Assembly (NCBI GenBank): GCA_016187385.1
Contig: JACPJU010000001.1
Span: 204,010 to 268,009 of the forward strand
DNA length: 64,000 nt
Origin: Candidatus Aenigmatarchaeota archaeon
Lineage (GTDB): Archaea; Aenigmatarchaeota; Aenigmatarchaeia; CG10238-14; SCSR01
Direction: 5' to 3'
Shown here: piece by piece, positions 1-64,000 of the stretch
How the letters are laid out: every line of letters begins with the position of its first letter
Numbering within the stretch: position 1 is the stretch's first letter
Program-made: the position numbers and the translations under genes
Notes under the pieces: generated by a model
The model's database searches: none
What the model was told of the DNA's origin: nothing
Seen by the model: only the letters and a program-made list of their open reading frames with translations

Positions 1-577
1 TCGATTTCTTTCCCTGGGGATAAGACATTAGGAATGTTCCCTTGGACTCTGAAAATGCTCCTTTTGATATTTCTATATTTTCTCTTGTATCCAATATTTC
101 AGAGCCTTGCGTGTGCTTTATGTCAAATTCTCCAAGAAACACTGGACGCGAACTTAACTTCAGCACGGTCTGATTGGACACTATAATCGATAAAGACATG
201 AGAGAACTGCCGCCTTGCGTCAGCGCTTTTATCTCGCCCTTGTAGGTCTTCAGAATAGCCGATTTCGGCACTTGAACTGTTATCTTTACTGTAGTTGAAT
301 TGTCCACATCTAAACTGTTCTTATTGAATGTCAACCAGTCTTTTATCTCTCCTTCAGCTACAAGAGTCACATTCGTCATTTTTCGACCGTCTTCGCTCCT
401 GACGGTTATCGGGAATGTATGAGAGTCTTCTCTAGCCAACGTGAGCTCTAGCGATTTCGGCTCAATGACTGGACGGGATACAGTTGATGTGAAAACAAGT
501 GTAATCAGTAATACAAAGCCAACGGCTCCAAGAATTATCCATGCGAATTCATCGACTTTAGCTTGTCCTTTTAACAT
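1..577 (-). CDS. Partial (runs off window start) pilin-like secreted protein; N-terminus MLKGQAKVDEFAWIILGAVGFVLLITLVF resembles an archaeal class III (type IV pilin) signal peptide
   Basis: Reverse-strand translation from ATG (complement of 575-577) gives K-G-Q-A followed by a hydrophobic helix. The ORF is absent from the supplied track because it is open at position 1. Confidence 0.45.
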   Translation of the reverse strand, partial: MLKGQAKVDEFAWIILGAVGFVLLITLVFTSTVSRPVIEPKSLELTLAREDSHTFPITVRSEDGRKMTNVTLVAEGEIKDWLTFNKNSLDVDNSTTVKITVQVPKSAILKTYKGEIKALTQGGSSLMSLSIIVSNQTVLKLSSRPVFLGEFDIKHTQGSEILDTRENIEISKGAFSESKGTFLMSYPQGKKS

Positions 578-615
578 ATCTTCTTATTTCTTATTTGGTG
601 AATCAACAATAAAAA

Positions 616-810
616 TTACACTTTTTCTGCCTGGCGCTTCAATTTTGTGATATAGCCTGCGATGACATTCTCGAGCTTCTTCGAGCTTACTGTAAAATTC
701 TCTCTTAGAACCTGTTTGTTCTTTGAGAAATCGGCTGTGAACTTGTCGCTATGCTTTTCAAAAATGTCTTTGCCGACACTTTTGACCTGAGCTGTTTTGA
801 TTCGTCCCAT
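616..810 (-). CDS. rps17e: Ribosomal protein S17e
   Basis: 64 aa, MGRIKTAQVKSVGKDIFEKHSDKFTADFSKNKQVL...VIAGYITK matches the conserved S17e N-terminus. Confidence 0.8.
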   Translation of the reverse strand: MGRIKTAQVKSVGKDIFEKHSDKFTADFSKNKQVLRENFTVSSKKLENVIAGYITKLKRQAEKV

Positions 811-819
811 TTCATCAAC

Positions 820-1386
820 TTAAGGTGTGATTCTCTGTATCGTGTAGTAGGTCACGTCGTTCTCTCTGTCGCAAACAGCCCAGACCATTGTAGCTCTTAT
901 GTTGTGCGCAAGCCTGACAGCCCTTGACATCTCAGGCAGGGAAAATGCGGATTCCTCGGCAACTCCGTGGACAACGAATTTTGTATGTTCGTGGGCTGCT
1001 TTGGGACCTCTCTTGAGCTTGACTCCTCTTTCGTATACTCTAAAATGGCAACCGAATTTATATCCTGTCTTGACCAGATAACCCCTTTCCCTCAGATCGC
1101 GGTAGACCGTATATTGGGTATGGAATTCATTTACTCTTTCACTTCCGATTTTCATCAAATCCTCAAAATCGAGCTTTTTCTTCTTCCCGCCATCCTTGGT
1201 TGTAATCTTCATCTTTCCCTTTTCCACCATGTAGGCGGCTTCTACCAAATCCATTTCAACCCTTTTTGGGTCTTCTTCTGGCAAAGGCTTCCCGTAGCCG
1301 GATTCGTCATAAAGATTAACGCTGTCGCTGTCCCAGATCACTACGCGCTCTTCGATGAGCTCTCCGTCCCAGATTTTCTCTGTCAT
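820..1386 (-). CDS. endA: tRNA-splicing endonuclease EndA
   Basis: 188 aa. The motif YRDLRERGYLVKTGYKFGCHFRVYE and a C-terminal catalytic H/K region are typical of archaeal EndA. Confidence 0.85.
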   Translation of the reverse strand: MTEKIWDGELIEERVVIWDSDSVNLYDESGYGKPLPEEDPKRVEMDLVEAAYMVEKGKMKITTKDGGKKKKLDFEDLMKIGSERVNEFHTQYTVYRDLRERGYLVKTGYKFGCHFRVYERGVKLKRGPKAAHEHTKFVVHGVAEESAFSLPEMSRAVRLAHNIRATMVWAVCDRENDVTYYTIQRITP

Positions 1387-1440
1387 TATTAATCAACTAT
1401 GATAATGTGATTTAAAAGGTTATGATTTCTTACTTTAATC

Positions 1441-2205
1441 ATGAAAATTGTTTCGTGGAATATTGCTGGCGGTCATACTTTTAAAGGTAGGGTTGAAGAT
1501 GCGTCTTCTTACAATCGAGAAGATTTGAGTTATTTCATTGGACAAATTAAAGATGTAGAATCGGATGTCATTTCACTCCAAGAAGCTCACACATCAGTAA
1601 ACAGAAACAATGACTCTCAGGCAAAAACTATAGCCGAAGCTTTAGGTTATGATTTTGTTGTTAATCACCCTTATTCTGACAGATCCCACATTAAAAGTGA
1701 CCAACGCTTATCTTTGTCTATCATTAGCAAATTACCGATAGAAAATTCGTATTTCCATTTGTTACCCAATCCAAGCCTTAGAATTACACGACCCGATGGT
1801 GATGTTTGGGTGTCCTTAGATGTTGGGTTTTTAGTTACTACTGTTGGCTATAATGGGAATAGAATTAATGTAGCCAATTGTCATATGGTACCATATCATT
1901 ATTTTAACAGGGATTTTTTGGAATTCAACGATATTAGAGACGATACTTCCGACTTTTTAATTAGGTTATCGAAGAAGCCTACTTTAGTAGCCGGAGATTT
2001 CAATTATAATGATTTGAAGAGATTATTGCCTCGTATATTCGAAAATGGAAGTTATAGAGAATCTTTTGAAGGTGTAGAAACTGCTCCTGGAAGAGGTCAA
2101 CAAGACCATGTTTTATTCTCAAACCAATGGGATATTAGAAAATATGAGATTCGTGTGGGTGAAGCCGATCACTATCTTTGTGTTTCAGAAGTTGAATTAA
2201 AGTAA
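1441..2205 (+). CDS. Endonuclease/exonuclease/phosphatase (EEP) family protein
   Basis: MKIVSWNIAGG...ISLQEAH N-terminal motifs of the EEP fold; 254 aa. Confidence 0.65.
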   Translation: MKIVSWNIAGGHTFKGRVEDASSYNREDLSYFIGQIKDVESDVISLQEAHTSVNRNNDSQAKTIAEALGYDFVVNHPYSDRSHIKSDQRLSLSIISKLPIENSYFHLLPNPSLRITRPDGDVWVSLDVGFLVTTVGYNGNRINVANCHMVPYHYFNRDFLEFNDIRDDTSDFLIRLSKKPTLVAGDFNYNDLKRLLPRIFENGSYRESFEGVETAPGRGQQDHVLFSNQWDIRKYEIRVGEADHYLCVSEVELK

Positions 2206-2217
2206 ATTGAAAATAAA

Positions 2218-2304
2218 TGGGACAGGGGTGATTTGAACACCCGACTCATCGAGCTTCAGTCGATTGCTCTCTTACCTCATTTGTCCAGGCTGAGCTACTG
2301 TCCC
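2218..2304 (-). tRNA. tRNA-Phe (anticodon GAA) with ~10-12 nt insertion in D-loop (probable non-canonical intron)
   Basis: Reverse-complement reads GGGACAG-TA-GCTCAGCCTGG[ACAAATGAGGTA]AGAGC-A-ATCGA-CTGAAGC-TCGAT-GAGTC-GGGTG-TTCAAAT-CACCC-CTGTCCC-A. Acceptor 7/7 bp, T arm perfect, anticodon loop CUGAAGC. Confidence 0.6.
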
Positions 2305-2346
2305 ATTAATTTTTATAACACTGATTGATTTATCTTCTTTTGTTAT

Positions 2347-2724
2347 CTAAGCATATGGATCGTCAATCAGTACTTCAAAATCCATCTGCTCTTTCAATAT
2401 TCCAATTGACACGCCGTAATCCCTAGATTCGTCAATCTTGTCCTTCTGATATTTATTGAAAGTGAATGTCCTATCTCTGAAAATGACAGTCATTGTACCA
2501 TCATTCACAATATGTATATACCAACCTTGCTTTATCGAAGAATTCGCTTTCCGAACAAACTCGTCTCTTTTATCATCGTCCAACTCAATTTTGTGGAAAT
2601 GCAAAACGCCCTTTTCATCCTCTTTTTCAAGGGTTTCTTCAGATGTATCGACAATCTTGACCAGTCTTAAAACATCATTGTTCTCTAAGCTTTCTTCTAT
2701 CACGACTCCTCTCCATACCATCAT
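2347..2724 (-). CDS. Hypothetical protein
   Basis: 125-aa ORF, acidic, no recognisable motif; stop overlaps the start of the downstream GT2 gene (operon-like). Confidence 0.4.
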   Translation of the reverse strand: MMVWRGVVIEESLENNDVLRLVKIVDTSEETLEKEDEKGVLHFHKIELDDDKRDEFVRKANSSIKQGWYIHIVNDGTMTVIFRDRTFTFNKYQKDKIDESRDYGVSIGILKEQMDFEVLIDDPYA

Positions 2725-3401
2725 CTACCACCAAATCTATATTTCAAACCTTCTCCTATGATATACAACAAGACATCTAGAACAAGTCCTGCACCTCGCA
2801 CAACCTTGCTTTTTCGATGGTAAGTCACATCAACCGGAACTTGTTTTATTTTCAATCCATTCTTCAACGCTCCAATCAACATGGAATTGTCCACTGTATA
2901 ATCTCCAGATATGTAGGGTTGTATGATTCCCGAAGTCTTTCGATTGAATCCCATAAAGCCACAGTTGGTGTCCTTGAGATTTGTGCCGAAGAGAATATTG
3001 AATGCGTTGTGCCAAACAAAATTTCCAAGCCTGTGTCTGAATGGTATTTTGTCCCAATTTCTGTAACCCATCACAAAATCAGCGCCGTTTTCAATTTCCT
3101 TGATTATTTTTGCTGATTCTTTTGCGTGATATTGGCCGTCTGCGTCAATCAATATCACATTGTGGAAATCTTTGTGGTTCTTTATCAGATAATCAAGACC
3201 CGTTTTCAGGGCTTCGCCCTTTCCTCTATTTGTATCGTGTCTGACAACAATCGCACCGGCAGATTTGGCGACATTATAAGTATCGTCAACAGAACAGTCG
3301 TCTATAACTATCGGCTTTAGCCCGGCATCTATGATCTGTTTCACGATTTTTCCTATATTTCTTCCTTCATTGTAGGCAGGCACTATAGCAAAGTTTAGCA
3401 T
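2721..3401 (-). CDS. Glycosyltransferase family 2 (dolichol-phosphate sugar synthase-like)
   Basis: VPAYNEGRNIGKIV...IDDCSVDDT...DADGQY motifs of GT2 DXD enzymes. Confidence 0.8.
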   Translation of the reverse strand: MLNFAIVPAYNEGRNIGKIVKQIIDAGLKPIVIDDCSVDDTYNVAKSAGAIVVRHDTNRGKGEALKTGLDYLIKNHKDFHNVILIDADGQYHAKESAKIIKEIENGADFVMGYRNWDKIPFRHRLGNFVWHNAFNILFGTNLKDTNCGFMGFNRKTSGIIQPYISGDYTVDNSMLIGALKNGLKIKQVPVDVTYHRKSKVVRGAGLVLDVLLYIIGEGLKYRFGGR

Positions 3402-3448
3402 ATCTGAAAATAGGTATGCAGATATTTATTTAAATCAAATTTCTTTGC

Positions 3449-4120
3449 ATGAGAAAGTTCTGCCCAAGCTGCGGAAAGACCATAAGTGAATTGTATGAAA
3501 ATGTATGCAGAGAATGCTTTTTGGAAAAAGTTAATATCTCGGATTTTCTGCCAGATGAAATAAAAATGCCCATATGTAAAGAGTGCGGTAAGCTGTTTAT
3601 CAGCGAAAAATCATTTGCTGGAAAGGAACAAGCCGCTGAATTTTTCTTTGGAAAATTGAAACAAAAGGAGATTAATTCAGTCAGCTATCGCGTCGTGAAT
3701 GAAAAAATCATGGCAACCGTGCACGCGAAATTTGGCGAACTGGAAGTGGAAAAAGAGAAGACTATCCAAATAAAGCAACCGAAAATCACATGCAAATTTT
3801 GTTCAATGAAGTTGAGTGGTTACTATACGACAATACTACAGATCAGAGGCAAGACTAACATCGATACTCTTAAGGAAATACAAGATTTTGTGGACATGTT
3901 GAAGGGGGATGATAACATGGCGTTCATTTCGAATGTAGTCAAAAAGAAGGAAGGTATTGACCTTTATTTGGGCTCGAAGAGTGTTGCAGGAAAAATAGCA
4001 AAATATCTTAAAGATAGATATAAAACAAAGAATAAGATTTCAAGAACCCTGTACGGTATTGTACAGGGCAAAAAAACGTATAGGGACACCATTTCAGTGA
4101 AATTTGGAGACGAAAAATGA
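3449..4120 (+). CDS. NMD3-like zinc-ribbon protein (short)
   Basis: N-terminal CPSCG...CRECF...CKECG CxxC pairs as in the NMD3 N-domain. Only 223 aa, so the call is tentative. Confidence 0.4.
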   Translation: MRKFCPSCGKTISELYENVCRECFLEKVNISDFLPDEIKMPICKECGKLFISEKSFAGKEQAAEFFFGKLKQKEINSVSYRVVNEKIMATVHAKFGELEVEKEKTIQIKQPKITCKFCSMKLSGYYTTILQIRGKTNIDTLKEIQDFVDMLKGDDNMAFISNVVKKKEGIDLYLGSKSVAGKIAKYLKDRYKTKNKISRTLYGIVQGKKTYRDTISVKFGDEK

Positions 4121-4431
4121 AAGGAGAAGAACCGACGCAGGAAGAGATTGAGATATCGAGAATCAGGATGCCCAGAAACAGAGAGGTTTTAGGCATTGTT
4201 GAGATGATGCTCGGCGGCGATAAGATTCGGATCAGATGTGCTGACGGCCATACTAGAATCTGCCGCATACCGGGAAAACTAAGAAAGAGGGTGTGGATCA
4301 GAATAGGTAATCTTGTTTTGGTGGAGCCGTGGGAGGCACAAACAAATGAAAGAGGCGACGTTGTTTTTCAGTATACATCCACACAAGTCAATTGGATGAG
4401 ACGGAAGAATATAATAAAAGACGTTTTCTAA
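4117..4431 (+). CDS. eif1a: Translation initiation factor aIF-1A
   Basis: RIRCADGHTRICRIPGKLRKRVWIRIGNLVLVEPW is the eIF1A OB-fold signature. Confidence 0.85.
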   Translation: MKGEEPTQEEIEISRIRMPRNREVLGIVEMMLGGDKIRIRCADGHTRICRIPGKLRKRVWIRIGNLVLVEPWEAQTNERGDVVFQYTSTQVNWMRRKNIIKDVF

Positions 4432-4447
4432 AAAAACAGGAGAGAAT

Positions 4448-4948
4448 ATGATTGAGCATATCTCGATACCGGAAGAAAGGATTGCTTTGTTAAGGAAGAC
4501 GAAAGGCTGGAAAGAAGACATTAAAAAATTTTTGGATGTGAACGTGGAAATCGGTGAGGACATTGCAGTAAGTGGTGATGTTCTTCAGGTCATCAGAGTT
4601 AAGGAAATATTTAGAGCATTCGGCAGAGGGTTCACGTTCAAGGACAGCCTGGATCTGTTGGACGATGAGTATGTATTGTATGTCATAACCATAAGCGAAT
4701 TTGCAGGAAAATCAAAAAACAGGCAGACTACATTAAAGGGCAGGATTATTGGAGAAGGCGGAAAGACCAAAACCATGATTGAAAAGTACACCAACGTAAA
4801 GATCGCTGTTTATGGAAAAACCGTAAGCATGATCGGAAAGGCAGAAGGAATAATAATCGCGAAGGAAGCCATAGAAATGCTATTGTATGGAGGCAAACAT
4901 GCCACTGTCTACAGATTCCTGGAAGACAAGAAAATCTTAGCCTTCTGA
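4448..4948 (+). CDS. KH-domain RNA-binding protein
   Basis: GRIIGEGGKTKTMIE is the type-1 KH GXXG loop; it follows the conserved aIF1A neighbourhood. Confidence 0.7.
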   Translation: MIEHISIPEERIALLRKTKGWKEDIKKFLDVNVEIGEDIAVSGDVLQVIRVKEIFRAFGRGFTFKDSLDLLDDEYVLYVITISEFAGKSKNRQTTLKGRIIGEGGKTKTMIEKYTNVKIAVYGKTVSMIGKAEGIIIAKEAIEMLLYGGKHATVYRFLEDKKILAF

Positions 4949-4990
4949 ATAAGATATATTCGAAAAAATCTGTAAGGTTTATATGGACAG

Positions 4991-6616
4991 TTGAGAATTT
5001 TAAAAGAAACCAGTGAAATTATGGCAGATAAAAACATAACAGCTGAGGATTTGGCCCATCAATTGAGAGCTGTCAGTGTAGCCGAATTCTTTGAAAAGAA
5101 CAGGCATTTGCTCGGCTACGAAAACCCGACGAAGGCATTGATAACAATCGTTAAGGAGCTTATGGACAATTCTCTTGATGCATGCGAAGAAGCGAGAATT
5201 TTGCCTGATATTAAAGTTTCGATTAAAGAAATTGCGCCTGAGAGATTCAAAGTTAAGGTTGAAGACAATGGTCCTGGGATTGTAGAAGAGAAATTGCCGC
5301 TCGCGTTCGGAAAATTATTATATGGTTCGAAATTCCACAGGCTGAAAATGAGTCGAGGTACTCAGGGTCTGGGCGCATCGGGCGCTATATTGTATTCCCA
5401 GTTGACAACCGGCAAGCCCTCAAAAATCGCGTCCAGCACCGGGAAAGAAATTCATGAGATAGAACTGATGATTGATGTCAATAAGAATGATCCAAAGATT
5501 GTTTCGCACAAAGAAGAAAAGAATTCTGGTAAATGGCACGGAATAAAAATTGAATTGGAAACCGAGGCGAGATACATAGAAGGCAAGCAATCTGTTTTTG
5601 AATATTTGAGACAAACCGCAATGTCGAATCCATATGCAAAAATAATTTACGATGGACCGAATGGCAAGGTTGAATTTGAAAGGGTGGTTAAAGAAATGCC
5701 GCCATTACCAAGAGAAATCAAGCCACACCCATACGGCGTTGAAATTGGATTGTTAAGGAGAATGCTTGCATCAACTAATGCGAGAAATTTAGTTGGATTT
5801 TTGACTTCGGATTTTTCAAGAGTTGGAAGAGGCACTGCACTGCAGATATGCAAGCTTGCAAAATTGGACACGGATAGAAAACCGCATGATTTAAGCCATG
5901 ACGAGATGGAAAAACTTCACAAGTCTATGCAGATGGTGAAATTAATAGGACCTCCCACTGATTGTTTGTCTCCTTTGAGCGAGAAACTTCTGGAGGAGGG
6001 ACTGCGAAAAGAGACCAAAGCTGAATTTGTTGTGGCTGTGACAAGACCACCAAGTGTTTACAGGGGTAATCCATTTCAAGTGGAGTGTGCTCTGGCTTTT
6101 GGAGGTGAATTACCAAAGGAAGGATCATCACAGTTGTTCAGGTTTGCAAACAAAGTTCCTTTGCTGTATCATGCCAGCGACTGCGCAACAACAGATGCTG
6201 TTGTAGACACTGACTGGAAAAGGTACGGATTTTCACAGTCTTCGGGTCAGCTGCCGCAGGGCCAGTTGGGAATATTTATTCATTTCGCATCGGTGTGGGT
6301 TCCTTATACATCGGAAGGCAAGCAGGCCATCGCAAGCTATCCTGAAATAGTCAAAGAAATGAAGCTCGCCCTGCAGGAAGCTGGTAGAAAGCTCGCTGTG
6401 TATGTCAGACAAAAAAATAGAATGCATGATAGACAAATGAGAAAAGAGTTGTTTGAGAAATACATACCAGAACTTGCAGAGTCGCTTGAGAAATTATCTG
6501 GCGACAAGAAAGAGAAGTTAATTGAAGCCTTGGAAAAAATTATTAAGAAAAGCGCTATAAAAAGTGAGGAGAATGAAAAAGAAGGAGACGGAAGAGAGCC
6601 TGAAAAAACTGGGTAA
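4991..6616 (+). CDS. top6B: DNA topoisomerase VI subunit B
   Basis: GHKL/Bergerat ATPase motif ELMDNSLDACEE and a G-rich ATP lid; 541 aa. Confidence 0.9.
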   Translation: MRILKETSEIMADKNITAEDLAHQLRAVSVAEFFEKNRHLLGYENPTKALITIVKELMDNSLDACEEARILPDIKVSIKEIAPERFKVKVEDNGPGIVEEKLPLAFGKLLYGSKFHRLKMSRGTQGLGASGAILYSQLTTGKPSKIASSTGKEIHEIELMIDVNKNDPKIVSHKEEKNSGKWHGIKIELETEARYIEGKQSVFEYLRQTAMSNPYAKIIYDGPNGKVEFERVVKEMPPLPREIKPHPYGVEIGLLRRMLASTNARNLVGFLTSDFSRVGRGTALQICKLAKLDTDRKPHDLSHDEMEKLHKSMQMVKLIGPPTDCLSPLSEKLLEEGLRKETKAEFVVAVTRPPSVYRGNPFQVECALAFGGELPKEGSSQLFRFANKVPLLYHASDCATTDAVVDTDWKRYGFSQSSGQLPQGQLGIFIHFASVWVPYTSEGKQAIASYPEIVKEMKLALQEAGRKLAVYVRQKNRMHDRQMRKELFEKYIPELAESLEKLSGDKKEKLIEALEKIIKKSAIKSEENEKEGDGREPEKTG

Positions 6617-7655
6617 GAAGCTGGCTACGGAAATCTCGAAAGGCGAGAACCCTTCGCTAGAAGTACCTATAAGGACATTGTCCAATATCAAGTACGACCC
6701 CCATCATAAAATGATCAAGATGGGTAGCAACGTAGCTACACGTTATTTCTTCAATGTTGGTCATGTCAGGAAATTTGTCCAGACTGTCGAGGCTGCGGCA
6801 CTTGCTAAGGAATTGAACGGTATGGGAAAACATCTCAGCCTAAGAGAAGCTTTCTACCGAATGAAAAGAACTCTGCCCGATTCCAACATTAATCTTGTTG
6901 ATGAGCAGGAAGAATCTAATGAAGCTATAGAAGATTTGGAATTAATAACGGATACTTCACGAGAACAGTTACATATTAATGCAAACAAGATGGGTTCAGT
7001 TGCCGGTAAAATAGTTATAGAAGATGGTGGTGATATAATAGACTGGTCGAAAATGGGCAGCGGAGGTTATTCATTACCTTCAAATGTCGAAGATATAATT
7101 TTCAAAAAAGTCAATGCGAAATTTATAATATATATGGAAAAGGCGGCTGAGTGGGAGAGACTCAATGAAGATCGTGTATGGGAAAAGTTGGATTGTGTTA
7201 TAATCTCTAGCCAAGGTCAAGCTACTAGAGGTGTTAGGAGAATATTACAAAGACTGCATTTGGAGCATAGATTACCAGTTTATGTTTTGGTCGATAATGA
7301 TCCTTGGGGTTTTTACATCTATTCTGTTTTAAAGTTTGGTTCAATTAGCCTTGCACACATATCAGAAAAATTGGCGATACCAGACGCTAAATTAATAGGA
7401 TTGACTGTTGACGATGTGATTAAATACGACCTTAAAAAACATTTAATAAAGTTTGAAGATGTTGATTTTAAGAGACTTGAACAAATCAGCAACTATGAGT
7501 GGTTCAAAAATAGCAAAGAATGGCAAAGACAATTTAAAATGATGAAAGAAATGAAAAGCAAGGTTGAATTGGCTGCTCTATCATCAAAAGGCATTACTTT
7601 CATATCAGATACCTACCTACCAGAAAAGATAAAGAAAAAGGATTTCCTAGATTAG
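6564..7655 (+). CDS. top6A: DNA topoisomerase VI subunit A (Spo11-like)
   Basis: Toprim motif YVLVDNDPWGFYIYSVLKFGS. Overlaps the top6B 3' end by 53 nt in another frame; the true start may be an internal Met. Confidence 0.9.
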   Translation: MRRMKKKETEESLKKLGKKLATEISKGENPSLEVPIRTLSNIKYDPHHKMIKMGSNVATRYFFNVGHVRKFVQTVEAAALAKELNGMGKHLSLREAFYRMKRTLPDSNINLVDEQEESNEAIEDLELITDTSREQLHINANKMGSVAGKIVIEDGGDIIDWSKMGSGGYSLPSNVEDIIFKKVNAKFIIYMEKAAEWERLNEDRVWEKLDCVIISSQGQATRGVRRILQRLHLEHRLPVYVLVDNDPWGFYIYSVLKFGSISLAHISEKLAIPDAKLIGLTVDDVIKYDLKKHLIKFEDVDFKRLEQISNYEWFKNSKEWQRQFKMMKEMKSKVELAALSSKGITFISDTYLPEKIKKKDFLD

Positions 7656-7683
7656 ATATTGTATAGGAATAAGGTTGTATAGT

Positions 7684-7693
7684 TTTATATTTA
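7684..7693 (+). promoter_or_regulatory. Candidate archaeal TATA box upstream of LAGLIDADG gene
   Basis: ttttatattt about 20-29 nt upstream of the ATG at 7713, consistent with leaderless archaeal transcription. Confidence 0.3.
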
Positions 7694-7712
7694 CTCTAGA
7701 GATTTATACATT

Positions 7713-8366
7713 ATGTTAAAAGAAGTTTCCAGTAGATTGAAAGAATATAATATTTTCCATAAAATTGAAAATGGATTCTTAGTAACTAGGAAGACAAGAG
7801 TAAAAATACCCCCCATTTCATCTAAAGTAAGTTATTTGACAGGTGTATTAACTGGAGATGGTAATCTCACGATGGTAAAAAGAATGAAAGGGGGTTTTCA
7901 TTACACTGTTAAAATAACGTCAAATTCAACAGACTATTTAAACTATCTGAATACTAGATTTAGAGAATTGTTTTCAATCAAAGGCGAAATTGGAAAGGAT
8001 AACAGAAAGATGAACACATTTTTTCTGATATTCAGAAATGTTTGCATTTTTTGGTATTTTGTAACCGTTGGTCTATGCATTGGAAGAAAAATAAATCCTT
8101 CAATACCACATAAAATTAGAACAAACAGAAAATTTTTAATTACTTACCTAAGTGGATTAGTGGATACAGATGGTCATATTAACCGTAATAGAATACAGCT
8201 AAAACAGAAAAGCAAAAGTTTTTTGGAAGAGATTAAGCAAGCACTCAAGCTATTTAAATTATCGCCTACAGAGGTTAAAGTAAATTACACCAAGTCAATG
8301 CCCTATTATTATATAAGATTTGATAATAGATTATTTTGCTATAAAGTAGCCACAGTAGCTCAGTAG
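7713..8366 (+). CDS. LAGLIDADG homing endonuclease (two-motif, free-standing)
   Basis: Two LAGLIDADG-type motifs: LTGVLTGDGNL and YLSGLVDTDGHI, about 100 aa apart. The 3' end (KVATVAQ*) reads through the first 18 nt of the downstream tRNA. Confidence 0.8.
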   Translation: MLKEVSSRLKEYNIFHKIENGFLVTRKTRVKIPPISSKVSYLTGVLTGDGNLTMVKRMKGGFHYTVKITSNSTDYLNYLNTRFRELFSIKGEIGKDNRKMNTFFLIFRNVCIFWYFVTVGLCIGRKINPSIPHKIRTNRKFLITYLSGLVDTDGHINRNRIQLKQKSKSFLEEIKQALKLFKLSPTEVKVNYTKSMPYYYIRFDNRLFCYKVATVAQ

Positions 8367-8445
8367 GTAGAGCACCCGAAACAGTTGTGAACTGTTGGTG
8401 AACCTTGTAAGCGGAAGGTCGTGGGTTCAATTCCCACCTGTGGCT
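8349..8445 (+). tRNA. tRNA; best anticodon hairpin AACAG-UUGUGAA-CUGUU gives GUG (His). About 24 nt of extra sequence implies intron(s) at non-canonical positions
   Basis: Acceptor GCCACAG/CTGTGGC 7/7, D arm GCTC-AGTAGGTA-GAGC, T arm GTGGG-TTCAATT-CCCAC. Total 97 nt versus about 73 expected. The extra CCCGA lies before the anticodon stem. A 19-nt ACCTT-GTAAGCGG-AAGGT hairpin lies in the variable region. Confidence 0.5.
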
Positions 8446-8455
8446 TTGATTTTGT

Positions 8456-8689
8456 ATGACAAATTTGAGTACGAGTGGGGATGATGAGAAGAGGATTCAA
8501 TTAATGGTCGATAATATTCAGTTTTATTTAAATAGAAGAGGATTGGATTCCCCATACAATGAAAGTGAGTTATACCAATTAGTCCAAGATAAGTATTCTG
8601 AATTAAAAGGAAGATCAACAGTTGATAAATATTTGGATATTATAGTAGAGAGGATTATTATAGATAATCTTATGTCTGTTCGAAAATAA
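8456..8689 (+). CDS. Hypothetical small protein
   Basis: 77-aa ORF immediately 3' of the tRNA; no motif recognised. Confidence 0.3.
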   Translation: MTNLSTSGDDEKRIQLMVDNIQFYLNRRGLDSPYNESELYQLVQDKYSELKGRSTVDKYLDIIVERIIIDNLMSVRK

Positions 8690-8722
8690 AGCTTTTGTCC
8701 GAACTTTTATAATCAATTTTAT

Positions 8723-18011: not shown

Positions 18012-19225
18012 TCGTATTGAGAAGTGTCAACAGCCTCGACAAGCTCGACATAATTTATCTGTCCTTGGCTGAGTGCACTACAGTCAGTCGCCCATCCATT
18101 GTGCCAGCGCGCAGAAGCTTTCCAGTATCTGTACTCGTTCCCCGTGCATGGGTAAACATATCCGTATCCTGGATAAGGCTTGTCATAATTGCTTTTAAGG
18201 AACTGTATGCCTATTCTTATGTTGCAGTCCGAGTCGTAAGCGGTTTCGTCATTTACACAACCATAATTCTTGGCCCCTTCTCTAGTAAACCAACTTTCAT
18301 GTATTACATTCAACTGGAATATTCCATAAGAGCCAAGTCCATCTGATTTTATTTTGTCAATGCTGTCTCTTCCGCAATTGTTTGTACCGTCTTTGCAGTG
18401 AGCGATATTAGATATTCTTCCTCCTCCGCTTTCAACAGCGGCTAGTTTAAGTACAAATCTTTGCCCATTCTGATCTAAGCCAAGTTCTTTGGCAATTTGA
18501 ATTATTTTTGCTTGCACATTTCCGACAGGGGGAGGTGGAACAACAACACCAGAAACAGTAAATGCACGTGAAGTAGGACATTCGCTCTGGTCTGCACGGA
18601 AGTATGCCGTATAGTCGTCTGGCGTTCCTGATGACGTGCATGTCCAGCTCCATCCATATTTGTTTCCGTCATTGGTTGGATTATCGCAACATCGTAAGTC
18701 CCTGCAGTTTGAAAAACCTGTACTTGTTATCTGTACGTTCGTGCAGCCTGTATCGGCGGTTGCAGTGACAGTTATATCTGAATTCGGGTTCGATGTCGCC
18801 GGGCTTACATAAAGATTCGACGGAGCTATTCCAGACACGCTAATAATGCTTTTTTCTTCTTCTATCCTTTTTGTTATGGTCAGTGACTTGGCGTTGTCTT
18901 TTGTGAATTCTTGCCCTATGTTGACGAATGACTCGGAGGTGGCTTGCCTGTTGCCAGTCTTAACAACAACATAACCGTCTTTTTTAATCATCACATCATA
19001 TCGGGCATCAGAAGGAAAATTGTAAATTAATTTGGCTTCGTTTGGAGCGTTGTCAGCCATGCTCAGCAGGTTGGCGATTTCCAACGCTTCATTGTTGACT
19101 TTCTGTTCTGTCAAAACTGTTTTCATATCGTTCGCTATCGTGGGAAATATAGCGGCAGCCAGAGATATGTTTATGAGTATAAAACCGAATGTGACTAATG
19201 AATCTGCTTCTACGCTACCCTTCAT
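17987..19225 (-). CDS. Pilin-like protein with lytic transglycosylase (SLT/lysozyme-like) domain
   Basis: N-terminus MKGSVEADSLVTFGFILINISLAAAIF. aa about 235-380 read IIQIAKELGLDQNGQRFVLKLAAVESGGG...SYGIFQLN: the catalytic E-S motif and GLMQ-like motif of SLT family 1. Confidence 0.65.
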   Translation of the reverse strand: MKGSVEADSLVTFGFILINISLAAAIFPTIANDMKTVLTEQKVNNEALEIANLLSMADNAPNEAKLIYNFPSDARYDVMIKKDGYVVVKTGNRQATSESFVNIGQEFTKDNAKSLTITKRIEEEKSIISVSGIAPSNLYVSPATSNPNSDITVTATADTGCTNVQITSTGFSNCRDLRCCDNPTNDGNKYGWSWTCTSSGTPDDYTAYFRADQSECPTSRAFTVSGVVVPPPPVGNVQAKIIQIAKELGLDQNGQRFVLKLAAVESGGGRISNIAHCKDGTNNCGRDSIDKIKSDGLGSYGIFQLNVIHESWFTREGAKNYGCVNDETAYDSDCNIRIGIQFLKSNYDKPYPGYGYVYPCTGNEYRYWKASARWHNGWATDCSALSQGQINYVELVEAVDTSQYECLITGGC

Positions 19226-19251
19226 AATTTTATTTTATTGTTTGGGAGATA

Positions 19252-19539
19252 TTAACATGACCTAGCTTGCTGGCATTTGGGATCGTTTGTATTCCTCTGA
19301 AGGACACCACAGCATTCGTCTTTCGCTGGAGGCAGACCACAGTCGGACGGCCACTGTATGCAGTTCTTTCTGGTTATCATCTCGCTGCAGTAGCTTATCT
19401 TTTTGGCTGCGCATCCTCCTTTGACTCCGATGATTTTTGTCACGTCAATCCATTGGGAGAAAATGGCGATTATAAAGAAGAGTGTGATAATGGCGACTCC
19501 TATGAAGAAAAGCGTCTGGGCTGTAACTGCTTTAAGCAT
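19252..19539 (-). CDS. Small pilin-like protein (paralog family, N-terminal TM helix + Cys-rich tail)
   Basis: 95 aa, hydrophobic N-terminus and CAAKKISYC motif shared with 19552..19842 and 24745..25029. Confidence 0.5.
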   Translation of the reverse strand: MLKAVTAQTLFFIGVAIITLFFIIAIFSQWIDVTKIIGVKGGCAAKKISYCSEMITRKNCIQWPSDCGLPPAKDECCGVLQRNTNDPKCQQARSC

Positions 19540-19551
19540 AATGTTATTTTG

Positions 19552-19842
19552 TTATCCTTTGCCTATTAGTTCTTTACACTGGTCGCCGCCAGGTTTATTG
19601 AGCTTCGCATAACTACAAATGTTTTCGTCTGCTGGCCAAGTTGCTGGCTTTGGAGGTTGTTTTCCACTTGCATATGCCGGATCTGCAGAATACCATTCAG
19701 AACATAAACTCTTTTTGGCCAAATCACATCTAACTTTATCAATTCCACCGGCAGAAGCAATCAGCAAATATCCTATAAGACCGATGACGGCAATACCCAA
19801 GACAATTGCTATGACATAAGGAACTGCTACTGCTTTCATCAT
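19552..19842 (-). CDS. Small pilin-like protein (paralog family)
   Basis: MMKAVAVPYVIAIVLGIAVIGLIGYLLI followed by CDLAKKSLCSEW; paralog of 24745..25029. Confidence 0.5.
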   Translation of the reverse strand: MMKAVAVPYVIAIVLGIAVIGLIGYLLIASAGGIDKVRCDLAKKSLCSEWYSADPAYASGKQPPKPATWPADENICSYAKLNKPGGDQCKELIGKG

Positions 19843-19885
19843 TTCACTTGACTTATATTTTGTTTTTGAAGGATATATAAATATT

Positions 19886-22366
19886 CTACACTATCTGAAC
19901 CCTTGTGCCAGTGCTTCCGCAACCAGAGACGCAAGAGTTTTTGATTGTATAGTCTCCTAGATCTAAGGTTATAGAGCAGTCTTCTGCTCCTGTATCTGAC
20001 CTTCTATTGATACTACATATAACATTCCCGCTTGAGAAAACACTCCCTTTTGAAAGTTCCAGCTTACCGTCACATCCGAATATCGAGTTTATATTTACAT
20101 TGCTTCTGCTCTGCAATGTAAACTTCCAATAGTTTGCCAATTGATTTTCTGAAGTATCGACAAGTGCGTATTTCACATTACCGTCTGTATTTATCTCACA
20201 TGGCACTGTCGAGCTTAGGCACGGCTGGGCTGGTGCATATAATTGAGGGAGAACTTTTATGGAATTCGCTTTATTATCAAAGCACGGCAATGTGGCTGTA
20301 TCTTGTTTCAAGACTTTGTACGCACCTCCGAAATTGACATCTGAATATAAAACAGCTGTTTGTTCGGATGGCACTTTGATGGATGATATCCTGTTTTGGA
20401 ATGCAAGACTTGACAAATCTGGTTCAGTCAGAGACTGTATAGAAGTGCCTTGATGATTAGCATTGTCATACAAAGTAACTTTTGGTTGAGATACTGCTAC
20501 TGGGGTTGATGAAGAAACTTTGCTTAATCCCCATTCCTGTGCTTCGGCTTTGAAGTCATAAGTCCCACCTTGCACACACATGACAGGCCATGTGGTAGAA
20601 CAGCTTTTACTACTAGCTGACGAGCATTCATATATTCGGGTTCTGACAACTGCCGGACGATCGCCGAACACACATTTGTCTGTTTTGTCGCCACTGTCAT
20701 CCAAACTGATTAACAGACGATAAAGATTGCCATTGGGGTCGCCGGCTTCCATTGTCAAACTGAATGCATCGCCTGCAATCGGACCAAATGGACTGGATGA
20801 TAACTTGACCGTGACCGCGGGTGGGACGACGTTTACCTTGAGTATATTCGTCTGTACTTTTACTCCCGCTAAGGTTTCAATCCGACCTTGGAAGTTGTAT
20901 TCACCTGCATTTACACATTTAACAACAAATTCCTTAGAACATTTGTTACGTTCGGTCTGATCACAAAATACATCCTGTTCTCTTGTGGTTTCAGATGTCC
21001 CTGAGAAGAAGCATTTGCCTTGCTTGTCGCCTTCTGTGTCGAGATTGAATATCACTGTTCCGATGTTATTCATGTCTGTTCTGGATGCTACTGTTAATTT
21101 CATTTCATTATTCAAGACGACAGGCGTTGGAGTTACACTTAATGATGGTATGAAATTTGCAGGCAACACATTGGATATACCTGCATTCTGTTGGGTGTCT
21201 ATGGCACCAGCCATGAATGAATGACGGCCTTCAACACTACATTTGACAGACCACGTAGCGGAACATTGAGAACCGCTTGAGCAATCTTTTGTGACTATTC
21301 TGTCTTCTGTATCTGCAAATCTGCATTTGCCTTGTTTGTCGCCTTGGTCATCAAGATTGAAGTATAATCTGGCAAGATTATGTGTCTGCTTTGTAGCTGT
21401 GACTGTTATTTGTATTGGGTCTTCTATTCCCCTAACCAGTTGGTCTATGGACAGTGTAACGACAGGCAGTGTAACAGGTTGCCCTCCTTCAACAATCCAT
21501 GTATAAATGTTTTCATCTCCCGATGTGCACTTGCCTTTCACGCCATTGTAATCTTTATCCGTTTCTTTTATTCTTTCTGAACATGTGTGCCACTTTCCAT
21601 CTCCGCCGCAGATGACACCGTACTTTACTTTGTATTCGTCTGGGGAGAGGAGTATGCATTTACCGCCTGCACAACTCTCTTTATACCATGTGCACCCTTG
21701 AGAGCTACTACAGAAGGTTCTAGTTAAAGCTTTGTCGTTGTCTAAACAAGCTGGACGTGTGCCTATCTCTATACCCGCTGTTACATGGCCACATCTAACT
21801 ATATTTGTACTTCCTGCGCAAGAAGTTTGCGTATTATCTACAGCTAAACACCTACCACTACGACATTCGTCATATGTAACAACAGGTGTACAACCGAGCG
21901 ATGTGCTTTTTCCAGTTATGCACTCGGATAAACTACCGCAATTTCTGTTGTCTATAGCCACGCCTGGATTTACAAAATATACGCGACCTTTATCATTATT
22001 GTAATCGTTCAAACTATTGTCCTCTTCATCGACCAGCCATAAAACACATCTATTATCAGCGGGTGGTGACGGCAAATCTTTTGGCCAAAAGTACAAGTTA
22101 TCTTCTATTAGAAATTTTTTGTTATTGACATTGTCGAAAAGTGTAAATGCATGGACTTCTGCAATGCTCCCACCTTGATCGGGGTCCAGTCTAACGTACA
22201 AAACTTTTCCTAATTCTGGCACTTGTGGTCCTAATCCACCCATCAACTGCCCCAACAATTCCAAGATGTCTATGTTGAAAGCCTTCAGCAATATGGTCAC
22301 AGCGACAGCAAGAACAGCCACCATCAGAAAAAGCTGCATTACAGCAGAGACTGCGTCGCCTTTCAT
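19886..22366 (-). CDS. Giant pilin-like surface protein with three tandem Cys-rich repeats and a beta/gamma-crystallin domain
   Basis: N-terminus MKGDAVSAVMQLFLMVAVLAVAV. Three about 100-aa repeats with NLDxxGDKxxKCxF...C...W.V.C..G.Y.F. Crystallin Greek-key pattern TLYDNANHQG...NRISSIKV...VLYSDVNFGG. Confidence 0.6.
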   Translation of the reverse strand: MKGDAVSAVMQLFLMVAVLAVAVTILLKAFNIDILELLGQLMGGLGPQVPELGKVLYVRLDPDQGGSIAEVHAFTLFDNVNNKKFLIEDNLYFWPKDLPSPPADNRCVLWLVDEEDNSLNDYNNDKGRVYFVNPGVAIDNRNCGSLSECITGKSTSLGCTPVVTYDECRSGRCLAVDNTQTSCAGSTNIVRCGHVTAGIEIGTRPACLDNDKALTRTFCSSSQGCTWYKESCAGGKCILLSPDEYKVKYGVICGGDGKWHTCSERIKETDKDYNGVKGKCTSGDENIYTWIVEGGQPVTLPVVTLSIDQLVRGIEDPIQITVTATKQTHNLARLYFNLDDQGDKQGKCRFADTEDRIVTKDCSSGSQCSATWSVKCSVEGRHSFMAGAIDTQQNAGISNVLPANFIPSLSVTPTPVVLNNEMKLTVASRTDMNNIGTVIFNLDTEGDKQGKCFFSGTSETTREQDVFCDQTERNKCSKEFVVKCVNAGEYNFQGRIETLAGVKVQTNILKVNVVPPAVTVKLSSSPFGPIAGDAFSLTMEAGDPNGNLYRLLISLDDSGDKTDKCVFGDRPAVVRTRIYECSSASSKSCSTTWPVMCVQGGTYDFKAEAQEWGLSKVSSSTPVAVSQPKVTLYDNANHQGTSIQSLTEPDLSSLAFQNRISSIKVPSEQTAVLYSDVNFGGAYKVLKQDTATLPCFDNKANSIKVLPQLYAPAQPCLSSTVPCEINTDGNVKYALVDTSENQLANYWKFTLQSRSNVNINSIFGCDGKLELSKGSVFSSGNVICSINRRSDTGAEDCSITLDLGDYTIKNSCVSGCGSTGTRVQIV
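20537..21439 (-). repeat. Three in-frame tandem repeat units (~300 nt each) inside the 19886..22366 gene
   Basis: Protein-level repeats DDQGDKQGKCRF / DTEGDKQGKCFF / DDSGDKTDKCVF with conserved Cys spacing. Confidence 0.5.
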
Positions 22367-22406
22367 GTAATATACTAAGTTGGTTTATGATATATAATTT
22401 GGTTTA

Positions 22407-22697
22407 CTATCCTGCAGCACAGAAGGCTCTGCCTATAACCGGTATCTTTGAGATGCCGATAAGATCGCAGACGAATCCCTTCAGTCCAGTAAACAAGGTC
22501 TCGCTAACGAAACTGAATATCTTTTCGCCGAAGAAATAGATAAGAAGCAATGCAAGCGAAGCCAGCAACAGACTGATTATGAGAGTCAACACCTTGCCGA
22601 ACACTGCCTTTCTCATGAAATCCCCACAAATTTCTGATACAAGCGATAGCCTGCCAGCAATACCAGCACTGCTATGGCCAACGTGACGATAAACCAC
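22407..22697 (-). CDS. Small membrane protein (possible minor pilin; likely internal start MRKAVFGKVLTLII at about 22613)
   Basis: Hydrophobic N-terminal helix after a short basic segment. Confidence 0.35.
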   Translation of the reverse strand: MVYRHVGHSSAGIAGRLSLVSEICGDFMRKAVFGKVLTLIISLLLASLALLLIYFFGEKIFSFVSETLFTGLKGFVCDLIGISKIPVIGRAFCAAG

Positions 22698-22754
22698 ACG
22701 ATGAATCTGTCAACATCACCCTTCATAATTTTATTTAGAGTCCAAAGATATTAA

Positions 22755-24707
22755 TCATGTTATCAGTGTTTCCACGGATATCACGGAAGTGAACAGATAA
22801 TATGTGAAGATTAGAGTTATGAAATAAACAATACAGCTGAAGCCCAATATTCTGGCGACGGTTAATTTCTTCAGCATTCCTTCGTCGCCGTTGGTTATTG
22901 TGCTCAATGCCATGGCAATCAACACAACAATCTCTATAAGATAAATGCCGACTATGAGCTGGAAATCATGCACAGGAATTATCAGGCCTATTTGGAATAT
23001 AGACGAAAGAACACCTGTCCCGCCTACAGGTCCCAGACCGCCGCCAACATCGCCGAATGACCCAAAGACAGAACCCAGCTTTATGAGCAGCCTTGTCATC
23101 ACAGAGGCTATAGTGACAACAATGCCAGCGCTTAATGGCGCGAGCAATACGGCCTGAGTAGCCATCGTCGACGTTACATCCTCCATCATGTTCCTCAAAT
23201 CTTCATCGACTTCGTGCATGTCTTTCAGATATTTCGAAACCACAACCATGGACTTTGAAGCGCTCGCCATTCCCCTTTTAGACGTCTCAACAACAACTTT
23301 CATCACAGCCTCTATCAGCGTGGAAGGATAATAATTGATTGCGCCATACTTCTTGTCGAATACAGCACTTTCAAACGGCATGCCGAAAACCTTTATGTTG
23401 TAGAGAATCTTTTCGAAGAATTCCGAAATTTTCAATCCTTTTATCTCTCCTTTCAGTCTCTTTAATGAAGTCTCCAAAGGAATACCACGGAGCATAAGGC
23501 TTCCCAACTGGAACAGCGCTTCTGTGAATTCATTTTCTATTTCGGAAATCTCCTGCCTTATTTTCAGCTTCCTCATAATTGAAAGATATGAAAAACCGAC
23601 GATAGCACCGAATCCAACAAACACAAGCAACATCGAATAAATCAGCAATTCAAGACTGAATATTCCACTTCCCGTGAGCAACTTGTAAGAAAGGAACGCA
23701 ATGAAAGGCAAGGGAAGCAACAAGTAGATGTACGGCTTTTCGTAGAATCTATCAGACAATATTTCGGGGTGCTTGCTCAGATCCGGCTCCCGGAAACTAT
23801 ATGGCCTCTTTCCAAGATAGCTCGTCATCATCAGATAAACAACCAAAGGAAGGAAGATGTTATAGCCGAAGACAAGAAAAACCGGTTTTATCAATTCCGG
23901 AAGAAATACGCTTATGATCGGGAAGAACACAAGCCCTATAATCGGAAGAAGTATTCCGAGCGCATTCAATATGGTCACTGGCTGTTTCAATTCCCGCGCA
24001 TAGATTTTCATTCTTTCCTTCGTTCCGTCCAGCATGACAGAAACAGCCTCATCAAGGAATCTTTCTCGTCTGTCCTGAGATTCAACGCTTGATGTTTTTA
24101 TGAGATAGAGGGATGTCGCAAACTCCTTGCTCTCCCTTTCCCATTTTTTGATGAATTCGTCCAACGCATCTTCTGTCCTGTCCAATCTCCGCGTGTAGAC
24201 ACTCCACAAAAGCTCTCGCAGGTCTATGGCCATTGCACCCTTGAGATTTTTGGAAGCAAACCTTATGGCATTCTCAAGGTTGGGCGACAGATGCATCGAG
24301 ATGCTCATGTAGATTGTTGTAAGGACCATCTCGGAAGACGCGCTGATTCTGAACCGCCTGGCGTAATACAGCGGATAATCCACAAGAAAGTAAAAAACAA
24401 TAATAGCCATTATGACAGAGAAGAATATGGAAGATATGGAGAAGGATTTTATTGCTACAAGAGCCAGCATGGAAACTATGAAGAACAGCCAGGTTGCGAC
24501 AAAAGCCAACGCATATGCACCTTTCGGTGTTATCTTTGAGTGAGAGAACGTTATGGCTTCCTGGTATTTTTCATCCAGACTTTTGAAGGATGGTATTATA
24601 GGGAAAATCTTTTCTGATATTCCGCATATTTTTTCATAGAACGAGAGCTTTCTGGCTGATTTTTCTTCTCTCAGGAACTTTTCATACTCGCGCGAAATTA
24701 TTGGCAT
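22755..24707 (-). CDS. Polytopic membrane protein, FlaJ/TadC (PilC)-like type IV pilus platform protein
   Basis: 650 aa with about 9 TM helices separated by two cytoplasmic alpha-helical blocks; lies directly downstream of the secretion ATPase in the same orientation. Confidence 0.55.
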   Translation of the reverse strand: MPIISREYEKFLREEKSARKLSFYEKICGISEKIFPIIPSFKSLDEKYQEAITFSHSKITPKGAYALAFVATWLFFIVSMLALVAIKSFSISSIFFSVIMAIIVFYFLVDYPLYYARRFRISASSEMVLTTIYMSISMHLSPNLENAIRFASKNLKGAMAIDLRELLWSVYTRRLDRTEDALDEFIKKWERESKEFATSLYLIKTSSVESQDRRERFLDEAVSVMLDGTKERMKIYARELKQPVTILNALGILLPIIGLVFFPIISVFLPELIKPVFLVFGYNIFLPLVVYLMMTSYLGKRPYSFREPDLSKHPEILSDRFYEKPYIYLLLPLPFIAFLSYKLLTGSGIFSLELLIYSMLLVFVGFGAIVGFSYLSIMRKLKIRQEISEIENEFTEALFQLGSLMLRGIPLETSLKRLKGEIKGLKISEFFEKILYNIKVFGMPFESAVFDKKYGAINYYPSTLIEAVMKVVVETSKRGMASASKSMVVVSKYLKDMHEVDEDLRNMMEDVTSTMATQAVLLAPLSAGIVVTIASVMTRLLIKLGSVFGSFGDVGGGLGPVGGTGVLSSIFQIGLIIPVHDFQLIVGIYLIEIVVLIAMALSTITNGDEGMLKKLTVARILGFSCIVYFITLIFTYYLFTSVISVETLIT

Positions 24708-24744
24708 TAAATAGAATTTGGTTTACAGGAGAATTAAACTTAGC

Positions 24745-25029
24745 CTATGAACATCCTGTATTTGATTTGTCCCAGTTTGGGATTATGGCTTTGCAGAATT
24801 GACACACATCTTTCGACCAGTCGACTTTGCATTTTCCTGTTTGAAGTTCAGTTTTAAGACTTTCCGATTTAGTGCCGCAGTACTGGACTTTTTTTGCTAT
24901 GCACTCTGCCTCTGTGCCTGCATCACCGCCTTTACCTTTTGAATAGATAAGCAAATATCCGATCAATGCTATCAGGATAACGCCGAGAACAATCGCCACT
25001 ATATATCCTACGGGAAATCCGCCTTTCAT
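24745..25029 (-). CDS. Small pilin-like protein (paralog family)
   Basis: MKGGFPVGYIVAIVLGVILIALIGYLLI then CIAKKVQYCG; 4-nt overlap with the ATPase gene. Confidence 0.5.
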   Translation of the reverse strand: MKGGFPVGYIVAIVLGVILIALIGYLLIYSKGKGGDAGTEAECIAKKVQYCGTKSESLKTELQTGKCKVDWSKDVCQFCKAIIPNWDKSNTGCS

Positions 25030-27266
25030 TTCACCCTCTCCTTGAACCAGTCAGACCATTTGTCGTAAATCATCTTCGAATCCAACGCCCCTACTTCTTT
25101 CTTGACTTGCTCGGAAATTAAATGAAACATTGAATTAGATTCGACTATGTAATTGGCCTCCAGGATATCGTCTCTACCTGTCTTTGTGGCTATGTCTATC
25201 ATAGTTTCTTTTATCTTTGCTCTCAATAAAATGTTGTCCCAGACAGCGTCCCAGTGACCGTGCCATTCCCGCACCCTTTTAGAAATTTCATTCAACACTT
25301 GAGATTCGCCGTCGATGAGAACATCTGTCGGTTTCAGCCTGTCTTCCTTCGCGGAATACTCCATCAAGTTGACAAACCCTCCTTCATCCAATGGGTCATT
25401 TTTCCAGTTCTTTCTCACTTCTGTCAATTCTGTTACTCTTCTGAACCTATGCAGTCCGTCAGGGGATTTCAAAAGATTGCACACAGTTATCAGATCCAAT
25501 GCCTTGAAGCTTGTCGGAGGAACTCCCAAATCATGAACAATCCTGTCGTAAACACCGTAAGCGGATTCGCCGTGCACTGTGCCCGCGACTACATTCGACA
25601 TCCCGCCTATTCGCATGGCTTCGAATAATGCTATAGCCTCGACGCTTCTGACTTCGCCTATAACCAGAACAGAATCGCCCAATCTCAATGCTGTCCTCAA
25701 TGCTTCTGCTGCGGGCAGTTCAGTCTCAACACGAGTAATAACAGAACGCGACTTCATCCTTTCTATGTTGTATCCAAGGGTTCTGATTTGGGGAACGGAA
25801 ATTTCCAGAGTATCTTCTGTGACAATTATCCTGAACTTTGACATTATCTCGAGTATCAATGAATTCAAAAGTGAGGTCTTGCCTGATCCCCTTCCGCCGG
25901 CTATGAGCATCGCACGTCCGCCGTCAATAATGAAACTCATCAATCCCGCATACAGCGGATCGAACATCTTATTCTTGATGAACAAAGGATACGTCCACGG
26001 TTTCTCTCTGTGACGCCTGAATGCGAATGCCAGTCCTTCTGGGGACAACGTTCTTGTGATGGCTGCCACACGCGCCCTTCCACCAGGAACAGTTAATTCT
26101 GTATCCAGAACAGGATTCGATTCGTCTAGAGGCCTGCCTGAATAAAGCCTGAATCTTGTTGCCCATGACTCTGCATCATCCATTGTAGGCATAAGATTTG
26201 TCTCGCATTCTTCAAAATCGGACTGTGTGACGTAGATTGGAGTTCGTCCTATTGGAGAATTTACGAATATATCTTGTATATTTTCATCTGCGAGCAGGAT
26301 TTCCAAGATGCCGAAACCTGCCGTATAACGCGCCAGGATGTCGGATAATTCTTCGATTTCATCAGCCGTCAAGCTCACATTCATGCCTGTGGCTATGTCC
26401 CTTACCAGATCCCTTCCAAGATTTTTGAACATCTCGCGTGACTTGTCAGGCTCTACCGATTCAGCTTCTGTAGGCCTGTGAGCGGACAAATATCTTCTTG
26501 CCGAATCTAGAATAGTGTACTTTTCTTCGCTGAGAACAAACTCGCGAGGTATCACATGATAAAGATGACGAACTTTGTTAGGAAGTTTGTATATTTCGAT
26601 TTTCGCGTTTCCAACAGAATATTTGTTAACCATCCTTGCTCCTTTAGGTATGTTAAGCATGAGCCTCGTCAACATGAAGTTTGGCCTGACTATGGGAGAG
26701 AATAATTCGCGATAAATGTCCCTAGTGCCTGGCTGATAATCATGAAGTATGGGAAGTGCTTTTTGTATCAGAGTGCATTCTTCGAGTATCTGTTTGATTG
26801 GAATCAATGCGCTGTCAAGATAATGTGTGAAGCACACCTTCTGCTCGAATGGTGCTGTTTTCTCGAGAACTTTGTTGTTGTTCACCATCTTTACTGTCTG
26901 CATGTACGCCGCTATCGGATCTCTTCTCAAAAGTTGCAGAACCATGAATTGCAAGTCATTCAATCTTTTCGGGAAAAGCTTTTCGCATTGCGGAGGACCA
27001 AGATTTTTCAGGCTTATTATCCTGTCTATGTTCAATATCCTGTTGTAAGCATCTGCTATTTCTCTCAACAACCGCGTCTGTTCGGAATCGTATTCATTCT
27101 CTCTCGCTTCAATCAAAACTATTCTGTCAGCGTCCTTTACTTCCAGAAGTTTGTCGATGACAACAGCCATTGTTGCATCTGAATCTTCTATGCTCGGAGC
27201 AATAGCCCACCTTGCACAATTTATTCTCAAAATTCCGTCTACAACTTCGTATTCTACGCCAGCCAT
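25026..27266 (-). CDS. Type II/IV secretion system ATPase (FlaI/PilB/TadA/VirB11 family) with extended N-terminal region
   Basis: Walker A LIAGGRGSGKTSLLNSL, Walker B/Asp box SVLVIGEVRS, His-box-like region; 746 aa. Confidence 0.85.
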   Translation of the reverse strand: MAGVEYEVVDGILRINCARWAIAPSIEDSDATMAVVIDKLLEVKDADRIVLIEARENEYDSEQTRLLREIADAYNRILNIDRIISLKNLGPPQCEKLFPKRLNDLQFMVLQLLRRDPIAAYMQTVKMVNNNKVLEKTAPFEQKVCFTHYLDSALIPIKQILEECTLIQKALPILHDYQPGTRDIYRELFSPIVRPNFMLTRLMLNIPKGARMVNKYSVGNAKIEIYKLPNKVRHLYHVIPREFVLSEEKYTILDSARRYLSAHRPTEAESVEPDKSREMFKNLGRDLVRDIATGMNVSLTADEIEELSDILARYTAGFGILEILLADENIQDIFVNSPIGRTPIYVTQSDFEECETNLMPTMDDAESWATRFRLYSGRPLDESNPVLDTELTVPGGRARVAAITRTLSPEGLAFAFRRHREKPWTYPLFIKNKMFDPLYAGLMSFIIDGGRAMLIAGGRGSGKTSLLNSLILEIMSKFRIIVTEDTLEISVPQIRTLGYNIERMKSRSVITRVETELPAAEALRTALRLGDSVLVIGEVRSVEAIALFEAMRIGGMSNVVAGTVHGESAYGVYDRIVHDLGVPPTSFKALDLITVCNLLKSPDGLHRFRRVTELTEVRKNWKNDPLDEGGFVNLMEYSAKEDRLKPTDVLIDGESQVLNEISKRVREWHGHWDAVWDNILLRAKIKETMIDIATKTGRDDILEANYIVESNSMFHLISEQVKKEVGALDSKMIYDKWSDWFKERVK

Positions 27267-27305
27267 TAGATAATATTATCTGCATGCTAAGACAAATCTT
27301 TTATA

Positions 27306-27734
27306 ATGGCACTGCCAACCCTACCACAATTGCCTTTCGAGAGACAGGACGATAATGTCAAGGCACTGATTTCGGAACTTGTGAAAAGGATAAACGAGGA
27401 CGCCCGCAGAATAAGGGTTGTAGAGCAGAGGATGGACAGGTTGGACAATTCTATTTCCGCTCTGCAGGACGACACTTTGACTCAGCTCAGCGACTTGAAA
27501 GTTTTCCTTGACAAGATAAACAACAAAATAATCACAATGTCAGAAAAACTTGTTGGTATAGAAAGCGAAATTCTGAGGCTGAACAAGGAACTGACAAAAA
27601 CTGCAACCAAGAGGGAATTGAAAGAGATGGAGACTTTTATAGATCTTGTCAATCCTATAACATCAAAATTCGCCACAAGGGACGAAGTCGAAAGAATGAT
27701 TCAGGACAAGCTGGCAAAGAGCAAAAAGGCTTAG
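27306..27734 (+). CDS. Coiled-coil protein (paralog of 28528..29154)
   Basis: MALPTLPQLP N-terminus, heptad-rich remainder; shares MALP/ALPTL and coiled-coil layout with the downstream paralog. Confidence 0.4.
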   Translation: MALPTLPQLPFERQDDNVKALISELVKRINEDARRIRVVEQRMDRLDNSISALQDDTLTQLSDLKVFLDKINNKIITMSEKLVGIESEILRLNKELTKTATKRELKEMETFIDLVNPITSKFATRDEVERMIQDKLAKSKKA

Positions 27735-27789
27735 ACACGTTGGTAAGGAAATCTTTAAATATTCCTTACACTAATTTAATATAGATTAT

Positions 27790-28056
27790 ATGAAAAAATT
27801 TGAGTCAATTCTGACTAGCAAAGGTCAAATAACAATACCTAAGCCTATTAGAGAACATCTTGGATTAAAACCTGGTAAAAGAGTAGTTTTCATGCCAGAC
27901 GAAGATGAGGTTATTATGATGAAGGCAGGGCAGAGTCTTGTAGAAGGCTTAATGAAAATAAGGAAAGATTTAGAAAGGAAAGGCAAACTTTTCACAGAGG
28001 CAGAAATTAAAAGAATGATGAAAGAAGGTAAGAAGGAATGGAGTAAAGTTGAATGA
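27790..28056 (+). CDS. vapB: AbrB/SpoVT-family antitoxin (VapB-like)
   Basis: KGQITIPKPIREHLGLKPGKRV swapped-hairpin motif; 88 aa; 4-nt ATGA overlap with the PIN gene. Confidence 0.7.
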   Translation: MKKFESILTSKGQITIPKPIREHLGLKPGKRVVFMPDEDEVIMMKAGQSLVEGLMKIRKDLERKGKLFTEAEIKRMMKEGKKEWSKVE

Positions 28057-28454
28057 TCGGTTTGGATTCTTGGATTTTCTTAGAATTTTATACGAAGGGT
28101 AGAAAATGGTTAAAATGCGAGCAAGTAATTAAAAGCATTGATATAAAAGTAATTAGCACAGTAGTTTTGTTAGAAATAAAGTATAAGCTTGCTAAAGCTT
28201 TTGGAAAATTGGAAGCTAGAAAAGTTTTAAATAAAATAAAAGTTAACAAATCAATTTTGATAATAGATGTAGATGAAAAGGTCGCTGAAAAAGCCGCGAA
28301 CCTTAGATTGAAATACTATAAAAGTAATGTCACAGAACTTTCTTATGCTGACTGTATCCATCTATCCACAGCTATTCTTTCCAAGTGCAAGAAATTCTAT
28401 TCTGGCGACCCCGATTTTAAAGGAATAAATGAAATACCTATTGAAATTGTTTAG
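28053..28454 (+). CDS. vapC: PIN-domain ribonuclease toxin (VapC)
   Basis: Acidic residues in a PIN arrangement (GLDSWIF..., ...YADCIHLSTA..., ...SGDPDF); 133 aa. Confidence 0.7.
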   Translation: MIGLDSWIFLEFYTKGRKWLKCEQVIKSIDIKVISTVVLLEIKYKLAKAFGKLEARKVLNKIKVNKSILIIDVDEKVAEKAANLRLKYYKSNVTELSYADCIHLSTAILSKCKKFYSGDPDFKGINEIPIEIV

Positions 28455-28527
28455 GGCTTTATTGTTGATAAGTTGACGAAAGCTTAGATTTATGTTTAAC
28501 TAAAGGCAATTTATATAAAGTGAATTA

Positions 28528-29154
28528 ATGGCGCTTCCTTTCATGAAAAATAAGGGCAAAGGTTCTATACCTGCAGAGAGAGTAAGGGAATTAACAGGCA
28601 GGGGATTTTCTGAAGTTGAAGTTATTGATGTCCTGAGAAAGGAAGGTTACTCGCCAGACGAGATAGATGGTGGATTGACACAGTCAATGAAATTCAGTGC
28701 AACACAGCAGCCATCTAATGCAGAGCCCGCTTTGCCGACATTGGAAGAAATAACTGCGCAAGCCAGACAACCCCAGATGCCACAGCTGCCAGAGACTTCA
28801 TTGCCGGAAGGATACTACCAGCAGCAGAGTTATCCCGTCGAGGAGTATGTCGATTATATAGTGCAGGCGAGAATGGGCGAACTTATGCAGAAGATTACTG
28901 AATTCTCGGTTAGGACAGAGGAACTCGCGAAAAGGGTAGAAGATGTAAACAGCAGGATAAATGAGATAATGAATTTGAGAAATGCGGAACAGACGCAGAT
29001 CATAAGCAAGATAGACACATATGGTGAGAGCAATACTGGAGTAGAAACAAGACTCAGCGGACTGGAGAAAGCTTTCAAAGAGACACTACCGGCATTGATA
29101 GAATCTGTAAGGGCATTGACCGATCTCGTGAACAGGATGAAGAGAGAAGCTTAA
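28528..29154 (+). CDS. Coiled-coil protein (paralog of 27306..27734)
   Basis: MALPF N-terminus, internal EPALPTLEEI, Q/P-rich linker, C-terminal coiled coil. Confidence 0.4.
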   Translation: MALPFMKNKGKGSIPAERVRELTGRGFSEVEVIDVLRKEGYSPDEIDGGLTQSMKFSATQQPSNAEPALPTLEEITAQARQPQMPQLPETSLPEGYYQQQSYPVEEYVDYIVQARMGELMQKITEFSVRTEELAKRVEDVNSRINEIMNLRNAEQTQIISKIDTYGESNTGVETRLSGLEKAFKETLPALIESVRALTDLVNRMKREA

Positions 29155-29184
29155 TAGCGTGAAATTAGATTATAATTAGATAGC

Positions 29185-29688
29185 ATGGCAATTCCTATCG
29201 AAACTTTTCTTTCGCCGCAAATGGTTCAATATCTGGTAACTCTGATAATTCCGTTCGTGCTTTTGTTTTCTGTATTGTTTGTCGGATTGAGGATGACTCG
29301 CATATTCGGCGACAACAATCCCATTTATCTTATTCTCTCATTGGGGTTCGTAATAATGATTTATGCCGTCCAACCAGATACATTCGCGTTTCTTGCAGGC
29401 TATTTGTTCCAGATTGGGGTGATGAACAGTATACTCGTCTTGTTGGGATTTATTGCGCTCGTTTTCTGGTTTTTGATAAGGAAGAGTGTAAGCTGGGCGG
29501 CATCTTTGAAAGGCGACGAACAGAAATTGGAGGATCTGAGAAAACTTGAATCAAAGTTATTGTTGAAATTGTACAATGAAAGAAACATGGAGAAGAAAAT
29601 ACAGGTGGAGAGCAAGCTGACTGAAGTCCAGAGAGAAATGAAGATATTGAGCTTGAAGCTCAGCTCAAAACTCAAACGGTATGCTTAA
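29185..29688 (+). CDS. Membrane protein, tandem paralog family member 1 (TM + coiled-coil tail)
   Basis: Shares the LxxLxxPFVLxxxVLxxxLRxTxIFGD N-terminal block with the next three genes. Confidence 0.5.
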   Translation: MAIPIETFLSPQMVQYLVTLIIPFVLLFSVLFVGLRMTRIFGDNNPIYLILSLGFVIMIYAVQPDTFAFLAGYLFQIGVMNSILVLLGFIALVFWFLIRKSVSWAASLKGDEQKLEDLRKLESKLLLKLYNERNMEKKIQVESKLTEVQREMKILSLKLSSKLKRYA

Positions 29689-29720
29689 ATTTCTACAAAC
29701 CGAATTATGTTTAAGATAGA

Positions 29721-30257
29721 ATGGTCAATGTATTTCAAATAGTCGCCGAGAAGCTTGTCGAGCTTGGATTTTACAACTTCTTCCTACCGTTTGTTTTGTT
29801 CTCGACAGTTCTTTATGCGATGTTGAGACAGACCAAAGTTCTCGGAGATTCGCCTACGATTCTTGGCATTGTTGCTATAAGCGTTGGCTTGTTTGTTTTC
29901 GGCCTGCCTGTAATTATTGGCGTTGGAGTTGCCCCTGAACTGACTGGATTTTTCGGTCAGATGTCTGTCATCCTTATTGTGTTTGTGTTTGGTCTTCTCA
30001 TAGCCAGCTTCTTCTATCCGAATTTGATGGAACGACTGCCGGATTTGGTCAAGGGCGGAGGACCTCTGCAGTTTCTAGTCTGGGCTGTTGTGGCATTCGC
30101 CGCATTGTTCGGACTTTTCAATTTCGCGGGGAACTTTATCAATTTTGTCGTAAAGACTACCAGTCTTCAACCTGACTTGCTGACAATCACAGGCGTCATC
30201 ATGGCTGTTTTAATCATATTCCTGCTAATAACTATAGGGGGAGGAAGAGGTGGATAA
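29721..30257 (+). CDS. Membrane protein, tandem paralog family member 2
   Basis: VAEKLVELGFYNFFLPFVLFSTVLYAMLRQTKVLGD; about 5 TM helices. Confidence 0.5.
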   Translation: MVNVFQIVAEKLVELGFYNFFLPFVLFSTVLYAMLRQTKVLGDSPTILGIVAISVGLFVFGLPVIIGVGVAPELTGFFGQMSVILIVFVFGLLIASFFYPNLMERLPDLVKGGGPLQFLVWAVVAFAALFGLFNFAGNFINFVVKTTSLQPDLLTITGVIMAVLIIFLLITIGGGRGG

Positions 30258-30796
30258 TGGCATCGCTTTTTGAAATAGCAATTTTGAAGCTCAAGGAGCT
30301 GGGTTTCTTCAATTTCCTCCTTCCGTTCATTTTGACAGCGGCTATCATTTATGGCGGATTGAGGCGCGCCAAGATATTCGGAGATCCTGACGCGAACATG
30401 GCTGTTAATGCGATTGTTGCTTTTGTTGTCAGCTTGTTCGTATGGGCCGCGCCTATAATTCTAGGTGTTGACATAGAGGGAAAATTGGCGTCATTCTTCA
30501 TCCAGGGGTTTAGTGTGTCGTTGATTGTATTGGTTGGGCTTATATTCGCTGGGATGTTCTTCAAGCCTGACCTAGCAGGTGACTTGAGCGACAAGATAAA
30601 ATCAACTTACTTCTGGGGAGCTATCCTGATTATTTCTTTGATGGTCGCTGTAGTTATTTTTATTTCAAGTGGGCTGGCGACTGTCCTGTTTCCGAAAGGC
30701 ACTGGATTCACAATTCCGCCAGATACATTTATAACCGTAGGAGTACTATTTTTATTAGCAATAAGCGTTGCTGTGATAGTCAGGTCGGGTAAATGA
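30257..30796 (+). CDS. Membrane protein, tandem paralog family member 3
   Basis: ILKLKELGFFNFLLPFILTAAIIYGGLRRAKIFGD; start overlaps the previous stop by 1 nt. Confidence 0.5.
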   Translation: MASLFEIAILKLKELGFFNFLLPFILTAAIIYGGLRRAKIFGDPDANMAVNAIVAFVVSLFVWAAPIILGVDIEGKLASFFIQGFSVSLIVLVGLIFAGMFFKPDLAGDLSDKIKSTYFWGAILIISLMVAVVIFISSGLATVLFPKGTGFTIPPDTFITVGVLFLLAISVAVIVRSGK

Positions 30797-31746
30797 GAAA
30801 TGAAATCAAGGCAATTGGTTTTGTATTTGTCGTAAGTCTGCTGATGTTTTCTACTGTCGCTTTTGCCCAGGTAAGGACTTTTCAGGATCTGATTAATGCG
30901 GGAAAGAAGATTGGAATTTTCGATTTCTTTTTCCCATTTTTGATGGCTTTTGCCGTGTTTTATGGTCTTATAGTCAAGAGTACTATTTTCGGGCCATCAA
31001 CTGACAAAGGAGCTAAGACAATAGGTCTTTTCATAGCGTTGGCTGCTGCTGGATTTGTAGTCACTTATACACCCATAGGGTTTTCTCTGGCGCAGTTTCT
31101 GACACAATTCGCGACTAATGCTTTCGTGGCGATACTCGCAACAATTGTTTTTCTTCTATTTGTAACTATGTTTGCGAGTGCTAGTCATGGTTTATTTAAC
31201 ACCGAGATTTTTAAAAACATGTCAATTCCATTAGTCATCGTAATTCTGCTTATTAGTTTTGGTATATATTTTCAGGCAGGCGGCTCTAGAATATTTCCGG
31301 GACTGGCAACCATATTCAACATACCTCTCGAGACGGTTGTAATAGTCGTGGGTATAGTGTTGTTCATTGTCGCTCTCATTTTGCTGATTGTTACAGGTGG
31401 TGGAACTCCTGCAGCTCCTGCTCCTCCTGTTCCATCTGATGCAAGACTTAAGCAGGACATAATGCCATTAACGAACACGTTGAAAAAATTGAAGAACATT
31501 GATGGTGTTTATTTCAGATGGAACAAGAATAATCGGTTCAATAAAAGCGGTAAGAAGGAAATCGGTGTGATTGCCCAGGATGTTGAAAAGGAATTTCCTG
31601 AGCTTGTTTCCAAAGGAAGCGACGGTTACAGAATGGTTGATTACAGCAAACTGTCAGCCGTGCTTCTGCAGGCCGTAAAGGATCAACAGAAACAGATTGA
31701 AAATCTCAAGTCTAAGATTTCTAAGCTAGAATCAAGATTGAATTAA
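30793..31746 (+). CDS. Membrane protein, paralog family member 4, with C-terminal peptidase S74-type intramolecular chaperone (phage tailspike/endosialidase auto-processing) domain
   Basis: C-terminal SDARLKQDIMPLTNTLKKLKNIDGVYFRWNK...EIGVIAQDVEKEFPELV...DGYRMVDYSKL...LLQAVKDQQKQIENL matches the S74 chaperone consensus (SDxRLKxNI...GVxYxW...IGxIAQEVxxxxPELV...YxxVDYxxL). Confidence 0.65.
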   Translation: MRNEIKAIGFVFVVSLLMFSTVAFAQVRTFQDLINAGKKIGIFDFFFPFLMAFAVFYGLIVKSTIFGPSTDKGAKTIGLFIALAAAGFVVTYTPIGFSLAQFLTQFATNAFVAILATIVFLLFVTMFASASHGLFNTEIFKNMSIPLVIVILLISFGIYFQAGGSRIFPGLATIFNIPLETVVIVVGIVLFIVALILLIVTGGGTPAAPAPPVPSDARLKQDIMPLTNTLKKLKNIDGVYFRWNKNNRFNKSGKKEIGVIAQDVEKEFPELVSKGSDGYRMVDYSKLSAVLLQAVKDQQKQIENLKSKISKLESRLN

Positions 31747-31788
31747 GTTGACAAAATCTTTAAATCAGTTTGTGGTAGTATAGTTAAT

Positions 31789-32475
31789 ATGGCTGTAGAT
31801 GTTACTACATTAGAAAAGGACTTGTATCCCAGAATAGATTTTAGCGATGTGAGACATCTGGCTAGTGAACACATCGTCAAACCTATTGCCAACGGCGTCA
31901 AGACCGTCACTGATTATCTAGGAAGATTTACCAGAAAAGGCGTGGAAGTCTATAATTACTTGACAAGATGGGTGACATACAAACCTACCAGACAAAGAGA
32001 GGAAATTGGAGGTACTTATGAAAACGGCAATCACAGAATAGAATTAAATACACATCATTTGCTTGGGGACGGATATAGAGGTTTTGGTGAACAAGCCGCT
32101 ATTCACGAAGCAGGCCATGCTGGAATGGAAGCGACAGGAGCGAATCAGATTTATACACAAGCCGCACGTGAGTATTACGCCGATGTTTTTTCAGAAAGAT
32201 ACGGTGAAAAGTTCAGAGAACTTGGTTCTGAAGTTGGAATGTATATTGCGAACAGGATGTTGGAAGGTCTTACATCCGCCATGACAGAAGAAGCAAGCGA
32301 CTCTCCGAGTTTGGACGCGTATGTTCCAGAAAGATATGCGGCCTATAATGTCATTAATAGAGTTGGCAGAGAGTCTGCGTTTTCACCGACGATGGAAGAC
32401 GCCAAAAGAATTGTTCCCATGTATGTGGAAGAATTAACGAAGATTAGCTATCGCGATTCTCTGTATTCAGAGTGA
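31789..32475 (+). CDS. Hypothetical protein with HExxH metallopeptidase-like motif
   Basis: AAIHEAGHAGMEA; family not recognised. Confidence 0.35.
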   Translation: MAVDVTTLEKDLYPRIDFSDVRHLASEHIVKPIANGVKTVTDYLGRFTRKGVEVYNYLTRWVTYKPTRQREEIGGTYENGNHRIELNTHHLLGDGYRGFGEQAAIHEAGHAGMEATGANQIYTQAAREYYADVFSERYGEKFRELGSEVGMYIANRMLEGLTSAMTEEASDSPSLDAYVPERYAAYNVINRVGRESAFSPTMEDAKRIVPMYVEELTKISYRDSLYSE

Positions 32476-33205
32476 TTAAATATTCTTCTTCTGTGAAATG
32501 AAGCTTTCCTGGTACAATAATCACGGCTGGCGTTTCTGTTCTATTTCTCATTAGATTAACGACATCATCATAAATTACTAGAGAATTGTCACTACCTGCT
32601 TTAGCAAAAACTATTATCTTGTCAGTTTCCTTCACGATATTTCTGTCTAATAAAATTTTTAATGCAATACCCACGTCCATGTATCTGTTTTCTTCCGCGG
32701 CCACATCCAGCAAGCACAATGTGTGCAATTCCCTTTTCTTGTTTTCTTCGATGATTTCGAAAATGGATTCTGGCGGTTTGCCTTTTGTTTTCTCTGGGAA
32801 AGGTATTGTAACCATCTGGCCGAATTTATACATGTGAAGACCTGTTTCTCCTATTGCCGATACTATGGAAGCATTGTGTATCACTTTGGTCTTTATTCCG
32901 AGTTTTCTTGCTTCTGAAATTAGAGAAGAATGAGTTGTAGCGACTAGAGGATCGCCTTGGATCAAGATTGATATTTTTTGTTTTTTTGATTCTTCGATAA
33001 TCTTTCCGGAGTTTTCCTCCAAATCACTCCTTTTCAATTCAACGATTTTCTTCCCAACAATTTTTTCCAGATTATCCAAATTCCCGAACCACTTGCCAGT
33101 ATAGAGTTCTATATACACGTTGTCGGAATTTCTAGCTTCTTCTACGGCCTTCAGCGACAAATCTTTTTCCGAGTGCAGACCGAGTCCGATTAATGTCAAG
33201 GTCAT
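32444..33205 (-). CDS. dph5: Diphthine synthase
   Basis: MTLTLIGLGLHSEKDLSLKAVEEARNSDNVYIELYTGKW tetrapyrrole-methylase fold N-terminus typical of Dph5. Confidence 0.8.
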   Translation of the reverse strand: MTLTLIGLGLHSEKDLSLKAVEEARNSDNVYIELYTGKWFGNLDNLEKIVGKKIVELKRSDLEENSGKIIEESKKQKISILIQGDPLVATTHSSLISEARKLGIKTKVIHNASIVSAIGETGLHMYKFGQMVTIPFPEKTKGKPPESIFEIIEENKKRELHTLCLLDVAAEENRYMDVGIALKILLDRNIVKETDKIIVFAKAGSDNSLVIYDDVVNLMRNRTETPAVIIVPGKLHFTEEEYLITLNTENRDS

Positions 33206-33233
33206 AAACAGAATTCAGATGATAAAGATAAAA

Positions 33234-33962
33234 CTACCATAGACCTGTCAGTCTACCTATGACGTAACCTGCTGCGCCGTATGTTGCCAATTCAGCTCCC
33301 GTACCCGCAATTATCCCACCTACATGACCCAGTCGCGGTGAGGTCACATCATATACAAAGTTGCGTATTTGTCTGCCAGGCCAAGTTACTGTATTCCATA
33401 CTTCATTTCTATAAGTGTAGGCAAGCACAGCCACTCCAGGCAACATAAACATCGATGGTCTTTCAAGAAGGAGTCTTGATGTAGGGTCGTTTGTAAAAGT
33501 CGGTAATAGAGTTCTGTCCAGAAAATGTTCGAGACCAGAAGCGAGACCGCTAGTTGCGTAAACTGCCGGTAGCATTTTCAATAGACCCAGTACATTTTCA
33601 CCAAGATTTCTTTGAGTCAATCCAGAAAATGATCTCGCGTAAAGAGGAGATGCGAATGTGTCCATGATAACTGGATAAAGCCCCATGTAGCCTCCTATGA
33701 GAGCTCCTTCGCCAGTTCTGTCCCAGAAAGATTGCGGGATATTATTAGGATGGGAGTATCCAGGTACAAGTGGTGTGGGTGTCTCATATGGAGGGATTTT
33801 GTAACCTCGTCCCCAGCTTGCTTTGAGCGCATCTGTAAACCCGCCAGCTGAAGCTCCAAGAGGCATACTGAAAGCGTACAATATTCTGACTAGCGGATCC
33901 GCCAATCTTCCTCTCAGGCGGTCTAACATACCTTGTGGTGCTGGTGGAATTGGAACTGCCAT
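33234..33962 (-). CDS. Hypothetical G/A/P/L/Y-rich protein, compositionally atypical
   Basis: 242 aa, few Lys/Glu compared with the K/E-rich neighbours; DNA visibly more GC-rich than flanks. Confidence 0.4.
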   Translation of the reverse strand: MAVPIPPAPQGMLDRLRGRLADPLVRILYAFSMPLGASAGGFTDALKASWGRGYKIPPYETPTPLVPGYSHPNNIPQSFWDRTGEGALIGGYMGLYPVIMDTFASPLYARSFSGLTQRNLGENVLGLLKMLPAVYATSGLASGLEHFLDRTLLPTFTNDPTSRLLLERPSMFMLPGVAVLAYTYRNEVWNTVTWPGRQIRNFVYDVTSPRLGHVGGIIAGTGAELATYGAAGYVIGRLTGLW

Positions 33963-34046
33963 ATATACACTACTTATAAGTAACAGATTTAAACGTTTCT
34001 ATCAAGACACATAAAAGACTTAATCATACAAAGAAAATCTTTAACA

Positions 34047-34388
34047 ATGCAGAGTGCTCTCAAATACGGCATGTGGTTTTTGCTCGCCATCATTGGTGCA
34101 GTGATAACATTCTATGTTTTCGGCGTGGAATTGCCGGTTTATCTGATTCTCGGGACAACTGGTCTTTACTTTTACATCTACTCTAAAAACCCGTTTGTGA
34201 AATTATTCAGCGGTTGGATTGGGAGGATTTCCATAGTTCTGTTCATTATCAGCCTTTTCTATTACTTTGGGACAAACACATTCTTTCCAGACAATCCTGT
34301 AAATTTCAGGTTTCTTTCAGTTGGCATAGCCTTCATTAACGAACAGTCGGAGAGACTCGGTGAAATTGTTTTAAACTTGATTGGATAA
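34047..34388 (+). CDS. Small membrane protein
   Basis: 113 aa, three hydrophobic helices. Confidence 0.4.
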   Translation: MQSALKYGMWFLLAIIGAVITFYVFGVELPVYLILGTTGLYFYIYSKNPFVKLFSGWIGRISIVLFIISLFYYFGTNTFFPDNPVNFRFLSVGIAFINEQSERLGEIVLNLIG

Positions 34389-34397
34389 GGATGCTTC

Positions 34398-35249
34398 ATG
34401 AGACCTTTGGCTAGGATTCTCCAAGGCAAGATGACAGAGGAACAGTTGGAACTTGTGCCGAGAAGTTATGATGTTGTCGGCTCAAAGGAAAAATCCGTGG
34501 CGATAATAGAGGTATCAGAGGAACTAGACAAGAAGAAAAAGGTAATAGCGAAAGCTTTGATGAAACTTAACCGGAATGTGAAATCTGTTCTGAATAAAAC
34601 CTCAGGAAGAAAAGGGGCTTACAGATTGAGTGATATGGAATTGGTAGGCGGAAACAAAGATACAGAAGTTCTCCACAAGGAATATGGATATTCATTGAAG
34701 TTGAATCCAAGAAAAGTTTATTTTTCGCCGAGGGAGATGACTGAAAGAGAGAGGATTGCATCCCAAGTAAAACCAAATGAAACTGTTGTTGTGTTTTTTT
34801 CTGGAGTCTCTCCATATGCAGTTGCAATAGCGAAAAAACAGCCGTCCATCAATAAAATTTATTCGATTGAAATCAATCCAGACGCTCACAAATATGCGGA
34901 AGAAAATGTAAGAATTAACAAACTGTCGCACAAGATTGTTCTGATAAATGACGATGTAAGAAAATTCTGCGAAAGTACTGACATTAAATTTGACAGGATT
35001 GTAATGCCGATTGCAATTGGTGGTGAAGATTATCTGGACTTTGCATTTAAGATTGTTAAGAACAATGGAATGATTCACTTTTACTCGACGGGAAATGTTA
35101 ATGACATGTTTTCAAAAGCTGAAGAACTTATTAAAGAAATCGCAAAGAAAAATAAAAGGAAGATTAAAATAGAAAAGAGAGTAAAGGTACTCCCATTCGG
35201 AGTTAAGAGTTACAAGATTTGCATTGATATTAAAGCAGGGGTCGCCTAG
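34398..35249 (+). CDS. Trm5/Taw2-like class I SAM methyltransferase (tRNA m1G37 family)
   Basis: Met-10+-like layout with VVVFFSGVSPYAV...IEINPDAHKYAEENV; the 3' end overlaps the first 16 nt of the downstream tRNA. Confidence 0.6.
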   Translation: MRPLARILQGKMTEEQLELVPRSYDVVGSKEKSVAIIEVSEELDKKKKVIAKALMKLNRNVKSVLNKTSGRKGAYRLSDMELVGGNKDTEVLHKEYGYSLKLNPRKVYFSPREMTERERIASQVKPNETVVVFFSGVSPYAVAIAKKQPSINKIYSIEINPDAHKYAEENVRINKLSHKIVLINDDVRKFCESTDIKFDRIVMPIAIGGEDYLDFAFKIVKNNGMIHFYSTGNVNDMFSKAEELIKEIAKKNKRKIKIEKRVKVLPFGVKSYKICIDIKAGVA

Positions 35250-35329
35250 TCTGGTCAATTAAACAGAAAATGGCGTCAGCTTCAGGGGCTGATGGCTTAG
35301 TGCCTTCGAGAGTTCAAATCTCTCCCCCT
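35234..35329 (+). tRNA. tRNA-Leu (CAG), class II, with ~12-nt insertion in D-loop (probable non-canonical intron)
   Basis: GCAGGGG-TC-GCC-TAGTCTGGTCAA[TTAAACAGAAAA]T-GGC-G-TCAGC-TTCAGGG-GCTGA-TGGCTTAGTGCCTTC-GAGAG-TTCAAAT-CTCTC-CCCCTGC-A. Acceptor 7/7 and a long variable arm. Confidence 0.65.
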
Positions 35330-35351
35330 GCATAAGTTTAAAATCTAAAAA

Positions 35352-36515
35352 TTGAATAGTGATGTTATGGTAAATTTAGAAATTCTCTCCTTGTTCATTT
35401 TCGCTGCGACTGTCGGGATTCTTCTGTTGCGAGACAGAAAAAACATCAAGTTCCATTACGGGATAATAATCAGGCGGTGGACTGAAGGAGTTCACTTGAT
35501 TGACAAGCTGGTCAGTAAATATCCCAAGCTCATAACAACTCTAGGCAACTTCGGGGTTGGCATGGGATTTATTGCTGGCATTGGAGGCGTTATTCTACTT
35601 TTGGTTTTGACGGCGAGCCTTCAGCAATCGTTCGCATTGGTTCTGCCAACCGCAGGCGGATACAAGATACCGGGTCCTGTTATTTCAGTTCCTTTCTGGT
35701 ACTGGCTGATTGCGATATTCATTATAGCGGCCACGCACGAAACAATGCATGCTATTTTTGTCCGGCTGGAAAAAGTGCCTTTGAAAAATTACGGAATATT
35801 GATGCTTCTATTCCTTCCGATAGGCGCGTTTGTCGATCCCGATGACAAGAAAATCAGAAGACTTTCTCCGGCGAAAAAACTCAGGATATTTGCTGCGGGA
35901 AGCTTTGCGAATTTCGTCACGGCCATTCTTGCCATAGGACTGTTCATATCGGGTGTGTATTTGTTCGCTTCAACAACAAAGACTTCAGGCGTAATCATAG
36001 ATTCCATAGATGAAAATTCTCCAGCATCTGAAGCCAATCTGGAAGGCGTTATCGTGAAAGTCAACGACGAGAAAGTGAGCAATGTCGTGGACTTTGTGAA
36101 CGCATTGAACAATAGCCATCCAGGAGATGGGGTGACATTTACAACAGACAAAGGTGTCTATAACATAAATCTGGCTGAGAATCCTGAAGACAATAATAAA
36201 ACATACATAGGAGTCAAGATCAGGAACATGTATGAATACAACGCATTAGGCATAGGAGGCCAGGTACCGTCGCCTGTGATATATGCATTCTTCGCTGTCA
36301 TGTCATTCCTGAACTGGCTGTTCCTGATAAGTCTTGGTGTCGGAATTGTGAACATGCTTCCCATGAAGCCGTTGGACGGTGGATTGTTTTTTGGGGAAAT
36401 ATTGACCAGGATGTTTCCAAACAAAGGAGCTATGATGATGAATATCCTGAGCATTCTGATGGCTGGAATTATCGTATTCAACCTTTTCGGGATTCAGCTG
36501 ATAAAGGCTCTCTGA
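35352..36515 (+). CDS. Site-2 protease (peptidase M50) with PDZ domain
   Basis: HETMHAIF HExxH in a TM helix, a second LDGG motif, PDZ-like central region. Confidence 0.8.
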   Translation: MNSDVMVNLEILSLFIFAATVGILLLRDRKNIKFHYGIIIRRWTEGVHLIDKLVSKYPKLITTLGNFGVGMGFIAGIGGVILLLVLTASLQQSFALVLPTAGGYKIPGPVISVPFWYWLIAIFIIAATHETMHAIFVRLEKVPLKNYGILMLLFLPIGAFVDPDDKKIRRLSPAKKLRIFAAGSFANFVTAILAIGLFISGVYLFASTTKTSGVIIDSIDENSPASEANLEGVIVKVNDEKVSNVVDFVNALNNSHPGDGVTFTTDKGVYNINLAENPEDNNKTYIGVKIRNMYEYNALGIGGQVPSPVIYAFFAVMSFLNWLFLISLGVGIVNMLPMKPLDGGLFFGEILTRMFPNKGAMMMNILSILMAGIIVFNLFGIQLIKAL

Positions 36516-37062
36516 GGATTTCCGTTTTCCTTATTTCGAAATTCCTTATAGGATAGATTGACCTGCCTGTCTTGATGATTTTATTTTTGATTTCGCTGGA
36601 AAGAACCCTTTGTATGAATTCATTCAGCGTTGAGCTTTCGACTTCCTTTTTCACTAAAGCAGAAACAAACTCTCTTATTTTCACCTCTATGCTACTCTTA
36701 GCCTTTTTCGGAATTATGACCAGGCTCTTGACGCGGATTTTCACATTATCGTGAGTCTTGAGATCCTGGACGGAATCTATCCTTCTTATTCTCCTCAGCA
36801 CCATTCGAGATATATAGTCCTGCAGGCATTCTGAACCGTCGAATTCTGTGTGAACATTGGTCCCGTTGACTGATGTGATTTTCAAAAAAATCTTCAGATA
36901 ATATTTGTTCAGATCATTGGTCAGTTCTGTTGCGTTCAGTGCGATTCTTTTGCCGACAAGGTTTTCAGGCACGCTTGATACGGTTTGTGTTATGGCCTTC
37001 TCATCGAAAATTTTAGGCGCCAATACAGTGAACCATTGTTTTCCTTTTAGTTTTGTCGCCAA
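36478..37062 (-). CDS. rps3ae: Ribosomal protein S3Ae (S1e)
   Basis: KGKQWFTVLAPKIFDEKAI conserved N-terminus. Confidence 0.85.
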   Translation of the reverse strand: MATKLKGKQWFTVLAPKIFDEKAITQTVSSVPENLVGKRIALNATELTNDLNKYYLKIFLKITSVNGTNVHTEFDGSECLQDYISRMVLRRIRRIDSVQDLKTHDNVKIRVKSLVIIPKKAKSSIEVKIREFVSALVKKEVESSTLNEFIQRVLSSEIKNKIIKTGRSIYPIRNFEIRKTEILREPLSAESRKG

Positions 37063-37067
37063 TCAAT

Positions 37068-37544
37068 CTACCATTTCTGAATTATAAGCCTTGCCTTTTC
37101 TGGGTCGTACTTCCACGATTTCGGAAGTTTGTTCTCCCTTATGTAGTACTTGGTGAGACGTCTTATCTTTGACTCGAGATTCTGAAGGCCTCGCTTGGAG
37201 TGCTTGTCGCTCTTGTTCAAGCCCAGATGTGCCCTCAAAACAACTGCTTTCCTTAACATAAACATCAAGTCTTCTGGAATCTCAGGATAATAGCCATTCT
37301 CCTGCATTATCTTGCTTATTTTCCTGCCTGTTATTACACTGCTTGTTGGTATTCCATAAGCGTCCCGGAGGATTGTTCCTATTTTCGCGGACGGGTACTT
37401 TTGCTTGGCCAACTCAACTACAAGACCCTCAACATCCTTTTTCTCTTCCTTTACCCATTTTGGGACTGTCTTGAACGGCGGCTTGTGGCTACCGCTTGAA
37501 CCCTTTTTTCCAGAATATATTCTTGCCATGATTTCACTATTCAA
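37068..37544 (-). CDS. rps15: Ribosomal protein S15 (S13e)
   Basis: MARIYSGKKGSSGSHKP...PKWVK...IGTILRDAYGIP...RLTKYY pattern. Confidence 0.85.
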   Translation of the reverse strand: MNSEIMARIYSGKKGSSGSHKPPFKTVPKWVKEEKKDVEGLVVELAKQKYPSAKIGTILRDAYGIPTSSVITGRKISKIMQENGYYPEIPEDLMFMLRKAVVLRAHLGLNKSDKHSKRGLQNLESKIRRLTKYYIRENKLPKSWKYDPEKARLIIQKW

Positions 37545-37575
37545 TTGTTTTAGAAAAACTTATATTTCTTTAGCT

Positions 37576-38211
37576 TTAAAAAGATACTTCCCGATTCATA
37601 TACCTTGCCCTCTGTTCTATTTCTTTCAACTGTTTTAACGCAGCATCAGAACTTTTAAATTCTTCATTATAGCCTGACAAGATGTTTTCCCATATAACAG
37701 AGAAATTCTTATAGTGTGTTGACATAAGAGCCTCTCTGAATAGTTTCAAATCCACTCCTTTGTCCTCTATCCTGTTGGTAGACTCACCCAAACTCAAATC
37801 AATGAAGTAAACTTTTCCATCCTTCAAAATCATGTTAGAAGTTGTCAAATCACCATGAACTACATTGTTACTGTGCATTTTGCCTATCTGTTTTCCCAGC
37901 TCAAAGCAGATCGACCTTATTTCTTCCAATGAAGACGAATTTAGGAACTCTTTCAGTCTTACGCCGTCAACATATTCCATTATTATCCTGTTGTCCTTCT
38001 CGTCCACCTTCAATATCTTCGGTGTAAGGATTCCTAGTTTACGGACTTCCGTCAATAATTTTATTTCCTTTCTTGTCCGGGATTTTCTCAACTGCCCGTC
38101 CAATCGCTCGATTCTGTAATTCTTTTTGATTCTTTCCTTGACGATGACTTTTTCATTCTGGAAGTCGTCCAAGTATATCTTGCTTTCAGCGCCTTGGTAG
38201 ATTAGTTGCAT
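37576..38211 (-). CDS. bud32: Kae1-associated kinase Bud32 (KEOPS subunit)
   Basis: LIYQGAESKIY...KERIKKNYRIERLDGQLRKSRTRKE...HGDLTTSNMIL kinase core. Confidence 0.8.
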   Translation of the reverse strand: MQLIYQGAESKIYLDDFQNEKVIVKERIKKNYRIERLDGQLRKSRTRKEIKLLTEVRKLGILTPKILKVDEKDNRIIMEYVDGVRLKEFLNSSSLEEIRSICFELGKQIGKMHSNNVVHGDLTTSNMILKDGKVYFIDLSLGESTNRIEDKGVDLKLFREALMSTHYKNFSVIWENILSGYNEEFKSSDAALKQLKEIEQRARYMNREVSF

Positions 38212-38249
38212 AAATTAAAGGCTGTAGTGAGATATTTAAATTTAGTGAT

Positions 38250-38780
38250 ATGAGAATCAGATACGACTGGAAATTCTATTCCTTCATTAGCTTGCTGATT
38301 TTGGGCATGATGATTTTGGTACTAGGAAAAATTTTCCTTTTTATTTTGATTGTCGTGTTGACCTTGGTTGTATCTTTATTGCTTAGGTTCTTCCAACCCT
38401 TAAAATATATCGGAATAGAATTGGTCACTTTATCAACATTTCTCATAGGAATTGCCTATGGTCCTGTTGTCGGTGGATTATACGGATTTTCTGCGCTTCT
38501 TCTGCATTTCATAATAGGCCATTACTACATTGGACACTATGTCATCTGGGTTATACCCGAATATGTTTTAATTGGTGTTTTTTCTGGCATTCTTCAAAAT
38601 CAGATAATCGGATTTATCGTGCCCATAATCATTATTTTAAACTTGTCAAACTTGTTCCTGACATTCCTGACAGACCCCGAAAGAGCAGGAAAGCATATTC
38701 CTTATGTAATAGGAAATACGGCAATCAACTCGATAATCGCCCTTCAGTTTTTCGAGCAAATACTTGGATTTATTGCATGA
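38250..38780 (+). CDS. Hypothetical polytopic membrane protein
   Basis: 176 aa, 5-6 TM helices. Confidence 0.4.
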   Translation: MRIRYDWKFYSFISLLILGMMILVLGKIFLFILIVVLTLVVSLLLRFFQPLKYIGIELVTLSTFLIGIAYGPVVGGLYGFSALLLHFIIGHYYIGHYVIWVIPEYVLIGVFSGILQNQIIGFIVPIIIILNLSNLFLTFLTDPERAGKHIPYVIGNTAINSIIALQFFEQILGFIA

Positions 38781-39731
38781 CTAGACATCAGTTAATCCGT
38801 TTTCTGTAATTCTGAATACTGTCTCGCCTTCGACCAGGTTTGGTGCATCTATCATTCTCGCAATTCTTGTTCCTTCTTTACCACGCCTTAGATAAAGACG
38901 GTATGTTGCGGCATGTGCAAGGACATGACCCCCTATAGGAACCGTCGGGTCGCCAAATAATATATCAGGCCTTGACATGACTTGATTTGTGATATAGACT
39001 GCGATGTTGTAAGCATCGGCCAATCTCTGCAATTGATGCAGATGCTTGTTCAATTTTTGCTGCCTGCCAGCCAGTTCACCTCTTCCGACAAAATCAGCGC
39101 GGAAATGAGACGTTAAAGAATCAATAACTATCAGCTTTACTTTTTTCTCCTCTATCATTTCAGGAGCTTTCTCAACCAGAAGTATCTGATGTTCGCTATT
39201 GAAAGCCCTGGCAACAAAAATATTTCTCAAAACTTTTTCAGGCTCCAATTTCAACGCCCTTGATATCTGCACTATTCTCTCAGGGCGGAATGTATTTTCA
39301 GTATCGATAAAAAGGCAAGCACCGTCCAAACCGCCTTTGTCTTTCGGCATCTGAACAGAACATGACAATTGGAATCCTAATTGGCTCTTTCCTGAACCAT
39401 ATTGTCCGTAAGCCTCTGTTATAGCCTGCGTCTCGATGCCTCCACCAAGAAGGTTATCCAGATTCTTGCTTCCGGTTATTATCTTTGCGACGGTTGTTCT
39501 TTTTTCCAGAATCTTGTCTGCGGTTTCATAGCCTATATCAAGTTTTTCCCTCACAGTGCTTATTATCTTGGCGGCAGTCGCCTCTCCTATGTCCGCGATG
39601 TTGGCCAATTCAGTTGGAGAAGAAACAGCAATGACCATAGGGTCGGCATAACCTATGTTTTTCAATTTCTCAACAGTCTTTTCACCGACACCTGGTATGT
39701 CTTCCAAATTTATCTGGGTTTTTTTAGCCAC
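38781..39731 (-). CDS. radA: DNA repair and recombination protein RadA
   Basis: HhH N-terminus ([12 protein letters not shown]), Walker [10 protein letters not shown], RecA core. Confidence 0.9.
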
Positions 39732-40748
39732 TCAATCGCCCACCATCAGTTCCAATTCATCGACTAATCTTTTACTCTCTTCCAAAGGATTTATAGTTTT
39801 AAAATCATTGACCATCATCTCAAGCCTGTTAAACAGCATATTCTTTTTAATCTTACCTGTCATCATAGCATCATTACCAAGCATGCGGCTGTTCAGCAGC
39901 TCGTATCTTCTATCAGGCTCCAATTCATGGAGTTCGCCCGACGTTACACCGCAGAACTTTTCAGCAGTTTCTCTAAACAAGACGCATCTCAAGTCTCCTG
40001 TACCGTCGTCGATCAGAAAAGAGAATACGAATGCCGGACTCGGTGCGACATCTCCGTGTTCAATGCACTGCTTGTTTTCTGTTTTGGTTCCGCACATTGG
40101 ACAGACGTCGAACAAGTAATTCCCTTTGAATATGCTTACTATCGTGCCTTTTATTTCAAAAATCCCTCCAGTAGCAACATCAGAGATTGACGTTTTTTCC
40201 GGCATGTTAGTCATAAATCTTCTAGACAATTCTTCAACAGGAGGCAATTCTACAAAATCTTCGACATTTGCAATAGCACCGAATTTTCCAAGGGAAATCT
40301 CAACATCACCAAATACATTCTCCCGCACCATGGCATTGTTGATTCTAACTATGTCGCCCATGGAAATCACGCCTTCCTCAAGAAGCTTGACCTGTTCGTC
40401 CCACAAAGGAAGTCTTATATGGCTTGATTCGTCGCCTAGAAAAACATTGGCGACTTTTCCTGTTTGCCCATTCGATTTCTTGAATTCATTTATTTTCGAT
40501 ATCTTGAATATTCTGCCGACAAAAGATATGTTCTTCATTCCAGAAACTATATTTTTGATTGTCATCCCGTTTCCATAATTTTCCGATATATTCACTCCAA
40601 ATTCTTTTGCCACCAAGTACAAAGCACCTTCCTTAGTTATAAGGTTCTGCATCTCACCATACTTTTCATTTACTAGCTTTAGAATCTCATCTTCTTTTAG
40701 GTTGGACTTCGACCCCATTTCTTTGACAAGATTTTCGAAGGAACTCAT
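39732..40748 (-). CDS. Replication protein A-like ssDNA-binding protein with Zn-ribbon
   Basis: Two OB-fold-like blocks and CPMCGTK...CIEHG zinc motif; syntenic with radA. Confidence 0.65.
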   Translation of the reverse strand: MSSFENLVKEMGSKSNLKEDEILKLVNEKYGEMQNLITKEGALYLVAKEFGVNISENYGNGMTIKNIVSGMKNISFVGRIFKISKINEFKKSNGQTGKVANVFLGDESSHIRLPLWDEQVKLLEEGVISMGDIVRINNAMVRENVFGDVEISLGKFGAIANVEDFVELPPVEELSRRFMTNMPEKTSISDVATGGIFEIKGTIVSIFKGNYLFDVCPMCGTKTENKQCIEHGDVAPSPAFVFSFLIDDGTGDLRCVLFRETAEKFCGVTSGELHELEPDRRYELLNSRMLGNDAMMTGKIKKNMLFNRLEMMVNDFKTINPLEESKRLVDELELMVGD

Positions 40749-40769
40749 TAGTTATCTATGCTGTTTAAT

Positions 40770-40982
40770 TTAAAAAATCTTTTTCCTGGACAATTTCACA
40801 TCTTCATATATTAATGTCTTTCTACCTGCATGCTTGGCCAGTTCAACGGCGTCCTTCGAGACTTCCAAAAGCCTTTCCTCCATCACAGAAGCAAATTCTT
40901 CCAGAGCGTCTTGAGACACTCTCCTGGCTCCTACCTTTTTCAAAATACGCTCAAACGGCAGCCTTGGTAGAATTTCGTCCAT
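40770..40982 (-). CDS. Archaeal histone (HMf family)
   Basis: 70 aa, [29 protein letters not shown]...[16 protein letters not shown] histone fold. Confidence 0.8.
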
Positions 40983-41013
40983 AATAGAATTTTAATTGCG
41001 GTTAATATAAAAC

Positions 41014-41250
41014 TTATTTTTCGTTGAATTCCTTTATTACCCAGACGACGATAAGGGTAGCTGTTGAAACGAACGTTGTCAAAGCACCCAACATGGCTAA
41101 AATCGCGCTTAAGCCTTTCGTGTTGATTATGCTAAGACCTATACCGGTAGAAAGAACCACCGCACCAATAAAGATAAACATCATGCTGTAATTTTCTACA
41201 GTCTCCAACTTGTTTTTTCCCTTGAGTCTTGACAAATATTGTTTCATCAT
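41014..41250 (-). CDS. Small membrane protein
   Basis: 78 aa, two TM helices. Confidence 0.35.
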   Translation of the reverse strand: MMKQYLSRLKGKNKLETVENYSMMFIFIGAVVLSTGIGLSIINTKGLSAILAMLGALTTFVSTATLIVVWVIKEFNEK

Positions 41251-41258
41251 AAAATCAT

Positions 41259-43358
41259 TTAGATTCTTGCCTTGAATATCTTAACCTCTGGATTCGCATA
41301 CACGAGCTCGAAATTATCCAGACCTTCCCCGTTAAAGAAGAACATTCTCGTGAATACAGAATCCCTGATTGAAGGTTCCATGAAAAATACTGAGCTGAAG
41401 CTCGGATCTATCCAAATCATACCGTCTAGCGAGTTAGTCGTATTCAACTTTGAATGTGACATTTCGCCATTTTGATAAAACACAACATCGCTTACCACCA
41501 GGTTGCGGACTCCCTGTGCAGGCGAGTTTATTACAGCGAGCAAGTCAGTTCCGTTTTGTAAAAGCGTGACTGTTAGGCCGCCTTGAGCATATATCGGGAA
41601 ACCTTGTTTGTCTAAGTTGGAAAATGGTATTTGTATGTAGTTTTTCCCGTCGCATTGCCACTGGTTTCCTTTTGTAGAATTCCATAACTTCATGTCGAAA
41701 GTGCCAAAACAGCTCATCCAGTAATACTTTCCAATCAAATCATTTGTAGCCAGCATGTAAACTTCTGTCACATCTTTACACGCATCTTTAGGGACAATGT
41801 CGCCGAATGCCTTCTTGGATTGGTTGCATTGTTCGTCTGTCAGATGGGTATATTTCTTTATTATATCTATGGACTCGTCTTCATTATTTGTGGAAAAAAT
41901 TCTTCCCATATCTCTTATCCGTATATTGTGATTGTATGGTACGCATCCTCCGCAATGCGCACCATCGGCATGAGCCTTCAATCCTGTATAACCTGTTATT
42001 ATATGTCCGGGGTCCCACCATGTAGCTATCAGCGAATCTTTGTCTGCATTTTCCTTCAACCAGTCAAGCGCGTTATACCAATTCTGGCTAACGGCTAGTC
42101 CGGCTGATGCTTTGCCTATCTGGATTGCATTGGATACTGAAATGAATAAAAACACACCAATCAACGCAAATACAGTTGCAAACAATAGAGTGTTCCTATC
42201 TTTAAGGTAATTGAACAGGTTGCCGATTACATAGCCTGCAGCCGTTGATGACGCGACCATGAAGAAAAGCGAGAATCTTATCCCTGTTAGGATCAGGTAG
42301 AAAGTGACTAATGCCCACACGAACAGGAATATCTCAATGAAAGCAATTTTTTCATTTCTGTAAATTTTATAAAACGCCAATAAAGGCAAACCTATTAATG
42401 TAAAAATAGTTGGAAGCATACCAACCCTTTCTGTGACAGTGGAAAAACCGCTTTTAGAAAAGATGTCGATTACCTGCAGCTCTGCGACAGAGATGTTCAC
42501 GATAAGTCTCTCTCCAACCAAGCCAGTGAAACCTAATCCTCCCATTAGCGAGTGGAACATGGTGTTGAAACCCAAAAGAAATCCTATGATGTTGGTAACG
42601 AGGAAAATTATCAGAAGCGGTAACACTATGGACTTGATGTCAGGCACCAAATGATTGAAATGGAATTGTAATTTTTTCTGATGCCACATCTCCTCCAAAA
42701 GTCTGAAACCAAGGAATGCTGGAATGAATGCAAAGAACAAGAGCTGCGACAGCCAACCTGCCTCCCAGTTGTAAATGAACAAAAGATTTACAAACACTGC
42801 GATGATGTAGAATGGTATTCCCCTGAGTTTTCCTTTCGCGTGTTTAATCGCAAGGAATATCGTAAATATCGACATGAGCATGTAAAAAACAATCGGTGCG
42901 TCTGTGTCGGAATAGCCAGCCATGGAAACTCCTATGAAAATCGGGGCGGTGACTATAAACAAGGCCGCGGTAAGACCACCTAAGCTGTTGGAAAGTATTC
43001 TACCGAGCAGGAAAGCCGGAATAGGTATCAACGCCAACATTATCAGAGGCGACCACTTTGCCATTTGCATAAGGTCTATGTTGCTGGAGAAACTTTGCGC
43101 GAACTTGTATAGGAATGCAATTGTATACGGCCATCCCACGGAAACTTGCGTAGGTCTTCCTGGTGGGTAATATGTCAGCATGTCCCATGCCGGGATTTTG
43201 TAATCGTTTTCAACAATCTCTTTTGCATATCTGTAAAAATACCACGGGTCATAATCAAGGATTGTAGGTAGACTGAGCGTCGATGATCTTACATATACAC
43301 TCAAATAAATTATGAGAAGGAGGGACAGTACAACTAACGATGTGATTTTTATGTTCAT
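41259..43358 (-). CDS. aglB: Oligosaccharyltransferase AglB (STT3)
   Basis: 13-TM N-terminal domain and WWDPGH (WWDxG) motif. Confidence 0.85.
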   Translation of the reverse strand: MNIKITSLVVLSLLLIIYLSVYVRSSTLSLPTILDYDPWYFYRYAKEIVENDYKIPAWDMLTYYPPGRPTQVSVGWPYTIAFLYKFAQSFSSNIDLMQMAKWSPLIMLALIPIPAFLLGRILSNSLGGLTAALFIVTAPIFIGVSMAGYSDTDAPIVFYMLMSIFTIFLAIKHAKGKLRGIPFYIIAVFVNLLFIYNWEAGWLSQLLFFAFIPAFLGFRLLEEMWHQKKLQFHFNHLVPDIKSIVLPLLIIFLVTNIIGFLLGFNTMFHSLMGGLGFTGLVGERLIVNISVAELQVIDIFSKSGFSTVTERVGMLPTIFTLIGLPLLAFYKIYRNEKIAFIEIFLFVWALVTFYLILTGIRFSLFFMVASSTAAGYVIGNLFNYLKDRNTLLFATVFALIGVFLFISVSNAIQIGKASAGLAVSQNWYNALDWLKENADKDSLIATWWDPGHIITGYTGLKAHADGAHCGGCVPYNHNIRIRDMGRIFSTNNEDESIDIIKKYTHLTDEQCNQSKKAFGDIVPKDACKDVTEVYMLATNDLIGKYYWMSCFGTFDMKLWNSTKGNQWQCDGKNYIQIPFSNLDKQGFPIYAQGGLTVTLLQNGTDLLAVINSPAQGVRNLVVSDVVFYQNGEMSHSKLNTTNSLDGMIWIDPSFSSVFFMEPSIRDSVFTRMFFFNGEGLDNFELVYANPEVKIFKARI

Positions 43359-43387
43359 AAGAAAACCTTTCTAGTTGTGTGTTTAAA

Positions 43388-44119
43388 TCATTTCTCCTTC
43401 CTGTAGACTACGTCAAACACTTGAGAAAAGAAGTTAAGCGGTGTTTTGCACAATACCCTGTCCAGAATATCCAATTGTATATGAAATTTGTCGAAGGCCT
43501 TGCCTATAAGATTATTCACCCTGCTTGTTTGTGCTGGAACCAGAAACCTTCTCTTTATAGTGAACTCTTTTATTCCATTGGATGTGAGCAGATTCTTGAT
43601 TTGTTGTCTGGTGTATCTTATGTCATGCGACCATATTCCAAGTTTCCTCGCCGTGAATTCGTTGGAAGAATATTTGTTGGGTATGTTAAACATGAATCCT
43701 ATGCCGCCATCTTTCAAAATCCGTAGATTTTCCCTGATAAATTTTTGATCGCTGTCGACATGTTCTATCACGCCGAATGAAAATATTAAATCAAATTCAT
43801 TGTCATTGAATTTCAAATCCAGCGCATCCCCGACAAAATATTTAACATTGTATTTTTTGTAATAATTGTCCCATGATGTGAATTTGTTCAAATCAACACC
43901 GGTCACATCTGACGTAGGGTTTATTTGCTTTATCATTACGCCTGTCATTCCGCGTCCGCATCCGATGTCAAGAACTTTAAAGTTGTCCGATAGGAATTTG
44001 CTTATCTCGCTCACTTGCCTTTCGTATCTTATCCAATTCAAATTGCTGAGAACTCCGAACCCCTCATTATTCGAGGCTATGGAGTCTATTGAGATTTTTC
44101 TTATTTCCTTAAAATCCAT
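43388..44119 (-). CDS. Class I SAM-dependent methyltransferase
   Basis: VLDIGCGRGMTG motif I. Confidence 0.7.
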   Translation of the reverse strand: MDFKEIRKISIDSIASNNEGFGVLSNLNWIRYERQVSEISKFLSDNFKVLDIGCGRGMTGVMIKQINPTSDVTGVDLNKFTSWDNYYKKYNVKYFVGDALDLKFNDNEFDLIFSFGVIEHVDSDQKFIRENLRILKDGGIGFMFNIPNKYSSNEFTARKLGIWSHDIRYTRQQIKNLLTSNGIKEFTIKRRFLVPAQTSRVNNLIGKAFDKFHIQLDILDRVLCKTPLNFFSQVFDVVYRKEK

Positions 44120-44141
44120 ATAAATACCTATTTTGAAAAGT

Positions 44142-45326
44142 TTAATAACTTTTTTGGAGTTGTTTGGATATTAATTTGTTGTATATCTCCAAATGTCCCC
44201 TCACAGATTCATCCCATGTGAATTTCCTCGCATATGTTTTGGTGTTTTCACTGAACTTGTTGTATAATTGTTTGTCCTTGAGAAGCTTCACTATGTTCTG
44301 TCTTAATTGTTCTGGCTCTGCGGATGACAACAAACCAGTCTCGTTGTGGATAATCCTTTCAGGATGGGATCCGTTATTTGTAGCCACTGTAGGCACACCG
44401 CAAGCTGATGCTTCACCCAGCAGAAAGCAGAAACCATCAGATAATGCCGGACAGACAACAACGTCACATGCCTTATAGAAGTCCCCGGTTTCATCCTGAG
44501 GTATTTTACCCATATACACGACATTATCCTCGATACCCAGCTCATTTATCATGGGGCCTAAATCCTCAAAACCACTTCCTCCCAAAACCAGCTTAACATC
44601 ATGTATTTCATGTGAAACAAGTTTGACCACTTTCAACAAGGTGTGTATATTTTTCGCCTGTGTTGTTTTGTTGATATTCAGCCGCCCGAGATATCCTATT
44701 GTAGGATTGTTCTTCAGCTTGAATAGTTTCCTATAATCTTTGTTAACCGACTGCGGGAAACCAATCCCGTGAGGAATAACAGTTATCATGCTTTTAGGAG
44801 TGCCTTGTTTCACCAATGTTGATTTTGAATATTCTGACGGGCAGACAAACCAGTCGTAAGGTGCCTTCGCCATGATTTTTTCAACCAACGGGTAGCCGTA
44901 TTTTTCTAACATTGATTGGCCGACTTTTTTCCACAAGTCGCCGTACAATTCGTGACAGAAAAGGAGTGATGGTTTTCCCGCATACTTTGCTATAGCCCAC
45001 CCCAGAAATCCTGCAACCAGTGAATTTACCTGAATAACATCCATATCTCTTGCAAGTTTAATTGCCGGTATTATGGAAGTGAGTGAAAACGAGTGCCTTC
45101 CGGGAAAAAGATATCTGTCGGGATAAGATATCGGCACCCTGTGTATGTTGATACCATTCAAAGTCTCAGATTTGGTTGTATTGGATATTTTCGATGTGAC
45201 CCAATGAACTTCATGACCGAGTTTCACCAGTCCAGAACCTAGATTAACAACATAATTTTCAGCACCGCCCCATACAGGAGGTGCCAAGTCAGAAACTATC
45301 ATTACTTTCATGGTTCTCTTATACAA
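44142..45326 (-). CDS. Glycosyltransferase family 4
   Basis: C-terminal GT-B motif DGFCFLLGEASACGVPTVATN. Confidence 0.8.
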   Translation of the reverse strand: MYKRTMKVMIVSDLAPPVWGGAENYVVNLGSGLVKLGHEVHWVTSKISNTTKSETLNGINIHRVPISYPDRYLFPGRHSFSLTSIIPAIKLARDMDVIQVNSLVAGFLGWAIAKYAGKPSLLFCHELYGDLWKKVGQSMLEKYGYPLVEKIMAKAPYDWFVCPSEYSKSTLVKQGTPKSMITVIPHGIGFPQSVNKDYRKLFKLKNNPTIGYLGRLNINKTTQAKNIHTLLKVVKLVSHEIHDVKLVLGGSGFEDLGPMINELGIEDNVVYMGKIPQDETGDFYKACDVVVCPALSDGFCFLLGEASACGVPTVATNNGSHPERIIHNETGLLSSAEPEQLRQNIVKLLKDKQLYNKFSENTKTYARKFTWDESVRGHLEIYNKLISKQLQKSY

Positions 45327-45339
45327 AGTTGAAAGAAAG

Positions 45340-46311
45340 TTATTTAAGGGTTTCAGACCAGTAGTCTATGACTTTTTTCAATCCGTCATCCAGAGAAACT
45401 TTCGGCGACCATCCTAGCTTAGTTTTGATTTTAGTCGAATCCAACAGAATGAACGGCTGGTCGGAAATCAACGGTCTGTATGGATAACCTGGAGGGTATG
45501 AACCGAAAACGATTTTCGCTTGATCGAATCCTGTCTTCTCAGCGATTTTCAATGATATTTCCTTGTTCGTAAGACCGTTCCCTGTGCTTGCGTTAAAGAC
45601 ATCTCCGCGAGACTTTGGATTTTCGATAGCGTGAACATAAGCACTCACATGGTCATCAACGTACATGTAGTCTCTTATTGAATCCGGGGCTCCGATATAA
45701 ATCTTATTTCCTTTTATCATTTCAGTAACCAGATATTCAATCATGAAACTGTTGTCAAATTTCCTACCGTATGAATTGGTGGCCCGCATAACAGTACCAT
45801 TCAGACCATAACTGTCAACCATCATTCTTATGTACATATCTGCCGCGGCTTTAGAAACGGCATAAGGACTGCTTGGATTCAATATTGCATCTTCTTTGAC
45901 TGGTTGCTCATTTTGCATGCCGTATACTTCTGCAGTGGATGCTATTATAAGTTGTCTGTTCCTGAAATCAGGAAGTTCGAGGATAGAATGGGCTATGTTC
46001 ATCGTGCCTAAAAGATTCGCCTGTATGTATTCGAACGGTCTTTCAAATGACAACCTTACAGGTGACAAGGCAGCAAGATTCACGATAACATCAGGATTGA
46101 TTGACTTGAGTACATTCAGAGTGGACAGAAAACTGGTTATGTCTCCGTTTACCAAAGTCACATCGGTTAAGAATTCTTTGAAGACTCTCATATCCCTGCT
46201 TGGGACATGCTTAATCAAACCGTATATTTCGTGATTTCTTTTGACTAATTCCGATGCTAGGTGGCTCCCTATAAATCCTGTCACGCCTGTAATTAAAATC
46301 TTCTTTGTCAT
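45340..46311 (-). CDS. NAD-dependent sugar epimerase/dehydratase
   Basis: ILITGVTGFIGSHLA Rossmann motif, YxxxK. Confidence 0.8.
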   Translation of the reverse strand: MTKKILITGVTGFIGSHLASELVKRNHEIYGLIKHVPSRDMRVFKEFLTDVTLVNGDITSFLSTLNVLKSINPDVIVNLAALSPVRLSFERPFEYIQANLLGTMNIAHSILELPDFRNRQLIIASTAEVYGMQNEQPVKEDAILNPSSPYAVSKAAADMYIRMMVDSYGLNGTVMRATNSYGRKFDNSFMIEYLVTEMIKGNKIYIGAPDSIRDYMYVDDHVSAYVHAIENPKSRGDVFNASTGNGLTNKEISLKIAEKTGFDQAKIVFGSYPPGYPYRPLISDQPFILLDSTKIKTKLGWSPKVSLDDGLKKVIDYWSETLK

Positions 46312-47063
46312 CCGAGTCCCATCATCCTGAATTCTTCATCGGCTCGCATTATGTCCTTGACTGTGTTCACTGTTAGCCATTTCTCGTTCGAATTTAATTT
46401 GTAGGCCTTTAACACGCCTGCATCAGCCAATAAGGGAAATGTATTCTTCTCTATATGACCTTTTTCAGGAAGATAATCTTTTATTTTTCTGTTGAATACA
46501 TAAATGCCAGTACTTACAAATTTGTCGGTTATTATAGGCTTCTCCTTGAATCCTACTATGCTGTCTTCCCACAATTCTACGATGCCGAAGGGGGATTTCA
46601 ACGGGGAGATTGCTATTGTCGCCAAGGATTTGTTATCTAAATGTGATCCTATCATTTTTGTAAGATTCAGATTTGTAATTTCGTCGCCATTCATCGCAAC
46701 AAAATTCTCGTCTTTTACGTGTCTCTCAATCGCGAGCCTAAAACCTTCAGCAGTTTCACCTTCGACTGTATGCTCGCTTATCATTATGTTCAATCCAAAA
46801 TCATTGTTTTTTGCATAATCAATAACGACTTCCTTTTTGTATGCAACCCCAAGAACAACATTCTCTATATTATGAGACTTGAGCCATTTTAGAATCCAGT
46901 ACAATATAGGCTTGCCGTTTACTTCTATCATGCATTTTGGCTTGTCCGATGTTAACGGCTGCATTCTCAGGGACGCCCCACCGACGAGCAAAATAGCTGT
47001 CTTGACAGTATCTGACATATGAACCAAAGGGCACTTAACAAATATAAAGTTTATATTTCTCAA
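46308..47063 (-). CDS. Sugar-1-phosphate nucleotidyltransferase
   Basis: AILLVGGASLRMQPLT...KPKCMIEV G-rich motif; start probably internal (MSDTVKTAILL). Confidence 0.75.
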   Translation of the reverse strand: MRNINFIFVKCPLVHMSDTVKTAILLVGGASLRMQPLTSDKPKCMIEVNGKPILYWILKWLKSHNIENVVLGVAYKKEVVIDYAKNNDFGLNIMISEHTVEGETAEGFRLAIERHVKDENFVAMNGDEITNLNLTKMIGSHLDNKSLATIAISPLKSPFGIVELWEDSIVGFKEKPIITDKFVSTGIYVFNRKIKDYLPEKGHIEKNTFPLLADAGVLKAYKLNSNEKWLTVNTVKDIMRADEEFRMMGLG

Positions 47064-47117
47064 TGTGAAACTGTTCTGAGATGCATCTGTTAAGTTTCAG
47101 TATAGTTAAATTATAGT

Positions 47118-48230
47118 GTGTTGACCGCTATGAAAAAGAACGTGAGAAACAAAGGTAAGATGAAAGTCTTGTATTTGGGGAACTTTTCTGATCCCAGCTA
47201 TGAAGGATTGATGACAATAGTTGGAAATTTGAAATCCAACCTAAAAAATGAAGTGTACGAGAACGACAAGTCGAAAATCGGAGAAGCGGATTTGATCAGT
47301 ATTCATTCATCCGGTTTTTTTGAAAGCATTGGATTTTCGGGTATGAAAGGTTTGAAAATCTATTCTCTTCATGCTAACATTGTTCCGCTTTATTTTGCAC
47401 GACTGCTTGACTATATACAATGGCTACTTTTTGTCTACAGCAGGAAAAATGATTATCTCTCCATGACTCATAGAATAGTTAAAATTATGGCGAACTTGAT
47501 AAGCAATTTCACGCCACTGTTTGTAAAGAGATTTTTCCTAAACGAGATGGACGCTGTAATAGTTCCGAGTAAATGGTTATCCGGAAAGTTGAGATTGAGA
47601 AACAGTTACATAATCCGACAGGGGATAGACGTTCGGAAGTTTAAAAGTACTGGCAAGGGAAACGGGAGTAAAATCGTCATGAGCTTTTTCGGCCATCCGG
47701 ATTCAGAGAAGGGTATTTTCGAATTAATAGATTCTTTTTCGAAACTTCAAGATTCGAACATTGAAAAGAACATGTTCTTCACTGAAAAAACTGAAAAGAT
47801 AGAGAATTTCATCAGCAGGAAAGACAAGTCCGTCAAGGTGTTTGGATTCGTTGAGGATATCGTAAAAGAGTATAACGATTCTGACATTGTGATTCTTCCG
47901 TACAGGCATAGTTTGGGAGGCATCGCAACTCCACTAGTTTTACTGGAGGCAATGGCATGTGGAAGAGCAATTATTACAACAGATTTACCTCACTTGAGAG
48001 AGATATGCGGCGACGCGGTATTTTATGTGAAACCGTATTCTGTGGAAGATTTGCTAAACGCCATAAGATATCTAGGTGGAAATCCAGAATTGAGGAAGAT
48101 GCTGGGAAAGAAGGCCAGGGAAAGAGCTGTTAAATACTATGACCAGAAGAAGATGTTTCTCGAGTATGAAAAATTGTTTGAGAAATTATCGCTTTCTCAC
48201 GATAACAAACAAATGCCGCCTAAACCATAG
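47118..48230 (+). CDS. Glycosyltransferase family 4
   Basis: GGIATPLVLLEAMACGRAIITTD. Confidence 0.75.
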   Translation: MLTAMKKNVRNKGKMKVLYLGNFSDPSYEGLMTIVGNLKSNLKNEVYENDKSKIGEADLISIHSSGFFESIGFSGMKGLKIYSLHANIVPLYFARLLDYIQWLLFVYSRKNDYLSMTHRIVKIMANLISNFTPLFVKRFFLNEMDAVIVPSKWLSGKLRLRNSYIIRQGIDVRKFKSTGKGNGSKIVMSFFGHPDSEKGIFELIDSFSKLQDSNIEKNMFFTEKTEKIENFISRKDKSVKVFGFVEDIVKEYNDSDIVILPYRHSLGGIATPLVLLEAMACGRAIITTDLPHLREICGDAVFYVKPYSVEDLLNAIRYLGGNPELRKMLGKKARERAVKYYDQKKMFLEYEKLFEKLSLSHDNKQMPPKP

Positions 48231-49010
48231 AGGCAGTGGAAGGAAATTCTCTAAGAATGCGACCGCATGCTGTATAATTGGTATTTTGTAGAAAGTTCGC
48301 GCATAGGAAAATACTCCTGTCATTTCATAGTCATAACCATTGAAAAATTCTTTTAATTCTTGTATAGTGAATAGGCGTGTTCGTTCCCTGTTTGGTTCTA
48401 TAAACATAGAAAGTTTGGTCCATGGAGAATTCTCATTTGGAAAGTCGCATATCACAATCCCGTTCTTTTTGGTGACTCTGTACATTTCCTTGAAAGCCTT
48501 TTTGTAATCTGGTAAGTGCATCAGAACGTGCATCGTAAAAGTACAGTCGAAAGTATTCTGGCCGTAAGGCATGTCTTCTATGTCGCCTACTTTCAATTGA
48601 ACATCAATGTCATATTTTCCCGTCTTTCGTTTGAACTGAGAGAGCATATTCCTTGACGGGTCTATGCCATGGCATTCCAAGCCTTTGAACGCAAGGTATA
48701 GCAATATCCTACCTGTACCGCAGCCCGCCTCAAGCACCTTTTTGAAGTTGTTTCTCTCTATAATGCCATATATCAGTTGTCGCTGTATCCTGTCCATTAG
48801 CCGACCTTCAAAATTACCTGAACGATCCAAGTCGTATGATAATGCAACATTTTCGTACTCGTCCAGAACTTCTTTTTTCGTTCTGAACTTCAGTTTGGCT
48901 TTCATATCTACAATTATACAGAAGCATTTATAAGACTCGACCTGTAAGCTGTTAAATTTAAGAATGTTTAACAACCTTATTTTATCATGCCGAACGAAAC
49001 TGTAGAGCAT
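48186..49010 (-). CDS. Class I SAM-dependent methyltransferase
   Basis: VLEAGCGTGRILLYLA motif I. Confidence 0.7.
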   Translation of the reverse strand: MLYSFVRHDKIRLLNILKFNSLQVESYKCFCIIVDMKAKLKFRTKKEVLDEYENVALSYDLDRSGNFEGRLMDRIQRQLIYGIIERNNFKKVLEAGCGTGRILLYLAFKGLECHGIDPSRNMLSQFKRKTGKYDIDVQLKVGDIEDMPYGQNTFDCTFTMHVLMHLPDYKKAFKEMYRVTKKNGIVICDFPNENSPWTKLSMFIEPNRERTRLFTIQELKEFFNGYDYEMTGVFSYARTFYKIPIIQHAVAFLENFLPLPLWFRRHLFVIVRKR

Positions 49011-49406
49011 ATCAAAGCCAATGACGAATTATTGGCCATAGTAGTCAGGAGCGGATACGACGACAAAGGGATTAATTTTATAACGCCACAAGATTTGGTC
49101 TTGCAATTCGGCATGCATAACAGGGAAGCTGGCGAAGAGTCAAAGGCGCACAAGCACTTTAACATACCAGAACTGTCCGACATACCTGTACTTGAGGTGT
49201 TTTACATAATAGAGGGGAAGGCCAAGGTTAATTTTTTTGATGATGATTCAAACGTTTTAAAAAGCGTTGTCCTAGAGAGGGGGGATTCCCTCATAAACAC
49301 TGGGACTAGGACTCACTCGGTAGATTATATGGAGAAAACCAAGATGTTGGAAATCAAACAAGGACCATACAGAGGGAAAGAAAAGGACAAAAGTATTAGA
49401 ACTTAA
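48987..49406 (+). CDS. Cupin-fold protein, possibly WxcM/FdtA-like sugar 3,4-ketoisomerase
   Basis: AHKHF...E...G pattern of small cupins; context with a DegT aminotransferase. Confidence 0.35.
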   Translation: MPNETVEHIKANDELLAIVVRSGYDDKGINFITPQDLVLQFGMHNREAGEESKAHKHFNIPELSDIPVLEVFYIIEGKAKVNFFDDDSNVLKSVVLERGDSLINTGTRTHSVDYMEKTKMLEIKQGPYRGKEKDKSIRT

Positions 49407-49439
49407 GAAGGTTGCTGTTTAATTATTTAAAGGTTAAAA

Positions 49440-49796
49440 ATGGAAACGTTGTTGGACGAAATCAGAAATCATTTGGACTTGAAGAAAAACACAAGAGAAA
49501 ATTTGAACCCCAATTTTTTCACCGAAATGGGATTTACTGAAAGGGAGCTTACAGACAAAGAAAGAAGTGTATTGAAAGTGGACGATGTTTTTGTCAATAG
49601 CTGGAATAAAATGATTGGTGATGATGAAATTACTGTAGTCCACCATGTAAAAAAGGAAGACGATTTGATTATACCGAGACCTAGTGAGGTACATGTCCAC
49701 TTGATAACCAGGAATACCAAGACCAACGAGGAAAAAAGAGAAAAATACAAGTGGGATGAAAGATTGTCGCCAATAATGAGAGAGGAATTGTTGTAG
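49440..49796 (+). CDS. Hypothetical protein
   Basis: 118-aa ORF inside the glycan cluster; no motif. Confidence 0.3.
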   Translation: METLLDEIRNHLDLKKNTRENLNPNFFTEMGFTERELTDKERSVLKVDDVFVNSWNKMIGDDEITVVHHVKKEDDLIIPRPSEVHVHLITRNTKTNEEKREKYKWDERLSPIMREELL

Positions 49797-49809
49797 TCAA
49801 TGTGGGAAC

Positions 49810-50865
49810 ATGAAAACTGCATTAATTACTGGCGTCACAGGTCAAGATGGGGCTTATTTGGCGGAACTTTTGCTGAAAAAAGGCTACAATGTATTCGGAA
49901 CATATAGACGTTTATCAACGCCCAACTTTTGGAGACTGCAACATTTGAATGTGTTTGATAAAATCGACCTTATACCAATAGATTTGATAGACACGGGGTC
50001 CATCTTGGAATCCATAAAAATGTCCAATCCGGATGAGATTTACCATATGGCAGCCCAAAGCTTTGTAGGCGCTTCTTTCGAACAACCGATTTCAACTGGC
50101 ATGATTACCGGATTGGGAACAGCCAGACTGCTCGAAGCTATGAGAACACTGGGCTCCAATGCAAAATTTTACAATGCCGCAACAAGTGAGCTTTACGGAA
50201 CTGTAAATGTTGAACCACAAAATGAAAATACCCCGTTCCATCCAGCAAGTCCTTATGCAGTGGCCAAACTTTATTCTTATTGGATAACATCGAACTATCG
50301 AAATGGTTATGACATGTTTGCGGCGAATGGTATTTTATTCAATCATGAATCGAGTTTAAGGGGTCTCGAATTTGTTACAAGAAAAATTTCGAATAGCGTT
50401 GCAAAAATTAAACTTGGGATAGAGAAAACATTGGAGATAGGTAACCTAGAAACAAAAAGAGACTGGGGATTCGCGCAAGAATACGTAGAAGCGATGTGGA
50501 TGATGTTGCAGCAGGAAAAGCCGGATGATTTTGTGATAGCTACGAATGAAATGCATTCAGTAAAAGATTTTGTTGAGAATGCATTCAATACTGTTGGTTT
50601 GAATTGGGAAGATCATGTTACAATAAACAAGAGGTTCAAGAGACCTTTGGAAACGGGTAATCTAAGGGGCGATTATACAAAAGCCAAAGAAAAACTCGGT
50701 TGGGAACCCAAGACGAAATTCAAGGAATTGGTGAAGATGATGGTCGAAGAGGATGTGAAAAGATGGGAGATGTGGCTGAACGGCAAGTCTTTCCCGTGGG
50801 ACGCACCAAATTATCCAAATGAATCCAGAATTTTGTCCAGATCTTTAAAACTTGAAAAATTATAG
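49810..50865 (+). CDS. gmd: GDP-mannose 4,6-dehydratase
   Basis: ALITGVTGQDGAYLAELLLKKGY canonical GMD N-terminus. Confidence 0.9.
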   Translation: MKTALITGVTGQDGAYLAELLLKKGYNVFGTYRRLSTPNFWRLQHLNVFDKIDLIPIDLIDTGSILESIKMSNPDEIYHMAAQSFVGASFEQPISTGMITGLGTARLLEAMRTLGSNAKFYNAATSELYGTVNVEPQNENTPFHPASPYAVAKLYSYWITSNYRNGYDMFAANGILFNHESSLRGLEFVTRKISNSVAKIKLGIEKTLEIGNLETKRDWGFAQEYVEAMWMMLQQEKPDDFVIATNEMHSVKDFVENAFNTVGLNWEDHVTINKRFKRPLETGNLRGDYTKAKEKLGWEPKTKFKELVKMMVEEDVKRWEMWLNGKSFPWDAPNYPNESRILSRSLKLEKL

Positions 50866-51979
50866 AATAGTTACTGGTTTTATGAAAGTTGCACTAGTTA
50901 ATAACCATCATCCATTTTCTGGTGCAGGCAAATATGCGTTCAATCTGTTGACGAATTTTAGAAAGTTCAACAAAAATGTGAAGATGTTCTACCTCGAGAC
51001 AGACAGCAACAAAATCGAAGAAATAAGCGGTGTGGAAAAGATAAAGAAAAACTTGGGTTTTACGGAATTGAATAAAAGCCTTTTACCGTATTTTTGGTTT
51101 ACAAGAAAGATACCGGATGGATTTGATGTATATCATGCTACCAATCAATTCTTGTCAAAATTGGCAAAATATCATAAAAACTGTGTGATTACCCACATGG
51201 ACATTCGACCTATAGCATACCCGTATGATTTCAGGATGAAAATGGTCGGTGTTATGCTGAAGCACCTGTTGAAATATTACAAATATGCGGCCAAGATACT
51301 CGCTCTCTCCGAAGTGGTTAAAAATGAACTGTTGGAAATGGGTGTAGTAGAAGAGTATGTTGTTGATGTAGTCTATCCAGGGTATGATCCAAAGGTCTAC
51401 AAACCATTTCCAAAAAGCAAAGCCAGGAAAAAATTGAACCTGCCGCAAGATGCAAAGATTGTCATAAATGTCGGTAGTGAAGAGCCTGTAAAGAACATTC
51501 CTATGCTTATCAATGCCGTAGACCAGTTGCAGAGTGGTATACCTGAAATAATGCTGGTAAGAATAGGTGGAAGCAAGGAATCTGGAAAATATTGGGAGAA
51601 GGAAATCGATGCTAAAAACAGAATAAACATCATGGAGCTTCAGAAGATACCGGAATCTGAAATGCACCTTTATTACAATGCAGCAGATGTGTGTGTAACA
51701 CCGGTGCTGTACGGCGAAGGCTTTCTTTTTCCGCCTCTAGAGGCAATGGCATGCGGTACTCCTTCGATTGTCTCGGATGAACTGAAAGTTTTCGAGAAAG
51801 GTAGCCTAGTAGTGCCGAAAGACAGTATTGAGGAACTGAAGGATGCCATATACAAAGTCTTGACAAAGAATTCTCTCAGCAAGCAACTTTCCAAAAAAGG
51901 ATTGAGGGACGCAAAGAATTTCACATTAGAGAAAAACGTCAAAAATACATACAAGGCATACGAAGAAATCGCGTCTTAA
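50852..51979 (+). CDS. Glycosyltransferase family 4
   Basis: EGFLFPPLEAMACGTPSIVSD. Confidence 0.8.
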   Translation: MKNYRIVTGFMKVALVNNHHPFSGAGKYAFNLLTNFRKFNKNVKMFYLETDSNKIEEISGVEKIKKNLGFTELNKSLLPYFWFTRKIPDGFDVYHATNQFLSKLAKYHKNCVITHMDIRPIAYPYDFRMKMVGVMLKHLLKYYKYAAKILALSEVVKNELLEMGVVEEYVVDVVYPGYDPKVYKPFPKSKARKKLNLPQDAKIVINVGSEEPVKNIPMLINAVDQLQSGIPEIMLVRIGGSKESGKYWEKEIDAKNRINIMELQKIPESEMHLYYNAADVCVTPVLYGEGFLFPPLEAMACGTPSIVSDELKVFEKGSLVVPKDSIEELKDAIYKVLTKNSLSKQLSKKGLRDAKNFTLEKNVKNTYKAYEEIAS

Positions 51980-52027
51980 TACCATCCAGATAAATTATTA
52001 AAAGCTTAACTCTTGATATGATATAAA

Positions 52028-53137
52028 ATGATGAAAATACCTGTATCCAAACCGTTGTTTAGTGGCAAAGAACTGGAATATGTGACAGACTGTATGAAGA
52101 CCGGTTGGGTATCCTCTGGGGGGAAGTATATAGAAGAGTTTGAAAACGGGTTTTCTAAATATCTCAACGCCAAACACTCGATAACAGCGTGCAACGGCAC
52201 GGCTGCATTGCATCTTGCGTTGTTGTCTTTGGGTATAGAAAAGGGTGACGAAGTGATATTGCCCAATTTTACAATGATAGCAAGTGCGAACTCAATAGTA
52301 TATACGGGCGCCAAACCAGTTTTTGTCGATGTCGAACCAAGGACGTGGAATATAGATGTTGATAAAATCGAGGAGAAGATAACCAAGGACACCAAGGCTA
52401 TAATGGCAGTACATATTTTCGGTCATCCGTGTGACATGGATCCTATTTTGAAAATAGCGAATGAGCATGGTATATCTGTTGTGGAGGACGCCGCTGAATC
52501 AATTGGTGCAGAGTATAAGGGAAAGATAGTCGGTTGCTTAGGCGATGTTGGTGCATTCAGTTTTTACGGCAATAAAATAATAACGACTGGGGAAGGCGGT
52601 ATGGTAGTGACTAACAATGAGGAAACAGCCGAGCGCATAAAAGCGTTTAAAAATCACTGGTTTGATAAAGATAGGACATTCATCCACAAGAATATAGGAT
52701 TCAATTACAGGATGACAAACATACAAGCGGCTATAGGATTGGCCCAATTGGAAAACATAGAAAAGCACATAAAAATCAAAAGAGACATTGTACAAACTTA
52801 CAATAACCTGCTAAAAGAGGTTGACGGTGTAAGAACTCCTATTGAAGAAAAATGGGCAAAAAGTGTTTTTTGGATGTATGCTGTTTTGATACAGGATTCT
52901 TTCGGGAAAGACAAGGATGTTGTCAGGAAAGAACTGGAAAAACTGGGGGTGGAAACCAGACTTTTGTTTGCCCCTATGAATTCACAACCATCGTTCGCAT
53001 TTCTGGGCGATAGCAACAACTATCCAGTTTCTGAAGAGTTGTATAAAAGAGGGTTTTACTTGCCATCGGGTTTGCAGATAGATGACAAAGAAATTCAATA
53101 TGTTGCTGATTCTATCAAAAATATCAGATTGTCATAA
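52028..53137 (+). CDS. DegT/DnrJ/EryC1-family PLP-dependent sugar aminotransferase
   Basis: Fold-type I aminotransferase with the GNKIITTGEGG lysine-region pattern. Confidence 0.85.
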   Translation: MMKIPVSKPLFSGKELEYVTDCMKTGWVSSGGKYIEEFENGFSKYLNAKHSITACNGTAALHLALLSLGIEKGDEVILPNFTMIASANSIVYTGAKPVFVDVEPRTWNIDVDKIEEKITKDTKAIMAVHIFGHPCDMDPILKIANEHGISVVEDAAESIGAEYKGKIVGCLGDVGAFSFYGNKIITTGEGGMVVTNNEETAERIKAFKNHWFDKDRTFIHKNIGFNYRMTNIQAAIGLAQLENIEKHIKIKRDIVQTYNNLLKEVDGVRTPIEEKWAKSVFWMYAVLIQDSFGKDKDVVRKELEKLGVETRLLFAPMNSQPSFAFLGDSNNYPVSEELYKRGFYLPSGLQIDDKEIQYVADSIKNIRLS

Positions 53138-53145
53138 GTGATTTA

Positions 53146-54225
53146 ATGATCAAAGTAGGAGTTATTGGCAGGTTTCCTCCTGAGAACATTCCGTTTGCAA
53201 GTTACACCCAGAATCTAGTAGAAAATATGAAAGGTTGCAAAGTCGTCAGGATAGGTTTGAGGGATTCTGATTGTGATTATGTATTGGGCATCGACAAAAA
53301 CTTTGGGAAGAATCTTGAAGACATAATCGAAAAGGAAAAACTGGATATTTTGCACATACAATATATAGCAAGCAGCGAATATCTCATACATAAAAGTAAT
53401 TCTCAATTGAATTCTTATTTCAACACAATTTTGGCTAATCTGAGACTGTTGAAATCGATGGGGAGGATAAAAATACCTACGGTCGTTACGCTTCACGAAC
53501 TTAACATAGAATCGAAAAATGTGAAGCAATTGGTTGTCAGATGGCTGGAAAAGAATATCATCAACAAGTCGGATAAGATAATAGTCCATTCATCTGGACA
53601 AAAAAAGATTCTATTGGATAATGGTATAGATGCTGAATCAATAGGCTTCGGTTTAACGCCGGTTAAAATAGAAAAGCGCAGGGGTAAAAATCTACTTTAT
53701 CTTGCCACCATATACCCGTCGCGTGGCGTAGAATATCTAATAAGAGCGATGAAATCACTGCCAGACTACAAACTTGTCGTAAAAGGTGTTGTTACTGACG
53801 AACATTATGCACAATTACTGAAAGATGAAATTGAAAAGAATAAATTGAAAAATGTAAAACTGGGATTCGGTTGGGGGTCCCATAAAGAAAGGGACAAGTT
53901 ATATAGGCAAACGAACATAGTTGTGTTGCCGTATTTATGGGCTCCGAATCAGTCGGTGGCTTTACATGATGCGTTCTCGTACAGAATTCCCGTGGTAGTT
54001 ACAGGAATAAACAATCCCATAAATGAAACCGTTAAGACGTACGGGTGTGGAGTTGTTGTAGAGCCCAAGAGTCCCGAAAAACTTGCCGAAGGTGTTAAAA
54101 TGTTATACGAAAACTATCATCATTATCTGAAGGGTGTAAACAATTACAGGAAGATTGCAAGTTGGAGAGCGATAGCCGATAAGCATGTAGAATTATATAA
54201 AAGGGTAATAAAATCGGGTGCTTAA
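53146..54225 (+). CDS. Glycosyltransferase (GT-B, family 4-like)
   Basis: Size and C-terminal nucleotide-sugar binding-like block; weaker motif match. Confidence 0.55.
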   Translation: MIKVGVIGRFPPENIPFASYTQNLVENMKGCKVVRIGLRDSDCDYVLGIDKNFGKNLEDIIEKEKLDILHIQYIASSEYLIHKSNSQLNSYFNTILANLRLLKSMGRIKIPTVVTLHELNIESKNVKQLVVRWLEKNIINKSDKIIVHSSGQKKILLDNGIDAESIGFGLTPVKIEKRRGKNLLYLATIYPSRGVEYLIRAMKSLPDYKLVVKGVVTDEHYAQLLKDEIEKNKLKNVKLGFGWGSHKERDKLYRQTNIVVLPYLWAPNQSVALHDAFSYRIPVVVTGINNPINETVKTYGCGVVVEPKSPEKLAEGVKMLYENYHHYLKGVNNYRKIASWRAIADKHVELYKRVIKSGA

Positions 54226-55037
54226 TGACAGGCAAAAATCCAATAACTTTCATTACCAGGTTTAGAAGCGGCTACACCCCAATGGACAGAATAAAGATTT
54301 TCTTGTACAGCGTCCTATACATATTGTTTTATCCTATAAATGTTCTGTCCTTTGCTTTGATCAAAAGGAATTTAATACACCTTAAAAAAATTTTTAATGG
54401 TTTCGGGGTGGTGAATTCGGACGGTGTGTATGTATGCAGAGATAATGTCGATCTTGATATAGTGTCTGAAAATTTCGAGCGTGACATAAGAAAATACTTT
54501 AAGAATTTTAATCGAGGTACGTTTGTAGACATAGGCGCGAACATAGGAAAATATACTGTGATGATTAGTAACCAGATGAAAGATAATGGAAGAATAATAT
54601 CTATAGAGCCTCATCCTGATAATTTTAAAATTTTGGAAAAGAATATAGAGATCAATGAACTGAAAAATATAACGCCGCTCAATCTCGCATGCTGGAACAA
54701 AAAAGATTCTTTGAAACTTTTCAACCACGAAAATCAACCTTTGTTGGCGTCAGTAACAAAATCTTCGGGAGATTTTATGGAAGTGGCTGCAAACTCTGTG
54801 GATAACATACTCGAAGAATTTGGTGTAGATGATGTTGACATGATAAAGCTTGATGTCGAAGGTGCCGAAGCAAAAGTCTTGGAAGGTATGGACAAACTAC
54901 TTAGAAAGGGTAGGGTAAAGATAATATTTGAGGCGTGGGATGATGAACATTTGTCGGATTGTAGAAAACTGTTGGGAGGTTACAATTACAAAGTGGAACA
55001 CCTAAACAAGATGTACTGGATGGGACTCCCAAAATGA
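54225..55037 (+). CDS. FkbM-family methyltransferase
   Basis: FVDIGANIGKYT. Confidence 0.75.
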   Translation: MTGKNPITFITRFRSGYTPMDRIKIFLYSVLYILFYPINVLSFALIKRNLIHLKKIFNGFGVVNSDGVYVCRDNVDLDIVSENFERDIRKYFKNFNRGTFVDIGANIGKYTVMISNQMKDNGRIISIEPHPDNFKILEKNIEINELKNITPLNLACWNKKDSLKLFNHENQPLLASVTKSSGDFMEVAANSVDNILEEFGVDDVDMIKLDVEGAEAKVLEGMDKLLRKGRVKIIFEAWDDEHLSDCRKLLGGYNYKVEHLNKMYWMGLPK

Positions 55038-55093
55038 ACCATTTAAAATCTTAATACTGTTAATATAACATATCTTGTAAACGGAAGATAAAA

Positions 55094-56686
55094 GTGAAGA
55101 TAGAAATAACCCAAAGGGACTTTATCATAATACTTTTAATCGTAGTTGGACTGGCATTCGTACTCGAAGCTAACGTCTCGCTCAAATCACACATCACATT
55201 CGGAGATGAAGGCTTCCATGCGGGATGGGGAAAGTGGATATCGCAAAATATCGAATATCCGCAATGGGACCAATTGGGTTTCACGGATGTTTTCAAAACA
55301 AGCTTTTCTAGACCGCCATTATTCCACCTTACAGAAGCTGGATTTCTTCTGTTGTTAGGTCAACAAGAAATAATACTGAAGCTTTTACCGCCGTTGATAG
55401 CCGCCTTGACAATACTCGCATTCTATATATTGATTAAGAGATTGTACAACAAGGAAATAGCTCTGATATCGTCACTGATTTTAATCGGATTGCCGTCATT
55501 CGTTACTTACACCGTTGTTGTGTTCGACGAAATTTTGTTTTCATTCTACATGACGCTGTTCACATTCACTTTCATACTGGCGCTTAAAGAAAACAATAGA
55601 CGACTCTGGTTTCTGTCGGCTGTTTTCGGGGCTTTGGCTGTACTGACTAAGAATGCAGGTATCATAGTTTTTGCTTTTGCCGGTATTGCATTTCTATACA
55701 AGATTTACAAAGAAAGAAAATTAATTGACCATTTGAAACAGTTTGCTCTGTTTTTCGTGATTGTTTCTCTGATAGCTGCTCCGTTTTTCATGAGAAATCT
55801 CGTTTTCTATTATACCCCGACATGTTATCCGATACCACTTTTAACTTTTGACAAAAGCGGTTGTGAAGTGAAGGAATTCGAGGACCAAAGAGAATTTGAT
55901 GTGCGAACACTTTCAGGAGGATCAGAAAATGATATACTGAGTTTCGGTATATTAAATTACATTGAATTTGCGTATGGCAACTATTGGTTTATTCTAATAG
56001 GACTATTGGGTGGTCTGATTGTAATCATGAAAAAAATGGATGATGTAATGCCGTTTATTTTAATCATGTTGGTTCTGGGATTGATTATCCTTCAGCAAAC
56101 AACTCAAAGAACCGAAGATGCTGCAAGGCAATTGGTAGCCTGGGCATCATTAATAACAATCATAAGCGCGAAATACTGGAATGAAATAAGATCATTCCTC
56201 GACAGATATCTAAAGTATTTGGGATTGATAATTGTAGTTTTGATTCTGTTTCTCAATTATCAGAATGTCACAAGTAAATTAAGTGCGATGGAAAGTGTCA
56301 AACGATTTTCTCCGATGTTTTTCGAAGCATGCGACTGGGTAGATGAAAATCTGGACAAAGATGTGAAATTGATGACATTCTGGGGGTATAGAGCGTCCTA
56401 CAGTTGCCAAAGAATAATAAGCCCGGGATGGGCGGACATACGTTTGAACGACAACCCCGAAGACATAGTTAAGATATCTGAAATGCACGGTATAACGCAC
56501 TTCTTCATACAAAAGTTCAGCATATCGCAACAACCGTCGAGGGAAAGTTATTCTGTCGCATTTGTCAGATTGCTTGAAAATAATCCGGACAAATTCGAAA
56601 AAATTTATGAGAACGGACCACCTTTGAACCAATGCTTACAGCAAGGTGGATGCGACGGCAATATTATTTATAAAGTAATCTATTGA
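55094..56686 (+). CDS. Polytopic membrane glycosyltransferase (GT39/GT83 ArnT/PMT-like)
   Basis: 530 aa, about 11 TM helices in the N-terminal two-thirds plus a soluble C-terminal domain. Confidence 0.5.
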   Translation: MKIEITQRDFIIILLIVVGLAFVLEANVSLKSHITFGDEGFHAGWGKWISQNIEYPQWDQLGFTDVFKTSFSRPPLFHLTEAGFLLLLGQQEIILKLLPPLIAALTILAFYILIKRLYNKEIALISSLILIGLPSFVTYTVVVFDEILFSFYMTLFTFTFILALKENNRRLWFLSAVFGALAVLTKNAGIIVFAFAGIAFLYKIYKERKLIDHLKQFALFFVIVSLIAAPFFMRNLVFYYTPTCYPIPLLTFDKSGCEVKEFEDQREFDVRTLSGGSENDILSFGILNYIEFAYGNYWFILIGLLGGLIVIMKKMDDVMPFILIMLVLGLIILQQTTQRTEDAARQLVAWASLITIISAKYWNEIRSFLDRYLKYLGLIIVVLILFLNYQNVTSKLSAMESVKRFSPMFFEACDWVDENLDKDVKLMTFWGYRASYSCQRIISPGWADIRLNDNPEDIVKISEMHGITHFFIQKFSISQQPSRESYSVAFVRLLENNPDKFEKIYENGPPLNQCLQQGGCDGNIIYKVIY

Positions 56687-56696
56687 TTACAGATAT

Positions 56697-57710
56697 ATGA
56701 TGACATTAGTATTGAGCGTTTTGGTATCTTTTTTCGTAACATTATTTATCACGCCAGTCATGATTAGATTTCTATATAAGATTGGTGTAGTAGGCATAGA
56801 CCAGCACAAAAGAAATAAGCCGATCATACCGACATCTGGAGGAATATGTGTTGCAATCGGTATTTTAACTGGGTTGTTAACTTTCATAGGTCTGGAAACA
56901 TTCACAACAGGTTTTTCCTCTAACATTGTAGATTTACTTGCTATAATATCATCTGTATTAATCGTAACATTGGTTGGGTTATTTGACGACCTGAACATCG
57001 CATCGAAAAAATTTGTAACTAAAGATATTGAGGATATACGGATTGGATTGCCGCAGTGGATCAAACCTTTGTTGACTCTACCAGCTGCTATACCATTAAT
57101 GGTTATTAGCGCAGGTGACCCCAATATAAATCTTCCTGTAATAGGAACATTTGATGTCGGTATTTTGTTTCCTCTGCTATTAGTTCCGATAGGTATCATA
57201 GGCGCAAGCAACGCAATAAATATGCTTGGCGGATTCAATGGAATGGAAACAGGTATGGCAATTGTTTACATGTTGGGGCTCGGTATTTTTGCACTTGCAA
57301 CGCAAAATCCGATAGCTATATTATTTTTGGTAGTTACCGGGTCACTATTAGCTTTTATAAAATTCAACTGGTTCCCAGCAAAAATATTGCCAGGTGACTC
57401 TTTGACATATCTTCTTGGTGCCCTGATCGCATCTGGTGTTATTGTCGGCAATATGGAAACATTCGGAATTATAGTCATGATACCGTTTTTCATGGAGCTG
57501 ATTTTAAAATTGAGGTCAAAGTTCAAAGCAAGCAGCCTCGGAAAACTCAGGAAAGATGACACATTAGAGAATATCTATGGTAAAAATGTTTACAGTCTGA
57601 CTCACATTGTGATGCGATTGGGTAGGTTCACTGAAAAACAGATAACAATGATTTTTATTTTACTGGTTTCTCTGGTCGTTGTTCTCGGATTGTCTCTTTA
57701 TCTTTTCTGA
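56697..57710 (+). CDS. Polyprenyl-phosphate sugar-1-phosphate transferase (MraY/WecA family; AglH-like)
   Basis: 10-TM layout with DDxxN- and NxxNxxDGxDG-like loops. Confidence 0.75.
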   Translation: MMTLVLSVLVSFFVTLFITPVMIRFLYKIGVVGIDQHKRNKPIIPTSGGICVAIGILTGLLTFIGLETFTTGFSSNIVDLLAIISSVLIVTLVGLFDDLNIASKKFVTKDIEDIRIGLPQWIKPLLTLPAAIPLMVISAGDPNINLPVIGTFDVGILFPLLLVPIGIIGASNAINMLGGFNGMETGMAIVYMLGLGIFALATQNPIAILFLVVTGSLLAFIKFNWFPAKILPGDSLTYLLGALIASGVIVGNMETFGIIVMIPFFMELILKLRSKFKASSLGKLRKDDTLENIYGKNVYSLTHIVMRLGRFTEKQITMIFILLVSLVVVLGLSLYLF

Positions 57711-59207
57711 TAGAAGGTTTTTTAATCTGACTACATACTTGGCGGCAAATGGTACTCTTTCTGATATGAAATCGAGTATCTTCAAGTCATTATCATTGTA
57801 AAATTTCATGAAGTACAACATCAAAAAGTATAAAATTGTAAATAGCATGGTCAAAACAGCTCCCGCTATTAAACTTGGTGTACGAAACGATATCAGATAC
57901 AGCAAGGAGAATGTAATAAAACTGCCCATGAAAATCTTAACTAATGGTATATACTCGATTCTAAAGGAAATGTATTTTTTCAGATAGTACAGACTCACCA
58001 CGGTCATTAAAAGTGTAGTTATTAAATATGCTATGGCTGTACCAAGTGCGGAATATGAAATGGTCAAGATCACAGATGTTATGATATAGAATATTGTAAA
58101 AACTATAGATATGGTTTGGAAAGTCATAGTCTTTCCTATAGCATATAATGTCCTTGAGAGTAGCGTAGCCACGCCGAAAAACAATGATGCGGTAACTAAT
58201 ATTGGTACCAGCTCGGCCGCGGGGAAGAACAGGGGTTGACCTATGAGAAATATAAGCGGTATGGGAAAAATAGAAACAAAAAATAAAATAGGCAATGAAA
58301 ATAAAAATGAATACCTTAATGCAATATTAAGAAGGTAACATTGTTGTTTGAAAAACATTCTGTTCGCAGATAATCTAGAAGTTATTGGGAATAGTGCATC
58401 TGATATTATTCTGGGTACGAAATATATCTGATTTGACAAAATCATTGCTACTGTGAATAGCCCCGTAGCATATGGATTTTGCAATATGGTTATTATAATA
58501 TATTGTCCGCTTAGAAGTATCAACCAGAATATTTGTGTGATGAAAGATGGTACAGCATACTTTGTGATTATGTTTGTCGACGGGATTTTAAATTTCGAAA
58601 TGAACCTTCTGATATTACTTATCCTCAGCAATAATATAGAAACAACACCTATCAAATATCCAATCATAAACCCGTATACTTTGTATCCTATAACAACTAA
58701 AGAGCCGGCTACTATAACTTTCAACAAATCACCGAATATAGCAGTAGTTGTTAAATATCTCATATTCTGATATCCGCGAAGTATTCCCGCCAAGAAGAAA
58801 GATACTGACAGAGGTAACAATGCAAATATACTGATAAACAAAATGTTTCTGGGTATTTTAATCGCCTGCGACACATCTGTAGAAAACAAAAGTAAGCCCG
58901 AAATAACAATTACATTCAAGAAAATTGTCAATAAAAAGAAGAACCACAGTACTGAACTGATGTATTCAATTTTGTTCTTTCCTAGATAAAATGAAGCCAG
59001 TTTTTGTGTAGTCTGTTCCATCCCAAAGACAAGTACTGAAGATAGAATTGCGGCAAAACTTATCGCTGTAGATAATACACCCAATTCGTCTGGAAGTAAT
59101 GTCTTGGCCGCTATCATCTGGAACAGGAAATTCAAAATAATGGAACCTATCCATCCTATAAGCAGATAGGATGTATTTGACATCAGATTCTTTCTTACTT
59201 CTACCAC
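57660..59207 (-). CDS. Wzx/MOP-family oligosaccharide flippase
   Basis: 515 aa, 12-14 TM helices. Confidence 0.7.
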   Translation of the reverse strand: MVEVRKNLMSNTSYLLIGWIGSIILNFLFQMIAAKTLLPDELGVLSTAISFAAILSSVLVFGMEQTTQKLASFYLGKNKIEYISSVLWFFFLLTIFLNVIVISGLLLFSTDVSQAIKIPRNILFISIFALLPLSVSFFLAGILRGYQNMRYLTTTAIFGDLLKVIVAGSLVVIGYKVYGFMIGYLIGVVSILLLRISNIRRFISKFKIPSTNIITKYAVPSFITQIFWLILLSGQYIIITILQNPYATGLFTVAMILSNQIYFVPRIISDALFPITSRLSANRMFFKQQCYLLNIALRYSFLFSLPILFFVSIFPIPLIFLIGQPLFFPAAELVPILVTASLFFGVATLLSRTLYAIGKTMTFQTISIVFTIFYIITSVILTISYSALGTAIAYLITTLLMTVVSLYYLKKYISFRIEYIPLVKIFMGSFITFSLLYLISFRTPSLIAGAVLTMLFTILYFLMLYFMKFYNDNDLKILDFISERVPFAAKYVVRLKNLLSEKIKRQSENNDQRNQ

Positions 59208-59220
59208 TTTCCTCTCTCCG

Positions 59221-60738
59221 TTAACTCTTAGGAATCTTATTTATGATATAAACAAATTGTCTTTTAAAAATGGGTAATCTATTTGCAAAGAAGCTCAATA
59301 CTTTGACATCGTCTGACGTAACAAACCTCATGACTATCAAAATGGTGATGTACGTTAAACCGCTTATTATAGCGAACGCTATGCTCTCTATTATATTTCT
59401 GGTGAAAATTAAAAATGTAAAAAGTAACGCGAATGATACGATACCGGAAACCATTATTTTATAAAAACTTTCGAGAGGTAATTTTACTTCCAAATATTTC
59501 TTGATGTTATATATGCCCAAGGCAACAAGTATCACCGAATATATTAAATAAGAATATGACATTCCATTTGCTGAGAACATAAGTGTAAGCGGAACTGCCA
59601 GCAACAGAAAAATTATTGATGACACTATTGATATATTTTGCTGAATTTTCGGTTTACCTATAGCATATATACTACTGTTCAAGACTATACTTATCCCGTA
59701 CAAGACAGAAGCAACAGACAATATCGGAACCAGAGAGGATGCAGAAAGGTATTCCTTGCTTGAAAATATTAGAATCAGATTGTCAGCAAATAACGTAAAG
59801 AAAATTAAGATGGGTATTGATATCAAAAGACCGTATCGTAAAACCAAGTTTATGAAATAACCTTGCATTTTGTCGGAATCTTTTCGTACAGACAACTGAG
59901 AGGTTATTGGAAGTAATGCCCTGCTCATAATTCTGAATATCATAACAAGAACGTTGGATACGATGAATGCTACTGAAAATATACCAGTTATTTCAGGGTT
60001 CTTCAGAAGACCTAGAATTGCAATTTGTCCGTTGGTCAGTAATATGGTGCTTATACCAACAATGAACGATGGGATGGCGTATTCGAAAAATACGTTTTTC
60101 TTATCCAGTCCTTTAGTTGGTAAGTTCAACCGTGGTAGCAATCTGAACCTCAGTAGAGAAACCATCAAAATCCCGATACCAAACCCGAATATAGGACCCA
60201 AGTAATTGAATCCTAGAAACATTAGAAATATCGACAAAAGAAGTTTAGATACATTTGATAACATATCTGTAAAAAACAGACCTTTCATATTCTGGTAGCC
60301 TGATAAAATTCCCAGTATTATCTGAGACAATGCGGTGAATACAATAAGAACAGACAAGAATAAAATAATATGATTAGGCAAATTTAATGAAAGCTGTGGT
60401 GACAATAAAAAGAACAGACCACTTAGCAGCAAACTTGAAAATAAAACTATAATCAAAGAGAACTTGATTAATTTCTTGGTTTTGTCTATTTGATTTTTTT
60501 CCAAGTATTCAGGCAACAGTTTGGACAATGCCACTGACAAACCCAGTCCGGCAAGGGATGCGAAGAGTACGACAAGATTTATAGACAGGGACGCTATACC
60601 GTATTCTGCCGGGAGGAGAAATTTTCCTGCAGATGCCCAAAAGATCAAGGAAAATACAGAAACTGTAGAATAGTCCAAAAACAGGTAGAACGTATTCGAC
60701 ACTAACTTGCGCTTAACCCTAGACAGATCATTGTTCAT
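59221..60738 (-). CDS. Wzx/MOP-family oligosaccharide flippase (paralog)
   Basis: 505 aa, 12-14 TM helices; similar layout to the neighbouring flippase. Confidence 0.7.
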   Translation of the reverse strand: MNNDLSRVKRKLVSNTFYLFLDYSTVSVFSLIFWASAGKFLLPAEYGIASLSINLVVLFASLAGLGLSVALSKLLPEYLEKNQIDKTKKLIKFSLIIVLFSSLLLSGLFFLLSPQLSLNLPNHIILFLSVLIVFTALSQIILGILSGYQNMKGLFFTDMLSNVSKLLLSIFLMFLGFNYLGPIFGFGIGILMVSLLRFRLLPRLNLPTKGLDKKNVFFEYAIPSFIVGISTILLTNGQIAILGLLKNPEITGIFSVAFIVSNVLVMIFRIMSRALLPITSQLSVRKDSDKMQGYFINLVLRYGLLISIPILIFFTLFADNLILIFSSKEYLSASSLVPILSVASVLYGISIVLNSSIYAIGKPKIQQNISIVSSIIFLLLAVPLTLMFSANGMSYSYLIYSVILVALGIYNIKKYLEVKLPLESFYKIMVSGIVSFALLFTFLIFTRNIIESIAFAIISGLTYITILIVMRFVTSDDVKVLSFFANRLPIFKRQFVYIINKIPKS

Positions 60739-60796
60739 AATAAAATACTAAATAGTTAAGTTTTATTTCTTTATTGGTAGATAATTAAGGTACAAA

Positions 60797-61879
60797 GTGA
60801 ACTCGATGCGGCCAAAAGTCTCTTTACTCTGGGTTAACTATAACAGCTCAAATTTCAAGGATGTGATAGAACAATCGATTGAAAGCATCCGGGATTTGGA
60901 TTATCCCAATGTAGAACTTGTGGCTGTTGACGGCTGTTCAACTGATGACAGTCCGGGTTACATTGAAAGGCTGTTGAAAAAATCCGGGATAGACTATAAA
61001 TTCATTAAACAGAGTGTGAATCTTGGTTTACACAGCTCTTGGAATGTCGCGTATTCTGCGATGAGCAAGAAATCAAAGTATTTCATGATGGTGAACAATG
61101 ACGTAAACATTTATCCGAACGCTATAGGCGAACTCGTTGAAAGAATGGAACAAGACGAGAGGGTGGGTGCCCTGAACGGCATAGAACTACGCTGGAAGTC
61201 TGATATAATAGACCATACGGGCATGATGTTCGATGAGATGCTGATTACAAATGCGTTATCACAAGGCTTGAACATAAAAGAATGCGACAGGGAAGAACAT
61301 GTCATATCGGTTGCGTCTTCCGTCTTGGGAATTTTCAGGGCAAGCGCGATAAAAAAACTTGGGAGTAAACTTCTTGAAGAGGATATGGTTCGTCATTTCA
61401 ATGAAACCATATTGGGGGCGAGATTGTGGAATGCGGGATACAAAATTTTATTCTCTCCCATAGAGGTAGGCGAACATTATACAAAAATGATTACTGAAAG
61501 CCGGTCGCCGAAAAGATTCTATTATGCGATGAGGGGATGGTTGACATTACTGTCGATATCAAACAGCCCGTACAAGAATTCCCCCATCAAGGATTCTTTC
61601 GCATTGAAATGGATGGTCAATTATCTGAGAACGGGATTTTCATTTAAAAAGTACAAAGAAGTTATGAAATTATACAATGGGGTTTTCATTGATTCTGAAC
61701 AGAAAGCAAAAAATCTGATTAAAAGAAAGGTTACAGTTGATATTTACAAAATGCCCCACATTAAAGGATTCAGATACTATTGGTTCCTTCCTCGTGGCTT
61801 GACAAAAATGGTACAACCCACTAAAACATTCAAAGAATTGTCAAGAACCGAGTCTCTTTATATACCAAAATCTGAATAA
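60797..61879 (+). CDS. Glycosyltransferase family 2
   Basis: VSLLWVNYNS...LVAVDGCSTDDS DXD region. Confidence 0.75.
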   Translation: MNSMRPKVSLLWVNYNSSNFKDVIEQSIESIRDLDYPNVELVAVDGCSTDDSPGYIERLLKKSGIDYKFIKQSVNLGLHSSWNVAYSAMSKKSKYFMMVNNDVNIYPNAIGELVERMEQDERVGALNGIELRWKSDIIDHTGMMFDEMLITNALSQGLNIKECDREEHVISVASSVLGIFRASAIKKLGSKLLEEDMVRHFNETILGARLWNAGYKILFSPIEVGEHYTKMITESRSPKRFYYAMRGWLTLLSISNSPYKNSPIKDSFALKWMVNYLRTGFSFKKYKEVMKLYNGVFIDSEQKAKNLIKRKVTVDIYKMPHIKGFRYYWFLPRGLTKMVQPTKTFKELSRTESLYIPKSE

Positions 61880-61880
61880 G

Positions 61881-62756
61881 CTACCTCAGGCATAAAATAT
61901 TTGTGACTCGACCACTCTCGAATTTTTTCTTTCCTATATTGTAGGTTTCAATTAAATGCTCCTTTGTGACTGGTCTTAATTTTCCAGTTTCAGTATCGAT
62001 ATCATAGAATTTGAATTTGTGTCCTTCCAACATTTCAAGATATTTCTTTGCATCAATAGCGAACTGTAACTTATCGGGGAAGAATTCCGTAAGAATTTTT
62101 ATATTTCTACTATTTTTCAGCAAGTTTGTCATGCCTTGTAAAGCTCTACCCTCAGATCCTTCTATGTCCATTTTGATGAAATCGGCACTTTGATTATTGT
62201 TGAAATAATCGTCTAGTGATGTTACATCTACTATAACAAACTTTCCATCATCGGAATTAATTATTTGGCTGTTGTCGGTTTCATCTGAAAAAAACAATTT
62301 GGTTTTTCCAGTTTTGTTTGAGACGGCTTTGTTTATACATGTTATGTTCTTGTAGCCATTCTCTTCTACATTTTTTTTGAGACACTCGAAATTATTTGGA
62401 TCTGGCTCGAAGGCGTAGACTCTACCATTATCTCCAACCAATTTTGCGGCAAGCAACGTATAATAACCGATGTGCGCACCCAGATCTATAACAATATCCC
62501 CCCTTTTTATTTCATGCTTGAAAACATTGATTTCACCTTTTCCTACCCATGTATTGAGGATAGAAATATCGTGTGCCACATCACCGATGTCCTTTTTGGG
62601 TAGATATATCTTGTGACCTTCAAATTCTACAAAATCCGGTTTCAAGTGATAGAAAAAAAACTTGTATAATGAACTGATCGGCCATTTCCTACTCAGACCA
62701 CGCCCCGAAAGGGATTTTACTGATTTTTTGAATGCGCGGAAAAGTAAATTACGCAT
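61881..62756 (-). CDS. FkbM-family methyltransferase
   Basis: VIDLGAHIGYYT. Confidence 0.75.
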   Translation of the reverse strand: MRNLLFRAFKKSVKSLSGRGLSRKWPISSLYKFFFYHLKPDFVEFEGHKIYLPKKDIGDVAHDISILNTWVGKGEINVFKHEIKRGDIVIDLGAHIGYYTLLAAKLVGDNGRVYAFEPDPNNFECLKKNVEENGYKNITCINKAVSNKTGKTKLFFSDETDNSQIINSDDGKFVIVDVTSLDDYFNNNQSADFIKMDIEGSEGRALQGMTNLLKNSRNIKILTEFFPDKLQFAIDAKKYLEMLEGHKFKFYDIDTETGKLRPVTKEHLIETYNIGKKKFESGRVTNILCLR

Positions 62757-62845
62757 ACCTATCTCTAATCTAATTCATTTATAAAGGTTTAGAAGATGAC
62801 ATATCTGCAATGGAAACGAAAAGAAAATAAATATTTAAGGTTTTA

Positions 62846-63829
62846 TTGTCAAAGTGTATTGGTATGAAAGTTCTTGTTACAGGAGCAGCGGGTCATATAG
62901 GAAGCAAAATGACAAAATCCTTGTTAGATCAAGGTCATGAAATAGTAGTTTTGGATAATTTGTCCTTCGGCTCTAGGGAGAATCTCAAGGGATTGGAGAA
63001 TCAGATAACTTACGTGCAAGGCGATATGAGGAAATTCGAAGATGTTATGAAAGCCATGGAAGGGGTTGACATTGTAAATCACCAGGGAGGTCCGTCGTCG
63101 ATGCTAATGTATGTCGATGATCCTGTTGACAGAACATATTCGACCGTTATAGGATTTCTGAATATAATGGAAGCCATGAGAAAGATGGATGTTAAAAAAA
63201 TTGTATATGCAAGTTCGGGCGGTGTCTATGAGGGTAATCCGTGTCCCCATCATGAAAATCTACCATTGACTCCGCCAGACATGAAAGCACTGGCGAAAAA
63301 ATTCGTCGAAGACATGGCTAAATTGTATACAACGCAGTATGGAATAAAAACTGTTGGCATAAGACCATTTATGGTATATGGCGACAATGAGAAATCGAAA
63401 GGCGATTATGCGAGTACTATTTCACTGTTTGTTTGGATGATGCTTAGGGAAGAAGATCCGACAGTCTGGGCTGATGGTAATCAAATGCGTGATTTTATTC
63501 ATGTTGATGATGTAGTAAGGGCTTATACCCTTGCTATGGAAAAGAATTTCCCGTATGCTGAAGTATTCAATGCAGGAACTGGTGTAGAGTCCAGCATGAA
63601 CAAAGTTATTCAAATCATCAATGAATATCTTGGAACTAACTACAAGTCCATATATGTTCCTCCGAAATTGCCCGTTTACACAAGAAGGTCTCTCGCTGAT
63701 CCGACGAAAGCAGAGAAGCTACTGGGATTCAAATACAAAATTGGTATTCGTGAAGGTATAGCACGAGTTATAAAGGCAAACGGCGGTCCTGCAGAACCCG
63801 TTTCACAAGATTTCTTTTCTCGAAATTAA
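62846..63829 (+). CDS. NAD-dependent sugar epimerase/dehydratase
   Basis: VLVTGAAGHIGS Rossmann motif, YxxxK. Confidence 0.8.
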   Translation: MSKCIGMKVLVTGAAGHIGSKMTKSLLDQGHEIVVLDNLSFGSRENLKGLENQITYVQGDMRKFEDVMKAMEGVDIVNHQGGPSSMLMYVDDPVDRTYSTVIGFLNIMEAMRKMDVKKIVYASSGGVYEGNPCPHHENLPLTPPDMKALAKKFVEDMAKLYTTQYGIKTVGIRPFMVYGDNEKSKGDYASTISLFVWMMLREEDPTVWADGNQMRDFIHVDDVVRAYTLAMEKNFPYAEVFNAGTGVESSMNKVIQIINEYLGTNYKSIYVPPKLPVYTRRSLADPTKAEKLLGFKYKIGIREGIARVIKANGGPAEPVSQDFFSRN

Positions 63830-64000
63830 CTTAATACAATTTTCATGATAGCATTGTAATCTCTAAGGTCTTCAAAAAAGTAAGTCGGTTTGACACCATA
63901 TCTTTCGAATCTTTCTGGATTTCCACCTACACCTATGGAGTTTATACCTAGTATTTCACCCGCCTTTATACCTCTCCAAGAGTCATCAACTACGTATATA
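63826..64000 (-). CDS. Partial HAD-superfamily hydrolase (C-terminal end; gene runs off window)
   Basis: Reverse translation ...YVVDDSWRGIKAGEILGINSIGVGGNPERFERYG... = HAD motifs III/IV. Confidence 0.5.
   Translation of the reverse strand, partial: IYVVDDSWRGIKAGEILGINSIGVGGNPERFERYGVKPTYFFEDLRDYNAIMKIVLS

Follow-up and report, generated by a model that had tools for sequence, protein, structure and literature searches.

Is the supernumerary DNA in the D-loop of a tRNA-Phe gene from an uncultured DPANN archaeon (Aenigmarchaeota) retained in the mature tRNA, or is it an intron removed by the splicing endonuclease encoded nearby? The gene was analysed within a 64-kb stretch of DNA with a G+C content of about 40% (hereafter the window). 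Our results point to the second answer: the extra 13 nt of the D-loop very probably constitute a protein-spliced archaeal (EndA-type) intron at position 19/20, a reading to which we attribute a probability of roughly 0.9. It is supported by the facts that the D-loop, once the block is excised, is exactly the 9-nt one of intron-less orthologues, that the 3' part of the intron complements the exon 4-mer located 2 nt before the 5' junction, that two sister genomes keep the intron with pair-preserving changes and that the syntenic gene of other relatives is devoid of an intron at 19/20 but holds bulge-helix-bulge (BHB) introns at other positions.

The tRNA-Phe gene and the boundaries of its probable intron

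The tRNA-Phe(GAA) gene (2218-2304, minus strand, 87 nt) was delineated by direct reading. It displays an acceptor stem GGGACAG/CTGTCCC, U8A9, a D-stem GCTC/GAGC, an anticodon arm ATCGA-CTGAAGC-TCGAT with anticodon GAA, a variable region GAGTC, a T-arm GGGTG-TTCAAAT-CACCC and discriminator A. In RNA form, its 5' part is GGGACAG UA GCUC [AGCCUGG ACAAAUGAGGUAA GA] GAGC A (D-loop in outer brackets) and its 3' part AUCGA CUGAAGC UCGAU GAGUC GGGUG UUCAAAU CACCC CUGUCCC A. All stems are free of mismatches and an oligo-T tract is found 3' of the gene. The sole anomaly is the length of the D-loop, 22 nt versus 9 nt in orthologues. The initial annotation, made from the sequence alone, had described a D-loop insertion in an otherwise canonical tRNA with anticodon loop CUGAAGC; both points are borne out, and only the size of the insertion, then estimated at about 12 nt, has to be changed to 13 nt.

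The gene was missed by ARAGORN and by Rfam at the gathering threshold, and so was the tRNA-Leu gene of the window described below. With a permissive threshold, Rfam gave a partial match of 22.4 bits for tRNA-Phe, aligning only its 3' two-thirds, and no match for tRNA-Leu. Both were called by ARAGORN in their intron-excised form. tRNAscan-SE 2.0 contains specific BHB models, with Thaumarchaeota treated separately from Crenarchaeota/Euryarchaeota (PMC8450103).

The 5' exon, GGGACAGTAGCTCAGCCTGG (2285-2304, minus strand), ends with G19, a junction set by the orthologue D-loop consensus AGCCYGGGA. It is followed by the intron ACAAATGAGGTAA (2272-2284), delimited by excision, orthologues and sister genomes, and by the 3' exon (2218-2271, confirmed by a coordinate check), which begins with G20 and A21 and continues with the D-stem strand GAGC. 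The D-loop thus reads AGCCTGG↓GA, the arrow standing for the excised block. Removal of ACAAATGAGGTAA produced a canonical 74-nt tRNA-Phe with D-loop AGCCUGGGA (ARAGORN call), which matches intron-less homologues in architecture. Only one deletion, i.e. one pair of splice sites, yields the orthologue D-loop AGCCTGGGA, and this unique pair displayed 4/4 pairing in the BHB register. The 12-nt block ACAAATGAGGTA of the initial annotation was also considered and rejected: it leaves a 10-nt D-loop (AGCCTGGAGA) that mismatches the orthologues, and provides no in-register helix.

Orthologues were taken from loci with the syntenic order glycosyltransferase / tRNA-Phe / endA / S17e. Four of them, from related Aenigmarchaeota (L048-L051), display an uninterrupted D-loop of 9 nt (AGCCCGGGA, AACCCGGGA and AGTCCGGGA), so that the intron boundary is independent of the analyst's choice. 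A metagenome scan based on an identical acceptor stem recovered 16 loci; the D-loop was uninterrupted in 14 of them, reading AGCCYGGGA in 13 and AGCCTGGTA in L052. Homologues with an uninterrupted D-loop comprised L048-L051, L053-L056, L059, L060, L063, L066 and L067. Of these, L060 has no intron and is nearly identical to the spliced tRNA-Phe of the window.

Motif class, distribution and turnover of the predicted introns

MFE and centroid folds both contained the D-stem and, unprompted, a central 4-bp helix (-31.1 kcal/mol, z = -2.9). The latter is formed by exon strand GCCT (H5, G15-U17a; 2287-2290, minus strand) and intron strand AGGT (H3; 2274-2277), i.e. GCCU/AGGU with one G.U pair. The two junctions, GG↓A (B1) and AA↓G (B2), are each located 2 nt 3' of this helix, which corresponds to the BHB register; AA↓G directly follows H3. 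The central helix is stacked on the D-stem, with an A14.A21 mismatch between them. At the 3' site, bulge AAG precedes A21, which is opposite A14, and then the 4-bp D-stem, and in the fold the 3' side has 4 unpaired nt and the 5' side 1; this site resembles a bulge but departs from the strict 3-nt form. The 5' site is located in a 9-nt hairpin loop with at most one closing C-G pair (C-AAAU-G), and the inner helix h', of 2 bp or more, that defines a strict hBHBh' motif was not found in the Phe intron. Owing to this 9-nt loop around its 5' site and to the near absence of h', the Phe intron belongs to the relaxed hBH/BHL-like class and not to the strict hBHBh' one. A BHB motif search, as recommended initially, revealed a 4-bp helix and junctions 2 nt from it on either strand, but no complete hBHBh' motif. 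Cleavage of the hBH/BHL class has been reported only for broad-specificity endonucleases (PMC5829648; PMC3241643). With h' essentially absent, an enzyme of strict specificity would not cut the 5' site, and the relaxed motif together with its D-loop location calls for a broad-specificity EndA.

The two sister genomes closest to the window, L072/L073 (GCA_964373665) and L074 (GCA_964645905), have retained a 13-nt intron, ACAAATGGGGTAT, in this place; their EndA proteins are 85% and 84% identical to that of the window, respectively. Their introns differ by an A to G change in H3 (U-A becoming U.G) and an A to U change in the bulge, pairing being preserved, and the anticodon and T stems of their tRNA-Phe were altered via compensatory pairs. 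In other genomes, H3 variants GGGT and GGGC likewise maintain pairing at this site.

A broader scan for tRNA-Phe genes in which the D-loop was extended by 7 bases or more, using one genome per GTDB species, retrieved 43 GTDB-representative loci, every title being archaeal (Woesearchaeota/Nanoarchaeia, Micrarchaeota, Iainarchaeum, Nitrososphaeria/Thaumarchaeota, Bathyarchaeota and others). The restriction of such introns to a few archaeal lineages, as first proposed, is too narrow. A scan for any 4-bp helix compatible with a BHB was too permissive, giving dozens of matches per tRNA. Since 32% of shuffled D-regions also provided a match in this bare helix scan, a register test was adopted in which junctions were set solely by the mature loop consensus AG[ACT]C[CT]GGGA. 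Among the 38 distinct sequences of D-loop-insert archaeal tRNA-Phe genes, 33 displayed 4/4 pairing in the BHB register. When the intron strand was slid from -3 to +3, complete pairing was observed in 0, 2, 0, 0, 0 and 0 of the 38. Inserts occurred at four sites (15/16, 18/19, 19/20 and 20/21), and the intron 4-mer tracked the upstream exon 4-mer at each of them (GAGC, GGCU, RGGY and CAGG/CAGU, respectively). These results, together with the restoration of the orthologue D-loop, support the early suggestion of a mini-intron at a non-canonical D-loop site. Site 19/20 is common to the window, L005 (archaeon GW2011_AR20), L021, L025 and L032, the introns of the last four being longer and possessing a proper inner hairpin.

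The 13 nt of the Phe intron consist of one bulge nucleotide, a 6-nt loop, a 4-nt helix strand and two bulge nucleotides. The same build (1 nt + C-NNNN-G + 4-nt strand + 2 nt) was observed for ACTAAAGCTCTAA at position 26/27 of L051, and also for the 13-nt D-loop intron ACGAAAGGGCTAA of Nitrososphaeria tRNA-Phe genes (L009, L015, L040 and L045; N + C-NNNN-G + 4-nt strand + AA). The Nitrososphaeria intron lies one nucleotide earlier, at 18/19, with helix AGCC/GGCU, and the EndA of Thaumarchaeota/Nitrososphaeria was reported to be (alpha-beta)2 (PMC4090602).

Non-canonical BHB introns, those of the D-loop included, are already well documented, and the Phe intron is ordinary for its group. As for the introns described in PMC4090602, a 4-bp exon-intron helix is cut 2 nt 3' on either strand, the motif can be transplanted to any tRNA position, several introns may coexist in one gene and excision restores the cloverleaf. 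Yet, position 19/20 is absent from the non-canonical archaeal positions listed there from 2008 work (20/21, 22/23, 25/26, 30/31, 45/46 and 59/60; PMC4090602), the host belongs to the Aenigmarchaeota and a size of 13 nt is at the short end of the range. No description of Aenigmarchaeota tRNA introns was found in the literature searched. Introns inside the D-loop, as in the tRNA-Phe of the window, are also known from A. pernix and M. kandleri. That of A. pernix tRNA-Thr2 needs only its broad-specificity EndA for cleavage in vitro, which is slower than for an intron of the anticodon loop (PMC3241643); the A. pernix intron is described as a canonical BHB, unlike the Phe intron, which lacks h'. Intron 20b/21 of M. 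kandleri tRNA-Glu is removed in vivo according to RNA-seq (PMC5829648).

The syntenic tRNA-Phe gene of six Aenigmarchaeota genomes, in all of which (6/6) the order GT2 / tRNA-Phe / endA is kept, contains 11 introns distributed over seven positions: 19/20 in the window, 9/10 and 19/20 in both L072 and L074, 22/23 and 44/45 in L048, 9/10 and 39/40 in L049/L050, and 26/27 and 59/60 in L051. All 11 displayed 4/4 pairing in the 2/2 register, and each doubly spliced product was called by ARAGORN as a 74-nt tRNA-Phe. LAGLIDADG-type genes were repeatedly found adjoining these tRNA genes.

A scan based on acceptor and T-arm sequences indicated that all four tRNA genes of the window (Phe, Thr, Trp and Leu) are interrupted. 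The tRNA-Thr(UGU) gene (8349-8445, plus strand) carries a 24-nt intron of strict hBHBh' type at 30/31 (8379-8402), with helix CACC/GGUG, bulges CG↓A and AA↓C and inner hairpin AACAG/CUGUU. ARAGORN reported a His(GUG) gene at 8348-8446, rejected here as its 'anticodon arm' is the hairpin of the Thr intron. The tRNA-Trp(CCA) gene (9338-9446, plus strand), also recovered with the intron option of ARAGORN, contains a 36-nt intron at the canonical position 37/38 (9376-9411). Schemes of two-step or nested splicing were tried for this gene, none of which yielded a clean BHB.

The tRNA-Leu(CAG) gene is 98 nt long and extends from 35235 to 35332 (plus strand) rather than from 35234 to 35329 as originally annotated. 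It had been credited with an insertion of the same size and at the equivalent place as in tRNA-Phe. Its D-loop is indeed interrupted, but by 12 nt instead of 13 (AATTAAACAGAA, 35257-35268), and the insertion follows C20a (about 20a/20b), 1-2 nt further 3' than in tRNA-Phe, where it follows G19. Sliding the register to 35258-35269 or 35259-35270 leaves the mature RNA unchanged. The orthologues (L068-L071) are found directly 3' of the same Trm5/TYW2-like gene. No intron is present in L068 and L069, which read TAGYCTGGTCAAT, nor in L070, which reads the 12-nt TAGCCTGGCAAT; L071 has the same insertion. As the intron-less orthologues read in this way, mature tRNA-Leu should keep GGUCAAU and the intron should be 12 nt. 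Its junctions in the 2/2 register are accompanied by only 3/4 pairs plus a G.A mismatch. A 14-nt alternative (35256-35269) offers a perfect helix, UCUG/CAGA, but implies a D-loop two bases shorter than that of any orthologue and deletes the conserved C20a-A20b, so that the 12-nt form appears likelier.

The neighbouring splicing endonuclease

Gene endA (820-1386, minus strand) begins 831 nt downstream of the 3' end of tRNA-Phe, in line with the distance of about 830 nt noted at the outset. On the basis of Pfam, PDB alignments and family conservation, it encodes a tRNA-splicing endonuclease of alpha type (188 aa) with an L3-like basic loop. The protein is 100% identical to an NCBI entry from a metagenome-assembled genome, on a 786-kb contig, named 'tRNA-intron lyase [Candidatus Aenigmarchaeota archaeon]' and comprises the N-terminal and catalytic domains (PF02778, 2.8e-15, and PF01974, 3.7e-27). 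Its top PDB matches were 5x89, 1a79 and 4fz2, its nearest counterparts being the alpha unit of M. kandleri, the alpha4 enzyme of M. jannaschii and the alpha unit of ARMAN-2.

The basic loop, GVKLKRGPKAA, is located between Tyr118 and His134. It exceeds its counterparts in M. jannaschii and M. kandleri by 6-8 residues, corresponds to residues 240-247 of ARMAN-2 in the alignment and is nearly invariant among the 120 closest homologues. The ARMAN-2 loop is common to N. equitans NEQ205 (K93, K94, K96 and R97; PMC3488258), and this basic loop is termed L3 in Kaneta et al. 2018 (PMC5829648). A basic insert between the catalytic Tyr and His is what the EndA of the window shares with DPANN L3 enzymes; in it and in N. 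equitans (Y86-H102), Tyr and His are separated by 15 residues, versus 9 in M. jannaschii. L3-bearing alpha4-type EndAs of DPANN archaea correlate with heavy tRNA gene disruption (PMC5829648). With its basic residues near the predicted active site, the loop would be of the L1/L2/L3 kind that goes with broad specificity. The heterotetramer with a partner subunit raised in the initial annotation is not supported by the 64-kb window. The protein looks like a single alpha-type subunit with a DPANN L3-type loop; phmmer and hmmsearch detected no EndA-like ORF there besides 820-1386, nor could a partner be recognised when the relatives of the Lys-bearing EndA nearest to it were examined. Its apparent single-subunit make-up, its L3-type loop and its lack of the canonical lysine set it apart from the EndAs of A. 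pernix and M. kandleri, which are (alpha-beta)2 with a CSL loop in the former and no specific loop in the latter.

The Tyr-His-Lys triad is incomplete, the lysine being replaced by an alanine. Tyr118 and His134 are present and strongly conserved, unlike in beta subunits. To our knowledge, the lysine is essential in every characterised EndA. Its position is taken by Ala165 in three independent PDB alignments (AHNIRAT versus AHSVRKK), the counterparts being K156 in M. jannaschii, K334 in M. kandleri, K282 in ARMAN-2 and K133 in NEQ205, which retains the residue that the EndA of the window lacks. Of the 120 closest homologues, 90% or more have alanine at this position, and alanine, serine or threonine were found in related proteins from Aenigmarchaeota, Nanohaloarchaea and Diapherotrites. 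Replacement K282A abolishes the activity of ARMAN-2 EndA (PMC3488258). The nearest source-named EndAs bearing both the lysine and L3 were labelled Hadesarchaea, Nanoarchaeota and Woesearchaeota, and none Aenigmarchaeota. No description of a Lys-less EndA was found in the literature searched. Such an enzyme is the most unexpected element of this study and could surprise specialists more than the intron itself.

Competing explanations and implications

According to folding and comparison, pairing of exon GCCU (G15-U17a) with intron AGGU in the precursor places the central helix on the D-stem. If the pathway known from other archaea applies, EndA, encoded 831 nt away, would cut both Phe sites, generating 2',3'-cyclic phosphate and 5'-OH ends. 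A ligase of RtcB type would then join the exons into the 74-nt tRNA-Phe. A Pfam scan covering 26 ORFs of the window detected no RtcB.

The EndA without canonical lysine, the A14.A21 mismatch, the near absence of h', the 3/4 pairing in tRNA-Leu and the lack of an RtcB among the 26 ORFs argue against full confidence in the intron. The first of these would also suit a tRNA-Phe in which the 13 nt are retained, its mature form having an expanded 22-nt D-loop with a small internal hairpin, and the insert does form a stable local helix with D-loop nucleotides. This helix would, however, sequester G15-U17a and displace G18 and G19, which in established tRNA architecture contact the T-loop. Retention is further opposed by the 9-nt D-loop of the syntenic orthologues and of 14 among the 16 genes that share its acceptor stem, and by a BHB register obeyed at four sites in 33 of 38 genes, for which an expansion provides no reason; we regard it as very unlikely. 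Decay of the gene into a pseudogene, with a functional tRNA-Phe elsewhere in the genome, would account for its rejection by standard finders, and the inspected 64 kb represent only part of a 786-kb contig. Yet every stem is perfect, stems evolve by compensatory changes while intron pairing is retained, the place between GT2 and endA is kept in 6/6 genomes and an oligo-T tract lies 3' of the gene, all of which makes decay hardly credible.

The intron reading leaves room for another explanation as to the enzyme. The insert may be removed while the Lys-less EndA acts only as a structural or partner subunit, catalysis being performed by a second EndA-like protein or another nuclease encoded elsewhere. 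Known (alpha-beta)2 enzymes do possess one non-catalytic subunit (PMC2761253), and the prevalence of alanine at the lysine position among the closest homologues would be in keeping with such a role. We nevertheless hold this to be improbable, given the strong conservation of Tyr118 and His134, which distinguishes the protein from beta subunits, and an L10-like acidic loop, DRENDVTYY, that aligns with the M. jannaschii tetramerisation loop region. The absence of an EndA paralogue from the 64-kb window and the provenance of the source-named Lys- and L3-bearing EndAs (Hadesarchaea, Nanoarchaeota and Woesearchaeota) also speak against it. As a tentative proposal, which is more doubtful than the intron itself, Aenigmarchaeota and some Nanohaloarchaea and Diapherotrites may splice their intron-laden tRNAs with a Lys-less single-subunit EndA, in which the role of the lysine might have been taken over by the conserved basic L3 loop (KLKRGPK) that adjoins the catalytic His, relaxed specificity going together with unusually fast intron turnover.

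At the level of annotation, default ARAGORN and Rfam at the gathering threshold flagged only one of the four tRNA genes of the window, and ARAGORN misnamed that one. Without BHB-aware tools, the completeness and decoding capacity of metagenome-assembled genomes from Aenigmarchaeota and other DPANN archaea are underestimated. The syntenic tRNA-Phe series is useful material on the gain and loss of archaeal tRNA introns. If the Lys-less EndA proves to be the sole endonuclease of these organisms, the catalytic model for the family would need to be amended.

Intron positions and intron build

Seven intron positions were recorded in one syntenic tRNA-Phe gene across six related genomes, namely 9/10, 19/20, 22/23, 26/27, 39/40, 44/45 and 59/60 (Aenigmarchaeota loci L048 to L051 and L072 to L074). 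In all 11 introns of the syntenic genes in the six genomes the 4-bp helix was perfect in the 2/2 register, i.e. with each splice site 2 nt 3' of the exon-intron helix. Genes with the 9/10 intron further carried a repeat of their acceptor 5' strand, GGGACAG, 4-6 nt upstream of the tRNA-Phe start (GGGACAG-N4-6-GGGACAGUA...; ~3840-3852 in L049/L050, ~2333 in L072 and 2335-2352 in L074), a duplication that was absent upstream of the tRNA-Phe gene of the window (2218-2304, -).

The 13-nt build made of N, C-NNNN-G, a 4-nt helix strand and 2 nt (mostly AA) recurred across unrelated lineages and at more than one tRNA position, in L051 and in tRNA-Phe loci of Nitrososphaeria (L009, L015, L040 and L045). 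Its tetraloop was GAAA in several Thaumarchaeota.

Gene order around the tRNA genes

In the window, tRNA-Phe and endA are separated by an endonuclease/exonuclease/phosphatase family gene (1441-2205, +) on the strand opposite to both, whose presence at this place was limited to the window lineage when compared with the loci of relatives. In most of the latter, the two share a strand, with tRNA-Phe ~40-140 nt upstream of endA, a layout in which they may be co-transcribed. LAGLIDADG-type ORFs immediately adjoined or overlapped an intron-bearing tRNA gene in three cases: before tRNA-Thr in the window (7713-8366, +), after tRNA-Phe in L048 (3205-3975), where the gene separates tRNA-Phe from endA, and before tRNA-Phe in L074 (1424-2362). 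The window and L048 proteins shared just 22% identity (E = 2e-7).

The first 15 nt of tRNA-Leu(CAG) (35235-35332, +) are covered by a Trm5/TYW2-like SAM methyltransferase gene (34398-35249, +). This order was kept in all four relatives (L068 to L071), where an M50 protease gene follows further downstream, separated from the tRNA by another gene in L070 and L071.

EndA active site

The EndA of the window (820-1386, -) lacks the canonical catalytic lysine and retains Tyr and His, as well as the conserved basic L3-type loop GVKLKRGPKAA. In the alignment, its Ala165 occupies the position of M. jannaschii K156, M. kandleri K334 and ARMAN-2 K282. Ala, Ser or Thr also occur there in EndA homologues named Aenigmarchaeota, Nanohaloarchaea and Diapherotrites.

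Introns of tRNA-Thr and tRNA-Trp

The tRNA-Thr(UGU) gene (8349-8445, +) is interrupted at 30/31 by an intron of 24 nt (8379-8402) with a strict hBHBh' motif. ARAGORN named the gene tRNA-His(GUG), a call rejected here, because the intron hairpin AACAG-UUGUGAA-CUGUU imitates an anticodon arm. The tRNA-Trp(CCA) gene (9338-9446, +), with a 36-nt intron at 37/38 (9376-9411), was detected neither by default ARAGORN nor by Rfam.

Intron-guided Cm34 is known in archaeal tRNA-Trp. Inspection by eye of the window intron revealed CUGA, 7 nt and UGAUGG, in D'/C'-like order, and, upstream of CUGA, a 5'-UGGAG-3' that could pair with C32-A36; C34 would then face the fifth base upstream of the box. With this box-like arrangement and C34 placement, the intron resembles those guiding Cm34 in archaeal tRNA-Trp.

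What the first reader, a model, noticed from the sequence alone, without database searches (positions are those of the whole stretch)
7713..8445. Free-standing LAGLIDADG homing endonuclease whose reading frame runs into a tRNA gene
The 217-aa ORF has two canonical motifs (LTGVLTGDG and LSGLVDTDGHI), so it is a monomeric double-motif enzyme like I-DmoI. It sits between top6A and a tRNA. Its last seven codons (KVATVAQ) plus the stop cover the tRNA acceptor and D stem (8349-8366). Archaeal LAGLIDADG genes are normally inside rRNA/tRNA introns or inteins. A free-standing copy abutting a tRNA suggests an intron- or mobile-element-derived insertion. The tRNA 5' end may have been rebuilt from the endonuclease gene's 3' end, or the reverse.
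Basis: seen in the sequence. Interest (0 to 1): 0.6.

Follow-up and report, generated by a model that had tools for sequence, protein, structure and literature searches.

The report
Homing endonuclease gene glued to tRNA-Thr
A selfish DNA-cutting enzyme gene sits directly in front of the tRNA-Thr(UGU) gene of this tiny archaeon and borrows its stop codon from the tRNA. It belongs to a seemingly undescribed set of such genes, each subgroup tied to one particular tRNA gene in ultrasmall archaea and bacteria.

Summary
ORF 7713-8366 encodes an intact 217-aa, two-motif LAGLIDADG protein with an I-DmoI-like fold. It runs 18 nt into a real tRNA gene (8349-8445). The tRNA is tRNA-Thr(UGU) with a 24-nt bulge-helix-bulge intron at position 30/31; ARAGORN's 'His' call is wrong.

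The overlap is not an oddity of this genome. All 21 distinct loci that encode a close homologue (42-54% identity; Aenigmarchaeota, Woese-/Pace-/Nanoarchaeia) have the gene next to tRNA-Thr(UGU), in at least six different gene neighbourhoods.

The gene is sporadic. Only 2 of 80 related S3Ae loci carry it, and 40 show the empty site. The window's closest Top6A relatives also lack it. Two backgrounds with about 100% identical flanks carry endonuclease alleles only 52% identical and different tRNA-Thr alleles, one of them chimeric. One copy is a pseudogene.

More distant LAGLIDADG clades are tied in the same way to tRNA-Val, tRNA-Gln and, in CPR bacteria, tRNA-Ser. Forty of 65 of those ORFs end inside the tRNA.

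Best reading: a free-standing homing endonuclease that spreads by gene conversion together with part of the adjacent tRNA gene. Cleavage activity and the target site are untested. I found no prior description.

The parts
7683..7692 (+). TATA-like box (TTTTATATTT) about 26 nt upstream of the ATG. This is a putative promoter giving a leaderless or near-leaderless endonuclease mRNA.
   Evidence: Read from the sequence. The promoter function is inferred from standard archaeal promoter geometry and was not tested.
7713..8366 (+). Free-standing LAGLIDADG homing endonuclease gene (217 aa), member of the tRNA-Thr(UGU)-linked clade.
   Evidence: ORF. Pfam LAGLIDADG_3 at 3e-11. Family alignment A1 with invariant D49 and D153. 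AF2 pLDDT 93.7. Foldseek matches I-DmoI and intein endonuclease domains at E 1e-8 to 1e-10. PDB profile search gives PI-PfuI 3e-12 and I-DmoI 6e-9.
7836..7862 (+). LAGLIDADG motif 1 (LTGVLTGDG, residues 42-50; catalytic D49).
   Evidence: G44, G48, D49 and G50 are invariant in 32 homologues.
8148..8180 (+). LAGLIDADG motif 2 (LSGLVDTDGHI, residues 146-156; catalytic D153).
   Evidence: G148, L149, D151, T152, D153 and G154 are invariant.
8349..8445 (+). tRNA-Thr(UGU) gene, 97 nt, carrying one intron.
   Evidence: Rfam tRNA at 53.3 bits. The spliced sequence matches tRNA-Thr(UGU) of relatives L169, L187 and L002. The fold shows the cloverleaf arms.
8349..8366 (+). 18-nt overlap. The last five codons (ATVAQ) and the TAG stop of the endonuclease ORF are tRNA nt 1-18.
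   Evidence: L187-L190 show the same arrangement, 'RYATVAQ*'.
8349..8378 (+). tRNA exon 1 (tRNA positions 1-30).
   Evidence: Worked out from the sequence and from comparison with intron-less and differently interrupted orthologues.
8379..8402 (+). 24-nt BHB intron at the non-canonical position 30/31. Its hairpin loop holds the GTG (8387-8389) that ARAGORN misread as an anticodon.
   Evidence: The MFE fold shows a 3-nt bulge (C29 G30 A) next to a helix (26-28 with 49-51 in the MFE; extendable by hand to a 4-bp CACC/GGUG helix) and the intron hairpin. L187 has the same intron with fully compensatory hairpin changes and conserved ends AAA...TTGGTGAA.
8403..8445 (+). tRNA exon 2 (positions 31-73); anticodon TGT at 8406-8408.

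Best explanation
The ORF is a free-standing homing endonuclease gene (HEG) that forms a compact two-gene cassette with the tRNA-Thr(UGU) gene.

Shown: it is an intact I-DmoI-type LAGLIDADG protein with both catalytic aspartates. Its family is always next to tRNA-Thr(UGU), whatever lies on the other side. The family is present in only a small minority of otherwise syntenic genomes, and those without it show the empty site (upstream gene, promoter, tRNA). Endonuclease alleles, together with the 5' two-thirds or all of the tRNA, have been exchanged between near-identical genomic backgrounds.

Inferred: the enzyme cuts endonuclease-less tRNA-Thr(UGU) loci within or at the 5' edge of the tRNA gene. 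Double-strand-break repair from an occupied allele then copies the HEG and co-converts the neighbouring tRNA sequence. This is 'intronless homing', as described for T4 Seg and Mob enzymes. The resident allele would escape self-cleavage because the insertion, a divergent tRNA sequence or an intron alters the site.

The run of the ORF into the tRNA follows from the insertion lying flush against tRNA +1. The reading frame continues until it meets a UAG supplied by conserved tRNA nucleotides (8-10, 13-15, or 16-18 as in this window).

Also inferred: with no spacer, the tRNA must be transcribed from a promoter inside the 3' end of the ORF, or be co-transcribed with it. In the second case RNase P cleavage at tRNA +1 would remove the last codons and the stop from the mRNA.
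For: Protein:
- Pfam LAGLIDADG_3.
- There are 34 invariant columns, including D49 and D153.
- PDB profile hits to PI-PfuI and I-DmoI; AF2 pLDDT 93.7; Foldseek I-DmoI TM 0.6-0.74.

Linkage:
- All 21 distinct loci have tRNA-Thr(UGU) adjacent. In 20 it lies from -56 to +37 nt after the ORF; in L020 it lies about 50 nt upstream.
- Upstream neighbours differ: Top6A, NMD3, S3Ae, an S51 peptidase and others.

Sporadic presence:
- 2 of 80 S3Ae loci carry the gene, and 40 have S3Ae followed within 225 nt or less by tRNA-Thr.
- No decayed copies lie in the larger gaps.
- About 16 loci were found among GTDB species representatives, and 17 representatives at E<=1e-30 out of 1.84 billion proteins.
- The window's closest Top6A relatives, L169 (86%) and L170 (84%), lack it, while the more distant L191 (76%) has a copy that is 52% identical.

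Exchange:
- L126 and L137 are about 100% identical over 1.1 kb upstream, with S3Ae 98.4% identical at the protein level. Their endonuclease ORFs are only 52-60% identical at the nucleotide level and 51.7% at the protein level. Their tRNA-Thr genes differ at 18 positions, while tRNA-Val 1.5 kb away is identical.
- The L126 endonuclease is closer to L019 (76%) and L026 (72%) than their S3Ae proteins are.
- The L126 tRNA is chimeric: its 5' two-thirds resemble the endonuclease-carrying L015, and its T arm resembles the endonuclease-less L156.
- L022 is a pseudogene with two frameshifts and DTDG changed to DTNG.

Generality:
- Sister clades are tied to tRNA-Val(GAC), tRNA-Gln(CUG) and tRNA-Ser(GCU), and protein clade matches tRNA identity.

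Composition:
- There is a GC dip to 0.28-0.31 over the gene against 0.39-0.44 in top6A/B.
Against: - No cleavage activity or target site has been shown.
- No consistent sequence difference separates occupied from empty tRNA alleles. The L010 tRNA (endonuclease-carrying) is 93% identical to that of L156 (endonuclease-less).
- In the window's own lineage there is no clean empty site. L169 and L170 have another gene between top6A and the tRNA.
- The family is unusually well conserved for a selfish gene. The endonuclease is often more similar between distant lineages than ribosomal protein S3Ae is, and only 1 of 21 copies is decayed. That would also fit a useful function.
- No family member was found on viral contigs, so no vector for transfer between lineages is known.
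- The low-GC region extends past the gene to about 9200.
Confidence: 0.75

Rival explanations
1. Domesticated LAGLIDADG protein. The gene would be a host factor inherited vertically with tRNA-Thr, for example a sequence-specific DNA-binding regulator of the tRNA gene in the manner of WhiA, or a helper of tRNA expression or processing. It would then have been lost repeatedly.
For: - Strong purifying selection, with 34 invariant columns and mean column identity 58%.
- Fixed position and orientation relative to the tRNA in two phyla.
- Retention in very small genomes, with few decayed copies.
- Endonuclease identity across distant lineages exceeds S3Ae identity.
Against: - It is absent from 78 of 80 close S3Ae loci, 40 of which have tRNA-Thr(UGU) in the same place without it, and from the window's nearest relatives.
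- Both catalytic aspartates are invariant, unlike WhiA-type domesticated proteins.
- Alleles only 52% identical occur in about 100% identical backgrounds, and the endonuclease and S3Ae trees disagree.
- A pseudogene copy exists.
Confidence: 0.12
2. Relic of an intron- or intein-encoded endonuclease. The ORF would once have sat inside a BHB or group I intron, or an intein, and been left free-standing after the host element was lost.
For: - The closest solved relatives are intron-encoded (I-DmoI, I-Tsp061I) or intein-borne (PI-PfuI, TliVMA).
- The adjacent tRNA does contain an intron.
- One distant relative, L056, lies beside a group I intron.
Against: - The tRNA is complete downstream of the ORF, with Rfam model positions 1-71 all matched. 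Its intron is 24 nt and holds no ORF.
- No Hint or intein domains are present, and the ORF has its own ATG.
- No Rfam intron model hits 7000-9500.
- All 21 family loci, and at least 56 of the 65 distant relatives, are likewise free-standing upstream of a complete tRNA.
Confidence: 0.05
3. Cargo of a larger integrative element, such as a virus or plasmid, that uses tRNA-Thr as its attachment site. The endonuclease would be a passenger.
For: - tRNA genes are classic integration sites in archaea (PMC3218864, PMC3293823).
- Two endonuclease-less loci, L156 and L149, carry orphan copies of the tRNA 5' end, which looks like an att-type duplication.
- A low-GC stretch extends from 7400 to 9200.
Against: - The difference between occupied and empty alleles is only about 750 bp, namely the ORF plus short flanks. 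Conserved genes lie on both sides, and there is no integrase.
- No significant orphan tRNA fragment lies upstream of the ORFs.
- No family member is found on IMG/VR contigs.
Confidence: 0.05

Closest known systems
I-DmoI (Desulfurococcus mobilis 23S rRNA intron endonuclease) and the endonuclease domains of PI-PfuI and the TliVMA intein
   Same: It is a monomeric LAGLIDADG enzyme with two motifs and two catalytic acidic residues. The fold is the same: Foldseek E 1e-8 to 1e-10, TM up to 0.74 on I-DmoI. The profile search gives 6e-9 for I-DmoI and 3e-12 for PI-PfuI.
   Different: It is not inside an intron or intein and is only about 20% identical. It has an extra N-terminal subdomain of about 39 aa and a conserved C-terminal beta-hairpin (KVNYTNxxPFYYIRFDN). 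Its genomic partner is a tRNA gene rather than rRNA or a protein-coding gene.
Phage T4 SegB, a free-standing GIY-YIG homing endonuclease in the T4 tRNA gene cluster (PMC2330249), and the other Seg/Mob 'intronless homing' enzymes (PMC2790892, PMC2988022)
   Same: It is a free-standing HEG lying among or next to tRNA genes. In T4 this causes preferential inheritance of the HEG plus flanking tRNA sequence by co-conversion. Here that outcome is inferred from chimeric and swapped tRNA alleles.
   Different: The nuclease family differs (LAGLIDADG rather than GIY-YIG or HNH). The host is a cellular genome of DPANN archaea or CPR bacteria, not a phage. The linkage is strict and one-to-one with a particular tRNA species, and the ORF is commonly fused onto the tRNA 5' end. 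Activity is untested here.
LAGLIDADG genes in rRNA insertions and group I introns of CPR bacteria and DPANN archaea (PMC11270868, PMC6125680), and HEGs inside tRNA group I introns of bacteria (PMC13011429)
   Same: The host groups are the same (ultrasmall, reduced genomes). The Pfam families are the same, and the targets are highly conserved RNA genes.
   Different: Those genes lie inside the RNA gene within a splicing element. This one lies outside the tRNA, immediately 5' of it. None of those papers mentions a free-standing tRNA-flanking form.
Mobile elements that integrate into archaeal tRNA genes and leave tRNA fragments (PMC3293823), and the Randau-Soll idea that tRNA introns and splits protect against such elements (as cited in PMC3218864)
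   Same: The tRNA gene acts as a target or anchor. Orphan tRNA 5' fragments are seen at two empty sites. The linked tRNA carries an unusual variety of intron positions.
   Different: There is no integrase or recombinase, and the element is a single endonuclease gene of about 0.7 kb. A protective role for the introns is only a hypothesis here.

Membership tests
LAGLIDADG homing endonucleases (monomeric, double-motif) | Two LAGLIDADG motifs, each ending in a conserved acidic catalytic residue | tested here: met
   The motifs are LTGVLTGDG (D49) and LSGLVDTDG (D153). Both aspartates are invariant in 32 homologues.
LAGLIDADG homing endonucleases (monomeric, double-motif) | Sequence-profile membership | tested here: met
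   Pfam LAGLIDADG_3 scores 43.8 bits against a cutoff of 22.5. The PDB profile search gives PI-PfuI 3e-12 and I-DmoI 6e-9.
LAGLIDADG homing endonucleases (monomeric, double-motif) | Tandem alpha-beta-beta-alpha-beta-beta-alpha fold forming a DNA-binding saddle | tested here: met
   The AF2 model has pLDDT 93.7 and pTM 0.90. Foldseek finds I-DmoI at rmsd 2.1-3.5 A and TM 0.6-0.74. This is a predicted structure only.
LAGLIDADG homing endonucleases (monomeric, double-motif) | Site-specific double-strand cleavage of a long (about 20 bp) target | not testable with these tools
   This needs protein expression and in vitro cleavage.
Free-standing homing endonuclease genes (intronless homing, T4 Seg/Mob type) | The gene lies in an intergenic position, not within an intron or intein | tested here: met
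   The ORF has its own start and lies between top6A and tRNA +1. The tRNA is complete downstream. No Hint domain and no intron RNA model were found.
Free-standing homing endonuclease genes (intronless homing, T4 Seg/Mob type) | Presence/absence polymorphism among close relatives, with a precise empty site | tested here: met
   L126 and L137 (occupied) and L156 (empty) share flanks that are 88-92% identical. Forty empty S3Ae-tRNA-Thr sites stand against 2 occupied ones. For the window's own lineage only a partial case exists (L169, L170).
Free-standing homing endonuclease genes (intronless homing, T4 Seg/Mob type) | Co-conversion of flanking host sequence with the endonuclease gene | tested here: met
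   tRNA-Thr differs at 15-18 positions among L126, L137 and L156, while tRNA-Val 1.5 kb away is identical. The L126 tRNA is chimeric. This is a pattern consistent with co-conversion; the process itself was not observed.
Free-standing homing endonuclease genes (intronless homing, T4 Seg/Mob type) | The enzyme cleaves the endonuclease-less allele near its own insertion point, and its own allele is immune | not testable with these tools
   No consistent sequence signature of immunity was found.
Archaeal intron-encoded endonucleases (I-DmoI/I-PorI type in BHB introns) | The ORF is located inside a BHB intron of an rRNA or tRNA gene | tested here: not met
   The ORF lies upstream of tRNA position 1. 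The only intron (8379-8402) is 24 nt.
Intein-associated endonucleases | The endonuclease domain is flanked by Hint splicing blocks within a host protein | tested here: not met
   The protein is 217 aa with its own ATG and has no intein or Hint Pfam hit.
WhiA-like domesticated LAGLIDADG DNA-binding proteins | Loss of the catalytic acidic residues together with an added C-terminal HTH domain | tested here: not met
   The catalytic aspartates are invariant. The window protein has no LAGLIDADG_WhiA hit at E<=0.1, and no C-terminal HTH is seen.
tRNA-Thr(UGU) with an archaeal BHB intron | Cloverleaf recognised by a covariance model, and a UGU anticodon in a 7-nt loop after splicing | tested here: met
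   Rfam scores 53.3 bits. The spliced sequence ...CCCGC CUUGUAA GCGGA... matches the orthologues L169 and L187. A C27-A43 mismatch is present, and it is shared with L002.
tRNA-Thr(UGU) with an archaeal BHB intron | Bulge-helix-bulge motif at the splice sites | tested here: met
   The MFE fold shows the 3-nt bulge C29 G30 A beside a 3-bp helix (26-28 with 49-51) and the intron hairpin. By hand this helix extends to a 4-bp CACC/GGUG helix, with a second 3-nt bulge (A A C31) on the other strand, which the MFE does not show as such. L187 keeps the motif through compensatory hairpin changes. Splicing itself was not shown.

The most novel reading that the evidence does not exclude
DPANN archaea and CPR bacteria host a whole superfamily of free-standing LAGLIDADG endonucleases, and each clade recognises one particular tRNA gene: Thr-UGU, Val-GAC, Gln-CUG, Ser-GCU and others. 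These enzymes repeatedly overwrite tRNA alleles by gene conversion. Their pressure is what selects for the odd, non-canonical intron positions (25-31) and the rapid stem turnover seen in the linked tRNAs. In other words, tRNA introns would act as immunity against tRNA-targeting endonucleases. That would be a concrete, testable form of the Randau-Soll protection hypothesis.
Probability: 0.3. Interest if true: 0.9.

Novelty: new variant of a known kind. Interest (0 to 1): 0.7.

Why it matters
Free-standing homing endonucleases are well studied in phages and organelles, and archaeal LAGLIDADG enzymes are known from rRNA introns and inteins. I found no description of a cellular family that is welded to the 5' end of a specific tRNA gene, with sister clades on other tRNAs in both DPANN archaea and CPR bacteria.

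If the mechanism holds, several things follow:
- It explains a recurrent annotation oddity, protein ORFs that 'run into' tRNA genes in these genomes.
- It identifies a force that swaps alleles of essential tRNA genes between strains.
- It provides natural enzymes with long recognition sites in tRNA genes.
- It makes a long-standing question testable: why archaeal tRNA genes carry introns at so many positions. The test is to ask whether the intron-bearing allele resists the linked enzyme.

Tried and rejected
- ARAGORN anticodon calls for intron-bearing tRNAs (His, Phe, Val, Ala, Asn, 'Stop' and others) were rejected. Inspection of the exons shows CUUGUAA loops, which means Thr-UGU.
- I searched for orphan tRNA 5' fragments upstream of the endonuclease ORFs, as expected if the cassette had inserted inside the tRNA. 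Nothing was significant against shuffles. A conserved 5' element, TTTACAGTTCAGACGCTCTAAAAATG, sits where tRNA +1 lies in empty sites, but its resemblance to tRNA nt 9-15 is too weak to call.
- The 48- and 60-nt inserts between the orphan fragments and the real tRNA in L156 and L149 match nothing in any fetched locus.
- An IMG/VR scan for a viral carrier found only distant (<=46%, partial) LAGLIDADG hits.
- A profile HMM found no decayed endonuclease copies in S3Ae loci with 360-830-nt gaps. Those gaps hold unrelated genes.
- Introns are more frequent in endonuclease-linked tRNA-Thr (13 of 20 against 17 of about 62), and 25-31 positions are enriched. The two samples come from different clades, and within the L010-like clade the three occupied alleles are intron-less. 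I therefore treat this as a lead, not a result.
- The different 327-aa LAGLIDADG protein next to tRNA-Thr in L170 shows no profile relation to this family beyond the motif.
- No curated NCBIfam model exists for the family.
- Four literature searches found no description of the arrangement.
Full report
**1. What is in the window**

The window comes from a Candidatus Aenigmarchaeota MAG. The protein is identical to HYW24_01385, encoded on a 786-kb contig.

ORF 7713-8366 (+) starts with ATG, encodes 217 aa and ends in TAG. It carries the motifs LTGVLTGDG (residues 42-50) and LSGLVDTDGHI (146-156). It matches Pfam LAGLIDADG_3 above threshold. The gene upstream, 6564-7655, is top6A.

Rfam places a tRNA at 8349-8445 with 53.3 bits. 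The ORF and the tRNA therefore share 8349-8366. The one correction is that five codons plus the stop lie in the tRNA, not seven.

**2. The tRNA**

ARAGORN calls it His(GUG). That GTG (8387-8389) is the loop of an intron hairpin. The exons are 8349-8378 and 8403-8445. When joined they give a 73-nt tRNA with the anticodon loop CUUGUAA, which is Thr(UGU).

The 24-nt intron (8379-8402) lies between positions 30 and 31. In the MFE fold the 5' splice site sits in a 3-nt bulge (C29 G30 A) next to a short helix (26-28 with 49-51) and the intron hairpin. By hand that helix extends to a 4-bp CACC/GGUG helix. The 3' splice site then falls in a matching 3-nt bulge on the other strand.

Relatives support this reading:
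- L187 has the same exons and the same intron ends (AAA...TTGGTGAA), with a completely different but still complementary hairpin.
- L169, an endonuclease-free relative, has the same first 26 nt and a canonical 37/38 intron instead.

The tRNA 5' end is therefore native. The ORF reads into it and stops at the D-loop UAG.

**3. The protein**

Thirty-two homologues of about 217 aa align over their full length at 42-54% identity to the window protein. There are 34 invariant columns, including both catalytic aspartates and a C-terminal block KVNYTNxxPFYYIRFDN.

A profile of the family hits PI-PfuI (3e-12) and I-DmoI (6e-9) among solved structures. AlphaFold gives pLDDT 93.7. Foldseek's best matches are intein endonuclease domains and I-DmoI, with TM up to 0.74. 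No intein or Hint domain is present, and no curated NCBIfam model matches.

**4. The linkage is the rule**

Every locus that encodes a close homologue has tRNA-Thr(UGU) beside the ORF:
- Window, L002, L004/L009, L010, L011-L019, L021, L022 and L026.
- L126 and L137.
- L187-L190 and L191.
- In L020 the tRNA-Thr lies about 50 nt upstream instead.

That makes 21 distinct loci. The gap between ORF end and tRNA start runs from -56 to +37 nt, and eight ORFs end inside the tRNA.

The other neighbour varies: top6A (window, L191), NMD3 on the opposite strand (L002), ribosomal protein S3Ae (12 Woese-/Pacearchaeota loci), an S51 peptidase (L010, L018) and others. The gene is therefore tied to the tRNA and not to a chromosomal region.

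**5. Sporadic presence and empty sites**

A metagenome scan with the S3Ae neighbour returned 80 loci.
- Two carry the endonuclease.
- Forty have tRNA-Thr(UGU) on the same strand within 225 nt of S3Ae, with no room for it.
- Twelve with larger gaps hold unrelated genes and no decayed copy.

Among GTDB species representatives only about 16 loci were found. In 1.84 billion representative proteins, 17 score E<=1e-30.

In the window's own lineage, the closest Top6A relatives are L169 (86%) and L170 (84%). Both have tRNA-Thr(UGU) downstream of top6A but lack this gene. The more distant L191 (76%) has top6A, a 52%-identical copy, the tRNA and the same Lit-like gene further on.

**6. Evidence of exchange**

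L126 and L137 both carry the gene. They are about 100% identical over 1.1 kb upstream, and their S3Ae proteins are 98.4% identical. Inside the endonuclease ORF they drop to 52-60% nucleotide identity and 51.7% protein identity. Their tRNA-Thr genes differ at 18 positions. L156, which lacks the gene, differs from them at 15-16 positions. All three share an identical tRNA-Val 1.5 kb away.

The L126 tRNA has the 5' two-thirds of the allele found next to the L015 endonuclease and the T arm of the local empty allele. That is what a co-conversion tract ending inside the tRNA would look like.

Endonuclease similarity does not follow S3Ae similarity (Spearman 0.29; for example L126-L019 are 76% against 71%).

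L022 is a decaying copy with two frameshifts and DTDG changed to DTNG.

**7. A wider pattern**

The genome scan also returned 65 more distant LAGLIDADG relatives (24-36% identity). At least 56 of them have a same-strand tRNA gene just downstream of the match (two more found). Forty of these ORFs end inside the tRNA, typically with the stop at tRNA nt 8-10 or 13-15.

Clustering the proteins reproduces tRNA identity:
- an approximately 350-aa clade on tRNA-Val(GAC);
- an approximately 300-aa clade on tRNA-Gln(CUG);
- an approximately 333-aa clade in CPR bacteria on tRNA-Ser(GCU);
- singletons on Pro, Gly and Glu.

Representatives all match LAGLIDADG_3. A clade-to-tRNA correspondence across unrelated neighbourhoods is hard to explain unless the proteins recognise the tRNA gene sequence itself.

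**8. Mechanism**

The best-supported reading is a free-standing homing endonuclease that spreads by double-strand-break repair and drags adjacent tRNA sequence with it. This is what has been shown for T4 SegB in the phage tRNA cluster (PMC2330249).

Several steps are inferred and not shown:
- that the protein cuts DNA;
- that its site lies in or at the 5' edge of the tRNA gene;
- that occupied alleles are immune;
- that the tRNA in overlap cases is transcribed from within the ORF 3' end or co-transcribed with it.

A TATA-like box lies at 7683-7692, about 26 nt before the ATG. It would give a leaderless mRNA (inference).

**9. Rivals**

- A domesticated DNA-binding protein would fit the strong conservation. 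It does not fit the patchy distribution, the intact catalytic residues or the swapped alleles.
- An intron or intein relic is contradicted by the architecture in all loci.
- A larger integrative element is contradicted by the 0.7-kb presence/absence difference and the lack of an integrase.

**10. Prior knowledge**

Searches for LAGLIDADG with tRNA, DPANN, CPR or free-standing found work on rRNA insertions, archaeal group I introns and tRNA group I introns (PMC11270868, PMC6125680, PMC13011429). None describes a free-standing tRNA-flanking family.

The idea that tRNA introns protect against mobile elements is old (cited in PMC3218864). These cassettes would make it testable. The apparent enrichment of 25-31 introns in linked tRNAs is confounded by lineage and remains a lead.

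**11. Verdict**

The feature is an instance of an apparently undescribed, widespread architecture. It is a new variant of a known kind. Interest is 0.7.

Noticed in passing
L023-L088 (loci): At least 56 of 65 distant LAGLIDADG relatives, from DPANN archaea and CPR bacteria, have a same-strand tRNA gene just downstream (58 when L081 and L085 are added). Protein clades match tRNA identity: Val-GAC, Gln-CUG, Ser-GCU and others. Forty of the ORFs terminate inside the tRNA at nt 8-10 or 13-15.
   Followed up: partly
L170 4078-5061 (-) and L169 3541-4419 (-): In the window's closest Top6A relatives, a different double-motif LAGLIDADG protein lies between top6A and tRNA-Thr(UGU) on the opposite strand. 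It is 327 aa with motifs LGLYVADG and LRGHFAADGG, and the L169 copy is N-terminally truncated. This suggests the same spot was invaded independently.
   Followed up: partly
L156 3610-3630 and L149 575-588: Two endonuclease-less loci carry an orphan copy of the tRNA-Thr 5' end, 21 nt and 14 nt long. It sits at the native +1 position and is followed by 48-60 nt of unmatched, GC-richer DNA and then the complete tRNA. This may be a scar of a past insertion or a failed repair within the D arm.
   Followed up: partly
L126 2195-2227, L137, L019, L026, L022, L015, L014 (just upstream of the endonuclease ATG): A conserved element of about 25 nt, TTTACAGTTCAGACGCTCTAAAAATG, lies immediately before the start codon in Woese-/Pacearchaeota copies. 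It begins exactly where tRNA +1 lies in empty sites. Its function is unknown; it could be a 5' UTR, a remnant of the tRNA D arm, or part of the homing site.
   Followed up: no
window 9338-9446 (+): This is a second intron-containing tRNA, scoring 46.9 bits in Rfam. It is probably Trp(CCA) with a 36-nt canonical intron that contains CTGA and ATGATG box-like words. ARAGORN missed it, and so did the default-filter Rfam run over the whole window.
   Followed up: partly
L091 vs L092/L096/L101; L101/L096/L092 vs L103: Even among endonuclease-less genomes with identical or nearly identical tRNA-Val (0-3 differences), tRNA-Thr(UGU) can differ at 8-10 positions in the D loop and T arm. The locus seems to change alleles unusually fast.
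   Followed up: no
L018 1441-1734 (-), L021 2707-2979 (-), L107, L108, L117, L127, L155: The N-terminal region of about 100 aa of the tRNA-Val-linked LAGLIDADG clade gives weak HTH hits. It also occurs as a stand-alone ORF of about 95 aa. In L018 this ORF lies next to a tRNA gene (1286-1357, typed as tRNA-Val(GAC) by ARAGORN), in a locus lacking that endonuclease; in L021 it lies beside tRNA-Val(GAC). It could be a leftover domain, or a host gene to which the endonuclease became fused.
   Followed up: partly
L191 1609-1694; also L123, L142, L148, L159, L166, L167: Several tRNA-Thr(UGU) genes have C instead of the near-universal U at position 33. Their anticodon loop reads CCUGUAA.
   Followed up: no
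L056 3806-4797: In one MAG labelled as bacterial, the LAGLIDADG ORF overlaps a group I intron (Rfam 56.7 bits) within a tRNA cluster. This is a different, intron-associated arrangement.
   Followed up: no
window 7400-9200: There is a GC dip to 0.28-0.31 against 0.39-0.44 in the flanks. It covers the endonuclease gene, the tRNA, a 77-aa ORF (8456-8689) with no family hit, and a Lit-like membrane protein gene (8723-9313).
   Followed up: no

What the first reader, a model, noticed from the sequence alone, without database searches (positions are those of the whole stretch)
19886..22366. 826-aa pilin-like protein with three tandem Cys-rich repeats and a beta/gamma-crystallin domain
Three about 100-aa repeats carry NLDxxGDKxxKCxF and then four conserved Cys plus W/G positions, at aa about 310-610. 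A textbook double Greek-key pattern (TLYDNANHQG...NRISSIKV / VLYSDVNFGG...NSIKV) follows, and a C-terminal Cys-rich region ends the protein. Microbial beta/gamma-crystallins are Ca-binding adhesion or stress modules. The architecture points to an extracellular adhesin presented on the pilus machinery.
Basis: seen in the sequence. Interest (0 to 1): 0.5.

Follow-up and report, generated by a model that had tools for sequence, protein, structure and literature searches.

The report
Archaeal modular pilin-like adhesin with crystallin domain
This gene from a tiny DPANN archaeon (Aenigmarchaeota) encodes a large, unannotated pilus-subunit-like protein onto which three Ig-like spacers, a beta/gamma-crystallin domain and a collagenase-type binding domain have been grafted; it is most likely an adhesin shown at the tip of a type IV-like filament.

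Summary
- MKG leader and hydrophobic helix
- a 250-aa disulfide-rich N-module with no Pfam, NCBIfam or PDB match
- three PKD/Fn3-like Ig domains

The gene sits in an 11-gene operon with a FlaI/TadA-type ATPase, a 9-TM platform protein and eight other proteins with the same leader. The operon is conserved gene for gene in seven other contigs, five of them labelled Aenigmarchaeota/Aenigmatarchaeota. Some orthologues are the bare 334-aa N-module, so the Ig-crystallin-PPC part is grafted cargo.

Best reading: an archaeal modular minor pilin acting as a tip adhesin. Both crystallin Ca-binding motifs deviate from the canonical form, so Ca binding is unproven. Processing, filament incorporation and ligand are inferred. 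This is a new variant of a known kind. The more interesting lead is that sibling pilin-like slots carry GH5, lysozyme-like, amidase, M23 and LysM modules.

The parts
19886..22366 (-). Whole ORF, 826 aa plus stop; a modular pilin-like protein
22358..22366 (-). Putative class III leader M-K-G (Lys at -2, Gly at -1); predicted cleavage before Asp4
   Evidence: Sequence; criteria from PMC3387779; cleavage itself is inferred
22244..22357 (-). Hydrophobic N-terminal alpha-helix (aa 4-29 and 34-41), the most conserved stretch of the family
   Evidence: AF2 model; invariant F13 L14 M15 A17 V18 V21 L26 A29 F30 D33; hydrophobicity
21476..22234 (-). N-module globular part (aa 45-297): beta-rich, 16 Cys, conserved core of a family with no annotation
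   Evidence: no Pfam/NCBIfam hit; no distinctive PDB fold match
21155..21475 (-). Repeat R1 (aa 298-404), Ig-like beta-sandwich with 4 Cys; closest to the single copy in orthologues
20822..21154 (-). Repeat R2 (aa 405-515), Ig-like, 4 Cys
20489..20821 (-). Repeat R3 (aa 516-626), Ig-like, 4 Cys
20231..20488 (-). Beta/gamma-crystallin domain (aa 627-712), two Greek keys; Ca motifs QNRISS and DNKANS
19889..20230 (-). C-terminal PPC / collagen-binding-domain-like beta-sandwich (aa 713-826), 7 Cys; conserved as a unit with the crystallin domain
25026..27266 (-). Operon gene 1: 746-aa secretion ATPase (FlaI/TadA type) with a long N-terminal extension
   Evidence: Pfam T2SSE 1e-16; NCBIfam TadA 1.6e-35, FlaI 5.4e-34
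22755..24707 (-). 650-aa polytopic membrane protein (about 9 TM), the probable platform protein
   Evidence: a 65%-identical orthologue carries a faint T2SSF hit
24745..25029 (-). Small pilin-like protein (94 aa), candidate filament subunit
22407..22616 (-). Small pilin-like protein (about 69 aa counted from MRKAVFG)
19552..19842 (-). Small pilin-like protein (96 aa)
19252..19539 (-). Small pilin-like protein (95 aa, 8 Cys)
17987..19225 (-). 412-aa pilin-like protein carrying a weak lytic-transglycosylase-like module
17340..18011 (-). 223-aa pilin-like protein, conserved in all related loci
15181..17343 (-). 720-aa pilin-like protein with a poly-Pro linker and a GH5 mannanase-like module
13739..15184 (-). 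481-aa pilin-like protein, last gene of the operon

Best explanation
The 826-aa protein is a modular minor subunit of an Aenigmarchaeota-specific type IV filament (TFF) system.

Shown:
- It starts with a three-residue leader (M-K-G) followed by a roughly 38-residue hydrophobic helix.
- It is the fifth gene of an operon that encodes a FlaI/TadA-type ATPase, a polytopic platform protein and eight other proteins with the same kind of N-terminus.
- Its first ~300 residues are the conserved core of a protein family that occupies this operon slot in related archaea.
- Residues 298-826 are lineage-specific cargo: three Ig-like domains, one beta/gamma-crystallin domain and one PPC/collagen-binding-type beta-sandwich.

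Inferred mechanism:
1. A class III signal peptidase, not encoded in this window, cuts after Gly3.
2. The helix holds the protein in the membrane until the ATPase/platform machine loads it into a filament built mainly of the 94-96-aa pilins.
3. Because the protein is bulky, it sits at the filament tip. It probably sits there with the four translationally coupled pilin-like proteins encoded downstream.
4. The three disulfide-stapled Ig domains act as a stalk of roughly 10 nm.
5. The stalk holds out the crystallin+PPC pair, which binds a surface ligand (glycan or protein) on a partner or host cell.

The ligand is unknown, and Ca dependence is possible but not supported by the motifs.
For: Signal and helix:
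- All nine non-core proteins of the operon have Lys at -2 and Gly/Ala at -1, then 20-30 hydrophobic residues. This matches the archaeal SPase III criteria in PMC3387779.
- The helix is the best-conserved part of the family, which would be unusual for a cleaved Sec signal. AF2 models it as a helix.

Machinery:
- ATPase: T2SSE, TadA and FlaI hits.
- A 9-TM platform candidate.

Conserved operon:
- Gene-for-gene synteny in L001 and L006-L012. Five of these contigs are labelled Aenigmarchaeota/Aenigmatarchaeota; the rest are 'uncultured archaeon' or unnamed.

Grafting:
- Orthologues in this slot range from 334 aa (N-module only, in L009 and L012) to 715 aa, with differing C-terminal parts.
- The neighbouring slots range from cargo-less proteins of 123-249 aa to enzyme-bearing versions.

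Domain identities:
- AF2 pLDDT 85.3 and 87.3.

Selection on the cargo:
- The crystallin+PPC pair is conserved as a unit with 8 aligned Cys in four other proteins.
- One of these is a second N-module protein with a single repeat (L005).
- Another is a bacterial protein encoded beside a T4P cluster.

Extracellular character:
- 36 Cys occur in even-numbered sets per domain or domain pair.

Concept precedent:
- Modular pilins in bacteria (PMC8179133).
- Large adhesin-like proteins in archaeal TFF loci (bioRxiv 10.64898/2026.04.22.720090).
Against: - No Pfam or NCBIfam pilin model hits this protein, any of its 36 relatives, or the small pilins of the operon.
- A crude motif scan found no prepilin peptidase in the 64-kb window.
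- My remembered FlaFind pattern matches the target but not most of its operon siblings, so it is not a usable test here.
- Asp at +1 is unusual for a cleavage site.
- Tip location, filament formation and ligand binding have no direct evidence.
- Both crystallin Ca motifs are non-canonical.
Confidence: 0.6

Rival explanations
1. Bindosome-like or pseudopilus display. The proteins are processed as class III substrates, but they form a short cell-surface assembly rather than a long pilus. That assembly displays an adhesin and hydrolases at the envelope, as proposed for the Sulfolobus sugar-binding proteins.
For: - Most subunits of the operon are large and carry enzymes or binding modules.
- The ATPase gives a weak NCBIfam hit to bindosome BasE, 6.5e-12.
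Against: - The operon also encodes four very small pilin-like proteins of roughly 69-96 aa, which are suited to building a filament body.
- The ATPase scores far better against the TadA and FlaI models than against BasE.
- Nothing here distinguishes a short assembly from a long one.
Confidence: 0.2
2. An ordinary surface protein that is only co-located with the TFF genes. The N-terminal hydrophobic segment would be an uncleaved signal anchor or an SPase I signal, and the protein would be a membrane-anchored or secreted adhesin that is never handled by the pilus machine.
For: - No pilin HMM hit.
- No pilin-like fold match for the N-module.
- No peptidase gene found in the window.
Against: - The gene keeps the same slot between the platform gene and the small pilins in eight related loci.
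- The hydrophobic segment is the most conserved region of the family.
- The K-G/A leader is shared by all nine accessory proteins.
- A 25-plus-residue H-region directly after a 3-residue leader is atypical for SPase I substrates. This last point rests on established knowledge, not on a test here.
Confidence: 0.12
3. A structural, Ca-dependent coat or stress protein in the manner of Myxococcus Protein S. The crystallin domain would drive Ca-dependent self-assembly on the cell surface rather than ligand binding.
For: The closest solved relatives are Protein S, clostrillin and flavollin. Most sampled microbial relatives carry canonical NDxxSS motifs.
Against: - There is a single crystallin domain within an 826-aa multi-domain protein.
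- Both Ca motifs deviate from the canonical form, and in the four related proteins carrying the same crystallin+PPC module the first motif is non-canonical throughout and the second in two of four.
- The domain is always paired with the PPC-like domain.
- The operon context is a filament machine.
Confidence: 0.04

Closest known systems
Modular type IV pilins of bacteria (Streptococcus sanguinis PilB with a vWA module, PilC with a lectin module; ETEC CofB) - Raynaud et al. 2021, PMC8179133
   Same: - A small pilin carrier with a class III signal peptide is fused through a linker to one or more bulky binding modules.
- The subunit is predicted to be tip-exposed.
- Orthologues with and without the module exist.
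- The architectures are very varied.
   Different: - This system is archaeal, with a K-G leader and none of the bacterial IPR012902/N-methylation motif.
- The carrier is an unusually large (~300 aa), disulfide-rich N-module with no known family.
- I did not find the Ig x3 + crystallin + PPC cargo among the 15 most frequent architectures that the paper describes in its text. I did not check its Dataset S1.
Large adhesin-like proteins in archaeal TFF loci ('system 2' and others) - bioRxiv 10.64898/2026.04.22.720090
   Same: - The ATPase has an extended N-terminus.
- There is a single platform gene.
- The locus holds several SPIII pilins plus large Ig-rich adhesin-like proteins.
   Different: - arCOG and system membership was not tested here.
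- That survey does not mention Aenigmarchaeota (0 occurrences).
- Here the adhesin-like protein itself carries the pilin-type N-terminus.
[quoted passage not shown]
   Same: Functional, non-structural proteins are equipped with a prepilin-type leader and depend on a TFF-type ATPase and platform.
   Different: The cargo there is ABC-type sugar-binding proteins used for uptake. Here the cargo is adhesion-type beta-sandwich domains, and hydrolases in the sibling genes.
Microbial beta/gamma-crystallin domains (Protein S, flavollin, clostrillin, vibrillin, M-crystallin)
   Different: Both N/D-N/D-X-X-S/T-S motifs are off by one residue. The domain is permanently paired with a PPC-like domain and carries a conserved Cys (C695), probably for an inter-domain disulfide (inferred).
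Pre-peptidase C-terminal (PPC) / clostridial collagenase collagen-binding domains (ColG s3b 1nqd, ColH 3jqw, B. anthracis 5sv5)
   Different: There is no Pfam PF04151 hit at E<=0.1. Sequence identity is 10-16%. The domain has seven Cys. No collagen is expected in this habitat, so the ligand must differ.

Membership tests
Beta/gamma-crystallin (Pfam PF00030) | HMM score above the curated gathering threshold | tested here: met
   26.7 bits against 25, E 6.1e-6, aa 629-689
Beta/gamma-crystallin (Pfam PF00030) | Double Greek-key fold | tested here: met
Beta/gamma-crystallin (Pfam PF00030) | Y/F-x-x-x-x-Y/F-x-G signature in both Greek keys (PMC3551895) | tested here: inconclusive
   Key 2, YSDVNFGG, is canonical. 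Key 1, YDNANHQG, has His at the second aromatic position.
Ca-binding microbial beta/gamma-crystallins | Two canonical N/D-N/D-X-X-S/T-S motifs (PMC3551895) | tested here: not met
   QNRISS has Gln at position 1. DNKANS has Asn at position 5. Ca binding itself cannot be tested with these tools.
[quoted passage not shown] | Short leader with a positive charge at -2 and a small residue at -1, with the processing site N-terminal to a hydrophobic helix (PMC3387779, PMC6098224) | tested here: met
   M-K-G | DAVSAVMQLFLMVAVLAVAVTILL. The helix spans aa 4-29 and 34-41 in the AF2 model.
[quoted passage not shown] | Match to a curated pilin or class III signal HMM (Pfam, NCBIfam) | tested here: not met
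   None of the 37 family members hits any pilin model at E<=1. The reviews note that archaeal pilins often lack sequence homology (PMC6098224).
[quoted passage not shown] | Encoded together with a TFF ATPase and a platform protein | tested here: met
   Same-strand operon 27266-13739, conserved in L001 and L006-L012.
[quoted passage not shown] | Cleavage by PibD/EppA and incorporation into a filament | not testable with these tools
   No peptidase motif was found in the window by a crude regex. The rest of the 786-kb contig is not available here.
Modular pilins (sensu Raynaud et al. 2021) | A pilin carrier module plus an additional functional module that is absent from some orthologues | tested here: met
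   Orthologues of 334 aa have the N-module only; others of 570-715 aa carry other C-termini. Domain boundaries come from the AF2 models.
Modular pilins (sensu Raynaud et al. 2021) | IPR012902 bacterial N-terminal methylation motif | not tested
   InterPro is not available here. Pfam N_methyl gave no hit. The motif is bacterial and is not expected in archaea.
PPC / collagen-binding domain (Pfam PF04151) | Fold match to solved PPC/CBD domains | tested here: met
PPC / collagen-binding domain (Pfam PF04151) | HMM match | tested here: not met
   No Pfam hit at E<=0.1. A profile search against PDB returned only noise.
PKD / Fn3-type Ig-like domains | Beta-sandwich fold match | tested here: met

The most novel reading that the evidence does not exclude
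The protein is the attachment arm of an Aenigmarchaeota-specific 'armed' type IV filament. In this reading the tip subunits form an exchangeable toolkit. One slot carries adhesion modules (Ig-crystallin-PPC here). The neighbouring slots carry cell-wall-cutting modules: GH5 and a lytic-transglycosylase-like domain here, and Amidase_2, Peptidase_M23, SLT_3 and LysM in sister genomes. Because these modules act on or bind peptidoglycan, the filament would let a DPANN archaeon attach to and breach bacterial cells. That is a host range not documented for any cultivated DPANN archaeon.
Probability: 0.2. Interest if true: 0.8.

Novelty: new variant of a known kind. Interest (0 to 1): 0.45.

Why it matters
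No Aenigmarchaeota archaeon has a known host or a known attachment device. This locus gives a concrete candidate that can be expressed:
- a filament machine conserved across the lineage
- a defined distal binding unit (crystallin+PPC, aa 627-826)
- sibling subunits carrying peptidoglycan-directed enzymes in related genomes

It extends the 'modular pilin' principle, so far surveyed in bacteria through a bacterial signature, to archaea. It also defines a new ~300-aa carrier family that no Pfam or NCBIfam model covers. If the hydrolase cargo really is pilus-borne, it would point to bacteria as partners or prey of a DPANN lineage.

Tried and rejected
1. The search for homologous proteins with the N-module alignment returned only the query and P0066. 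With the C-terminal domain alignment it returned nothing, probably because of word-index limits. The exhaustive representative search was the productive one.
2. The fold search library afdb50 was not installed. Foldseek against PDB on model 1 gave only generic macroglobulin/Ig hits with TMq about 0.2, so the N-module fold stays unassigned.
3. A profile of the C-terminal domain searched against PDB sequences returned only chymosin noise, E 0.6.
4. A FlaFind-type regular expression written from memory matched the target (KGDAVS). It missed most siblings that plainly share the same leader. I dropped it as a test, and Szabo et al. 2007 could not be read.
5. A motif scan for a prepilin peptidase (GxGD[VILAM]K) in all six frames of the window found nothing.
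6. Tandem Repeats Finder found no DNA-level repeat, so the repeats are not a recent expansion or an assembly artefact.
8. I considered and rejected that the repeats are cadherin-type or DxDxDG Ca loops. The NLDDQGDK loop does not fit that motif, and I have no model coordinates to inspect it.
9. PDB and Pfam gave no support beyond E 0.03 for a lytic transglycosylase in the 412-aa sibling, so it is reported only as weak.
Full report
**1. Observation**

Window 19886-22366 (minus strand) is an intact ATG-initiated ORF of 826 aa. It is identical to NCBI 'MAG: hypothetical protein HYW24_01460 [Candidatus Aenigmarchaeota archaeon]', seen on a 786-kb contig. The window has about 40% GC and one tRNA, a 99-nt tRNA-His.

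The three repeats are real. Residues 298-404, 405-515 and 516-626 align at 26-37% identity. Pairwise BLASTP E-values run from 1e-15 to 9e-10. Smith-Waterman scores lie 20-24 standard deviations above shuffled controls. The NLDxxGDKxxKC motif and four Cys are in register in each copy. There is no tandem repeat at the DNA level, so the triplication is old.

Pfam Crystall (PF00030) passes its gathering score, 26.7 against 25 bits, at aa 629-689. The best solved relatives by sequence are Protein S and flavollin.

**2. Anatomy from structure prediction**

- **Residues 1-44** form a helix (4-29 and 34-41) after the tripeptide MKG.

Cys counts per unit are 16, 4, 4, 4 and 1+7. This fits an oxidised extracellular protein. 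It also suggests one disulfide linking the crystallin domain (C695) to the PPC-like domain. The pairing itself is inferred.

**3. Crystallin details**

The signatures defined in PMC3551895 are Y/FxxxxY/FxG and N/D-N/D-X-X-S/T-S. Greek key 2 is canonical (YSDVNFGG). Greek key 1 has His at the second aromatic position (YDNANHQG). The two Ca motifs are QNRISS and DNKANS, each with one non-canonical residue.

The four other proteins that share the crystallin+PPC pair also vary at these positions, for example TASSAK/NDMVRS and NDETNS. By contrast, most of the generic microbial crystallin domains I sampled carry NDxxSS. The fold is therefore certain, but Ca binding is not.

**4. Genomic context**

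The gene is the fifth of eleven co-directional, tightly spaced genes (27266 down to 13739):
- a 746-aa ATPase (Pfam T2SSE 1e-16; NCBIfam TadA 1.6e-35 and FlaI 5.4e-34)
- a 94-aa protein
- a 650-aa membrane protein with about 9 TM
- a roughly 69-96-aa protein
- the target
- proteins of 96 and 95 aa
- proteins of 412, 223, 720 and 481 aa, whose coding regions overlap one another

All nine non-core proteins start with M-(x)-K-G/A followed by 20-30 hydrophobic residues. [quoted passage not shown]

No Pfam or NCBIfam pilin model matches the target, its 36 relatives or the small proteins. The reviews note that archaeal pilins often lack detectable homology and are recognised by their signal peptides.

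**5. Family and synteny**

An exhaustive HMMER search of 1.84 billion representatives found 285 hits in three groups.
- **About 45 proteins share the N-module.** They have leaders such as MSKSMAIEGVMKIFLMIAVIIVGMSFLLKAFGID and lengths of 250-800 aa.
- **Many proteins contain crystallin repeats.**
- **Four proteins share crystallin+PPC as one unit** (P0008, P0013, P0017, P0027), with 27 invariant positions in the PPC part.

The hydrophobic helix is the most conserved stretch of the N-module family. That is typical of pilins and atypical of cleaved Sec signals.

The loci recovered for orthologues are L001 and L006 and L007-L012 from GTDB species representatives. Three of these six are labelled Candidatus Aenigmatarchaeota. 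The other three are labelled 'uncultured archaeon' (L007 is the same contig as L006). L001 is an unnamed contig, but it encodes the same proteins as L008. They show the same gene order: ATPase, 1-3 small pilins, platform, small protein, N-module protein, two small pilins, then homologues of the 412-, 223-, 720- and 481-aa proteins. L001 begins after the platform gene.

The N-module slot holds proteins of 334 aa (N-module alone, in L009 and L012) up to 715 aa. Some orthologues have one Cys-repeat (P0004, P0007, P0009, P0019). R1 of the target is the copy closest to those, at 42% to P0007.

A second N-module + one repeat + crystallin + PPC protein exists in a JGI metagenome. It is 33% identical over aa 535-817, and that assembly splits it by a frameshift. 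The cargo is therefore grafted, variable between lineages, and maintained over considerable divergence.

**6. Sibling slots**

The same pattern holds for the neighbouring genes. A conserved N-terminal region of ~100-135 aa is followed by variable cargo.

In the window:
- The 720-aa protein carries a poly-Pro linker and a GH5 mannanase-like domain (Pfam 6e-14; 1qno 5.8e-14).
- The 412-aa protein carries a weak SLT-like region (E 0.03).

In other genomes the corresponding slots carry Amidase_2 (8.6e-29), Peptidase_M23 (7.6e-18), SLT_3 (1.7e-9 and 7.6e-9) and LysM (4.8e-9), all above Pfam thresholds. In L009, L011 and L012 these slots hold cargo-less proteins of 123-249 aa.

A recent survey of archaeal peptidoglycan hydrolases does not mention pilins (PMC12352652).

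**7. Interpretation**

The best-supported reading is a modular minor pilin, meaning a carrier (leader, helix and N-module) plus grafted functional modules. This has been established for bacteria (PMC8179133). It also fits the large adhesin-like proteins noted in archaeal TFF loci whose ATPases have an extended N-terminus and whose platform is a single gene (bioRxiv 10.64898/2026.04.22.720090).

- **Shown:** the domain architecture, the operon, the conservation and the graft pattern.
- **Inferred:** SPase III cleavage after Gly3, loading by the ATPase and platform, a tip position alongside the four overlapping downstream subunits, a stalk role for the Ig domains, and ligand binding by crystallin+PPC.

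One further hint is that a bacterial 1135-aa protein with the same crystallin+PPC unit lies beside a complete bacterial T4P cluster. This is a single case.

Rivals are a bindosome-like surface assembly, a plain signal-anchored surface protein, and a Protein S-like Ca-dependent coat. None is excluded by computation alone, and the first differs only in filament length.

**8. Novelty and score**

Each individual domain is known, and so is the concept. What is new:
- The carrier family matches no Pfam or NCBIfam model, and every source name I could retrieve is 'hypothetical protein'.
- The Ig x3-crystallin-PPC cargo sits on an archaeal pilin-like carrier.
- The finding is placed in an operon seen so far only in Aenigmarchaeota/Aenigmatarchaeota-labelled or unnamed archaeal contigs, with exchangeable adhesin and hydrolase cargo.

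I rate it a new variant of a known kind, interest 0.45. The operon-level reading is that the filament is armed with peptidoglycan-directed enzymes, implying bacterial partners for a DPANN archaeon. That reading is the more surprising possibility. It remains unproven, at a probability of about 0.2.

Noticed in passing
window 15181-17343 (-): A 720-aa protein with the same MKG leader and hydrophobic helix. It has a run of 11 Pro as a linker, a Cys-rich middle part and a GH5 mannanase-like domain (Pfam Cellulase 6e-14; PDB 1qno 5.8e-14). This looks like a glycoside hydrolase on a pilin-like carrier.
   Followed up: partly
window 17987-19225 (-): A 412-aa pilin-like protein. Residues 136-224 are a Cys-rich Ig-like module that also occurs inside orthologue P0004 of the target (40% identity). 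Its C-terminus has a weak SLT hit (E 0.03) with ES and GIFQ motifs typical of lytic transglycosylases.
   Followed up: partly
L001 3140-3970 and 6218-7927; L006 17125-17739, 18329-20386 and 20383-22035: In sister genomes (L001 and L006) the pilin-like slots that correspond to the 412-, 720- and 481-aa genes carry SLT_3, Amidase_2, LysM and Peptidase_M23 domains, all above Pfam thresholds. In L009, L011 and L012 the first two of these slots hold cargo-less proteins of 123-249 aa. These are peptidoglycan-directed modules on pilin-like carriers in an archaeon.
   Followed up: yes
window 11093-13738 (+): An 881-aa ORF convergent on the end of the operon has a lysozyme-like SLT_3 match just below threshold (25.5 against 27 bits).
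   Followed up: no
window 29185-31746 (+): Four paralogous small membrane proteins (167, 178, 179 and 317 aa), three of which share an LGF(F/Y)NF(F/L)LPF(I/V)L-type motif. The last one carries a Peptidase_S74 endosialidase-chaperone domain (E 8e-17). A similar run of genes lies divergent from the ATPase in L006, so they may belong to the system.
   Followed up: partly
L014 (Logan SRR22388196), gene 9510-12917: A bacterial 1135-aa Sec-signal protein (P0027) with the same crystallin+PPC supermodule lies next to a complete bacterial type IV pilus cluster: PilO, PilB, PilT, PilC, three N_methyl pilins and an A24 peptidase.
   Followed up: partly
L005 (JGI 3300076124) 1-1933: A second protein with N-module + one repeat + crystallin + PPC. 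In this assembly it is split by a frameshift between the N-module and the rest. This could be a sequencing error or a pseudogene.
   Followed up: partly
L006 12270-13805: An IS200/IS605-type pair (Y1 transposase plus OrfB/TnpB) is inserted directly after the target's orthologue, inside the pilus operon.
   Followed up: no
window 8348-8446 (+): The tRNA-His (GUG) is 99 nt long, which suggests an intron as is common in archaea.
   Followed up: no
window 27790-28454 (+): An 88-aa ORF with an AbrB/SpoVT-like N-terminus (judged by eye) overlaps a 133-aa ORF. This may be a toxin-antitoxin pair inserted among the genes that lie divergent from the ATPase. It was not tested.
   Followed up: no

What the first reader, a model, noticed from the sequence alone, without database searches (positions are those of the whole stretch)
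29185..31746. Tandem array of four paralogous membrane proteins; the last carries a phage-tailspike S74 auto-chaperone domain
The four consecutive genes share a conserved N-terminal block, (A/L)ExKLxELGFxNFxLPFxLxxxxxYxxLRxxKxxGD, and multi-TM bodies. Member 4 adds a Pro/Ala linker, then SDARLKQDIMPL...DGVYFRWNK...IGVIAQDVEKEFPELV...DGYRMVDYSKLSAVLLQAVKDQQKQIENLKSKISKLE. This reproduces the S74 intramolecular chaperone that trimerises and then auto-cleaves at the Ser of SD(A/E)RLK in phage endosialidases and tail fibres. A membrane protein with this module is unusual and suggests a trimeric surface spike or fibre, or a captured viral gene.
Basis: partly seen in the sequence, partly recalled or inferred. 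Interest (0 to 1): 0.65.

Follow-up and report, generated by a model that had tools for sequence, protein, structure and literature searches.

The report
Archaeal membrane protein with self-cleaving tail-fibre domain
Four related small membrane proteins in an uncultured DPANN archaeon sit next to its pilus-assembly machinery, and the last one has picked up a genuine self-cleaving trimerisation domain otherwise known from phage tail fibres, probably on the inside of the cell rather than as a surface spike.

Summary
Genes at 29185-31746 (+) are four homologous membrane proteins in one operon. Member 4 ends in an intact Peptidase_S74 / ICA domain (Pfam E 8e-17; Ser215-Lys220 dyad; predicted fold matches MyRF ICA and phage chaperone structures).

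- The locus is chromosomal, from a Candidatus Aenigmarchaeota genome. It is syntenic with relatives and has no viral neighbours.
- The four genes belong to an unnamed ~180-residue, five-helix membrane family seen only in DPANN archaea. It usually occurs as tandem arrays of three or four genes.
- The arrays lie with two cytoplasmic coiled-coil proteins, a TadA/FlaI-type ATPase, a TadC-like platform and pilins, so they look like accessory parts of a type IV pilus-like machine.
- The S74 domain is a one-off addition. The closest orthologue stops exactly where the domain begins, and no other family member found carries it.
- Only 14 residues separate the last membrane helix from the cleavage serine, so there is no fibre or spike.
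- Charge bias across 121 family members puts the C-terminus, and hence the domain, in the cytoplasm.

Most likely it trimerises member 4 and then cuts itself off. This is a new architecture for a known module, seen so far in one population only.

The parts
29185..29688 (+). g1: divergent, truncated family member with three hydrophobic helices and a Lys/Arg-rich C-terminal coiled coil (aa ~99-167), predicted cytoplasmic
   Evidence: ORF. Hydropathy and charge counts. hhalign to the family profile 95.6%, E 1e-8, aa 18-80. Orthologues in L001 and L004.
29721..30257 (+). g2: canonical ~180-aa five-helix member of the DPANN membrane family
30257..30796 (+). g3: canonical ~180-aa five-helix member, used as the query that defined the family
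   Evidence: 183 representatives at E<=1e-3. Named sources are all DPANN.
30793..31746 (+). g4: family member with an N-terminal signal peptide and a C-terminal S74 domain. NCBI names it 'tail fiber domain-containing protein', Candidatus Aenigmarchaeota.
   Evidence: The identical ORF was assembled from at least four separate sequencing runs.
30793..30867 (+). g4 aa 1-25: Sec-type signal peptide (MRNEIK + hydrophobic core + AFA|Q). The same A-x-A|Q pattern is in P0002 and P0165.
   Evidence: Sequence reading. Cleavage is inferred, not tested.
30868..31392 (+). g4 aa 26-200: amphipathic N-segment plus five membrane helices (family body)
   Evidence: Hydropathy. AlphaFold helices 42-63, 72-91, 99-129, 137-167, 179-202. 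hhalign.
31393..31434 (+). g4 aa 201-214: linker TGGGTPAAPAPPVP. The closest orthologue, P0002, ends here (…RGGGP).
31435..31743 (+). g4 aa 215-317: Peptidase_S74 / ICA domain ending in a heptad-repeat helix (aa 284-316)
   Evidence: Pfam. PHROGs. AlphaFold pLDDT 93.2. Foldseek: 7dc3 E 7e-6, TM 0.75, then 3gud and 3gw6. Heptad register.
31435..31452 (+). SDARLK: predicted nucleophile Ser215, oxyanion Arg218 and general base Lys220. The predicted scissile bond is Pro214-Ser215.
   Evidence: S215, D216 and K220 lie in invariant columns and R218 in a nearly invariant one. Motif in 58/60 homologues. Residue roles are taken from PMC3742443.
28528..29154 (+). cc208: cytoplasmic coiled-coil protein conserved next to the array in all six DPANN loci compared
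   Evidence: phmmer hits in L001, L004, L002, L046, L047 and L048. Alignment. Only generic coiled-coil matches.
27306..27734 (+). cc142: second conserved cytoplasmic coiled-coil protein of the module
   Evidence: phmmer hits in the same six loci. Pfam shows only weak coiled-coil matches.
25026..27266 (-). 746-aa TadA/FlaI-type secretion ATPase, divergently transcribed from the module
   Evidence: PF00437 E 1e-16. NCBIfam TadA 1.6e-35 and FlaI 5.4e-34, both below the curated cut-offs. Orthologues in five loci.
22755..24707 (-). 650-aa polytopic membrane protein, TadC/T2SSF-like platform
   Evidence: Orthologues in five loci. 3 of 6 orthologues hit PF00482, best E 9.8e-6; the window copy itself does not.
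24745..25029 (-). 94-aa pilin-like protein (MKGG|FPVGYIVAIVLG…), class III signal-peptide type
   Evidence: Sequence reading. Orthologue in L001. Pilin identity is inferred.

Best explanation
g1-g4 form an operon of paralogous small cytoplasmic-membrane proteins. They belong to an unnamed family found only in DPANN archaea. The predicted topology is N-terminus outside and C-terminus inside, with five helices in g2-g4 and three helices plus a cytoplasmic coiled coil in g1. The family forms a conserved module with two cytoplasmic coiled-coil proteins. In five of the six loci compared the module lies beside a TadA/FlaI-type ATPase and a TadC-like platform, and in this window also beside pilin-like genes. 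The paralogs are therefore most likely membrane-embedded accessory subunits of a type IV pilus-like machine (inferred from linkage). In this one Aenigmarchaeota population, the last paralog gained about 103 residues of a Peptidase_S74 / ICA domain at its C-terminus. The addition starts exactly where the closest orthologue ends. The domain has every conserved catalytic and structural position. By analogy with phage fibres and MYRF, it should trimerise through its C-terminal coiled coil. That would pull three g4 subunits together by their last membrane helices. The Ser215/Lys220 dyad would then cut the Pro214-Ser215 bond. The result is a mature membrane protein about the size of its S74-less orthologue, plus a free ICD trimer. 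The predicted side is cytoplasmic, so this is an assembly or maturation device, not a surface spike. Shown: homology, domain identity, motif conservation, synteny, and uniqueness of the fusion within the searches run. Inferred: topology, trimerisation, cleavage, and a role in the pilus machine.
For: Paralogy.
Family is restricted to DPANN and has no Pfam or NCBIfam model.
Conserved module: array + cc142 + cc208 in six loci; the ATPase and the ~650-765-aa platform protein in five of them (Aenigmarchaeota, Woesearchaeota and two unnamed metagenome contigs). The Nanoarchaeia locus L046 has the array and coiled-coil genes but no ATPase within 10 kb..
S74 identity and intact dyad.
Mechanism of the ICA domain (Ser/Lys dyad, Arg oxyanion, cleavage dependent on trimerisation, leucine zipper): PMC3742443.
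The fusion is lineage-specific: P0002 (54% identical body, syntenic locus) ends at ...RGGGP with no S74.
Topology: mean Lys+Arg per segment over 121 members is 3.13 (loop 1), 2.55 (loop 3) and 2.04 (C-tail), against 1.11 (N-tail), 0.40 (loop 2) and 0.68 (loop 4). A signal peptide ahead of the N-segment in the g4 subfamily also implies N-out. AlphaFold gives five body helices.
The ORF is real: identical DNA in at least four independent run assemblies.
Against: The fusion is a singleton from one clonal population, so there is no evidence of selection on it. No multimer model or experiment shows trimerisation or cleavage. Known ICA domains chaperone a triple beta-helix just N-terminal to the serine, and here there is none. 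The domain may therefore have nothing to fold, or may not reach its active trimeric geometry. Topology rests on charge bias and helix count only; the full-length model is of moderate quality (pLDDT 76.6, pTM 0.37). The role of the membrane family in the pilus machine is guilt by association. One locus (L046) has the array and the coiled-coil genes but no ATPase within 10 kb.
Confidence: 0.55

Rival explanations
1. Surface version. The C-terminus of g4 is outside the cell, and the S74 domain builds a trimeric, membrane-anchored surface structure. It is then shed, leaving a trimeric stub used in cell-cell contact or pilus function.
For: Most cellular S74 proteins among the nearest homologues look secreted or surface-located. 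Examples are bacterial proteins with a prepilin N-terminus (PF07963) or YadA-like repeats (sequences). DPANN archaea depend on host contact. g4 has a signal peptide.
Against: The family-wide positive-inside bias and an odd number (five) of body helices after an exported N-terminus put the C-terminus inside. Family C-tails are Lys/Arg-rich. There is no stalk: 14 linker residues only. The partner proteins (cc142, cc208, the g1 tail, the ATPase) are cytoplasmic.
Confidence: 0.15
2. Evolutionary accident. A recent in-frame fusion of a stray S74-coding fragment, from a bacterial or phage tail-fibre gene, onto the 3' end of g4. It has no adaptive function and is tolerated because the domain simply cuts itself off or is inert.
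For: It is the only instance found in the family. It comes from a single clonal population. The closest orthologue lacks it. There is no beta-helix substrate for the chaperone. The region shows other recent gene-content change: the VapBC pair is absent in relatives.
Against: All invariant and nearly invariant S74 positions are intact, and the score is about three times the Pfam cut-off. GC content of the segment (0.385-0.41) equals the genome's (0.396), unlike the clearly foreign VapBC (0.30-0.345). It is therefore not obviously very recent. The reading frame and junction are clean, with a Pro before the Ser as in several natural homologues.
Confidence: 0.25
3. Captured viral gene or prophage remnant. 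The array, or g4 as a whole, is part of an integrated virus.
For: g4 aa 214-316 match many phage tail-fibre families. Viral contigs hold relatives at up to 52% identity.
Against: Only the C-terminal domain matches. No neighbour has a PHROG hit. No viral contig holds a close relative of g3. The gene order ATPase / coiled-coil genes / array / diphthine synthase / TYW2 / M50 protease is shared with other Aenigmarchaeota genomes. The only tRNA gene in the window is about 21 kb away (8348-8446), and no integrase or att site was looked for.
Confidence: 0.03

Closest known systems
C-terminal intramolecular chaperone domain of phage endosialidases and tail fibres (Peptidase_S74, PF13884; PDB 3GW6, 3GUD, 6F45)
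   Same: Same domain family and the same position at the extreme C-terminus. Same S-D-x-R-x-K motif with the Ser/Lys dyad, and the same terminal coiled-coil helix. The expected outcome is also the same: the domain removes itself after trimerisation.
   Different: In phages the domain follows a long trimeric fibre or beta-helix that it helps to fold. Here it follows a five-helix membrane protein after a 14-residue linker. The host protein is archaeal, chromosomal and not part of a virion.
MYRF / MrfA membrane-bound transcription factors (ICA domain; PDB 7DC3)
   Same: Best structural match (Foldseek E 7e-6, TM 0.75). A cellular, membrane-tethered protein that uses the domain on the cytoplasmic side for trimerisation-dependent self-cleavage (PMC3742443).
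   Different: In MYRF the domain lies N-terminal to a single membrane helix, and cleavage releases a DNA-binding trimer. Here the domain is C-terminal to the membrane part, so cleavage would release only the domain itself. There is no DNA-binding domain. 23-26% identity.
Bacterial 'tail fiber domain-containing' surface proteins, including prepilin-type (PF07963) + S74 proteins
   Same: Closest sequences to the g4 domain (49-56% identity). They are cellular, not viral, and some belong to type IV pilin-like proteins.
   Different: They have large extracytoplasmic passenger regions and one N-terminal anchor. They are bacterial. None has the DPANN five-helix body.
Archaeal type IV pilus loci with cytoplasmic coiled-coil accessory proteins (e.g. 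arCOG07564 in subclade 4F; Makarova et al. 2016, PMC4858521)
   Same: A secretion ATPase, a TadC-like platform and pilins, plus lineage-specific uncharacterised accessory genes including intracellular coiled-coil proteins. That paper notes that ATPases of the clade occur in nanoarchaea.
   Different: The tandem ~180-aa five-helix paralogs are not described there. No homology to arCOG07564 was tested.

Membership tests
Peptidase_S74 / ICA domain (PF13884) | Match to the family HMM above the curated cut-off | tested here: met
   61.7 bits against a cut-off of 22, E 8.3e-17, aa 215-272.
Peptidase_S74 / ICA domain (PF13884) | Catalytic Ser-Lys dyad, five residues apart, with an Arg between them (S-D-x-R-x-K) | tested here: met
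   The motif is SDARLK. S215, D216 and K220 lie in invariant columns and R218 in a nearly invariant one. Motif in 58/60 homologues. Residue roles from PMC3742443.
Peptidase_S74 / ICA domain (PF13884) | Fold of solved ICA domains, including the terminal trimerising helix | tested here: met
   Model pLDDT 93.2. Foldseek: 7dc3 TM 0.75; 3gud and 3gw6 with probability of about 0.9-1.0. Heptad a/d positions are V/I/I/L and L/Q/L/L.
Peptidase_S74 / ICA domain (PF13884) | Trimerisation and autocleavage at the Ser | not testable with these tools
   Only monomer prediction is available, and there is no experiment.
Phage tailspike / tail-fibre protein | Trimeric fibre or beta-helix passenger N-terminal to the chaperone | tested here: not met
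   Ser215 is 14 residues after the last membrane helix. aa 26-200 are the DPANN membrane family.
Phage tailspike / tail-fibre protein | Viral genomic context | tested here: not met
   No PHROG hits in the neighbours. Chromosomal synteny. The body family was not found on viral contigs.
MYRF-type membrane-bound transcription factor | DNA-binding domain - ICA - single membrane helix, with cleavage releasing the N-terminal trimer | tested here: not met
   The order is reversed (membrane body, then ICA) and there is no DNA-binding domain.
Unnamed DPANN ~180-aa five-helix membrane family | Profile match over the whole body, with the LGFFxFxLPF…KSKIFG block | tested here: met
   g2 and g3 are in the profile. 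g4 scores 99.7%, E 2e-25. g1 matches only in part: 95.6% over aa 18-80.
Unnamed DPANN ~180-aa five-helix membrane family | Tandem arrays next to cc142/cc208 homologues, usually with the large T2SSE ATPase | tested here: met
   Six loci compared. The ATPase is within ~3 kb in five of them.
Archaeal type IV pilins (class III signal peptide) | Short charged leader ending in K/R-G/A, one N-terminal hydrophobic helix, then a soluble domain | tested here: not met
   g1-g4 have three to five helices and no such leader. Real pilin-like ORFs lie on the other strand.
Prepilin peptidase PibD/FlaK (Peptidase_A24, five-helix form) | Match to PF01478 with two conserved catalytic Asp residues | tested here: not met
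   PF01478 is not among the 22 families hit at E<=0.01 by any of the 121 members scanned. The Asp of 'IFGD' is not conserved (g4 has IFGP).

The most novel reading that the evidence does not exclude
A prokaryotic counterpart of the MYRF trick. An archaeon uses a phage-type ICA domain on the cytoplasmic face of the membrane as a self-removing trimerisation device for a subunit of its type IV pilus-like machine, with no fibre passenger. This would show that the domain can nucleate assembly of a polytopic membrane protein. It would also give a handle on a DPANN-wide, uncharacterised set of pilus-machine membrane and coiled-coil components.
Probability: 0.3. Interest if true: 0.65.

Novelty: new variant of a known kind. 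Interest (0 to 1): 0.45.

Why it matters
The S74/ICA domain is known as a folding and trimerisation aid for phage fibres and, remarkably, for the eukaryotic transcription factor MYRF. An intact copy fused straight onto a five-helix archaeal membrane protein, with no beta-helix to fold, would widen what the module can do: assembling membrane proteins, in a third domain of life. It would also be easy to test in E. coli. Separately, the work shows that the four genes belong to a conserved DPANN module of membrane paralogs, two coiled-coil proteins, an ATPase and a platform. These organisms live attached to hosts and their pilus systems are largely 'dark matter', so conserved unknown subunits are good targets. 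The caveat is that the fusion is a singleton and may be an evolutionary accident.

Tried and rejected
- A mixed alignment of body homologues and S74 fragments (A3) was badly misaligned and was discarded. Body and domain were modelled separately instead.
- The afdb50 fold library was not available.
- A search of the 5.8-billion protein collection with the g4 body alone found only P0001 and P0002.
- A JGI metagenome scan with g4-subfamily patterns found nothing.
The g3 scan found none.
- Profile searches with cc208 gave only generic coiled-coil hits, including a weak FlaC_arch match in 2 of 7.
- A PDB profile search with the platform protein gave nothing.
- A selection test from population variation was impossible, because all contigs carrying g4 are identical in DNA.
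- Ideas rejected, with reasons in the membership table: g1-g4 as pilins, g1-g4 as five-helix prepilin peptidases, and a prophage context.
- Base composition does not mark the S74 segment as foreign.
Full report
**What is there**

The region 29185-31746 holds four consecutive + strand ORFs: g1 (167 aa), g2 (178 aa), g3 (179 aa) and g4 (317 aa). g2/g3 and g3/g4 share overlapping stop and start codons, so they read as one operon. The g4 protein is 100% identical to an NCBI entry named 'tail fiber domain-containing protein' from a Candidatus Aenigmarchaeota MAG. The window is therefore from a DPANN archaeon. Neighbouring genes agree with this: diphthine synthase, a TYW2-type methyltransferase and an M50 protease.

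**Paralogy**

- g2 and g3 are clear paralogs (44% identity, E 2e-23).
- g3 and g4 match at E 6e-7.
- Against a profile of 121 family members, g4 aa 28-207 score 99.7% probability, E 2e-25.
- g1 aa 18-80 score 95.6%, E 1e-8.

g1 is thus a truncated relative. It shares the first two to three helices and then continues as a Lys/Arg-rich coiled coil.

**The S74 domain**

- Pfam PF13884 matches g4 aa 215-272 at E 8.3e-17, 61.7 bits against a cut-off of 22.
- More than 40 PHROG tail-fibre, baseplate and tailspike families match aa 214-316, always with the last ~100 positions of their profiles.
- PDB sequence search finds the phage S16 long tail fibre 6f45, 8jov and, weakly, MyRF 7dc3.
- In an alignment with 36 homologous domains, S215, D216, K220, a Gly, the A-Q pair and a Pro are invariant. 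R218 is nearly invariant.
- S-D-x-R-x-K is present in 58 of 60 homologues.
- Modelled with that alignment, the domain reaches pLDDT 93.2.
- Its best structural matches are the MyRF ICA domain (E 7e-6, TM 0.75) and then the phage chaperones 3gud and 3gw6.
- The last helix has a heptad pattern.

The literature read here (PMC3742443) states that the Ser and Lys form the catalytic dyad, that an Arg stabilises the oxyanion, and that cleavage needs folding, trimerisation and the leucine zipper. All these elements are present in g4.

**What the body is**

**Context**

On the other strand, diverging from the module, lie:
- a 746-aa TadA/FlaI-type ATPase;
- a 94-aa pilin-like gene and further ORFs whose N-termini look like class III signal peptides;
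- a 650-aa polytopic protein, three of whose six orthologues hit T2SSF.

Between the ATPase and the array are two coiled-coil proteins without membrane segments, cc142 and cc208. I compared six other loci from Aenigmarchaeota, Woesearchaeota, Nanoarchaeia and unnamed DPANN-like contigs. Homologues of cc142, cc208 and a tandem array of one to four family members occur together in all six. The ATPase and platform are within about 3 kb in five of them. The four genes are therefore part of a conserved DPANN module attached to a type IV pilus-like system. None of the neighbours has a viral family hit. The flanks are syntenic housekeeping genes. This excludes a prophage.

**The fusion is a one-off**

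The closest body homologue, P0002 (54% identity), sits in the same position of a syntenic locus. It ends …RGGGP, exactly where the g4 linker begins, and is followed after 58 nt by the orthologue of the next gene. A search with the g4 body alone returned only P0001 and P0002, and a metagenome scan found nothing more.

The fused ORF is not an assembly error. Identical DNA was assembled from at least four separate sequencing runs. That identity also means a single clonal population, so no test of selection is possible.

The nearest S74 sequences are about equally close in two sources:
- bacterial cell proteins at 49-56% identity, several with a prepilin N-terminus or YadA-like repeats; the genome hits are Zixibacteria, Fibrobacteria, Bacteroidales and others;
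- viral contigs, at up to 52% identity.

The donor cannot be named. GC content of the segment equals that of the genome.

**Which side of the membrane**

In the g4 subfamily, the conserved N-segment is preceded by a Sec-type signal peptide (charged start, hydrophobic core, A-x-A|Q). The N-segment must therefore be outside. Hydropathy and AlphaFold both give five body helices. Over 121 members, the segments predicted inside carry 3.13, 2.55 and 2.04 Lys+Arg. Those predicted outside carry 1.11, 0.40 and 0.68.

The C-terminus, and hence the S74 domain, is thus predicted cytoplasmic. That is the same side as the g1 coiled coil, cc142, cc208 and the ATPase. Only 14 residues (TGGGTPAAPAPPVP) separate the last helix from Ser215, so there is no room for a fibre.

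**How it most likely works**

The domain trimerises through its terminal coiled coil. This draws three g4 subunits together by their last helices. The Ser215/Lys220 dyad then cuts before Ser215. What remains is a membrane protein of roughly the size of its S74-less orthologue, plus a free 103-residue domain. This step is inferred by analogy and not shown.

The main rivals are an extracellular location and a neutral, recent fusion. The absence of the beta-helix that ICA domains normally fold is the chief reason for doubt.

**Comparison and verdict**

The domain is a full member of Peptidase_S74 on every sequence and fold criterion tested. The protein is not a tail fibre, because it has no passenger and no viral context. 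It is not a MYRF-type factor either, because the domain order is reversed and it has no DNA-binding domain. It works most like a hybrid of the two: C-terminal and self-removing as in phages, membrane-tethered and probably cytoplasmic as in MYRF.

I rate it a new variant of a known kind, with moderate interest. It is lowered by being a singleton and raised by the clean, testable prediction and by the conserved DPANN module it exposes.

Noticed in passing
window 27790-28454 (+): An AbrB/MazE-type antitoxin (88 aa) and a PIN toxin (133 aa), i.e. a VapBC pair, sit between the two conserved coiled-coil genes. GC content is 0.30-0.345 against 0.396 for the window. The pair is absent at this position in the syntenic loci L001 and L004, so it looks like a recent insertion.
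   Followed up: partly
window 31789-32475 (+); L001 10686-11294: The 228-aa gene 42 nt downstream of g4 has an HExxH motif (AIHEAGHAG). Its weak orthologue in L001 (phmmer E 2e-4) has HESIH. No Pfam, NCBIfam or PHROG match. It may be a small metalloprotease-like protein co-transcribed with the array. It is absent in L004.
   Followed up: partly
window 11093-22366, both strands: Downstream of the ATPase and platform lie several ORFs with pilin-like N-termini (MKG|…, MMKA|…). One is an 826-aa protein with a beta/gamma-crystallin domain (19886-22366, -). Others in the stretch are a 720-aa GH5 cellulase-domain protein (15181-17343, -) and an 881-aa protein with a weak lysozyme-like SLT_3 match below the Pfam cut-off (11093-13738, +). 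Surface and lytic functions linked to the pilus locus may be relevant to a host-attached lifestyle.
   Followed up: partly
proteins P0003, P0010, P0033, P0034, P0038, P0044, P0046, P0048: About 8 of the 60 closest S74 domains belong to bacterial proteins with a prepilin-type N-terminal methylation domain (PF07963). The same domain is thus repeatedly attached to type IV pilin-like proteins in bacteria, while here it sits in an archaeal pilus-type locus. This could be coincidence or a functional link.
   Followed up: no
loci L001, L002, L004, L046, L047, L048: The two coiled-coil proteins (cc142, cc208) are conserved next to the membrane-paralog array across distant DPANN lineages, even where no ATPase is within 10 kb (L046). 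cc208 has a conserved N-terminal ~30-residue helical domain (…GFSEVEVIDVLRKEGYS…), a Pro/Gln-rich spacer and a conserved C-terminal LEKxFxxxLPxxxExV motif. No known family matches.
   Followed up: partly
window 8348-8446 (+): The only tRNA found (tRNA-His, GTG) is 99 nt long. That length suggests an intron, as is common in archaea.
   Followed up: no
proteins P0075 (289 aa) and P0081 (250 aa): Two family representatives are fused to unrelated sequence: a polytopic N-terminal region in one and an aminoacyl-tRNA-synthetase-like fragment in the other. They are probably chimeric contigs or frameshifts rather than real architectures.
   Followed up: no
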